64,000 nucleotides of DNA from Anolis carolinensis (lineage: Eukaryota), in contig NC_085841.1 of assembly GCF_035594765.1 (NCBI RefSeq), positions 172,159,574-172,223,573 on the forward strand, read 5' to 3'. This document shows positions 1 to 64,000 of the stretch, piece by piece. A program made the translations under genes and the position numbers. Every line of letters starts with the position of its first letter. The first letter of the stretch is position 1. The notes under the pieces are model-generated. The model did not search any database and was not told the DNA's origin. It saw only the letters and a list, made by a program, of their open reading frames with translations.

Positions 1-308
1 ACCTAGAAGCTTAGGAATATTAAAGTTTGTTTGCTTGGTTTCAAAATGACAATGTACAAATAGAGACCTGGCAATGGCAAATGCCTCTGGTGAAGCACCA
101 TCAATGAGAAAGTCCTGTCTTGAATACCCACCTGCCCCACCTCAGATAATGGGGGCACTCCCAGCAGACCCCCATCTGAAGATCACTGTGGTGGAGCCAG
201 TTGACTTTTCAAACATCCTGTTCTTGGTGATCCTTCTAAAACAGTCCTTTAAAGCATAGAAAGGGGACCTAGATGCAGATGTGACTTCCAAGTGGAGGGA
301 GTGGAGAA

Positions 309-1061
309 TAAGGATGTACATGATATATGTTTCCTTTGTTTCCTTCCTGCAATCGTTTCGTGTCGACCGTTCGTCAACACGAAACGAATGACAACATTTT
401 CGTAGGAAATGAGAGGTGACATGAAAATGAAAGCTGCACAGTCATTGTGCTTCCTTTCGTCTTCCTTTCGTTCGGCCGCATAACAATAAGCAGGTACTGA
501 CAGAAGCTGCTTCCCCATGACAGTTGATGTGTACCAATGGGTGTCAATAATAATATTAATATTAATAACAATAGTTACTCTGGGACCCTAAGCTGAGTCT
601 GAGAGAGGTCTGCTTCCCCATAACAGCTGATGTGTAACAGTGGGTGTTAAGAATAATATTAATATTAATAACAATAATTACTCTGGGACCCTAAGCTGGG
701 TCTGAGAGAGGTCTGCTTCCCCATGACAGCTAATGTGTGCCAATGGGTGTTAATAATAATATTAATACTCTGGGGAAGACCCAAACATTTTAAAAGTTGG
801 TGGGCTAAAGGGAGTTGAAATGCCCTCAGTGTGTGTCGATTTTCACCCCTCTAGCCCAAAAACCTAGTGGGGGGGGGGGGGGGGGCTCAGCCCTCCCATT
901 GCAGCCTAGGGTCCGAAAATTTTCATTTTTTTCATAAGCAAGATGAACATTCTATTCATATAGGCACCCCATTTTTGGAAATGGGGACAAATACAAAGCT
1001 GATACAAAACAAATGAAACTAAACAAAATGAACAGTGATTCCATACAAATGCACACCACTA
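309..1061. mobile_element. Decayed non-autonomous hAT-like DNA transposon carrying an internal minisatellite
   Basis: Imperfect TIRs TAAGGATGTACA / revcomp TAGTGGTGTGCA; 8-bp flanks gtggagaa / gtagagcg match at 5/8; same TIR type as 62281-63123. Confidence 0.5.
507..773. repeat. 103-bp tandem repeat, about 2.6 copies
   Basis: The unit start ctgcttccccat recurs at 507, 610 and 713, with shared aataatattaata and actctggg blocks. Confidence 0.85.
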
Positions 1062-1970
1062 GTAGAGCGGTGATTTTAATCAATTTCCTTTTTCTTTCCT
1101 GCTTCCAATACTAACTCCCATACCCTCGAAAGGGTCTCCCTATGATTCCCTTTTAGCCATCATAAAGGTAAAGGGGGAAGGAAGAAACCATGGAGATCTC
1201 TCTGTTTTCCGGTTGGAGTTTCCTGGAGGCCAACTTGGAAGATATCCGGTCTGGATATCTAGCCCTCTTCACCAATTGCCTTTTTCAAACAGTCTTCGAA
1301 GGAAGTTCCACATGTAACACATATTTCACTGGAAAAAGTGACAGGGCTAACTAACATTAGGCATAGTAAGGCAGTAGGCTGTGGGATGAAAAATGGCAGC
1401 AAGGTGTTCCTCATTTGACGTTGTTACTATTATGTTTTTATTCTATTCTATTTTGGTTTGCTGTGAGTACTTTGTACCTTGACTCACAGTGCTATTTGTC
1501 ACCCTGCTTCTGAAGGTAAAATGCCTTGGCCTCACCTGGAAATGAGCCGCTAACCAAGACTACTTTGGACACAGACTAGTAGTGCTAAAAATAAGCAGAG
1601 AAATCCTGGCGTCTCCAGATTACAAATGTAATCCTTGTCATGTTGGAAACTGTCTGTGCTCTCTCTAGTCTTCAGCACTCTGGAGGAAGCAATCTATGCA
1701 AGCAAATCAACACTTTTTGTTTTGCACTTGGGATTTAGTTTTCCAGCTGCTTTCAAATGTATGAATCTCTATGATCCTTATCAACCAGTTTAAAAAGCAG
1801 CAAAGACTACATAATGACCACACTGTTATTGGTGGTGTTTCAATTTCCCTTTATTAAAGGCTGCTGAGCGTTTGAACTATAATCTACAATCTGTCTCTAA
1901 ATTACTTTTTACAAGCTCTTTTTAAACCTTGCTTTTTACACCCTCTTCTTAAAAATTCATGTATATCTTA

Positions 1971-2642
1971 GGGCATTTCCAGACAGCACAAAAATGCAGG
2001 TTTCAAATGAAGGACAAAAAAAAAACCCAGGATCTAAGAGCATGGCCCCACAGAGACCTGGTTTCCTCTGTATCAGATCAAGATGGAGAGCAAATGGGAG
2101 ACATTCAGTGGAGGGGTTTTTTAAAAAATCACTCCGTTATGCACTGGACTGTATATGCACACATGTGAATATCTTAATATAAATACAAGCAGATTCACAA
2201 ATGCACATATGAGGTTCAGCACATAACTGAGGATTTTTTTAAAAAAAAACTTCTGCCGGTTTACTTTTTTTCTCCATTTGTTTATTCAAACTCTGTTTAA
2301 TATCATAAAGTGTAAAGCAAAGAGTTTCAGAGAGTTCTAATTGCTCTCTGTCCGTGCTTCCTTTAAATCAGCTGTTTCGGGCATTTTAAAAGCTGACATG
2401 TGCTGGAGCACTCTCCTCAGGGGGGAGGGAAGGAAATCACTTATTTTCTGTGAGTGCAGGAATATACAGTGATGCGAATGTGCTCATTTTCTGGCCGGAA
2501 TCGGGATAATAAGGGACCTTTTTACCCTGTGTTTTTCATACGTTGCAGCAAATCAGCATAGATTTACCACTAGCATTATGTAGCCACACACTCCCTGTTA
2601 ACTTGGGAAATCCCATGTTTTAGGTGCTGCATAGAAGGGCTC
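1971..2642. mobile_element. Old PIF/Harbinger-like non-autonomous element
   Basis: Degenerate TIRs gggcatttccagacagcac ... gtgctgcatagaagggctc resemble the other Harbinger-type MITE ends in the window. Confidence 0.4.
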
Positions 2643-3192
2643 TTGGATGTGTTTCCAATAAATCCATGGTAATGTATATGACCTTTCTTTCTCCCTATTT
2701 TGTCCTATTTTATTTTATCAGCAATCCAATGAGGTAAGTAAAGCTGAGAGTGAGTGAGCAGTATCTCAAATTTCATCTATAATGCAGAACTTATTTTAAT
2801 TATTCCTTATTAAAACATCCCATGCTCTCTTTCTGCCCAACAAGGCCTATGCAGGAGTTGAATTGAGGCTATCTTGTTATCTACCCTAAAACTACCCCTG
2901 AGATTGCATAGGAAAATTGTTATTCTTCTGGAACTCATGTAATTTATAAATATAAGCAGTTTACATCAATGGAATTCAATCCAGATTGGACAGCTGTTAT
3001 CTACTGGGAAACAAAGAGCTCTTATTTTAGAAACAAAATCAAAAATTGCAAGTTGTTAACTCACTTTTAAGGGTAGAATGTAACCTTTTGTTCTTAAAAT
3101 TATTAACTATGAAGAAAATACACAAATAATTGAAGACAATGTTGGGTTAGTGGTTTGGAGTAAAAATGTCCTGAACTATTACAACATTTTAT

Positions 3193-4132
3193 GTTGTCAA
3201 AGGCTTTCATAGCTGGAATCACTGGGTTGCTATGAGTTTTTCAGGCTATATGGCCACGTTCCAGTAGCATTCTTTCCTAACAATCTACAGACCCACCAAG
3301 AAAATTCAACAAATGCTATATTCAGCAAAGGATAAGAGGGATTCCCTAATCACTGCAGGAGTGTACCATATGCCATGCAGCTGTGGACAAGTCTATATAG
3401 GAACCACCAAACATAGCGCCCAGACACGAATCAAGGAACATGAAAGGCACTGCAGACTAACTCAACTAGAGAAGTCAGCAATAGCTGACTTGATGAACTA
3501 ACCTGGACATGGAATATTATTCATCCATTATTAATTTTTTTCATTTATTTTTTTCATCATTTTAAAATGTATTTGTTATGCAATGCTTTTGACACGAAAT
3601 AAATAAATAAATAAATGGCATATTATTGGAGAACACAGAAATGCTGGACCACTTTGACAACTACACAGAGAAACCACTGAAATCCACAAGCATGTGAACA
3701 ATTTTAACAAAAGGGAGAAAACCATGAAAATGAACAAAATCTGGTTACCAGTATTAAAAAAAACACCAGAATCAGAACAGTAAATAAAGAACAACACCTC
3801 GAAACAGGGGAATTCCAGACAGCAAGCAGTCAAGTACCAGTTGACACATCCCAAACCAAAGATGCCTCCAGACAACAACACTGACTGACTTTGTAACTGC
3901 AAGGCTATTAAATGCTAATCAAGCTTGCCAATTGTAACATGCACACTCTCTTTAAACAGACAAGGGTTCTTTCCCCACTCTGGACAGTCCACGAATATAT
4001 ATTCACTCTTCTTGCTTCATTTCCAACAGATCTCTGAACAAACCTTTGAGGATGCCTGCCACAGATGCAGGCAAAACATCAGGAAATAATGTTACTGGAA
4101 CATGGCTGTACAGCCAGAAAAACTCACAGCAA
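3193..4132 (+). mobile_element. 5'-truncated Penelope-like element: GIY-YIG endonuclease remnant, inverted 5' pseudo-LTR piece and 3' pseudo-LTR
   Basis: ORF 3313-3501 reads GVYHMPCSCGQVYIGTTK..TRIKEH (GIY-YIG); 3225-3267 is the inverse of 4092-4132; hammerhead-like motif at 4043-4083. Confidence 0.9.
4043..4083 (+). ncRNA. Decayed minimal type I hammerhead ribozyme motif of the Penelope element
   Basis: cct-TTGAGGA-t-gcctgc-cacagat-gcaggc-AAAAC-atc-agg versus the consensus CUGANGA...GAAAC-GUC; stems I and II intact, core mutated. Confidence 0.7.
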
Positions 4133-4310
4133 CGCATTGCAACATTTTTCTTCCCTCTTTTCTTTGCATTCCTTGTAAATATTTTACAACAGAAACGCCT
4201 TCTGTATTTGGCAGCTAAAGGGAATAGGCTATAGCCTCCTCAATGTAGACCCTTGAATTAATGGCCTACAAGGCTCATCTCTGACATTGACAATTGACCA
4301 TAGTGGTTAG

Positions 4311-5779
4311 TAAGCATGTGTGAATTCCTCGGAATAATAGTAAATCGGAATAAAATCGGATCAATTTGGGTTCCGAATGGGGTTCCGATGCGGTTTGGCG
4401 CTTTGGAATAAACTCTCAATTTTGAAGTGTTTGATCCCATTAATTTAATGGGCTCATAAGTTTGTCGGATATATGAGAAAGTGTTTTTAAAGCAGCCAAA
4501 CTTTGTTTGCAGGGAGGAGCAGCCTAGCCTGGGCTTGCCTCCTTGCCCAATCAGTGTGGATATTCATGTAAAGGGGGGGGGGGGTTAGATGTCCTCCTTA
4601 AAAGCCCCTCTTGCATGCCTCAAGCCACATTCTGGCCTGGAGGTGGGAGGAGGATGGTTGGTCGGTGTTTTGCTGCCTGCCGTGTTGTTGCAGGGGGACT
4701 TAGGAAGGCAGGCAGGCACTGGCAGCCATTGAGAAAAAGAAGGAGTCAACTCTTTACAAAGAAGAGAAGGCATTTATTTTGGGGTGGGATGGGAAAGGGA
4801 TTTTTTTTTTGTTTTAAAAATGTGACACAGTTTCTTCTAAAATAAAGGAGTGAAGGAAGGAGAAGCATTTTTTTTTTTTAGACAAGATTGCGGGGTTGGA
4901 AGTTGGGGTGGGGAAAGGGGTTGTTTTTACTTTTAAAAATCTGACGCCTTTGTCCTGCTCAAAGTACTGTGTCTCCCATCATTCCCAAAACCCCTCTCTG
5001 CAGTCCTCCCTTAGCCTGGGGAGCGGCAGAAATGTTACATAACTTAGCTGAATCCTTCTCTGGGTTTAAGCCCTCTGTTTGTTTTGCTAGTTTGGCCTGA
5101 GCCTCTTCAAAGCACTGCACCTCCCATCATTCCCCAAACCCCTCTCTGGTGTGTTATGATTTCTGTTTCCGGTTGATAAATGTCATTTCCTAATTGGTTC
5201 TGTCACAAAAACATGGCAAAACTTTATTACACTGCCAAAACTTTGTCTTTGTGCAAGGGATATCGTGCTATAAATAGCACATTATGATTTGCTGAGTGTC
5301 CACCAATTTAACAGAGTTTCAGCCACAAAAGTTTCTGAAGTAGAACAATTACTTTCAAAGTAAAGACAACTCAGTGAAACAGGAAATAACACTTTAAAAC
5401 CAGGAACAGATTTCTGTAATTATTAAAAAATGTTTTTTTAATAAAAGCTATGAAATTTTGCCAAAAATCATAGGATAAGGGAAACATTCTGAAATTTGGT
5501 GAGCTAACAGTGGTAAATGTGTTCTACCACTGTAGCAAGTTTCATCAGGATAGCTCAAAAATGAGGGTGGGAGAATCCCCTAAAGTTCCCCCCAGTGCTG
5601 TTTTTCGCTATTGTGCATGCATGTCCACCATTAACAAATTAATTATGAATATTCAGAAGTTTTGGAAAGTTTTGAACGTTTTGCCTTCAAAATCAGAAAT
5701 GGCTTTAGAAACAAAGTACCAGAGCCCCCTACGTTCGAAGAGAGTTTAGAATCATTTTTTTCTGGATTGCACATGCCTA
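4311..5779. mobile_element. hAT-like non-autonomous element with a nested MITE fragment (~5150-5420)
   Basis: Ends taagcatgtgtg ... tgcacatgccta; internal 5160-5420 matches the element at 37927-38584; TSD not convincing. Confidence 0.5.
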
Positions 5780-5930
5780 GTGAAAGTGGAATACAAATGT
5801 CTTCTCTCCCTCCCTCTCTCATTGTCTCTCTCCCTCTCTCACACACATAAAAAAAGGTTACTTTTTTGTTGGATCAAAAATCATCTAGTGATTCTGTTAT
5901 TTTTGTATTAGGAAATGCTCAGTCTAATTT

Positions 5931-6086
5931 CTGTGGTGGAGGCTCCTTTGGAGGCTTTTAAGCAGAGGCTGGATGGCCATCTGTCGGGGGTGCTTTGAAT
6001 GCGATTTCCTGCTTCTTGGCAGGGGGTTGGATTGGATGGCCCATGAGGTCTCTTCCAACTCTACTATTCTATGATTCTATGATTCT
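5931..6086 (+). mobile_element. CR1 LINE 3' end
   Basis: ...ggtctcttccaactctactattctatgattctatgattct, the CR1 (ATTCTATG)n tail. Confidence 0.9.
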
Positions 6087-6799
6087 GACAACATATCATA
6101 ATTTTTTTTACGGAGAATCTGGTCTGGTAATATATTTCACCTCACACTGTAAATTTGGAATATGAGCAGAAGATGTGTCAGATGTTCTGAGTTTTTATCA
6201 AATATTAATGTGGAAGTAAGTAGACCCAGGATCCTGGCTAGTTGATGTTTTTTCAAATATTTTTTTCCATATTAATTGGCACCAGAAGATAGAACAAAGC
6301 CACATCTTTGCCATGTCCCATGCCCCAGCAGCTGTTGTTGTTTTGCTACCAAAACTCATTCAAGATGGAGCTAGATAACCTACATAATACTGAACTCGCC
6401 ATGCCCGCCTTTGCCAACGAGCCAAGTCAAATCCCACCCCATGTAGGCAACAAAGATGTTAATCTGTCTCACGGAAAAGCATGCAGATTAAGCCAGTGAA
6501 AGATTAAGATGCTGAGCTTTTTTTAGAGGATTAGTTCGTGGAGTTCTGAACTTGTTGTGAATGTTATCGGAGGCCAGGTTACTGACTGTGAACAAGTGGA
6601 AGGTGCCCCCCTATATTTATGTCAGTGCAATGACTTAGCAAGATTTAGGAACTTAGCATGACAGGTTTGATTGGATTCATGATTACAAGCAAAAGTGAAG
6701 ACTGTGGAAAGTAAGGCTGCAGTCTTATCTGCTTTTTCGGAAATCAATACTTTGAAAAAATTCATACTCACTTTGGAATAAACTTGCTGAGGGCCTATC

Positions 6800-7864
6800 A
6801 CCTGTGATGGACTGGGTGAGGATGAACAAATTGAAATTGAATCCAGATAAGACAGAGGTACTACTGGTCAGTAGTAGGGCTGAACAGGGTATTGGGCTGC
6901 AACCTGTGCTGGATGGAGTCACACTCCCCCTGAAGACGCAGATCCACAGTCTGGGGGTTGTTCTGGACTCAGCACTGACCCTGGAGGCCCAGATGTCAGC
7001 ACTGACCGGGATGGCCTTTGCACAGTTAAAGCTTGTTCACCAGCTGTGCCCGTACCTTGAAAAGCCCAATCTGGTCATGGTAGTATCTGCCTTAGTCATA
7101 TCCAGACTAGATTACTGCAATGCACTCTACGTGGGGCTGCCCCAGAAGAGCGTTCGGAAACTTCAGCTGGTACAAAGGTCAGCATCTAGATTGCTCAGGG
7201 GAGAGAGATATAGGGAAAGGACTACTCTGCTCCTGAAGCTGCTATAATGGCTTTCAGTTTGTTTCCAGATGCAATTCAAGGTACTGTCTTTAGCCTATAA
7301 AGCCCTAAATGGTTCGGGCTCAGCCGACTTGAGGGACTGCATCTCCTCTTATCAGCCCTCATGAGCCCTGAGATCATCAGGAGAGGCCCTTCTCTAAATC
7401 CCACCACCATCACAAGTACGGATGGTTGGAACGAGAGAAAGGGCCTTTTCGGTGGTGGCCCTGAAACTCTGGAACTCCTTCCCCATAGAGGTGCATTCGG
7501 CCCCCTCATTACTGGCCTTTCGCTCTCAGGTTAAAATCTTTTTATGGAAGCAGGCCTTCCCCAACAATCCTTAACAAGCAGGCCGTTTCGGTCTGACAAG
7601 GCTCACACAACCAAAGATTTGGAGATTTTTTTTAATATGAAGTTTTAAGGATAACCTCAGTGGCCTCAAGCCCAGGGATTTTAATGATAAATGGCACTAT
7701 TTATTTTGCTTATTTTATATGGTTTATGTAACGTGTTTATGCAATGTGTTGATTTGTTGTTCATTTCTTTGGGTTGGGGGGATGATGTTGTGCTTTTGTA
7801 TTATGACATTTCTGTTTAACCGTTTGTTCACCACTTTCAGTCCCATCCATGGGAGAAAAGTGAG

Positions 7865-7915
<51 letters not shown>
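6800..7915 (+). mobile_element. 5'-truncated L2 LINE (RT C-terminal part) with (TAA)n tail
   Basis: ORF 6804-7247 contains MNKLKLNPDKTEVLL and SRLDYCNALYVGLP, then a premature stop; (aat)n at ~7868-7915. Confidence 0.9.
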
Positions 7916-7916
<1 letters not shown>

Positions 7917-8767
7917 GTGCTCTACATCATGCTCCTTGTAATAAAGGAGTTCTTTCTGCTTTGGAAGCTAGAGGATCTGCTAGGTTCAAGATCCTCACAA
8001 TTTGAGGGCAGACAACGGGACTGGTGCTTCCCTATAAATCCACTCCAGGTTTTAGTCAGAACCTTCTTTGAACTGTCCAAGGTTTTGAAACTAGGAGAGG
8101 TAGAGTTCAGTACCTTGGATAGTTCCTTTAAAGTCTGAACTAAAACTCCACAGATTCAGATTGCCCCACTAATATGAAGTCATTATATTATCTGCCTATA
8201 TGCTTATAGTGTTTTCTCAGTATTTCTTCATTCAGTGTTTTCCAGGGTTTCTGAATTTTTCCTTTGTACGGTATATCGAGTCGGAATAAGCCTCGGGCAT
8301 TTTTCTAATTCTTGAAGTTTTATCTATTGCTCTTTTGTCACATAGGATGCCAACTTAGTATCCTTACTTCCTCTATCTTTTTTCTGAAGAAAGTCCTAAA
8401 CAATACACTAAGTGTTTGTGCCCAGCAAATTGACTTTATGCTTCATGCTTGTTAAACCATTACAAAATAGAGCTCATAGCTTTCCACATCTGGAACAAAA
8501 CTAGATATTAGATTGGAACAGATCTCAATATTCAACTTCACTTCAAGACTTTTTGGAGTTAGGTGAAATCTACACCTAGGACAAAGGAAGAATTGCTGGA
8601 ACTGGGTGGTAGTTATTAACATATATAATATTTGGCTTTCAAGAGTTAGTTCCTTTCAGAAAAGATCTCAAGGCTTTAATCAAAAGATAAAAGTTAGCAT
8701 GAATATGTATTTCAATTGATTTTGTGTTAAAAGCATGACATTGAAGCCATGTTTTCAACAATTCAAG

Positions 8768-8859
8768 AATAAGACTCCACAGTCACCTACATACCCCTGC
8801 CAAGACACTACACTTGGAAGGCCATCATATGCAGACAATGAGGGATTGCCTAAGTAAGT
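8768..8859 (+). mobile_element. RTE LINE 3' end fragment
   Basis: Matches 57578-57676 (gccaagacactacac...gattgcctaagtaagt). Confidence 0.75.
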
Positions 8860-8944
8860 TTTTAATAATTAAGTTAATTTTTAAATTCATGTTTAAAATT
8901 ACCTTTTTACTACATATAAAATATTAACAGAATAAACATAAGTG

Positions 8945-9090
8945 GGAATATGCTGCCTGGGGATGTGGTGGAGTCTCCTTCATCAGGAGGCTGGATGGCC
9001 ATATGTTGGGAGAGCTTTGATAGTGTCTTCCTGCGTGATGGAATGAGATTGGACTGAATGGCCCTTGGGGTCTCTTCCAACTCTATGAGT
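8945..9090 (+). mobile_element. CR1 LINE 3' end fragment
   Basis: gtggtggagtctccttc...ggctggatggcc...ggtctcttccaactctatga, homologous to 5931-6086. Confidence 0.8.
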
Positions 9091-9608
9091 ATGTTTCTGT
9101 GAAAAGCAAAACATGGACCTAGCCCTCAGAGGGATCAAAATATTATTTTCAATCCATCAACTGTCATCTTTGGTTCCCTTATCCACAGATCTCATGCCCC
9201 ACGCCCCATTTCACTAAGGAAGGCAAAGTCCTGAATAAGTATTTGAGATTGGTCCATGATTATTAAGGAAACTGAAAACACAGGCCAAAGGCAGCTTGGC
9301 ATGTATATTAATTTCCCCAGACATACGAAATTAGACAGACATGCTAACAAACAACGGTGTTGTAGGATTCAATGCTACTTCTGAACCAGCTCCGTTAGCC
9401 TAAGCAAGGAGATTGTTGGGACAGTAAGAGAATCTTTATCCAGTTTCTGACTCCCAACACAGAGCCTACTGACTGATGATGAGGGAACATGTCCAGAGAG
9501 CCATTATCTGTGTAGTTTGTGATCAGAGTCTCTCCTTGCTATGTCAGACACCCAGGAGAGATTAACAGCTTCCTCCTCATTTGACTCAGTCTCTTTTTCA
9601 CAGACTGA

Positions 9609-9810
9609 GGGTGCATTAACATTGTGAAATTAATGCACTTTGACACGACTTTAACTCCCATGGCTCAATGCTATGGAATCCTGGGATTTGTAGTTTGGTG
9701 AGGTTGGGCAGAGGGGTCAAGGCTTTGTAAATTGCAACCCCTCCAATTTGATAGCATTGAGTCATGGCAGTAAAAGTGGTGTCAAACTGCATCAACTGTG
9801 TTGATGCACG
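9609..9810. mobile_element. Palindromic MITE (Harbinger-like)
   Basis: Ends ggtgcat...atgcac; inverted arms tttgacacgactttaactcccatggctcaatgcta / tagcattgagtcatggcagtaaaagtggtgtcaaa. Confidence 0.7.
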
Positions 9811-9874
9811 TCAGTTGGCATGTTCTTACTTGACTGGCTCAGAGATTATCAATACTATGAAAGCACAGGCCAAT

Positions 9875-11075
9875 ACTTCCCCAAGGACCTAAGTAGACCA
9901 ATAAAATTGGATAACTGGGAATAGCTATGGAATAAAGGATTCAAATGTATGCTATCTGGATCAATTAGGGAGAATCTATATAAAATGTTTTATAGATGTT
10001 ATATTAACTCAGCAACATTGGCAAAAATAGATCACAACAAGGTATTTGCTGGAGGTGTAGGTAACAGAAAGAGACATTCTTCCATATGTGGTGGACCTGT
10101 GAGACCATACAGGCATTTTGGGATAAAGTAACTAAGGAGACAAATAAAATGCTACATAATAAGATAAAAAGCCCAGGGTTGTGTCTATCAGGTTTACATA
10201 GAGAACACAATAATCAAAAGGACCAAGAAATATACGGATATAGCTTTGCCATGGCAAGATTAACCATAGCTAAAAACTGGAAAGAGGGAAAAAGTTTAAT
10301 TAAAAAGGATTGGAGGGAAAGGAATGTGAAATATATGCTAATGCCAAATTAACCAATAATATTTATTTATTTCTTTATTTCTTTATTTACAATATTTATA
10401 TTCTGCCCTTCTCACCCTGAAGGGGACTCAGGGCGGATCACATTATATACATATAGGGTGAACATTCAATGCCCATATACACATAGAACCGAGACAGAGA
10501 CAGACGCAGAGGCAATTTAACCTTCTCCTGAGGGGATGTTTGATTCTGGCCACAGGAGGGAGCAGCTGCTTCATCATCCACTGTGACGGCACTTCCTCAT
10601 TCCAACGTCATAAATTAGTTAAATTTGCCTCCCCACTGTATAAGTGGTACCTTATTTCCTACTTGATAAATGCAACTATCTTTCGGGTTGCTAGGTCAGC
10701 AACAAGCAGGGGCTATTTTTTATTTTTTAATTGACGGGTGCTCACCCCGCCACGGGCTGGCCTCGAACTCATGACCTCATGGTCAGAGTGATTTATTGCA
10801 GCAGGCTGCTCACCAGCCTGCGCCACAGCCCGGGCTGGAACAAAGGTAATGAGGACTTTTTGGAAAAGTGGAAGTTGGCCATGGCATATCTGAGTGGAGA
10901 GTCAGTGACATAGAGGAGCACCAGTAGGAATTTAGAAGTAGGCTATGAACAAGGATAGATAATTTGGCTTCATGTGTGGGATAGGGGTTTCGGGTGCATG
11001 TATGGTCTGTAATACATCATGTATTGTTATTTGAATGTTATGGTTAACTCTTATATTAATAAAAAATAATAATGA
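9875..11075 (+). mobile_element. L1-clade LINE 3' fragment (ORF2 C-terminal cysteine-rich region), interrupted by a SINE
   Basis: IRENLYKMFYR; CWRC...HMWWTCETIQAFW; ARLTIAKNWK; the sequence resumes after 10835 and ends in an aataaa/A-rich tail. Confidence 0.8.
10361..10834 (-). mobile_element. tRNA-derived SINE with L2-type 3' end and (TAAA)n tail
   Basis: Minus-strand head gggctgtggcgcaggctgg...gagttcgaggcc (A/B boxes); tail ctgagtcccc...agaagggcagaatataaat; second copy at 61766-62255. Confidence 0.85.
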
Positions 11076-12659
11076 GAAAAATACTTCCCTGGCATTTACT
11101 AGCAGCATTTTCAGGCCATAGGATACTAAGAACTGTATTTTTTACTAATGCATTTTCAGAGTGATTTACATTCAATTGTGCTCAATATATTTCCTTATAT
11201 TTTTACATTATAACTTCATGTTTCCATCCATATCTACTTGTGAGTTGCCTTGCTTTTCATTTACAGGAGAAAAGTGGGACAGAAATGAACTCAAATAACA
11301 AAGATCTGCCATAATTTGGCCCTTTGGCTTAATTTCAGCTATGGATGGAATCAGAAGTTGCCTCCAGAACAGATTTGGAAAGGAAAACAAAAGGAAGAAT
11401 TGAAGCTGTCTTGGTTCCTGGTCCATGGCAGAAAAGCAAGGTAGCTATTTATTTATTTATCATCTCTCTGTAATTCATAGTACCTTTTAGAATGCATTGT
11501 CCTGGGTTTTTTTCCTGATGAATTTAAATAAGATGAGTAGCTGTTTTCTTCAAGTGCAGTGTTCAAGGTCAGTCTTGTGATACTTCCTTCTTGTTCATTT
11601 ACTTTTGTGTTCCCGTTCTTATCTTTGCATAATCCCAAAGGATTTGTATAATATTTGTTAAAAGAATGGAGGAGGGATTGTGCCAGTCGCAATCTTGGAA
11701 ATTAATTTGCATCTTATCCACCATGGTTCAGTCTTAATTAATTTCCCCCTATATAACAGCTGATTATCCCAAATGAAGGCCCTTGTTTCAAACATCCTAA
11801 AAGTGTGTGCTTTTCAATCATTTTCCCCTCAATGTAATACTTATGTTTCTTGGCCCTTCTTCACCCGTTTCCTCCTCCTTCTGTCTGTGCTCAGGGGATA
11901 GGGATCTCTCCACTTTTATATCATCGCTTTATGGAACAGCTTTGACTGGAACACATCTGCAACTTTTATAAATGCTGGAAGACCTTTTGTTGTTGTTTTC
12001 CTCTTAACAACACAGCTGGACTGTAAAGTACATGTCCAGTCTTTCAACAACAAAAATCCAACAACATGAACCGTGTCTCTTTTGGAAAAACAACAACTGC
12101 ATTTATTTGAAGAAGAATCAATGGATGCAGCATAATTCCAAACATCTATTCCATTTTTGCTTTACGCCAGACTGTTCTAATTCTTCATTAAATAAAAATC
12201 CAACATTATATTGCAACCTCTTTTTCAGCCTTCTCCTCCTGCTCCAAGGAGGAAAGAAAGATTGCCTTCTGGGAAATAAGGCAGGCATGTAACTAAGTCT
12301 ATTTCAGAACTAAAAGAGAGGGCAAAAAGGTTCTTATCTCAACAGGGTGCTTGGCTTGTATTCAGAAACGGATCTTAGCTGTTAAGTCTCTGACACCGAA
12401 AGTAAAAGTGCTTGCAGAACAGAGGATCTGGATTAAAGTCAGTCTTGTAAGGAAGGGAAATAATTCTGATTAGGAATCAAGGCTATTCCTTTATTTTCAC
12501 ACTGGTCTTCAGTTCTCATGGGATCTTAAAGCAATATGTAACTATGTATAATTAACCATAAACAAAATAGGAAGCATAACTACGTAACAAAACCAGGAAG
12601 TGAATGCACCAAAGCCAGTCACCGTAAGCCATCTAGGCTGGATGTAGATGAACCCCAAA

Positions 12660-13215
12660 TCAAGGTGAATTTTTCATTGGTGGAGTTCGGAGTCCTCATT
12701 GATTGCAGGTGAACTATAAATCCCGGTACCTACAATTCCAAAATGCCCAGGCCAATTCCCCTAAAAACCCACCAGTATTCAAATTTGGGCATATCAGGTA
12801 TGCATGCCAAGTTTGGTCTAGATCCATCATTGTTTGGGTTCATAGTGCTTTCTGGATGTATGTGAACTACAACTCCTCTAAATCCCCCCAAAAACCTCCA
12901 GTATTTTTTGATGGTAATGAGGGTTCTGTTTGCCAAGTTAGTTCCAGGCCCATCATTGATGGAGTTCAGAATGCTCTTAGATTGCAGGTGAACTATACAT
13001 CCCAGTATCTGCAACTCCTATAAATCATGGTGAATTCTCCCCAAACATCTCTAGTATGTTCAGCTGCTGATCAATTCCTCTGTTTGCTGTGTTCCATAGA
13101 AAAGAATAGGAAAGGGTTATGGGAGAGGCAGTGGGCGGGGTCATGCAAATTCCACACCAATTGAGAGAATCAGAAACACTGAGATGTCTGTGGTGGAGGA
13201 AACACATAAAATCTA
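12660..13215. repeat. Unclassified interspersed repeat with internal direct repeat
   Basis: gattgcaggtgaactata occurs at 12701 and 12980, and ccaagtt..g..c.ag.ccatcattg occurs twice. Confidence 0.45.
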
Positions 13216-25800: not shown

Positions 25801-25975
25801 TTTTTCTTTCTCCCTCTCTTGCTGAGTAAACAAAGGCCATTTTCTTTTTCTCCCCTCTGTAGTTGTGCTGCTGGTAGTGACCTGTGTCATATTTAGCATT
25901 CGAGTGGGCCTAGTCACTTGGAGACACAGAAAGGAGAATTTGGACAAACTACTTCCTCAAACTGCAACACTGTGA
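19793..25975 (+). CDS. Uncharacterised 303-aa, ~8-TM, Trp-rich membrane protein; 7 coding exons join(19793..19898,20490..20634,20751..20864,21250..21394,23413..23561,25175..25314,25863..25975)
   Basis: All six introns are GT-AG with matching phases (1,2,2,0,2,1); the exons total 912 nt = 303 aa + TGA with no internal stop. Motifs FTPASWAFFIW, LNIGWLFLWD and NGIALYATWTTIATLLN recall the si:ch211-161h7.5-like / TspO-related 8-TM family (from memory, not searched). Confidence 0.92.
20490..20634 (+). CDS. Coding exon 2 (GVFHTTVGNIS...LSGLCR)
   Basis: Acceptor ctgcag; donor gtactc. Confidence 0.92.
20751..20864 (+). CDS. Coding exon 3 (RNELGWVY...WLFLWDS)
   Basis: Poly-T tract then gtcag acceptor; donor gtaagt. 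Confidence 0.93.
20950..21077. mobile_element. Tc1/mariner (Tigger-like) terminal fragment in intron 3
   Basis: Ends gtaactcggggactgcctg-ta; homologous to 48825-48905. Confidence 0.7.
21250..21394 (+). CDS. Coding exon 4 (LLFSPALL...LWLIRIL)
   Basis: Acceptor tctttgcag; donor gtacag. Confidence 0.92.
21953..22092. mobile_element. Harbinger-like MITE in intron 4
   Basis: TIRs gggcccttccacac / gtgtggaagtgccc. Confidence 0.8.
22540..23345. mobile_element. Two degraded L2 3' fragments in opposite orientation (22540-22890 minus, 22955-23345 plus)
   Basis: ggtgccaatcgggcctc...gccacagaagagaagacc on one strand; ctccactgg...tataaagtgttggttttgatctttaaagccctacatggtttgggtcca (LHW...KVLVLIFKALHGLGP) on the other. 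Confidence 0.65.
23413..23561 (+). CDS. Coding exon 5 (VQNGIALYATW...EVAV)
   Basis: Acceptor ttttatgtggtag; donor gtaagt. Not reported in this frame by the ORF track. Confidence 0.92.
23832..24120. mobile_element. hAT (Charlie-like) non-autonomous fragment
   Basis: Starts with cagtggttctcaacctgtgggccgc; the opposite end is not evident. Confidence 0.6.
24693..24842. mobile_element. Harbinger-like MITE
   Basis: TIRs gggcccttccacacagc / gctgtgtggaaggggcc. Confidence 0.85.
25175..25314 (+). CDS. Coding exon 6 (WFYLENFLFDKYVRY...NIIT)
   Basis: Acceptor ttttgtgccaccag; donor gtgagt. Confidence 0.92.
25863..25975 (+). CDS. Coding exon 7 (VVLLVVTCVIFSIRVGLVTWRHRKE...TATL*)
   Basis: Long polypyrimidine tract then gtag acceptor; TGA at 25973-25975. 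Confidence 0.9.
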
Positions 25976-26000
25976 AGTTACCTGCTTCCTGAATGGAGCC

Positions 26001-26006
26001 ATTAAA
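26001..26006 (+). promoter_or_regulatory. Candidate polyadenylation signal ATTAAA
   Basis: Lies 25 nt after the stop codon, with GT/T-rich sequence downstream; unverified. Confidence 0.35.
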
Positions 26007-26281
26007 GAGAAAGTATGCCTTGAAGTCTTCTTCAATTGTGGATCAAGTTTGTAATTGTGCCTTGTAATCTTGTCTCAACCAACAGTTAACCAGAATATTT
26101 GTCCCATGCATTCATATTCAGCTAGCCTCTGAATATTGCCTCTTCATCACCCACATAGGGATTTTATGTATTCCAGAACAGAGATGGGAGTAGGGGAAAA
26201 ATATCTGCAGACCGATGGATCATATGTACTTCATGCTTTGGCTGTTCCCACAGCACCAGAATTACTACTGCAATATGCATT

Positions 26282-26414
26282 GGCTGGATCCAATTTCAGA
26301 ATATGGATTAACTGCAGTGAACTGGATTATTTCAGTCTACATTGCCCTATAATCCAGCTCAATACAATTAATCTGCATTCTGAAACTGGATTATAGGGCA
26401 GTGTAGATCCAGCC
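26282..26414. mobile_element. Harbinger-like MITE remnant
   Basis: ggctggatc ... ggcagtgtagatccagcc. Confidence 0.6.
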
Positions 26415-26736
26415 TGAATGCCGTGTTTTAATGCAAAATCACACCCAAGAACTTCCTAGAAGTGTGGTTTTGCATGAAAGAAAGCACAAACTCTCTATTG
26501 TTCTGGCTTTAGGAAACAGAAGCAGCTGGGTGTAGTTCCTGAGGCTTCCAGAGAAGGAGAAGGCGGCTGCAAATGTGGTTATTGCACACCTGCTTTACAG
26601 ATAGAGCCTATATCAGGATAAAGTTAAACTACATATCAAATTAATATGGGAACTTTAAGGTTCTCTGCTTTTATGCAATAGCTTAATTTGAGTTTTACAG
26701 TTACCTTAGTGTCTCCTTATAATACACTGACACAAA

Positions 26737-27030
26737 GGAGCCCCTGGTGGCGCAGTGGGTTAAACCCTTGTGCCGGTAGGATTGGTGACTTGAAAGTTGG
26801 GTTGCTGACCTGAAGGTTGCTGGTTTGAATCCAACCCGGGAAGAGTGTGGATGAGCTCCCTCTATCAGCTCCAGCTCCATGTGGGGACATGAGAGAAGCC
26901 CCCCACAAGGATGGTAAAAAACATCAAAAGCATCCAGGCATCCCCTGGGCAACGTCCTTGCAGACAGCCAATTCTCTCACACCAGAAGTGACTTGCAGTT
27001 TCTCAAGTCGCTCCTGACATGAGAAAAAAA
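26737..27030 (+). mobile_element. tRNA-derived SINE (Anolis SINE2-like)
   Basis: Head ggagcccctggtggcgcagtgggttaa; 3' end cacaccagaagtgacttgcagtttctcaagtcgctcctgac plus A-tail; gacacaaa duplicated at both flanks. Confidence 0.9.
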
Positions 27031-27656
27031 GCAGACACAAAAACTGTCAAGTTATACCTTTTAAAAACCTATGCTTAATTAGCAAGTGTGCAGCTCCGTA
27101 CCCTGAGAGCTCTACTTCTTATAATTAAATATCTTGAGCTGTGCTCCCATTCGCAGCAGAAGAAAAGTGGTCTGTTGATTTGACTGGAATGAAGCCAAAA
27201 CCCAAAGCTCTTTCGGATGCTACATTTGCTGAAATGCAAAGCTGAGATACATAAGTGGCTCAGAGGCTCCTGGGAATGATGCCAGACTCGTGTCTCACAC
27301 ACAAAGCCATTATGAAGCCTTCTTTTCCCCACCCCCATTGCCATTTTCTGGCTTATTCTTTAAACAAACATGGTTTCCAGGAAGCAACCTAAGAAAAGAT
27401 GATTTTAGAAGCAGCTCTTCCTCCACACAGGTCCAGCATTTCTAATCTTGATAATTTTGTAGTAGACGCACTTGCTTCCATACTAACCTTTTCCCCTGAC
27501 ATTTCCCTCTGTATTTCCTTGCATATTCATTTTCTTTTTGTATTACCCCTTTTTAAAAAATTAGAATGCAGCATTTTAGGGTTATCAATCTGGAATGCAG
27601 TCTTTCTCTTTTTCTACTGTCATCTTCCTTAGTGCCTTTTCTATGTGGCAATCTGA

Positions 27657-28336
27657 GAGTCCATCCAGACAGGCCCAAAACGTGGGACTGGTCTGGGTTT
27701 TTACTGGGAGCGTCCAAACAACGCCTTAGTAAAAACAAATTAATTTGGAATAACTTTTGTTATTCTGAATTAATTAAATATCCCATTAGATCTGGTCCTT
27801 CCTGAAAGGCCCAGATCTAATAGGGTATTGGGACTGTGGAGACACATTATCGGGTAGTCCAGTCCCCATTTGCCATCCCGAACCTTTTGGGGTCCTGGAG
27901 CCCAAGGGTTTGGGATGGTGCCCAGCCCTTCCCCCAGCCTGCAAAACAGTCCTTAAAAGTAAAAAAAAAAAAAAAAAGTACATGGCCATCATTAAGGTCC
28001 TCCTTGCACCCTCCTGGCATGTGAAAATGATGTGCCAGAAGACAGGGTGGGAGAGGGATTTTCCTCCTCGCCACCCCTTTCTCCTGGAACATCATTTCCT
28101 CATGCCAGGAGGACGCAAGGAGGACTTTAATGGAGGCCAGGTAAAGTTTTTTAAAAAATTTAAGGGCTGTTTTGGGGGGCTTCTAGGTGGTTGTATGCCA
28201 TCCCGATTGTTATCAAGATGGCATGTAGCCACCCTCCGCAGGAAAGCCCAGGTTTCTTGTGGTGACTAAAACCCATACCGAAGCGGATTTTTTAAACCCA
28301 CTTCAGCATGGGTTTTACCCCTGTGCGGAAGCTCCC
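27657..28336. mobile_element. Harbinger-like non-autonomous element with a long internal palindrome
   Basis: 3-bp tga flanks, degenerate TIRs, and an inverted repeat across 27942-28173. Confidence 0.6.
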
Positions 28337-28379
28337 TGAGTTAAGTCATCTTGGTCTCTGGGAAGAATTCAGGCTTGAA

Positions 28380-28493
28380 TTTGTTTTATTGTTTTGCTTT
28401 TGCTTTTATATTGTTGTGTCTGGGCAAGGCCCCATGTAAGCCGCCCTGAGTCCCTTTGGGGAGATGGGGCAGGGTATAAGAATAAAGTTGTTG

Positions 28494-28546
<53 letters not shown>

Positions 28547-28555
28547 TTATTATTG
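28380..28555 (+). mobile_element. L2-type 3' end with (GTT)/(ATT)n microsatellite tail
   Basis: gtaagccgccctgagtccctttggggagatggggcagggtataagaataaa, the reverse of the L2 end at ~14410-14460. Confidence 0.8.
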
Positions 28556-31500
28556 AATTGCTCAAGAACCCATTGATCTGTCTTTTTAGCAGTCTAAAGC
28601 ATCCATAGAATTCTCCAGGACCATTTCAAATGAACTGATTTTCTTCTGCATCCAGCTTTTACAACCTTACATAGACATTACACAAAGTCCACCTAAAAAT
28701 CTACCATTACTACATATTAGCAAGTCCATTTTTGGAACAGCTACCACTACTACTCATATTCTTACTAGAGAACCCCAGAGTTTACAAACCAATACTTGTG
28801 TCTAGGAACACAAGTGCAATTTCCCTTCATTTCCTGATCATCCTGTCAGCAACTGAGCTGAGTTACCGCAGGGACAGAGTATCTACCAGGCAAAAGCAAG
28901 CTGACAGGTCAGTTTTCTTCCACTGGCTTGGGCTAAAACATGGGCCAGTTCCTTAGTCAGCATTTCTTGGTCAATCATGCACAGAAGCACAGCTAATTCC
29001 TTTCATTTGGCTCTTTAACCCGCATGCTAGATACAAAAAGTGATTGCATAAGTGAACGGAACAATGTTGCCTGAGCCACTCTCTAGCCGACCCACAAGGA
29101 AAGGCTGTCTGAATTGTTCTTACAGTTTGGAAGGTAACAGTGGTGATCACTGGGTGGAAAATGTCTCAATGGGTGTGCTCCTCCAGCACTGTTAACAAGG
29201 ATAGCTTGTTGAATTCATTGCCTCTGCAGTTGAACTGAGGGCTCAAGGAATGTGCAGTATTTATGAAATGGATGAAACCTGAAATAGTTCCACAAATATG
29301 AAAGGAGACATATACAAAAGGAACATATGCCCTCGGTGGCAAAGCCCAGCAAGTCAACTTACTCAGGCAACCAGAACTAGAGGGGTGATGCCGCAAGCTA
29401 GCTATAGAAGTTAATCCATAGAGCACAAGGTGATCTTAGTGTACTGTGTCCTTCTTTAAATATGTGCTTGCAGATAACAGTAACTACATGGCTTTGGAAG
29501 ATCTTTTTTCCCTTTGAGACTTATTGGACAGTTGTTTAATCAACATTACTTACAAGGCATAGTTGGCCTTGGTGAGCCTGAAGATGTGTCTTGTGCACTC
29601 TCCATTTCTTTCCTTTTTTTGGTATCGGTGTCTACTGCATCACTATAGAAAAGAGTAAGAAATATGATGGTGCTTTTCATCAGCAATGCCAACCAGAATG
29701 CGTCACTTGGTGCTTGAATTATGATAGGAAATCTGGAGGCAATCTCAAAAGATTTGTGATTGATTGGTTTAATTTTCCCAACATGGACTCAAGGCAACCA
29801 AAAAGTTGAGCAAAACCAAATACAGTTAATACTATGGTTATTAAAAAAAATTAGTAGTTAAAATATAGTTGTCCACCATAAATTGCTAATTTATGGTTGC
29901 CAACTATAAGAACATGTGCCCTTGTTGCTCTATGAAAGTGTTGTTTTAAAATCAACGTCACATTAAAATGTTAACTTAAAACAGTTTTTGAATGACAGTC
30001 AAGCATAAAAAAGATGAAAGAATAAATTCAACTCAAAACCCAGTTAAAAGACCATATGCACTAAATAGCTTTCATTCAAAGCCAGACCATATAATTGTAA
30101 CATTCTAAAGAGCCTACGGAGGTTGTGAAAAAGTTGAAATCTGCCAGAGCCCCCTGACTTCAGCCACCAGGTCTTCCCCCCTCCAAGTATTGATATTACC
30201 CATTTACATTTGCCTCATGCAATAGGATTGCACACCGCTTCTCTACTCCCCTCAGTTGAATTTGGAGGTCACTACATTCCTCCAGGCCCAGGGCAAGGGC
30301 CTATCCATGCACAATTTTCTATTGGGAAAACAGCAATCTCCAAAGCCTTTTGGAAGTGTGACCCTTTTGGAGATTAATTGGCTTTCACACTATTTGGAAT
30401 AATCATAACCTTTGGATAGGCATAACCTTGTTAGAGATCGTAACCTTTTGTAAAGTATCATCTTCCTGAGAAGAAATAAAAACTTGAGTCAATCTTCTCC
30501 TTGGTGATAAATATTCACTAGTATTCATGCAAGGCAATTTAGGTTTCTCAGCTGTTAGACGGAAATCCCTGGTTATGTCTTTAAACTGTTAGGAACAAAG
30601 ATATGCCCATGCACAAAATATATAGCACAGTGGTTAACATATTTGAAACATAAGGAGAGCAGGCAAGATAAAATTTCTCATCTCCACTTTCCCCATTCTC
30701 ACCCCCAAAGCTCCCACTAAACCAACATAAACCCACAGATTTGCATAGCTGAGATAAAATCGAGGCATCAGAAGCAATCCAGTTAGAGTTGCCATGTCAT
30801 TGGTGGATGGTGATGACTGTACACTTGTGCATTCCAGGTAAACCACGATCCGTTTCAGTGTTCCAGATATCGATGGGGTCCTGATCTGTTTTTCAGGAGC
30901 CTCTTGAATGTGGGAAAACCGAAAGTTTGATCTGTGAAACCGAAAGTTTCATTTTCTATCTGGCTCATTAGTGGCAATTGAGGGGGGGGGGGGACTTCTC
31001 ACAGGCTCCCCTTCCTGTCATTTTAAACATTGTGTTTGTCCTTATAGCCTTCATTAAGACCTTGATTAAAAGTATCAAGGTTAAGATACTACACTTTCTG
31101 CAATCCTTTCACTTCTGCCTGTAGAGGAGACTGGGTTGAATGCTCCGTTAAAGCTGTTTCTTACTCTAGAAGAAATAGGAGCTGCAGGCGCGCACACTCT
31201 CTCCCTGCAGTAGACAGTTTTCAAAGGCATTTTAAGGAGGTTTCCCACTTCCCCGGGGAAGGAAGAGAGATCGACCTGGAGGTATCTTACCCTGGGCTTC
31301 CTTTAAAAAGTCCTCTATTCACTTTTGATTTGGAGATGCTGGAGTAGTGCCTTTCCCCCCTCATGCTTTCCCTTCTAGCAGTTGCCCCCCCTCCCCATAC
31401 TCCACGTGTTACCAAAAGCAGCCTGTTTTCGACAGCCACTATTCTGTTGCAGCTAGTAAAAAAATGGCAGTGGAGCCCATGCTGTTACGGGCTTCCAAAC

Positions 31501-32554
31501 CAACTGAACAAGCTGAAGGCAAATGTCCACAACGAATCTGTACACAAGCCTAGATGACTGCTCATAAAATGCCAGCAAAGTGGTATCCTCATTGCTACTT
31601 GATTTTTTCTTTCTTTCACAGTTATGGGCAATACCTATTAGCCTATCTGGTACATACATGTTGTGGAACTGTAGAAAGTGGCTGTGGTTTGGCTAAATAG
31701 TGTGGCCTCCCATATATGTGTACGGTGTGTTCCCAGACCTCATATAGATATGTGAAACTGGGGATAATAGTGAACCTTATTGAATTTAAGGACTTACTGC
31801 CCCAAAATATCATACAACCTTGAAAATGTCTTTCTCAGACATGGGTAAATGAAACCATAGCTGCCAGTACTAGAAATAAAGGGATTATAATTCTTCCAGC
31901 TAGCCCCAGAACAGGTCAATTTAAGAGCAAGTAGGTATGGATTCACTGCTGATGTTTTCCTCAGCCAATGGCTATGGTGGCTGGGACAGCCTGGGAATTG
32001 TAGTCACTTAGCTATAAGCAGTACTGCCATATTTTTTCCTCTGTGCCAAATGTACTTAGATATCAAGCAAAGCAGGAGCTGAAAGCAATAGGTTTATCTT
32101 CAGATGGTAAGTGAGGTTGCACTGGGGTTGAATATGACATGACTAGCTGGGCCATTTTGTGTGGCTGACACAGATTGTATAAATAACTGTAGGTAGGTCT
32201 TCCCTTATGATTTGGCTGGCATATTGCTATGCATGGTTGGCAGGCTCTTGGCACTGGGATATGCATGTGCATAGTGTAACTGACATGGATGATCATGAGA
32301 TTTACTCACAAGTTTGCATTCAGGCTTCTTCCATCACATATTGGCTGCCTGGCTTTCAAGATAATCTAACTTTGAGCTGAAAGAGTGGGGAACAGACAGA
32401 TCTTCTGTTTGTAAGGCTCCTCTGTCATGAGTTGGCTGATTCTTCTTACATTTTACATTTTCTCTACCTGTAGAATTGGACAATACCTTCTAAAATGACT
32501 TCCAATTACAGAAATGTTGGATTTTTCACAACATACAGACACAAATTAGCACAA

Positions 32555-32748
32555 TGCCTCTTCCTTATGACATCCTTTCACATATTTATTCATGGCTATC
32601 ATGTCTCCTCTCAGCCTTCTCTTCTTCAGGTTAAACAGACCCAGTCTTTAAGCTGCTGCTCAGAAGCAACAATATCCAGACCTTTTATCATTTTAGTGTC
32701 CCTCCTCTGGACATTTTCCAGCTTTTCAATATCTCTTTTAAATTGTGG
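32555..32748 (-). mobile_element. CR1 ORF2 fragment
   Basis: PQFKRDIEKLENVQRRDTKMIKGL. Confidence 0.85.
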
Positions 32749-33454
32749 TAAATTTGGATATTTATAGAGCAGCAACAAGAAGTAATCAGTGTTGAATTTC
32801 AGTATCATGAGATCAGAAATTCAGAATCATGGCAAACAAATTGGCCATATCTGATCCACAGGAATTATATTAATCTACATCTGAATATATCTGCATACAA
32901 TAGCATAGCCTTCAACAATTTAAACACTGAACCAGAAAAGAGAGAGAAAAACCCTTTGCAAATGAGAGAAAACAAACACACCCACTATTTAATTGGTATG
33001 ATGAATGAATGAATATAGAAGCTTATACAAGATAGCATCTAGCTCCCATAAACTAGAATATCTAGTTTAGCAGCATGCAAAGCAAATCTCCAAGCCAGCT
33101 CTGGAAAAGATAAAGCAGTGTAGTTAGCAACAATCAAAACATACCTAGGAAAGACAAAGGAGGGACATTTAATGGCTGGATTTATATACTGGATGCCTGC
33201 CAGCATCATAAGTCTTGATTGTCTTTCAGTACTTTGATTTTATTTGTGCGATAACCATACAGTGATTAGGATTATGTATGTGACATAGTGATGACACTAG
33301 TGCTCCTCGGGTAGATATTGTTCAGGAAGGTATTGACTATCTCTTTGTACAATCAACCTCTTCCCAGCACTATAGAGAATGATGGTGCTGGGGATCATCC
33401 TGAAGGCCAGCTGGTAGCTGAGTGGGCAGGGAAGTGACCAGGCACTCTCTAACT

Positions 33455-33589
33455 CAATGGTTCTCAACCTGGGGTCCCCAGATGTTCTTGTCCTAAAACT
33501 CCCAGAAATCCCAGCCAGTTTACCAGCTGTTAGGATGTTTGCAAGTTGAAGGCCAAAAACACCTGGCGACCCCTGGTTGAGAACTACTG
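33455..33589. mobile_element. 135-bp palindromic hAT MITE
   Basis: TIRs caatggttctcaacc / ggttgagaactactg; 8-bp TSD ctctaact / gtctaact. Confidence 0.9.
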
Positions 33590-33635
33590 GTCTAACTGAA
33601 GTTGAACGGCTGAAGAAAAAGGAAACGGTCACCTT

Positions 33636-33800
33636 CTGCCTCACCACACCAGAGCATGGATCGACTTTAAATCGGGTTTCTGCCTCCTGCAGAATTCTGG
33701 AGTTTGTAGTTTGGTGAGGCCCAGGACATGTCTGGCTGAGCTGTTTAATCCCTAAAGTGGATTTAAAGTGGATTCAAACTCTAGTGTGATGAGATCCCTT
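33636..33800. mobile_element. Harbinger-like MITE
   Basis: Inverted ends ctcaccacaccagag..gatcgactttaaatc / gatttaaagtggattc..ctctagtgtgatgag. Confidence 0.65.
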
Positions 33801-34423
33801 CTCTGTTTTTACACTTGACTAGCTACTCTGTATCCCTTGAGGCACTAGGTTGTGAATTCACTGCTAAGTCATCTGATCAAGTGAGTCTCTGCCTGCAAAC
33901 CAGCAACCCCCAGTTCCCCATATTTCCATACAAAGAGTATTTCATCCTTTGCACTTGTCAGGGCTAAGTAGGACGAGGAGGGGATGGGCGGTCTCTATGT
34001 GTGGTTTCTGTTGTGTGGGAGGGGATGTCTATAGAGTTTACGGGGATCCTCCCCAGAAGCCTAGGCACACGAGTGCCTGAGCTGGAGAAGAACCGACATG
34101 ATTAATAGAGGTACCTAAATATACACACAGCTGCTAAAGGACTTCCATGCATGTTTAGATAAATAATGTATATAAGGATTTTTGAAAAGGTTAAAACCAC
34201 AACATTATTAAAAGTCACAACCGTTGAACCCCTGTGGACAAGAAGAAGCAAGCCTTAATTGATGGATCTTCCAAACCACCTTTCTGAACATTGAACTACA
34301 CCTGGAAATGGGGAGGCTGTCAGGAAATACTGGAAAACAAGGGCAGGAGCAGAACATCCCCTTGGATGTTGCAGGTGTGCCTTGTTTAGCATTTATGCTT
34401 TGATGCTGAAACAGTTAATTAGA

Positions 34424-34566
34424 TCAGGGCTGGGAAATGCCTGGCCCACTGCTTGTTGCGGGACTATAATTCTCACTATCCCTAGCCAATGTGGCCAGTG
34501 GGGGAAATGATGGGAGTTACAGTTCAACCACATTTATAGTTCAACTACATATTTGCCAGCCTTGCT
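34424..34566. mobile_element. Old hAT-like MITE
   Basis: cagggctgggaaatg ... tatttgccagccttg, with an internal ggactataattctcact / gatgggagttacagttc inversion. Confidence 0.5.
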
Positions 34567-35427
34567 TTCAATTATGCATTTGCATTTTGTATCTCAAATA
34601 TCTAAACCTTTTAACATCTTTAGTCCCACCTTGCTCAGCCATGTGTCTGTGTGCAAATACACATACATTCTCTTCCTCCTGCTTCATGTTTTTGCTCATA
34701 TGATAGCAGCACATATGTAACTCATTTGAGTTGATTAATTTCCTGCTCAATGAGCTAGATTCAAGATAAGCTCCCATGGGCCTCTACAAGAAGTTTTTCC
34801 AGAATGCTTAGTAGGCAGAGATAGTAATGTACCTGTATGTACAATTATTATCAGAAAACAAGTGTATCATTCACAGAAGATTCTGTGATTAAGCAATGGG
34901 GAAGTCGAGGCATCAAGTCTAGTAAGACATGCAAACCCCTAATTTTTAAGAGATTTGCCTCCCAGATTTATTTCTCCTTTGCTTCTCTCTGGGGAAGCTA
35001 CGTGGGCTTTAACAGACAGACTTGGTTTCCAGATGACCAAAAGATAAGCCTAGTTTCTGGAATGTGTATATTTCCAGTTTAAACTAAAACCTTGATTCCC
35101 AACCACCCGCTTCCTGCATGTCCTCAATCCAGCACACAATTTCACTGCTGCTATAGTCAACTGCACAAATTCGCATGCACACAGAAGCCAAGATTTCCTT
35201 ATAAATGCAGATAACAGGAAACTCCAGTAAATTACACTGTCATCATAAGCTACTTCAGCAGCAAAATGGGCAACCACACTAGACAACTTTGAAGGGCTGA
35301 CATACTTCTCAACTGACAATTTCTCAACTGAGAAATTTCCCAGTTGTAGGACACTTCAGCCCCTTTTCAAGCATGGAGAGGCACTGAGGTCATCACATGC
35401 ATTAAACTATTTACATCTGCCATGCAA

Positions 35428-35702
35428 GGAGCCCCCGGTGGAGTAGTGGGTTAAAGCCTTGTGACTTGAAGGTTGGGTTGCTGACCTGAAGGCTGCCAGG
35501 TTCGAATCCCACCCGGGGAGAGCGCGGATAAGCTCCCTCTATCAGCTCCAGCTCCATGCGGGGACATGAGAGAAGCCTCCCACAAGGATGATAAAAATAT
35601 CAAAAAACATCCAGGCGTCCCCTGGGCAACGTCCTTGCAGATGGCCAATTCTTTCACACCAGAAGCGACTCAGGTTGCTCCTGACACACACACAAAAAAA
35701 AA
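35428..35702 (+). mobile_element. tRNA-derived SINE (Anolis SINE2-like)
   Basis: B box ggttcgaatccc; A-tail; degenerate TSD atctgccatgca / atatgtcatgca; homologous to 26737. Confidence 0.9.
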
Positions 35703-36489
35703 TATGTCATGCATAGTCCTCCATGGTTGAAAACAGGCAGAAATGTCCTGAAAGGAGGGAACTTTGAACATGGACCAGCAATCATGTTCAGAGTTCCTAC
35801 CTCCTATCACACTTTACTCACATCTTTACAACTGAAAAAACAGGTGGGATGGGAACCATCAAAAATTTTCGACCCTGTTCTATTGCCCAACCGACAGCAA
35901 TAGTTTTAACCTGAATCCTATGGGGTCACTTGTATCCTATGGTGTTTGGGACAGAACCATAGGATCCCGTGGAAAGCAATGTTTTTAAATTGGTCAGTCT
36001 ACTTTAATGTAAGAGGCTTGGGCAGGGCAAGGGATCTCTTGGCTTTTGGATATTGTTGTTTCTCCTGATTAAAAACAAAAAAAACTGACCTTGTGATGAA
36101 TGTATTGCCAGCTCTTGAGTTTCCACATGTGAGTGTGATGGGAAGACAGAACAGAAAATGAGACTGCTGACACTATAAGAGGGGTGATTCTCTACTCTTA
36201 AAGGGACAGTCACCCATGCTTTCCCCTCTCAATGTGATGAGGTGGATAATAGTATACACTTTTCAGTCACAGTCCTTAATGAGAAGTTTATAATAATGAT
36301 GGACTCCACCCACACTAACATTTTCAGCTTTTTTTAACAGATGTGTTTATGTTACTTTTTTGTTTCTTCAGTTAGACTCTGGATGAATAGATCAAGAACT
36401 GCTTTCATTGCTTCTCCCTGTTTCTATTTTTGTATAGACAACTAAATCACAATTACGCTGATATCCTCAGTTATGAATTGATTTCAACT

Positions 36490-36625
36490 TGTGGGAACAT
36501 GAGAGAAGCCTCCCAGCAGGATGGTAATACATCCAGGCATCCCCTGGGCAACATCTCTATAGGTGGCCAATTCTGTCACACCAGAAGCAACTTGCACTAT
36601 GTTCTCAATCCACTTCTGACACGAT
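36490..36625 (+). mobile_element. SINE2-like 3' fragment
   Basis: acatgagagaagcctccc...cacaccagaagcaacttgca. Confidence 0.8.
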
Positions 36626-37926
36626 TTAAAAATGGGATAAAATCATTTCTCACAATGAATAGAAATGCTTCTCTTAGCTTTTTCTAGCCCACACTTCCAT
36701 TATTTCCTTATCTTTTCCTCTAAATGTGAATAGGTCAGTAAATGCGACATAACCAAATTCTTCTTCAGTGCAACATTCTATTTCTTAAACCCTCAGAGAT
36801 GTCTCCAAATGACTGCTTCTATTCCCAAACCTTCCATCTCAATATTTTACTAAGAGAAATGCATGGGGTGAGAAGTGTACCTCTAAATTTTTTAAATTAT
36901 TGCCTTGATGTTGGAAGAAATAGCTATAGCCACATGGGTTCTTCAGCATCAGGTCTTAATCCCACTCCTCGGTTTTTAAACTGTTCTTTAAAATTCCATC
37001 TGACAGGTCTGTTCATGCTTCATTGCAGTGTAGACCTACGATAACCCATTTTCCCCTTTTCCGTTGCTCAGCTGCCTCTTGCTTTTGTCATGACATTACA
37101 ACAAGCCCATTATTATGTGTATGATGATTGACTAATTTGACTTACTGAGATCAGTATTGACTATGATTAATTATTCCCTTTTAAAATCAAATTCACCAGC
37201 TATTTTCCAGAAATCTGTTCCAGAAAGGCCAAATGAGACATTATGGTGGTGGGAAGAAAGCAGTAAATCTTGTGCTAATTGTTTCAGGTCAGTGAAGATC
37301 CAAAAACCTGTCTTCGCTTCCACCTCTGATGGCTAAAATTACAAGCCTAATTCATTCAGAGAATCTCATTCGCAGTGTAGTATTTAATATTAAAAATTCT
37401 GTCTTACACAAGAGGGACCAAATTAGCAAATAACTGAGTTACTTAACACTAAAGGACTGATTAGATTCCCTTCACACACTTCACCAAGACTAATATGTCC
37501 AACTGCACTGCATGTATTGCTACCCTGGAGAGAAGTCAGCCCGATTATTATGAACTGTGCAATGAGCTCCCTGTTAAGCCCGGAGGAATACATCTGCAGT
37601 GCTTGGTGGCCTATTTTACGAAGGTTTTACAGCCATTAACTCGTGCTATCTTTAATTGGGTAGACACTTAACTCTAAGTTGCAAATACCAAATGTACCCA
37701 AGTTAAAAGAAGTCCTCCCTCTCCCCCACAATAGCTAGGGCTGCAACCCTCTACTGCAGAAAAAGTACCATCAAGCATAGTGGGACTTACTTGAGACTTA
37801 GCAAGCTTAGAGTGAGACCGAACATCTCTGGTGTCAACAAACTGCAGAATAGCACCTGGGATGACATCATGAATGCACTGTATACAAGATCTTCATTATT
37901 TGGAAATACATCATTTCATGCCAATT

Positions 37927-38584
37927 ACACTATGTAACACATTTTTTCTTCCTGGTTATAAATGTCATTTCTTAATTGGTTCTATTATAAAAACAAGGAA
38001 AAAGTTTATTAAACTGCGAAAACTTTGCAGCACATTTTGTTATAGTTTTTCAATTAATATCTTATGCAGCCTCATCAGGCAGGGTGATTTTAGCATCCTA
38101 GGATACTTTCATCCTGTGTTGGGAACAGAGACCAACGCCAGACATCACAGGATGTCGTGTGACTTCCGACGTAGGCCACACTCCCAACCGGGGTGAAAGC
38201 ATCCCTGGACGCTTCCACCCCAACACAGGAAGTTTCCCGTGTTGTGCTGGCTCCAATGTAGCCAGTAAGGAGCCTCCCCGCAGAGGCGACACTTTCCCCA
38301 TGTGATGGGGAAAGAAACGCCAAGAGGGAGCTGTGCATGGGACAACAGATTTGCCCTGCTGTGTCCTCTTTCCTCGCAGAAGTCCAGCGAAGTGAGATGC
38401 TTCACCTGGGCTTTCTGATGAAGTCTTTAGCGTCTCAACCAATTCAGCATAGTTTGTGGCAGCCGCAAAAACAAAGTTTCTGGAGTATAACAGCTACTTT
38501 AAAAATAAATACCACACAATTGAAGAGGAAATAACACTTTCAAACAAAAAACAGATTTTTTCCCCACATTTTGCTACATAGTGT
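37927..38584. mobile_element. Tc1/mariner-like MITE with a nested ~360-bp GC-richer insert (~38069-38427)
   Basis: TIRs acactatgtaaca / tgctacatagtgt next to TA; the insert is bounded by cctcatcag...ctgatgaag. Confidence 0.65.
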
Positions 38585-39040
38585 TAGCTACGTCACTGCT
38601 CTTCTGGACAGGGCAAAGGATTAGAAGGTGGCAGAATTTGTTGTTGTGTGCCATGCTTTTTTTCAATCTCTAAATGACGTTTTACTAAGGGCATATTATT
38701 TCAGGCTATTTCCTCTATTTTTTTCCAAAATATTTCAGTCTTTATTCCTCCATAATGACCAAAATAACCACATTCAGTTGCTCAAATTCTCCTGTTCCAA
38801 CCCTTTGTTCTAGTTCCCTTCTCCCTCATACTTCGAAATGCCTCACTGTCATGTTTTTATTTTTCAGAAAACTCTCCCTGGAGCAATAAACCAGTAAGCT
38901 CCTGAGCTCATGAACATCACTCTCTGTCCGGCACATGAATTGATTTCAACTTGGGTTGAAGTTGCAGATTTGGAAAGGGAATGGGTGAAAGGAACATCAC
39001 AAGAAACATTTCTCCATGTACTTCGTCAGGTTGTCTAGTG

Positions 39041-39175
39041 CAGTGGTTCTCAACCTGGGGTCCCCAGATGTTTATGGTCTACAACTCCCAGAAATCCCAG
39101 GCAATTTACCATCTATTAGGATTTCTGGGAGCTGAAGGCCAAAACAATTTGGGGACCCCAGGATGAGAAGCACTG
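39041..39175. mobile_element. 135-bp palindromic hAT MITE
   Basis: TIRs cagtggttctca / tgagaagcactg; TSD gtctagtg / gtctactg; same family as 33455. Confidence 0.9.
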
Positions 39176-39644
39176 GTCTACTGAGTATATGGAGGATCAC
39201 CTTTCTCGGCACAGCAGCTGGCTAGTAAGAGTTACATTTTAAAGTTGTTTCCTTGGAGCAAGATCATCAATCAATCAATTTATTAATGCTCCGACCAATG
39301 GTCATATGCATTTACAGAAACAACATCAAACAAACGTCTATACAAAACACTGTAAAATTCAACACTTAAAAGTAGGATGCAAGCAGGATAAAACAGAACA
39401 TGCAAACTATACATTGTGTGGTGCAGCAGCACAAGTGCAACATGTGCTGGGAACTGCACAATTACCGGTAAAATGCCAATGTATAAAATCAGTCATTTAA
39501 AAAACATATGTAAAAATATCAACCAAGCATCTGTAGAAACTCTGTAAACTTCCACAGTTAAAACCACGGTGCCTGGAGTATAAAACAGAGCTTGCAAAAT
39601 ATAACCAGTAAAAAGCCAATATAAAATATCAGTCATGTTAAAAA

Positions 39645-42600
39645 CTAGATAAAAGCATCTCCGGCGCAGTCGACTGCAATGTCCGCAATCAGTCTTGCTC
39701 TGATTTTGTTTGCTGCCAAGGTAAAGAGAGAGACCTTATATGTGATTGTGGAGTTGGTGTCAGATAAAAGGTAGAAGATCTTTTCTGCAACCGTATTCAA
39801 TCGTAGGTACCATAGAATGGGCCCTAAGAATTTATTTCTTGGTGCAGAGTATAGAGTGCAGGCAAACAAATAGTGGGGCAGGTTCTCAATTTCTGAGGCC
39901 CCGCATACGCATATCTGGCTAGGCAAAGGAGTGCCCGAGTATCTACCATCCAGCACTGCTGAGGGCATGCTTTGGAATCGTAGAGCTGTAAAAGCTTGCC
40001 TGAGGTTAGGGAATGTGAGGTTGGTTAGATACATAGCCCTTTCATGGTCGAGTTTGTATAATTTGTACCATGTTGAGAATTTGGAGCTGTTAATAGCCTG
40101 CCTGTCCATTTGAATACCTTGGTTATAAATGTATTCATGCAACTTCTCTCTTGAACTCAGGGTTGAAGGCTCATGAGACAGGGTAGGGTATATGTTCAGC
40201 AATTTCTGATGTTTTAAGCTCCAAAGTTTGCATTCAGATAGATGTTCAAAGCATAGCTTTGGGAAAACCCTAGCTGGGGAATCCTCTACGATTCTCCAAT
40301 AGTTGTATAGGGAGAAGTGAATGCGAGATCTTATGGAGGGTAAACCAACCTCTGCTCTGACCAAGGCTGCTGGAGTGCCAGGTGGGAGTCTCAGCAGTTT
40401 CTTAAGGAATGTATTCTGGATGGCCTCCAATTTTGGTATCTGTGAATCGTCCCATCCCCAGACTGGGGCGCCGTACAGAATCTGGGCAATAACTTTGCTC
40501 TGGAATATTTTCAGAGCTGGGGCAACCAGATGGCCCCCTGCTGTGTTATAAAATCTGAGGATTCCTCCAATAGATTTTAGTGCCACTTCTCTGCTATGTT
40601 CTATATGGGGCTTCCATGATAGAGTGTCTGAAAAATATACACCCAGATACTTAAATTCCCTGCATTGTTCAATCTGATGGTCACCAATGGACCATCTGAA
40701 CTGTGAGTGTCTTTTTCCGAACACCATCACCTTTGTTTTATTATAATTGATGTTCAGCTTTTCTTTGGAGCAGTATATGCCCAGTTTAGTAAGTAGCCTT
40801 CTTAGACCTATTTGGGCGAATGAGACTAACACCATATCATCTGCATATAAAAGAGCAGAAATCTTCTTTGAACCGACTGAGGGTGGGAAGAATTCTGGAC
40901 CTGAAAGTGCTGTTATTATATCATTCAAGTATAAATTAAAGAGTGTGGGTGCCAGCAGACAGCCTTGTTTTACTCCTTTACTGGTGTGAATTGCATCAGT
41001 TAGGGAGCCAGAGGTGCCAACTCTTATTCTAGCTGTGGTGTCAGAGTATAGTGCCTTAATAAGAAACAACAGGCGTTTATCTATATTAGTGTTGGTCAAT
41101 TTTTGCCACAACAAGTTTCTGTCAATTGAATCGAATGCTGCAGCTAAATCAACAAAGGCTACAAATAGGTGTTTAGTTGGTCCTGCGATTGCTTGTTGGG
41201 CTAGGAAGTACAGAGTCAAACATTGATCAATTGTGCTCTGACCTTTTCTAAAACCAGCCTGTTCAGGGTGAATAATGTGGTTAGCAGATTCCCAATCCTC
41301 TAATTTGTTTAATAGGTGTTTGCTATATAACTTAGAATCAATATCTAAGAGGCTGATGGGTCGGTAATTGTTGGGGTCTTGTCACCCTTCTTGTAAATAG
41401 GAACAACTATGCTCTGTTTCCAGCCCTCTGGAATTAAACCTGAGTTGTTGATATGTGTAAACACTTTAGCTAATATTGGGGCCCACCATTCTGGGAAGTT
41501 TTTAAATATTTCTGGGGGCATCATGTTTTCCCCTGGAGCCTTACCCAAGGCTAAAGCTGCAATCAGCTTCTTTATCTCAGAGATTGTCACTGGCAGCCAG
41601 AGTGGCAAACAGGACATTTCAAAGATAGTTGGCGGATGATTCTCTGAGGAGTTAGCTCCATAGAGTCCACTAAAGTGAGTGAACCATTGCTCGGATGAAA
41701 TATGCCCAAGTACTACCGGTCTGACCATATGCATTCCTCTAGAGGTTATATCCCAGAACAGTTTCTCATTCTTTTGCGTCACTGCTAAGGCTAGTTGTTT
41801 CCACTGTTCTTTGGCATATATGTCTTTTTTTTGCTTTATAAGAGCCTTATAAGATACCCTCATTGAAGCTAGGATAACAGCTGTATTGTTGTCTTTATTT
41901 CTAAGGGCCTGTCTAGAGTAGTCCATCAGTGCCTTCCTGGCGCCTCTACATTCTGAGTCAAACCATCTATTGGTTCCCACTTTGTTGGGGTTAGATTGTT
42001 TTTTACAGACCAATGTAGGTCTGAGATTCTGGATGATGGATTGGTAGGCAAGTAATATATCTGAGTTGGAGTCTAGGATGTATTGGTGAAGATTTTTAAA
42101 AGGAGTACTCTCGATTATGTGGTGAAGGGAGTTATCTAAATTGACAGACCACCTTATTTTCTGCTCTCCCATGTGAATTCCATTTAGATTTTGACAGGGC
42201 CGTGATGGTGGGTACAATTCAAAGTCAAATATCAGTGACAGAGGGAAATGGTCACTTTCTACCCTATTTTCGACTGCAAAGCTTTGTATGTCTGGGAGCA
42301 GGTTGACAGAGGCTGCCATGTAATCTATTGTGCTAGCTCCTCTGTTAGTGACATAGGTGTAGGCACCCTGCGTTCTATCATATTGGGTTCCATTAAGACA
42401 CTGCAAATTGTGGAGGGAAAGAATCTCTAAAAAGCTCCTACCTGATTTGTTGCTGTTTGAGTCTTGTGAAACCCTGGCAGCAGGTGTAACCTGGAAGACT
42501 TGTCCAAAATTTGTGCCCTCCACCTGTTTCAATTCTGCCCCAATTCTGGCATTGAAGTCTCCACACAGAAGAACCTTTGTGGAGGGGTATTGATTTTCTA

Positions 42601-43006
42601 ATAGCGTAAGGGTTTCGGATAGGCTAGACCAAACATTGTTAGGGCCTCAATTTTTTGATAGTCTAGGTGGAAAATAAACATTTATACAAATTAAACCACC
42701 AAAATGCTTGCACTTAACGAGAAGGGCCTGTATGCATTGAGGGTGGGTACTAACCAAGGGTTGGATGTCGACTTGCAGTTCTACTGAGATAAGTGTAGTG
42801 AGGCCACCACTGCCTCGACCTTTAGAACTTGTTTTTACAGCTGGAACTGAGAATGATCTAAAACCATAAAGAGAAGGTAAGTTAGCTTCTTCAGCCCATG
42901 TCTCTTGCAGACAAATTATTCTAAATGTTTGCAAATACATTGCACAGTCTGCATCATGGAATTTATTTGACCACCCCATAATGTTCCAGGATAACAAATG
43001 TAGTTG
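39645..43006 (-). pseudogene. LINE ORF2 (APE endonuclease - reverse transcriptase - zinc knuckle), ~1120 codons, with one in-frame TGA (42647-42649) and one frameshift (~41377)
   Basis: APE motifs SWN, CLQETW, GDFNAR, STIDY, SDHFP; RT motifs NYRPISLL, EQAGFR, FVDLAAAFDS, GVKQGCLLAP, YADD, FKYLG; track ORFs 42647-42997, 41345-42532 and 39645-41219. Confidence 0.93.
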
Positions 43007-44306
43007 TCAAGATGTTGTAAGCAAATCTGGATCACCACCAATACCCAGGGTCATAGTCTGCACTGGGACTTTTAGGTTAGAGGACAGTTCTTGTGGAGGG
43101 GGTGTGTTGTTACCCCTCCTAGGTTCCAAAAGTTGTATTGGGGATGTGGTTGCGATCTCTTCCTCATTCATCGCTAGTAGGTCGACTACAGGGCCTCCCT
43201 CCAGGTTCCTCCTAACATGAGAGGGCTCATCAATAGGCACTAAGTTTATCAACGGTTCAGCCAAGTCCTTGGTGGTAAACAGCTTGTTCTTAAGGTGGTC
43301 CAACTTAAATGTAATGTCACATTGTTCATTGCAGGATGAAATAGTTGGGTCCTTAGACTGTTTCTGTGTTGAGATACTGGAAATTTTGGCTGGGCTGGAT
43401 TGCAGTCTGTTATCGCAAGAAGTCTCCCTGGGAGTGGTCAAACATCTGGCATGCAAAGGAGTTATCAGAGGGGTGATGTCCAAGTCTCGAAAAACCCGTG
43501 TTGGACTTATTTGGAAGTTGTGCAGGAAAATTCTCATCTTCATCAGCATAGTTGGTATTGTGGGTTGCTGGAATGTTAGAAGGATTCTTTTGCCTGCAGC
43601 TACTTGGGGAAGCCACTCCACTTTAAGTATATCAATGCTGTGGGGTTGTATATGTAAAAGTTGACTCAAAGATGTTTTGATGGCCCTTTGTGACCCCCAT
43701 CTTCCCTTGTTTACTCTGATGTTAGCAATTTGCAACATTGTCTGTCTTGCTTGTAGGATCCTGTTGCAACTTTCCTTTTGCAACTCCTTAGTAGGGACAG
43801 CTGAGTGGCCCCTATCCACCTTTCTGGGCTCTGGGCTCTGGGCAGACCACTGCGCTGGGCTTTCTTTTAAAGCTGTATTTTTTTGAACTAAAGAATCAAA
43901 TGAAAGCTTAAGGAGCTCAAGTTGTTTTGTAATTTTCTTTAAATGTTCAAAAATAGATACAACAGTGTCGACAGTCAGAAGACATTGTTTTGTCACAAAG
44001 TCAGGTGGGCATGTTTGTTGTTGTTTAGCATATTGTTGTATCTCTGTAATTGACAAATTCTCCCCAGACATATCTGCCCCAGATGAATCCAAGGACACCC
44101 CTTCATGATAACCAGCCAAGTTGCAAGAACATATGTTTCCATTATCCAAAGCTGAAAAGCTATTATCAGTAAGCAGAGTTTTTAACACTGGCGTACTCAC
44201 GGTTTCCTCCCCAAATAATTCATCTATTTTGAGTTGTTTAGAGGGCTTGTGAGGTCTGGCTGTCTCAGGGCTTGTCCTGGTCCGTTTTTTTTTTTTTGCT
44301 TCCCAT
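43007..44306 (-). pseudogene. LINE ORF1, ~432 aa (basic N-terminus, coiled coil, putative RRM-like region); one extra A in an A13 run
   Basis: ATG GGA AGC at 44306 is followed by A13; with A12 it reads MGSKKKKRTRTSPE in frame with track ORF 43007-44338; heptad-like IFEHLKKITKQLELLKLSFDSL. Confidence 0.8.
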
Positions 44307-44467
44307 TGCAAAGAAGATAAGAATAGAAGAATGTTCAAAACAATGAACTGTTGTGCCCTGGTAGCCTAATAACAGCAGAGATATCGGAGCTCCTTCAAAC
44401 GCTTCCTATCACGCCGGCGCCATCTTGTTTCTCCTGGAGCAAGATCACTCTCGCATACAGACACTCA

Positions 44468-44617
44468 GGCCTCTTCCACACAGCTGTTTAAAATCCCACA
44501 TTATCTGCTTTGAATTGAAATATATGACAGTGTGGACTCAGATAATCCAGTTCAAAGCAGATATTGTGGGATTTTGTGCCTTGAATTCTGGATTTTATGG
44601 CTGTGTGGAAAGGCCCT
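44468..44617. mobile_element. Harbinger-like MITE
   Basis: TIRs ggcctcttccacacagc / gctgtgtggaaaggccc. Confidence 0.85.
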
Positions 44618-44776
44618 TAGTGATGCTGTAAACCTAGGCACTGTGGAGGAGATTATCTATGAAGGTAGCTTGTATAGAAGGGTCATTTTGCTTGAAGGTA
44701 ACAGATACAATAACAGCATGATACCAGTGTATCAGTGTAGTGCTATATGTGCAAGGATTTTGAAAAATTAAGGTAG

Positions 44777-44913
44777 CACAGCCCTATATCCCAGAATATC
44801 AAGGCAGAAAATCCCACAATATCTGCTTGGAACTGGGTTATCTGAGTCCACACTCAAATAATGTGGGATTTTCTGCCTTAATATTCTGGGATATAGGGCT
44901 GTGTGGAAGGGCC
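44777..44913. mobile_element. Harbinger-like MITE (palindromic, left TIR truncated)
   Basis: cacagccctatatcccagaatat ... atattctgggatatagggctgtgtggaagggccc. Confidence 0.8.
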
Positions 44914-47313
44914 CTAAATTACTTCAAGGCACACAGCAACAACAATGGTTGGAACAAAAAACAGACACTGTAGGAATGTTTCAATACATCTGAGAGGGAT
45001 GTGAAGGGGTTGGACACACCCACATCTAATACCACAACCTGTTCATAAATAAAGCTGGATGTGTTACCTTTCACATGAAGGTTTTTTTAAGTCAGGAAAA
45101 CATTTGAATGAAAGATGACAAATACCAAGAATGATGTGAAATAAATTGATACAGATGTCCCAGGAAGGATAAGTCCTAAGACAATGAAATAGCTTTAGTT
45201 ACATTGCATACAGGTGTTAAAAAGGTATAGAAGCTTTTCATTCAAAGATTTGACAAAGGCTACTGCAATTTGTTTGATATATGTCTCAGTTTTGTTAATT
45301 ATTTCATAACTGTATACAGCCCTTCCTAAACCTGTGATACATTTTAGAAGTTTGAAAAGTGGCCAGGCCATTAACTAGAAAATATGCTGTCAAACAAGAC
45401 AGCAGGCCGGTTAGCAACATTATGACTAAGGTCCGATTTCTGAAGTGCTTGAGAAGAGACAAAAAAACATTTTCTCATATTATGGGTGGGGAAACCAAAT
45501 GAAGTTTAGTCATGCAGTCATTCACAATTACTCCAACTTTGCAGATACTTTATTTTGTAGCCTGACTGCCTGCAGAACAGGTATTGAAGATGAACCTATG
45601 GTGGAGCCATTTGAGGAGCCATTTTTTTGAATTTGTTTAGAGACTCTAATAGAGCAAAGCAGTCTGGTGAAAAGTGTTATTCTCTATGCAAGAATGGATA
45701 GTAAGTAAATTGTTTTTAGAGTTCATCTGATACCCTCAAAATGGACAACCCTATGGCTCCAACCCTATGGCTCCATCATCCAAACGGCGTGCTTACTTTC
45801 AAGTTTACAAATCAAAGAGAGTTATTTATTTAAGCAACATGCCTTGCCCTTAGGAGAAAGTTTATTCAGGTTTGTAATTCTCCTGCTTTTAGACTCAATT
45901 CAAAAGACACAAGGGTACCTTCACAAAACATTCTTCACTTAATCATCCCAAAGCCACACTTTTAAGACATAACAGTGAAACCAATAATTATTGTTACAGT
46001 CTAATTCAGTATGGCCTGTCAAGACTGCCTGCACGCGCACAGTGGGGTTTGGCTTTCCTGTCATGTGAGAAATGTGTCAGGGCTTCTTTAGCTCTGCTGA
46101 CAACTTGTCACTACGGATAATTTTATGCCTCTCTGTGAAGCCTAAAAGTTTCATACAGGCCACTAAATGTAAAGATTGGCAAGCCTTACATTTATACCTC
46201 TATAGAACCATTGGTTACACTGTACATTCTGCCTAAGGTTCACTGAAGCATGAAAAAGAGTTTAGAACCAGGAGTCTAACAATTTCTTCAAGCAGCCCAC
46301 CAGACTGAGCAACTTTGAGCTGGGATTCCCCTATTTATAACATAAATGTCCAGGATTTAGTAGTTAAAACATAGTTGACCACCATAAGTTGCCAACTTAT
46401 GGTGACGATTTAAGAGCTGAAGTTTTCTTTTAATTCTTTTTTAATAACACTCCGAGATGTGCTGGACCTCATAAGCACTGATACAAATGTTCACACAAGC
46501 AGATTTCTTGTCATTGTCTCTCCTCACCCTCCTGCTGCCTTTACATTTGCCCTCTTGAACCCTGATTTCCCTTGGGGAAATGCCATGCCATGTTGCTGCC
46601 CTCTGTAAATTCAAGCTCTGTTTAATTTAATAAACATCAGAACACAGGAACGGTTACATAGAGTTCTCATGGGAATTGCTTTCCAATTGTGCTTCCATTT
46701 AGCCACCTGTGTGTCCATGGCTCCATTTGTTTACAGCCCTCATCAGCTGTTTTTGGCAAATGTCATGTAGCCACCCCACCCCTTTTATTCAGGTTTCCTC
46801 CACATTCTAGGGCCTGTGTAGAAGGGCCCTTACATAGCTAACATGCTAACAGTGGCCTTTACTGGTCATAAGTCAATCTTATGATTTTTTCCTCTACCTG
46901 CAAAGACTAGAGTCCTGCCCCTAGACTTACTAAAGGTCCCCCTACAGCCATTTTGTGCCTGGTGAAGAGTTGGGAAGAGAATTAGAGAAGCATCTGGCTG
47001 CATCCTGTGGTCAGATGAGAAATAATTACATTATCCATGGAGACCTTCAAATGACTCAGGAGACATAGTGGCTCTATAGTAAATCAGGGTGGGGGGGAGG
47101 GCACAGCCAGTTGTAAAATAGTTCTGCATGCTGAATTACCTCACTATGCTGAGCCATAGAGGATTTAATCATAATCTTCTTGTCATCTTTACAATAACTC
47201 TGAAAGGTAAGCCATCTCCAAGGTTAAATGGTACTGTGTGCTGTATAAGTGGTTGAGTTTTCCAGAACCAGCAGGCAGGATGGTAAATGAGGAAGCAAGC
47301 TAAAACTTGCTTT

Positions 47314-47420
47314 AAGTTTTTCGGGCTGTATGGCCACGTTCCAGTACTGGAAAATGAACATACAGCCTGAAAAACTCACAGTAACCCAGTGATTCTGGTC
47401 ATGAAAGCTTTCAACAACAC
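47314..47420. mobile_element. Penelope pseudo-LTR fold-back remnant
   Basis: agtttttcgggctgtatg...ttccagtactggaa...catacagcctgaaaaact, then the pLTR end tgaaagctttcaacaac. Confidence 0.8.
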
Positions 47421-47654
47421 GCTCAATTTAAATTTTGTTAGGATCTTAAGATGAACAAAGCACAGGTCTTCAAATCAGACTCTACAGGATACTGAAGTTT
47501 CAGATGGATCCTGAGACTCACCTCTGTTGGAAATCACCATGTTAGAACATAAAAAAGAGGAAGGGAGAGAGCGGGGAAGAGAAGAAATGTAACAGCATCT
47601 TTAAGTCTAACTGGTTTTAAATTTAAATAGAATTAAATAGTCTAGGAAAAACGA

Positions 47655-48130
47655 GAAAACAGGGTGGACATTAGTAAAATGAAATTCAACAGGGACAAAT
47701 GCAAAATTCTACATTTAGGCCACAAAAACAATATATATATATGTGTATATATATAGGATGAGGGATAGATGGCTCAGCAGTACTATATGTGAAAAGGATC
47801 TCGAGAGTATTGTTGATCATACATTGAGCGTAAGCCAGCAATGTGATGCTGCAACAAAAATTGTGAATGATATTTTAGCCTGCATTATTAGAAACGTATT
47901 TTCTAAGATGAAGGAAGTAATAATCCTACTATATTTTACTGAAGTCAGGCCTTATCTAGAATCCTGTGTTTCTGTTCCAGATGCCTCATAGGCGAGTTGC
48001 AGCAGATTCAGGGAGGGGCAACAAAGATTATAAGAGGCATAGAGAACAAAACGTATGGGCCAAGGTTAGAAGAGCTGATCGTATTCAGCTTAGTGAAGAC
48101 AAGCTTGAGGGGAGACATGGTTGTATTTAT
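47655..48130 (+). mobile_element. CR1 ORF2 fragment
   Basis: KMKFNRDKCKILHLG; EKDL..IVDH.LSVSQQCDAA; VRPYLESCV; ATKIIRG. Confidence 0.85.
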
Positions 48131-48292
48131 CCTGTCATTCCCAAGCCATTGGCAATGTACAAACTTCCAAAAACAGATGTACATGCCTTTGTGGAAATAG
48201 GGATTTCATGTTTGTGTGATGTGTCTGTGGCACCACCTAGTGGGTACTATTATCTCTTTTTTATATTCTTAATGCAGAATATAGTATAGGCA

Positions 48293-48905
48293 CTGGCAGT
48301 CCCAAGTTAAAAACAAGATAGCTTCTATAGGTTTGTTCTTAAGTTGCATTTTCATATAAGTTGGAACTGGTACGTTTTGCAGTGTAACTTTTCTATCTTT
48401 GGATAGCATAAGTAAAGGTAAAGGTTTCCCCTGACGTTACGTCCAGTCATGTCTGATTCTGGGGTGTGGTGCTCATCTCCATTTCTAAGCCGAAGAGCCG
48501 GCGTTGTCCATAGACACCTCCAAGGTCATATGGCTGGCATGACTGCATGAAGCGCCATTACCTTCCCGCTGGAGCGGTACCTATTGATCTACTCACATTG
48601 GCATGTTTTCGAACTGCTAGGTTGGCATGAGCTGGAGCTAACAGCAGGTGCTCATTCCGCTAACACCCCTGTGATGTATGTTTTGCTGCCTATGCCCCCT
48701 TTCACAAGATTTCACCTCCCTTTCTGTCCCTATGCAAATTGGATTGTTGTGAAAGCCATGATTGGTGATAAAGCTTCAGTTGAGAACTCCTTTTCCACAT
48801 GATAACTCTTCCAGAAGTGAATATCCCTTAGGAATAGATTTCTCTCACTTCCTGCTGTCTCACCTCTGTTTTTATCGGATGTTTGTAATAGGGAGTCTGC
48901 CTGTA
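48293..48905. mobile_element. Tc1/mariner (Tigger-like) non-autonomous element interrupted by a Sauria SINE
   Basis: Ends ctggcagtcccaagtta ... gggagtctgcctg-ta. Confidence 0.65.
48412..48660 (-). mobile_element. Sauria-type SINE, 5'-truncated
   Basis: (ggtaaa)n, i.e. the (ACCTTT)n tail, followed by ttcccctgac...ggtacctattgatctactcac. Confidence 0.9.
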
Positions 48906-49212
48906 TTTGCATTTCCCCCAGCAAAACAATGAATGGCAACAAAGCTGTGCTTCAGTGTAGCCACTGGTGTGTTAACTTCTTCAAAAGGTCAGCTTCTTTA
49001 GTTCCAAAAAAAACTACCACTTTCAGAAAAATGCAACTTACATATAGACTGGTGTTCACATTGCACCATAATTATGTCAACGATGTTGTGAAATGTTAGT
49101 ATTCATTTTTATAAAGTTTCATTGATGTAATATGCCATCTACAAATGATTTCAAGTGTTTATTCCTTGGATAAGGCCAGTACTTATTTATGTGGTACATA
49201 TCTTTGACTCAG

Positions 49213-49359
49213 GCCCCTTGTACACTGCCATATAAAATCCAGATTATCTGGTTTGAACTGGATTATATTATAGTGTAGACTCGGATAATCCAATTCAAAG
49301 CATATAATGTGGATTATCTGCTTTCATAATCTGAATTACATGGCAGTGTAGAAGGGGCC
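49213..49359. mobile_element. Harbinger-like MITE
   Basis: TIRs ggccccttgtacactgcca / tggcagtgtagaaggggcc. Confidence 0.85.
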
Positions 49360-49479
49360 TTAAAGTATTGAGCATACCACAACAGTTGATTGTGCTAATG
49401 GGTAACCCATACTTAGGATACAATCAGGACATAATAGAAAGAAACCCAAGTTTTCAGTTGGCAAGGGGACCAGACAGTT

Positions 49480-49785
49480 TGTCATCTTATCTCTTTAACT
49501 TGTATGATGAATATGCCATACATAAAGTAGGATGAGCTTCAGGAGAAGGGGATGTGAAAATTGGGGAAAGCAATGTCAATAATTTCAGATATGTAGACAA
49601 AAGCATACCACTAGCAGAAAGGATCTGGAATGACTACTGAAGAAAGCCAAAGGGGAAAGTGCAAAGGCAGGCTTACAGTTGAATGTTAAGAAAGCAAAAA
49701 ATAACGCATATGATTTACATAACTTTAAAATAGACTATTAAGGTATTGAAATAGTTCAAGATTTTTTATACCTTAGCTAAATCAT
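49480..49785 (+). mobile_element. Degraded RTE (BovB/RTE-type) RT fragment
   Basis: LFNLY.EY...KIG..NVNNFRYVD...LAE..DLE.LLKK.K.ESAKAGLQLNVKK. Confidence 0.75.
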
Positions 49786-50545
49786 TGGATTATATGGCAG
49801 TGCCCTTCCACACAGCCATATAACCCAGAATATCAAGGCAGATAATCCACAATATTGGCTTTGAACGAGATTATCTGAGTCCACACTACCATATAATTCA
49901 GTTCAATGTGGATTTTATACAGCTGTGTGGAAGGAGGCTCAGATAATCCAGTTCAAAGCAGATATTGTGGATTATCTGCAGGACCCTAGGTCAAAAGTCA
50001 GAAAACTAGGGCTGGATCTACACTGCCTTATATCCCAGGATGCAATGCCAGATTATCTACTTATCTCAAATTATCAGGGACTGTAGACTCATATAATCCA
50101 GTTCAAACCAGATAAACTGAGATCAAATTCTGGGATATATTGACTGCCATGGCTCAGTGCTGTAGATTTCTGGCAGTTGCAGTTTGGCAGAGAGGTTAAA
50201 GACCTTGTAAAACTACAACTCCATAATTCCATAACATCAAGCCATGGCAGTTTAAGTGGTGTCAAACTGCATTCATTCTACAGCGTAGATGCACCCTTAA
50301 ATCAAATTGGGAGAAATTTGAACGTTTGTCATGATGATGGCTATATATTACGAACGCACATCATATCCAAAGAGTTCCATGACATAATACACAGGGCCCT
50401 TCCACACTGCCATATAATCCAGAATATCAAGGCAGATAATCCACATTATCTGCTTTGAACTGGATTATCTGAGTCGACACATAGCCATATAATCCACTTC
50501 AAAGCAGATAATCTGGACTTTACACAGCTGTGTAAAAGGAGCCTC
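49786..50545. mobile_element. Cluster of nested and adjacent Harbinger-like MITEs
   Basis: Repeated cccttccacac.gccatata, aatccagttcaaagcagat, ggctggatctacactg and gtagatgcaccc modules at ~49802, 50010, 50140-50297 and 50394-50543. Confidence 0.8.
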
Positions 50546-51419
50546 AGCTTAATAGGATCAGCATAACTACAACCTTATGCATACTCATACTCAGGAATAA
50601 CCTCCAATGAACTCAGTGACATTTATTTTGATTTCATGGCCTCAGCTTGTATGACACACATTGAACTTTAGCCAAAGAATTTTAAGCAGCTGAATGGATC
50701 AATTAGTTTTTAATTAGAAATGCAAATGATCTTGCAAAGTCACTAGACTATTTTAATCATGCACATATAGGAAGCAACCTAGAAAAGCAAAGCCTCTGCT
50801 TTCTTATTTTTCTCATTCTTCAATTCTCTTTGTGTTAGTATGTCACATGGAGCAGTAAAATATGAAAGCTTCTTTCTGGCCTCATTTGGTTGCCTGAGCA
50901 AGGAGGGCCTAGTGTAAATTGGTGATCCTGCAGATTACACGATACTGAACGATGCCAAGACAATGACCGGCCAAAAGCCTTGGAATTTAGGAGAAGCTGT
51001 TCCTATGCTTATCGGGGTTTATCTGTGTGTATTTTAATATCCACATGATGTATCTTATATACTCATGTTTAAGTCTACAAGTTTTACCACTTCATCACAT
51101 TTACTAAATTCCGCCGAGTCCTACACTTAAAATCTGGTATCCCACTATGTTCATCACATTAAGTTAGGTTCACGTGTTTAAGGATAGAAAATTCTTTCCG
51201 TATTTTAAGGGTGGAGGTCAACATTCTTTTCAAATGTTTCAGGGGTTGGAGGGGAAGTGGATTTTTTGGGGAATTATCGAGACGAATGGCCAATTCTGTA
51301 ATGTAATGTGGTGGCATTTGTTGCTCTCAGGATTAAAATGAGATGTTTCTCAATGTGTGGAAATTGTGGGATGAGCCAAGATACCCTTGTTAGGGAAAGT
51401 TCCAACCCACTTTAAATGC

Positions 51420-51456
<37 letters not shown>

Positions 51457-52143
51457 GACACGACGACGTTGTATGACACAGCAAACAAGATAGACATGCT
51501 GGATTTCGTTTCACAAAATCACAAGTCGAACACTTCCCAAGTGTCTAGGACTGTGTGATGTATTTTCGGATGATGCGTGCAGATCCCAGCAGGGTGGCCT
51601 TTTGCAGTTGGCAGATCGTAATTTTGTCAATGTCTATTGTTTCCAAATGCCGGCTGAGATCTTTTGGCATGGCACCCAGTGTGCCCATCACCACCGGGAC
51701 CACCTGCACTGGTTTCTGCCAGAGTCTTTGAAGTTCAATCTTGAGGTCCTGATAGCGGCTGAGTTTTTCCTGTTGTTTTTCGTCAATGCGACTGTCACCT
51801 GGGATGGCAACATCAATGATCCAAACCTTGTTCTTTTCCACAACTGTGATGTCTGGTGTGTTGTGTTCCAGAACTTTGTCAGTCTGGATTCGGAAGTCCC
51901 ACAGTATCTTTGCGTGTTCATTTTCCACGATCTTTGCTGGTTTGTGATCCCACCAGTTCTTTGCTGCTGGCAGGTGGTACTTGAGGCATAAGTTCCAATG
52001 GATCATTTGGGCCACACAGTTGTGCCTCTATTTGTAGTCTGTCTGTGCAATTTTCTTACAGCAGCTGAGGATATGATCAATAGTTTCGTCAGCTTCCTTG
52101 CACAGTCTGCATTTTGGGTCATCAGCTGATTTTTCGATCTTGG
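51420..52143 (-). mobile_element. R4/Dong-clade non-LTR element, 3' part (CCHC + restriction-like endonuclease), ending in (TAA)n
   Basis: CRLCKEADETIDHILSCC; ILWDFRIQTDK..PDITVV..IIDVAIPGD..EKLSRY (PD..D..K endonuclease); ORF 51545-52015. Confidence 0.9.
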
Positions 52144-52472
52144 TCAACTTTAGCTCTGCCTAGGGAAGGCTATCTACCAAATTCAGTGGAGCAGTAGACA
52201 AGGTAGGTGTCTGTAAGGCCCCTTCTACACTACCATATAATCCAGATTATCAAATCAGATAATCCACATTGTTTGCTTTAAACTGGATTATATGAATCTA
52301 CACTGCCATATGGGTAAAGGTAACGGTTTTCCCCTGACATTAAGTCCAGTCATGTCCGACTCTAGGGGTTGGTGCTCATCTCCATTTCTAAGACGAAGAG
52401 CCGGCGTTGTCCATAGACACCTTCAAGGTCATGTGGCCGTCATGACTGCCAGGAGCGCCATTATCTTCCCAC

Positions 52473-54501
52473 TGTTGTCGACCGCGTTTCTGGGGGATCG
52501 GGCCCCTTAAGGAGAGAGCCGATCCGGTCCTGAGGGAACGGACCTTGGCGAAGCCAAAAGGAGAATATAAGCCGCAATACAACCTGGAGCCTGAAATGAA
52601 GAAGGTCCGTCAAGTTGAAGGAAAATCCGCCAAGGAGTCTTTATTGAGCAATTCAGCTGAAAAGGACGCTAATAGCGATCATTCAATCTACTAGCGTAAC
52701 ATATGTTTCAAATAAAGCCATATTTATACAATGTTTTGGTCTGACAGCCCTTTGAATTTCCCGCCCCGCTCCCCCGCCCATCTGATCGCGGATAGGCTGA
52801 GAGGTTGAACGAGGCGGGCTTTCGTTTCCCGCCTTGCTCTGCTGGCCCAATGGGGAGCCGCTTTTTGTCCCCCCTCGGGCCAATCAGAGAGGAGGAGGCG
52901 GGAGCTATTGAAACAATGAAGTGACCGGATGGATTAATCCTGACCCGGCCGATTTCTAAAGGAATTAATGGCACCCATCAAGGGTGTCCGGGGTCCTGTC
53001 ACGTTCTCAGATTTTAGATATGCCTTGGGGTGTCAGACGGGAAGTGGTGATGGGTGGTGATGAGCCGTCATTGACGGCCCCACAGGGTGCCTTCCTGCGG
53101 CGTCCTGGCCTGGGATATGACAATGTTTGCCTTGGGGGTGAGTCACCTTTAGGAATTTGGGTGACTCGCCCTATATTGTCCATGCGATCGGAATGAGATT
53201 GGATTAAACTGTGGCAGATTATCCTTTTGTTTTTGGGAAGGGAGGTCTGGGTCATAGGGCTAGAGTTCATGTTGGGGTCATAATATTTCCCATTTGATTT
53301 CATGATTTGGCAATTATATGGGATAGAATGAAAATTAAAATAAAGTTGGAACATAAACCCTGCTGGGAAGAATACATATTTTCCGGGGATCCCAAAGAGT
53401 ACAAATACATATAGGCAGATAGATAGATTTCAAGGAAATAAAGGAGAATCCATAAAGGTGGGTGACATTGCATAAAGGAGAATCATGAATGATATAAGCA
53501 ATAGAAAACATTTGATAAGGACGAAGTCCACAACATCTGGGGAACCCGATATGGAAATTCATAAGAGTGGAGTTCTAGCAGCATAATTTCACAATCCATG
53601 AAGTTAGCCCAACGATTAGAAATTCATACAACAGTGAGTCATGAGAGTGTCCAAGTACATAGAATATGAAAATTCACAAATACATGAGGAAAAAGAGTTC
53701 ATCTGTGATGGGAGGAATTCGTAGAGGTGGCATGGGGAAGAGGCACATGTGGGTTGCAGTCTTTGGAAGTATAGGATTTCATAAGTCCAGGGGTAGGTCT
53801 GGGGAAGAGTGTTCTTCTCCTTCATAAAATCATGAAAAGTATGAAACGTGGAGGGCATCCGTCCGGGCACCCCCTGGCAGCTGCAGAGAGGGTAAGGGTA
53901 CTTGGAGAACTATGTTTCCCCAGCGAGAGAGAGCGATCCCCCATCCCTAGTTCACAGAAAGGGGCTAGGGATCTCTTAAACCCCTTCCGCGGGGAGAGGA
54001 AAGTCCGGGATAAGGCAGCAGTTTAGCTTGAAAGGAGCCGTCGGTCCCGTTTGACAGTCAGCTGTTGAGGTGCCGAAAACTGGACCGATTTCGGTTCTGC
54101 TGGTTGTCTTTGAGTCAGGAGCCTTAGAAAGGGTTAGGACTAAAAGAAGAGCGTTCTAGGGGTAATTTTGATAGAGATATGAGCCGATTTATATCGACCG
54201 CCATGTTAATCTATGGCGGAGAAATCTCAGCCGGAGTTAAAGGGACGAGAGAGAGAGAGATTTCATGCGAAGGAAGGAGTCAGGGAAAGATACAAAATAA
54301 CCAGATAGAGAGTGTTATTGTTAAAATAAATGCTACTTTTATTGGGGGATTTTGTTACATAGTTCAGGGAAGGGGAAAGTGAAATAAAAAGATCTCCTAA
54401 TAATAGTCTGCTGCGGTCCCGTTCCGTTCCTTTGGTGAGCAATCTACGGAACTCTCCGCTGCGTTTTCAAATCAATTTGAAAGCCGGGGTGACGGTTATC
54501 A
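52473..54501 (-). mobile_element. 2029-bp TG...CA element, probably a long solo LTR (retroviral or Gypsy)
   Basis: 4-bp TSD ccac (52469-52472 and 54502-54505); on the minus strand CCAAT-like and GC boxes, TATAAATA (52728-52721) and AATAAA (52645-52640) follow U3-R-U5 order; CpG-rich; no gag/pol. Confidence 0.8.
52640..52890 (-). promoter_or_regulatory. LTR core promoter and poly(A) signal
   Basis: ATTGG at ~52880-52884 and 52847-52851, gggcggggagcggggcggg at ~52760-52778, TATA box at 52721-52728, AATAAA at 52640-52645. Confidence 0.7.
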
Positions 54502-55511
54502 CCACCGGAATGGTACCTATTGATCTACTCACATTTGCGTGTTTTTGAACTGCTAGGTTGGCAGAAGCTGGGGCTAACAGTGGGCGCTCACTCCGCTCCT
54601 CAGATTCGAACCTGTGACCTTTCAGTCCGCAAGTCAGCAGCTCAATGCTTTAACACACTGCGCTGCCAGGGGCTCCATATAATCCAGTTCTAAACAGATA
54701 ATCTGGATTTTATAAGGCAATGTAGAAGAGGCCTAAGATAAGTAACCCTGAATACAATAGTAACCCTGAGGCACCTGGATGGAGCTACAGCTGAGATGAG
54801 TGAAACAATCCATGGGATCAAAAACACATAACAAAAACCTATTTGGGGTTAGCAAAAAGATATATGGAAGACACAGCAAACATCTGGGAACTAATAGCCC
54901 CAAGAATGAATGTTTTGAACTTGCCACAAAAATACTATCCATGGAACAAAGTAGCTTCAGGGAATGTCACTGCTATCTTATGAGCTTTGCCAACCAAGGT
55001 ATAATAGTCTTGAGTCTTGAGTTGAGAAAGGTATTTCCTTCTCAGATGGACTCACAGACTCCATCCAGTTCAATGCAATTCAGTCTGCAATATATGGCAG
55101 TGTACATGGGGTCTCAGACTGATGCAGCACAATTATAGTCATTTCTATAAAACACCATCCCTCCCTTGCCTCCTGAAGTTTCTTTTCTCAGCAATACCCA
55201 AATTGCTGAAGGCCTGCTGATCTCACAGATATTGACTAGAAAGTGTGTTTATTTATTTTCTGGATTTGTATATCTCACCCTCCAATAGAAATATATTTAG
55301 TATCAAAATGATAAACAACACTATCTAATGAAACACAGGGGGAAAACAAAACAGAAGTTTAGCATCATGAACACATGGGAGGTTAAGAGGGCTAAGTTTT
55401 GTTATTGTTTTTCTTGAAGTCTTTGCCTGCTCCTTTTAAAAGAGAGCAGTATGTGCCTTATTATGAGACTTTTAAAAGTCTGGCTAGAGTCAATGAAGGA
55501 TAAGGAAGACC

Positions 55512-55657
55512 GGCCCCTTCTGCACTGCCATATAATTCAGATTATCAAAGCAGATAATCCACATTATCTGCTTTGAACTGGGTTATATGAATCTGCACTC
55601 ATATAATCCAGTTCTAAATAGATAATCTGGATTTTATACGGCAGTGTAGAAGGGGCC
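55512..55657. mobile_element. Harbinger-like MITE
   Basis: TIRs ggccccttctgcactgcc / ggcagtgtagaaggggcc. Confidence 0.85.
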
Positions 55658-55994
55658 AACAATAAGAAAACACACCTTTGAACTGCAATCACAGGTTCAA
55701 TTAACTTAATTTTTTCATTTTCTGTATTTTATCAAATATACTAAAAGGAGGGGAGGGGAGGATTCTGAAAGAAGAGAAAGGGGAATATTAAAAATATTTT
55801 AATAACTGGGATTCTATTGTTACTTTCAATCAGAGTAGGTCAATTGAATCACTTGTTGAATGGTAACTGCGTTTGCTGTAATTAGGTTTCCATATCTAAG
55901 GGCTTGTTTTATTTGACTATGGATTCGATTCACATACTTGGCTAACCACCTTTCCAACATTGTATTAAAACATGAGAATAATGGGATAAAGCAA

Positions 55995-56026
55995 AATACT
56001 GGGGACCCACAGGTTGAGAACCACTG
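55995..56026. mobile_element. hAT MITE terminal fragment
   Basis: ggggacccacaggttgagaaccactg. Confidence 0.6.
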
Positions 56027-56647
56027 ATTTAAAACAACCTTCTTATCCAGTCTTGCCTACTCCCATAATGATAATTTCACTGCAGTTTTGAAAAACAGCT
56101 AGTTATGTTACTTTATTTCCACATAAAAAAGGAAAGGGGATTGAAACCCACCAAAGCTCATGCTAAAATAAATCAGTCTCAAAGATGCTGGCAGATTCCT
56201 CTCTCTGTGTTTTCTTTTTCATCCTTCTACAGTGTTTACCACAAATCCAGATGGGAAACCACAGGGCAGTTCATCATTAATCACCCATGTGGGTTGAACA
56301 GGTAGTATTACGAAGAGTGAAAGCTCTCACACAGTGAGTTCCAATGAATAATTGAAGCTGATGCGGCACATGCCAGACATTATTCTTTTATGCTGGGCTG
56401 GCCCAAATTGTGTATAACATTATCAATAACCGCTATGCATTATGACTATGCATAACCTCCCGGTTCAGATGCAGTGTGCCTCCCAATATCAGCTGGTGGA
56501 GAATATAAGTAGAAGAGTACTACTTTGCACACACTCTGCCTTGCTGCATCTGGTTGGCCACTGGATGGGCTAAACTAGACTGGGGTTTCTTCTGATCCAG
56601 CATGGTTCTGCTCATGCCTTTTAAAGATTTAATTTGGGGCATGTAGT

Positions 56648-57676
56648 ATAGTATGCTGATGATAATGTAGTCTGTGTGCATTCAGAAGAAGATCTACAAG
56701 CCACTCTAAACACCTTTGCAGAAGCATACGAGAAGCTCAGCCTCTCACTGAACATCGAGGAAACCATGAACATCGAGGAAACCAAAGTGCTCTTCCAGCA
56801 GTCACCAGCCAACCCTCTGCAATGCCAGAAATACAGCTTAATGGTGTAACATTAGAAAACGTTGACCATTTCTGCTACCTTGGCAGCCACCTCTCCACAA
56901 AAGTCAACATTGATGCTTAAATACAACACCGCCTGAATTCTGCAAGTGCAGCATTTCTCCAAATGAAGCAGAGAGTGTTTGTAGATCAGGACATCCATAG
57001 GGATACCAAAGTGCTTGTTTATAAAGCTATTGTCCTCCCAGCCCTGCTATACACCTGCAAAACATGGACTGTGTACAGACATCACAATCAACTCCTGGAA
57101 AGATTCCATCAGCGTTGCCTCCAAAAAAATCCTGCAAATCTCTTGGGACGACAGGCAGACCAATGTCAGCGTGCTGGAAGAAGCAAAGACCACCAGCATT
57201 GAAGTGATGCTCCTGCGCCATCCACTCTGCTGGACTGACCACATTGTCCGAATGCCTGATCACCGTCTCCCAAAGCAGTTACTATACTCTCAACTCAAAA
57301 ATGGGAAATGTTGGTGGACAGGAAAAGAGATTTAAAGATGGGCTCAAAGCCAACCTTAAAAACGGTGGCATAGACACCGAGAACTGGGAAGTCCTGGCCC
57401 TTGAGCGTTCTAACTGGAGGTCAGCTGTGACCAGCAGTGCTGCGGAGTTCAAAGAGGAACGAATGGAGGGCTTAAGGGAGAAATGTGCCAAGAGGAAGGC
57501 ACATCAAGCCAATCCTGACCCGAACCGCCTTCCATCTCAAAACCGATGTCCTCACTGCGGAAGAATATATGGGTCAAGAATAGGTCTCCACAGCCAACTA
57601 CGCATCCACTGCCAAGACACTACACCTGGAGGACCATCATCCTCAAGTTACGACAGATTGCCTAAGTAAGTAAGTA
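56648..57676 (+). mobile_element. 5'-truncated RTE-clade LINE with (TAAG)n tail
   Basis: YADDNVV...EDLQATLNTFAEAY; KVLVYKAIVLPALLY; RMPDHRLPKQLLY; CPHCGR..GSRIGLHSQ; tail cctaagtaagtaagta; several frameshifts. Confidence 0.92.
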
Positions 57677-58690
57677 TCTAGATAATGTTGTTATTGTGGA
57701 CACAACCACTTTTGGAATTTCACACAGATCTCAGCATCATATTGGGGGAGATCCTTTTTTTTTTTTTTACAATTGCCATTTGATTCCCTAATTAGTTCCA
57801 TGAAGCAGTGTATCATCTTTGAGTTTTCCTTTATGTACTGTCACAGGAATTCAACATCTCTGTTGCAGAGACATTGTACAACACACCATGCAGAGAGGGA
57901 TAAATGCAAAGCTGTCTCTTTGCTCTTCTTTGAAGATTATTTTCTAGAAGCACATCATAGCTAGAGAGCAGACAGAATCAGTCCAATATGGCTTTGATTC
58001 GGGATGCAGTCTGCTGTGGTAAAGCTTCACTGTACTGCCTCCCAACAAAAGTGTCTGCTTCTTACAAGCAACTTTGGAAGTTTCCCACCAGCCTCCCATG
58101 TGTCAGCCATGTGCTGGGGTGTTCAGATAGCTTCCTTCATTGCTTCACCAAGTTAGCAACAACCTAGACCAATCAGCTGCCGAATCTGGTGAGAACACCC
58201 ACCCTGACTATTAAGTCTCTTCAGGAAAAGGTAAGAGTAACCATATGAGCTTAGCAAGAACTGTTTGCCAGCCTACATACTGGAGGAGGAAGGGAGGAAG
58301 CGGGAGGGGGAGAAAGCGACAGAGAAAGAACGTAACACACATACGCGCAGCTCTAAAGTCTCCTGTTTGTTTTGCAGAGAGTTACATGAGGCCCTCTTCA
58401 GCCCAGTTTCTCTAGTAAATCCTCCTTATCACTGATCATCCCGGCTGGGGCATCTGGGACATGATAACTCAAACAACTGAAGAATCAAGGTGTCATCATT
58501 CCTTTTCTTCCTACTACATCTGAAATAAGTCACTTCTGGTGTGAGAGAATTGGCCATCTGCATGGACGTTAGCACGAGAAAAGAAATCTTAACTAAGAAT
58601 GTAGTGTACCCTCCTTGGCATTCTTAAGTTGCCTTTTTTGGTCTTCTGACTTCACATCTTGCAGAGTTTGGATCTGATTCCTGTTAAGTA

Positions 58691-58829
58691 GGCTCCTTCC
58701 ACACAGTTGTATAAAATCCACATTGAACTGGATTATATGGCAGTGTAAACTCAGATAATCCAGTTTAAAGCAGATATTGTGGATTAACTGCCTTGATATT
58801 CTGGGTTATATGGCTGTGTGGAAAGGTCC
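58691..58829. mobile_element. Harbinger-like MITE
   Basis: TIRs ggctccttccacacag / ctgtgtggaaaggtcc. Confidence 0.8.
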
Positions 58830-58865
58830 ATAGTCAATCCCCTACTACTTCAGTTATTTTCCGGA

Positions 58866-58972
58866 CTTTTTTTTCCATGTCAGAATCAACTTGAGAAACT
58901 GCAAGTCACTTCTGGTGTGAGAGAACTGGCCGTCTGCAAGGACATTGCCCAGGGGACACCCTGATGTTTTGA
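58866..58972 (-). mobile_element. SINE2-like 3' fragment (a smaller piece lies at 58528-58570)
   Basis: ttttccatgtcaga...acttgagaaactgcaagtcacttctggtgtgagag. Confidence 0.8.
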
Positions 58973-59202
58973 CACCTGGAGGCACTATTTTTCAGGTAGA
59001 GGCTGAACATTGAGAAAGCAAGAAATGGCCACCTGATTTCTCCCTAAAACTATGTGTACAAGAATAGCCAGTGTACAATCATGACGTCACAGATGAACAT
59101 TCAGATTATCTAATAATACTTCAAATGACAAGGTAGCTTTACTTCCCCGGTTCTGTATCCTCCTCATTCATTTTCCTCCCACACTTTCAGTGCAGTATAC
59201 TT

Positions 59203-59340
59203 GGGCCCTTCCACATAGGCATATGACCCAGAATATCAAGGCAGAAAATCCCACAATATCTGCTTTGAACTGGGTTATCTGAGTCCAAACTGCCATATAT
59301 TCTAGTTCAAAGTAGAAAATGAGGGACTTTATTCAGTTGG
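59203..59340. mobile_element. Harbinger-like MITE, right end lost
   Basis: gggcccttccacataggcatatgacccagaatatcaaggcag... Confidence 0.75.
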
Positions 59341-59911
59341 TTGAATATCCACCTATAACAAGTCATAATCATGTAAGTCCAGAAGAGGTTGGATGCTCCA
59401 AACACAGTAACAAATCCTTATTATATAGGCAATTAATGAAATCTCCTTATGGGTTCTCTGCCTTTTATTTACAATGCTAGACCCACAACCAAGGCCTCAC
59501 GTGTTTTCATCTGCCTACATATGTGTTCCCTCTTTCTGTTTATTCTCCTCTCACAGTTTACTCATCATGCAACATCTGATTTCTATCTGGTGTGATGGCA
59601 GGCTGACACTCTTCTCACGGTCTCAGTGACCTTCTCTTTGGTTCTCTGCCAATCCTTAGCATTTATTTTTGCTCAAATCCTACTAAAACATTATCATACA
59701 GTAAGGCACTGTCTCTTAAAGCAACCAAAACACATCCACAAATCTCTGATCAGAAATTAAAAATCCCTAGACTGGTATGTTCTTACCTGATCATGTCACT
59801 TTTGAAGGCACACAAGATAAATGGTAATTGAGATTATTATTGCATGGCTATCAGTAGGGAAAATTACATTAGTTAGCAAATGAAATCTTTAAAAAGGTTT
59901 GTTCAGTTTGA

Positions 59912-60136
59912 GGTGTTGTGTAGTTTCCATGCTATATGGCTGTGTTCTAGGAGCATTTTCTTCTAACACTTCACTTGCATCTTTGACTGGCATCTTCAGA
60001 GGGAAGGATCCTCAGAAGATGCCAGCCACAGATGCGGGCGAAACATCAGGAAAAAGTGCTACCAGAACATGGCCATACAGCCCGGAAACAACACAATGTC
60101 CCAGCGATTCTGTCTGTGAAAGCTTTCAACAATACT
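59912..60136. mobile_element. Penelope pseudo-LTR fold-back carrying two opposed, decayed hammerhead motifs
   Basis: Arm 59917-60000 is the inverse of 60011-60096; right arm reads cct-CAGAAGA-t-gccagc-cacagat-gcgggc-GAAAC-atc-agg. Confidence 0.85.
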
Positions 60137-60144
60137 TTGCTCAG

Positions 60145-60350
60145 TTTGTTGTTGCCTGCGCCATAAGTTAACCCCAACATATATTGACCATATCATAGAG
60201 TTTTCTTGACAAAATTTATTCAGAGAGGGTTTGCAATTATCATCCTCTCAAGCTAAAGAGACTAACTTTTCTAAGGGCACCTGGTGGGTTTCCACGACTG
60301 AATAGGTGTTCAAACTCTGGTCTGGAATCTTGTCCAACACTCAAAGTACA
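60145..60350 (-). mobile_element. Old SINE-like repeat with (CAA)n tail
   Basis: gttgttgcctgcgcc...gttttcttgacaaaatttattcagagagggtttgc..., with a degenerate B-box-like gtgttcaaactc. Confidence 0.45.
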
Positions 60351-60547
60351 AGCTCTGATTTGGACAACATTGAGACCCATGTTGTTCAATAGGACTTACT
60401 TGTTGATATTTTAGGATTCTAGCTTTTCAAATAGCAAATTCAACATAAGTAATTGATTACATGAAATTGTTCATTTCAGTCCCTGTTTTAAACAAGATAA
60501 AGCCCTTCATTTTCCTAGCAGTGTAATAATAAAAATAATAATAATAA

Positions 60548-60755
60548 ATCTCAGCCGGCATTTGGAAACAATAGACATTGACAAAATTACGATCTGCCAA
60601 CTGCAAAAGGTCACTCTGCTGGGATCTGCGCGCATCATCCGAAAATACATCACACAGTCCTAGACACTTGGGAAGTGTTCGACTTGTGATTTTGTGATAT
60701 GAAATCCAGCATATCTATTTTGTTTGCTGTGTCATAATAAAATAATAAAAATAAA
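60548..60755 (+). mobile_element. Short R4/Dong-clade 3' end inserted in a TAA run
   Basis: Nearly identical to 61398-61590; flanked by taataa repeats. Confidence 0.9.
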
Positions 60756-60793
60756 ACTTTATATTATGTTATATATTTATATTATAATAATAA

Positions 60794-61591
60794 TATCCTT
60801 GACAAAATTGAAGGAAAAGCTGATAAGGAGAAGACCTGGCTATGGCTCACGAATGGGACCCTGAAGAAGGAGACAGAAGGCCTGATCCTTGCAGCCCAGG
60901 AGCAAGCCATCAGAACAAATGCAATTAAGGCCGAGATCGAAAAATCCGCTGATGACCCAAAATGCAGACTGTGCAAGGAAGCTGACGAAACCATTGATCA
61001 TATCCTCAGCTGCTGTAAGAAAATCGCACAGACAGACTACAAACAGAGGCACAACTATGTGACCCAAATGATTCATTGGAACTTATGCCTCAAGTACCAC
61101 CTCCCAGCAGCAAAGAACTGGTGGGATCACAAACCTGCAAAAGTATTGGAAAATGAGCATGCAAAGATACTGTGGGACTTCCAAATCCAGACTGACAAAG
61201 TTCTGGATAGCAACACACCAGACATCACAGTTGTGGAAAACATTGATGTTGCCATCCCAGGGGACAGTCGCATTGACGAAAAACAACAGGAAAAACTCAG
61301 CCGCTATCAGGACCTCAAGATTGAACTTCAAAGACTGTCAGAAACCAGTGCAGGTGGTCCCAGTGGTGATGGGCACATTGGGTGTCGTGCCAAAGGATCT
61401 CAGCCAGCACTTGGAAACAATAGACATTGACAAAATCATGATCTGCCAACTGCAAAAGGCCACCCTACTGGGATCTGCACGCATCATCCGAAAATACATC
61501 ACACAGTCCTAGACAATTGGGAAGTGTTTGACTTGTGATTTTGTAATACAAAATCCAGCATATCTATCTTGTTTGCTGTGTCATAAAATAA

Positions 61592-61640
<49 letters not shown>
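60794..61640 (+). mobile_element. R4/Dong-clade 3' fragment with (TAA)n tail
   Basis: LKKETEGLILAAQEQAIRTN, CRLCKEADETIDHILSCC, ILWDFQIQTDK; has a deletion and a frameshift relative to the 51420-52143 copy. Confidence 0.9.
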
Positions 61641-61644
<4 letters not shown>

Positions 61645-61765
61645 TCTATTTGCTTTCTTTTCCTTATATCCCAAATATACTGCCTGAGGTAGGCATCTCA
61701 CTCTGTCTATAGTAGAGCTGACCTTTCCATGGGCTGCTTTCCAAATAATGCAACATTCCAAACAT

Positions 61766-62255
61766 GGGCTGTGGCGCAGGCTGGTTAGTAGCCAGCTGCA
61801 ATAAATCAATATGACCAAGAGGTCAAGATTTCGAGGCCAGCCTGTGTCAGAGTGAGCACCCGAATATTAAAATAAAAAATTGCCCTGCTCGTTGTTGACC
61901 TAAGCAATCTGAAAGATAGTTGCATCTATCAAGTAGGAAATGTCGGTACCACTTATGTGGGGAGGCTAATTTAACTAATTTATGACACCATAAAAATCGT
62001 CCAGCAGTATTTGGAATGAGGAAGTATCCAAGGACTCGGCATCACAGTGAATGATGAAGCAGCTGCTCCCTCTGTGGCTGGAATCGAGCATACCCTCAGG
62101 AAGCTGGAAGCTGGAAGCTGGAGAAGGTTAAATTGCCTCTGTGTCTCTGTCTCTATGTTCATGTGGCATGCCATGTATGTGTACATTGTGATCCATCCTG
62201 AGTCCCCTTTAGGGTGAGAAGGGCAGAATATAAATACTGTAAATAAATAAATAAA
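61766..62255 (+). mobile_element. tRNA-derived SINE with L2-type tail (same family as 10361-10834)
   Basis: Head gggctgtggcgcaggctggtt; tail ctgagtcccc...aatataaatactgtaaataaataaataaa. Confidence 0.85.
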
Positions 62256-62280
62256 CTGCCCACAAAAACACAGAAATTAG

Positions 62281-63123
62281 TAGGGGTGTGCACAGTTCAA
62301 TTTGGCAATATGGGATTCGGTGAAAAAGGACTGGGCAGTATCCAACTAAAGCCTTAATCGGAACAGATCACGAACAGCTGGATCTTTCAGTTAATGGAGG
62401 CAATAGGGCTGAGCTGTACTCCACAGCATGTGGACAGCCACACAATTCAGGCAAGAGTGGGTGCTTGGCGGCAGCAGTCCTCCTCTTCTTTCTTTCCCAG
62501 GAGTCTCCTCCAGTCCTTCCCAAAGCCCACACCTCTGGTAGAGTGCCCGCCTGAGGCAAATAAGGCTGGAAAGAGAGAGAGAAAGAGAGAAAAGGACAGG
62601 AAAGATTTCCTTAAGCATCTCCTCCAGAAAGCGTCCCGTCGAGAACTTGCTTTCCCAGCAGCATTTTGCACGGTGCGGGCATTGAAAGAGCCTCAGCCTC
62701 TCTACTGGGGCATGATGGGGGGTTGAGATTTTACACTCCAGGTGTTTCTCACATTTCTTTCTCAGCCAATCAGAGGCCTGTTTGACTGTATCCATCCTCC
62801 TTCCTCTTGTGGTGCGTGCTGGTTGGGACTACAATTCCCAGAACCCCCCCAAAAATCGGTGGATTAGCAAAACATTCTGAAACTTGGCAGGCTTGCTGCC
62901 GTAAATGTGGCCTACAACTGAGGCAAGTTTAATCCTGATAGGCCTGAAAATGACAGAGAAACAAGCCTCTACGTTTTCCCCATTGGCGCCAATTGACTGA
63001 ATTCTACTGGATCAAAAGCAGCACCCTCTTCCAGATTCTGGGAATTTCCCGGTAAATTGAACGGAGAGTAGCCAAAAATGGGACCACAAACTGGTTGGGT
63101 TTTTGCTGACTCTCACGCCCCTA
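62281..63123. mobile_element. Non-autonomous hAT element, 843 bp
   Basis: TIRs taggggtgtg / cacgccccta; perfect 8-bp TSD gaaattag at 62273-62280 and 63124-63131. Confidence 0.88.
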
Positions 63124-64000
63124 GAAATTAGTTAACTGGACAGGATTAACTATAGGGTTATTGAATGCTCATGTATGGACTCTTGAAGGAATGCATACTT
63201 ACACAAGCACTCCTCATGACATAGCATGCATAAACACCACTGTGTTACTGTTTGCTACAAGGTTACTTCAACTAGGACAAGCATCTCCACGAGCAAGACT
63301 GGTAAAGCCACAATTCTATTCTTGGGTCAGATTTGATCCAAGGACTAGTGGTAGGTGATTCCTTCCATGGCACTGGAAAACAGCCTAGGTTTTAAGATAA
63401 AGACCCAGAATATATTAATCACCTCACCGGCAATGGGAGCCACAAGCTGCCTTTATGACGGGCAGGAGGGGGGACATTTGAAAGCATGTGATTCAGAGTT
63501 TTTAAAACATAAACCCTATTCCGAAATCACATAAATGTATGAAAAGTCCATTCGCTTCCATCATTCATGATAACCTAGGTACCTAGAGATAACATATTAG
63601 CATTGTCTTTTTGAAAAGAAAAAGAAAAAAGAAAAGAAATGCTAGGTTTTTCTGGGCAGCAAAATTCAGTGTAAACTTGTGTGACATGCAAAAAGAGAAT
63701 GGAACCCCCAAGGCACAGAGATGTAACTGAAAAATAACTGCTTATTTAAGGAATTTGTGCTTTAGATGACATTTAAATGTGGAAGGAAAGCTTCCAGAAT
63801 GGGAAAATGTAAATAAAAAGGACATTTTTTCAGAGTTCTTTCTCCAGCTTACTGTCAGACTAGGAAGCTAGAGTAGGCTTCAAATGTGGACTTTTTTTAA
63901 AGTTATTTTCAAAAAACAAAAAACCCTCCCCATTTCAAAATAGAGTTACTGATATGTTATCACAGAATCAAGCAAACAATAAAACGTTGGATGTTGAATC

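Follow-up and report, generated by a model that had tools for sequence, protein, structure and literature searches.

How the endonuclease and reverse transcriptase of a LINE are translated from the second open reading frame of a bicistronic RNA is described as an open question in the cited passages of PMC3894237, and a locus of Anolis carolinensis bears on it. Within the 64,000-nucleotide stretch of DNA analysed here, referred to as the window, lies a minus-strand LINE in which ORF1 and ORF2 occupy one reading frame and are divided by a single TGA. The original prediction, made from this stretch alone, held that the two frames are joined by programmed stop-codon readthrough rather than expressed by L1-style reinitiation. 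Our comparison of copies, sister families and distant relatives supports that view through the conserved stop, its context and the missing ATG. We estimate a probability of roughly 80% that programmed readthrough in this lineage yields the endonuclease/reverse transcriptase as part of an ORF1p-ORF2p fusion of ~1550 residues, a reading that rests on patterns of sequence conservation.

Structure and state of the element in the window

Copy comparison and target-site duplications delimit a full-length but inactive non-LTR retrotransposon of ~5.16 kb on the minus strand (39267..44426). Its 5' end is supported by five close copies with unrelated flanks that begin at the identical position, and contigs from sequencing runs stop short at 44423-44427. 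The element is bounded by a 13-bp target-site duplication identified by sequence match (5' copy, exact, 44435..44447; 3' copy, 39254..39266), and its 3' end, which follows a 3' UTR of ~360 bases, carries AATAAA and then a short tetranucleotide-repeat tail (39267..39284). The duplication, the lack of LTRs, the simple-repeat tail and the dispersed copies are traits of LINEs, and the placement of an APE endonuclease N-terminal to the reverse transcriptase in ORF2 (Pfam PF03372/PF14529 and PF00078) identifies the element as an APE-type LINE.

The window copy itself is dead, a point absent from the original prediction, because its ORF1 ATG is frameshifted, an extra stop interrupts ORF2 at 42649-42647, and four bases are missing near 41378 in comparison with copy L079. 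The extra stop is private to this copy, the only one of 11 close-copy rows to have it, and the frameshift arises from a run of 13 A residues (44297-44285) that displaces the ATG by one base relative to the ORF1 frame. The length of this run is different in each of the five close copies that hold it, and the ATG is in frame with the junction stop in just one of those five. Separately, the element begins with AAGATGGCG (window 44418-44426; likewise in L073 and L068), which has a four-codon upstream ORF inside, is common to families whose ORF2s differ greatly, and resembles what we take to be the YY1 site of the L1 5' end. A UniRef protein of Anolis carolinensis matches one sister family at 97%.

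The ORF1–ORF2 junction and the conservation of its stop

The ORF1 frame extends over 452 codons from stop to stop (44365-43010, minus strand), with ORF1 proper comprising ~432 codons from an ATG at 44306 (43010..44306) as judged by ORF reading and homolog comparison. It ends at a single in-frame TGA (43007..43009), and the endonuclease frame follows directly after TGA-CAA-CTA with no spacer, just as had been proposed; the predicted fusion size of ~1550 residues also fits, at 432 + 1 + 1121 codons. The CAA CTA at +4 to +9 (43001..43006) is an exact match to the stop-CAR-YYA signal as defined in the cited passages of PMC3542737 and PMC4132726. This hexanucleotide class recurs in 9 of the 21 groups defined below; at the base composition of the elements, CARYYA is expected by chance after any given stop at ~0.3%. 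Nine codons (42980..43006), delimited by subfamily comparison, separate the stop from the first in-frame ATG of ORF2, which is codon 10 (42977..42979); they contain the W-N of endonuclease motif I as codons 7-8 (42988-42983), so that the ATG falls 3' of the motif, three codons past its Trp.

The stop is a family trait and not a copy defect. A DNA search returned 30 loci, and the junction could be read in 29; in the close subfamily A all 15 rows have TGA CAA CTA, and subfamily B, ~73% identical in the endonuclease, has mostly TGA CAA TTA. The full junction set comprised 124 distinct regions from DNA and protein searches, for which the best 150 protein candidates were scored. In eight of these regions the junction is deleted or truncated, and the 116 that could be aligned have TGA in 110, TAA in 3, TGG in 2 and TGC in 1, leaving no room for a consensus sense codon with a copy-specific stop. 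Clustering at 85% nucleotide identity produced 24 groups, or 21 after three consisting of damaged members of others were dropped. Although endonuclease identity across these 21 falls to 30%, TGA stands in the ORF2 frame of 20 of them, 7 to 116 codons ahead of the motif-I Trp, one singleton group reads TAA TGT, and no group has a sense codon at the stop position. Several of the small groups consist of decayed copies only, with short upstream frames.

The bases that follow the stop are also conserved among divergent groups, and in forms that are known readthrough motifs, which is the check on relatives that the original prediction called for. The codon after the stop is CAA, CAG, CUA, CUC, CUG or AAG. 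Position +4 is C in 17 of 21 groups (23% by chance), +7 to +9 reads YYA in 14 (7% by chance), exact CARYYA is found in nine and CUAG in three, and 17 have either YYA or CUAG; since the groups share descent, binomial P values on such counts overstate their significance. Ten CAR-type representatives, picked for CA after the stop, have invariant C at +4 and A at +5, only A or G at +6 and only C or T at +8, with C or T at +7 in nine and A at +9 in eight, and from +10 onward the sequence varies freely. Their second codon after the stop encodes Leu, Ser or Pro while these nucleotides stay fixed, which argues that the constraint lies on the RNA rather than on the residue. In the endonuclease tree the CAR-type contexts fall on two separate branches, beside families of CUAG and CUC/CUG type.

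Three groups depart from this pattern with A at +4 (AAG CTA twice, AGG CCA once), a poor base for readthrough. All three keep RYYA at +6 to +9; in two of them an in-frame AUG precedes motif I, and in the third the AUG is absent from two of three copies. Reinitiation may be used in this branch. A further subfamily (L191, L193, L203, L211, L213, L214, L222) spread with one extra base directly behind the TGA and a stop codon inside the endonuclease; it is likely a non-autonomous branch.

The endonuclease N-terminus lies upstream of the first AUG

By Pfam and alignment, ORF2 (39645..43006, minus strand) encodes an APE endonuclease, a reverse transcriptase with its YADD at 40847-40836, and a C-terminal Cys/His knuckle from 39911. 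The Pfam endonuclease match begins at residue 5 after the stop with E 5e-4, below the cut-off; the second endonuclease part is matched as well, and RVT_1 is matched at E 2e-36. The best solved-structure match of the ORF2 profile is human L1 ORF2p (E 8e-83), and the lineage profile aligns the motif I Asn with L1 Asn14 and a later Gln-Glu with L1 Glu43, which are active-site residues according to the cited passages of PMC8565326.

The claim that AUG initiation would cut off a conserved endonuclease residue has to be divided. The window's subfamilies indeed have no in-frame or overlapping ATG before the W-N, and an in-frame AUG precedes motif I in only 4 of the 21 groups; for the window's subfamily alone, however, the argument is weak, the ATG being only three codons after the Trp. 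It is strong in those sister families where the first ATG comes only after the catalytic Glu. In L073, L075, L097, L100, L199 and L221 the first AUG is located beyond the catalytic Gln-Glu, and unbroken ORF2s of 1155-1157 codons are present in at least 13 L073-type and at least 10 L075-type copies among those listed. These two families are young, and the combination of intact young families with a first AUG past the Gln-Glu excludes AUG initiation for the active families of the lineage. Within the window's own relatives, subfamilies A and B differ between the stop and the first ATG by six synonymous and 0-1 non-synonymous changes, which indicates that the codons upstream of the first AUG are translated and under purifying selection. 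A practical consequence is that ORF2 of such elements is mis-annotated when begun at its first internal Met and loses the endonuclease N-terminus; squamate database proteins P0001-P0004 begin within or after the endonuclease.

Predicted architecture of the ORF1 product

Intact copies (L061, L068, L073, L075, L092) have an ORF1 of ~450-660 codons, counted from its Met, in frame with ORF2. No Pfam family matched ORF1, hence no esterase was identified in it. The homologous ORF1 of L073, 53% identical to that of the window, was modelled with a mean pLDDT of 51 and domain blocks at 65-89, and shows a long helix at residues 102-155 followed by a beta-alpha-beta-beta-alpha-beta domain. A fold search with this model returned RRM domains as its top matches, none of which reached E 0.001. 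ORF1p is therefore predicted, on the basis of this model, to consist of a coiled coil and an RRM-like domain.

The ORF1 N-terminus also carries a PIP-box-like motif (44213..44236, minus strand), by a definition of the PIP box that we assume to be the standard one, and the motif is aligned in all six ORF1s that reach the N-terminus (window, L061, L068, L073, L075, L092). The ORF2 position aligned with what we take to be the L1 PIP box lacks its Gln. We speculate that a fusion could lend the putative PCNA-binding motif of ORF1 to the ORF2 enzyme. In the L064/L068 group a second PIP-like motif occurs in an AUG-preceded N-terminal extension of ORF2. A search for natural fusions, in the form of longer proteins carrying ORF1, found none among 8000 scored, and is a weak search.

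Relatives, controls and clade placement

A metagenome scan yielded 80 loci, of which 27 include the endonuclease N-terminus and two of these 27 have no upstream stop. These distant relatives stand at 25-29% identity. Fifteen of the 27 show a long in-frame stretch before a single stop (63-461 codons, some ended by a contig edge); they were picked after the lengths had been seen, and the motif-I anchor is imprecise in about four. Their stops are TAG in 13, TAA in one and TGA in one, with G at +4 in 14 of the 15 and CAG ATA in the remaining one. Of the 25 metagenome loci that do have an upstream stop, ten show no such layout: they belong to other clades, have an ORF1 overlapping in another frame, or are decayed. 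An altered genetic code for TAG was considered and rejected, as ORF2 runs for 1018-1431 codons without TAG or TAA in 14 of the 15. Among viral contigs, 31 pattern matches included no relative.

As a control, none of 30 other endonuclease loci of the same genome has a 100-codon in-frame stretch before the nearest stop, their ORF1s ending in frames other than that of ORF2. These loci came from a Pfam search and represent about three LINE lineages, with 26 CR1-like (all of a single family), 2 L2-like, 1 RTE-like and 1 cellular, the LINE labels being our assumption from motifs.

In a reverse transcriptase tree the lizard set is monophyletic (100/99), falls on the L1/RTE side (100/99) and is not nested in rows that we presume, from their motifs, to be RTE-like or L1-like. 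The TAG-G set is not sister to it in the free tree, and a single clade is not rejected (p-AU 0.20). The lineage is a probable member of the RTEX clade, with which it shares two ORFs, a substantial ORF1, APE and RT domains, a position on the RTE/L1 side and a short-repeat tail, and from which, known RTEX being compared by descriptions only, it differs in having no esterase in ORF1 (cited passages of PMC3905857, PMC11203168, PMC5753468). The esterase occurs in some RTEX members only and is no requirement for the clade, and the substantial ORF1 that sets RTEX apart from RTE in the cited part of PMC3905857 is present here at 430-660 codons in intact copies.

A readthrough model and its alternatives

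In the model that we favour, most ribosomes would terminate at the UGA and give ORF1p as the main product, while a minority, 1-15% by analogy, would insert an amino acid by way of a near-cognate tRNA and continue. This leak would fix a high ratio of ORF1p to fusion in the style of gammaretroviral Gag/Gag-Pol, with a signal that is purely local (+4 to +9), and the fusion would join ORF1p in assembling on the RNA that encodes it; what we infer here are the leak itself, how often it occurs and this joint assembly. The cited passages of PMC4132726 report ~15% readthrough for UGA-CARYYA in the OPRL1 context in HEK-293T cells, and in the same cells up to 31% for UGA-CUAG as against 1.5% for UGA-CUA alone. 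The three contexts seen in the lizard lineage and its relatives are the three viral classes of readthrough signal, UAG-G among them, as classified in the cited part of PMC3542737. Local folding of the 100 nt after the stop gave z below -2 in 2 of 28 cases, similar to control windows, and the TAG-G loci likewise lack a 3' structure, where viruses need one. The lack of a 3' structure suits the type I and CUAG signals and leaves a gap for the TAG-G loci. A broader version, with the odds evenly balanced, is that a deep and widespread RTEX-like lineage, from lizards to distant eukaryote hosts, always made a Gag-Pol-style fusion while swapping CARYYA, UGA-CUAG and UAG-G; the fusion would then tether the enzyme to oligomers of ORF1p on its own RNA and lend it the PIP-like motif.

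The main rival, which we consider unlikely, is termination followed by reinitiation at a non-AUG codon just past the stop, giving free ORF2p from an in-frame layout that is merely inherited history. L1 ORF2 is indeed initiated in an unconventional, AUG-independent manner in the cited passages of PMC5009743 and PMC5972666, near-cognate CUG, UUG and GUG codons come after the stop and ahead of motif I in those groups for which this stretch was read codon by codon, and a CUG directly follows the UGA in L073/L094. In four groups an AUG precedes motif I, and the AUG and PIP-like extension of L068/L064 fit separate initiation there. Reinitiation nevertheless needs neither conservation of frame over ORF1s of 430-660 codons, nor UGA, nor CARYYA or CUAG, and it would favour efficient termination over a leaky context; the groups share no common initiator codon after the stop, and there is no downstream structure of the kind that SART1 requires (cited passages of PMC3894237). 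Dead or non-autonomous single-ORF elements sharing an old nonsense mutation are a highly improbable source of the pattern: the window copy is broken and one subfamily (cluster 2) multiplied while carrying a frameshift immediately behind the stop, but no group lacks the stop, and it stands in young families in which both ORFs are intact (L061, L068, L073, L075).

A-to-I editing could turn UGA or UAG into the Trp codon UGG by one edit, UAG is a favoured ADAR triplet, which bears on the TAG-G relatives, and copies L054 and L192 do have TGG. LINE enzymes show cis preference, copying their own RNA, so an edited RNA that made enzyme would itself be copied and flood the genome with TGG, whereas only 2 of 116 junctions have it, both decayed. 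Local folding found no duplex around the stop, and contigs of four sequencing runs that cover it show no change at 43007-43009 among the 40 rows listed; 19 runs contain the stretch, and that they are RNA is a guess. We regard editing as very improbable, and rank slightly below it a spliced or internally initiated subgenomic RNA that expresses ORF2 alone. TAG-G fits the splice acceptor consensus YAG/G, and CTAG resembles an acceptor too; no pyrimidine tract precedes the TAG, however (C+T 46% against a 45% background), the window context has no AG, the contigs of the four runs contain no splice joint over the stop, and a subgenomic RNA would not demand an in-frame ORF1. Decoding of the UGA as selenocysteine is the least credible of all. 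It would be compatible with a vertebrate transcript that has its UGA in frame and ~360 bases of 3' UTR; an Rfam search at E up to 1 gave no match to SECIS or to any other family of relevance in eight full or near-full loci, a set that excludes the window UTR, the stop position is a variable linker with no active site, and relatives use UAG.

Relation to known systems

Among LTR retrotransposons, readthrough is used for the env of SIRE1. Tca2 and VdLTRE5 are likewise LTR retrotransposons in which one stop splits gag and pol, in these cases with no CARYYA (cited passages of PMC3441728). The closest precedent is Paramecium Group 3 of non-LTR retrotransposons, for which ORF1 and ORF2 in the same frame in a consensus led to a suggestion of readthrough (Guerin et al. 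2017, PMC5405496). Those elements form a separate ciliate clade, and the suggestion is a single sentence with no motif analysis in the cited part of that paper, whereas the elements here are from a vertebrate and carry canonical readthrough motifs in a lineage of 21 groups. Gammaretroviral gag-pol also joins an RNA-binding structural ORF to a polymerase through one in-frame stop, and its UAG-G, which acts with a pseudoknot, is shared by the metagenome relatives (cited part of PMC3542737). The lizard LINE, in contrast, has no LTRs, protease, envelope or detected 3' structure, uses UGA with type I/II contexts, and would yield a fusion that is not cleaved by a protease of its own. The tobamovirus stop-CAR-YYA and the vertebrate and alphavirus UGA-CUA(G) signals are matched exactly, in 9 and, as CUAG, 3 of the 21 groups; natural CARYYA cases are generally UAG and mostly from plant viruses in the cited passages of PMC3542737 and PMC4132726, while here UGA-CARYYA occurs in a vertebrate transposon and both motif types within one lineage.

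L1 and SART1 resemble the lizard lineage in having a bicistronic RNA, low ORF2 output and an ORF1p of coiled-coil/RRM type, but in L1 the two ORFs are set apart by a spacer of 63 nt and in SART1 they meet in a UAAUG stop-start, and each of these elements gives free ORF2p (cited passages of PMC3894237, PMC5972666, PMC10275272), and the lizard elements have no spacer and mostly no AUG. For LINE ORF2 the cited passages of reviews name reinitiation, a possible IRES and 2A peptides, and not readthrough (PMC3894237, PMC5972666, PMC5009743, PMC10275272). A search of the full-text literature found no report of readthrough in RTEX or vertebrate LINEs, while subscription papers, Repbase Reports or Dfam may mention the in-frame stop. 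The junction is best explained, from its sequence features, as a known recoding mechanism in an element class where it had at most been suggested before. Readthrough would be a third route of ORF2 translation, here in a vertebrate LINE lineage whose young families are intact and whose junctions follow textbook motifs. If so, ORF1p and ORF2p can act as one polypeptide, which would give cis preference a simple structural basis, and the lineage would supply about 20 naturally occurring contexts for readthrough.

Other junction types and mosaic elements

Two further junction types were encountered. In a metagenome family (L108, L109, L180) ORF1 overlaps ORF2 in another frame at a T-rich run, and ORF2 has its own AUG, which is a different expression route within the same broad group. 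In the CR1-like control family (L252-L280, L286; for example the G000:C4:227527559 region), ORF1 ends right after T TTA AAC, a heptamer that lies in the ORF1 frame in 26 loci and that we take to be a classic -1 frameshift slippery sequence. One fold found no strong structure downstream of it. The CR1-like ORF2, which is in the -1 frame, stays open over the heptamer and has no Met ahead of motif I, and this arrangement suggests that an ORF1-ORF2 fusion may be formed there by frameshifting.

The lizard elements are also mosaic. The ORF1s of the window and L073, despite their 53% identity, are attached to endonucleases from different branches that share 39% identity, and ORF1 C-termini together with junctions have been swapped among ORF2 lineages, both between the window element and L073 and in L076 versus L064/L068.
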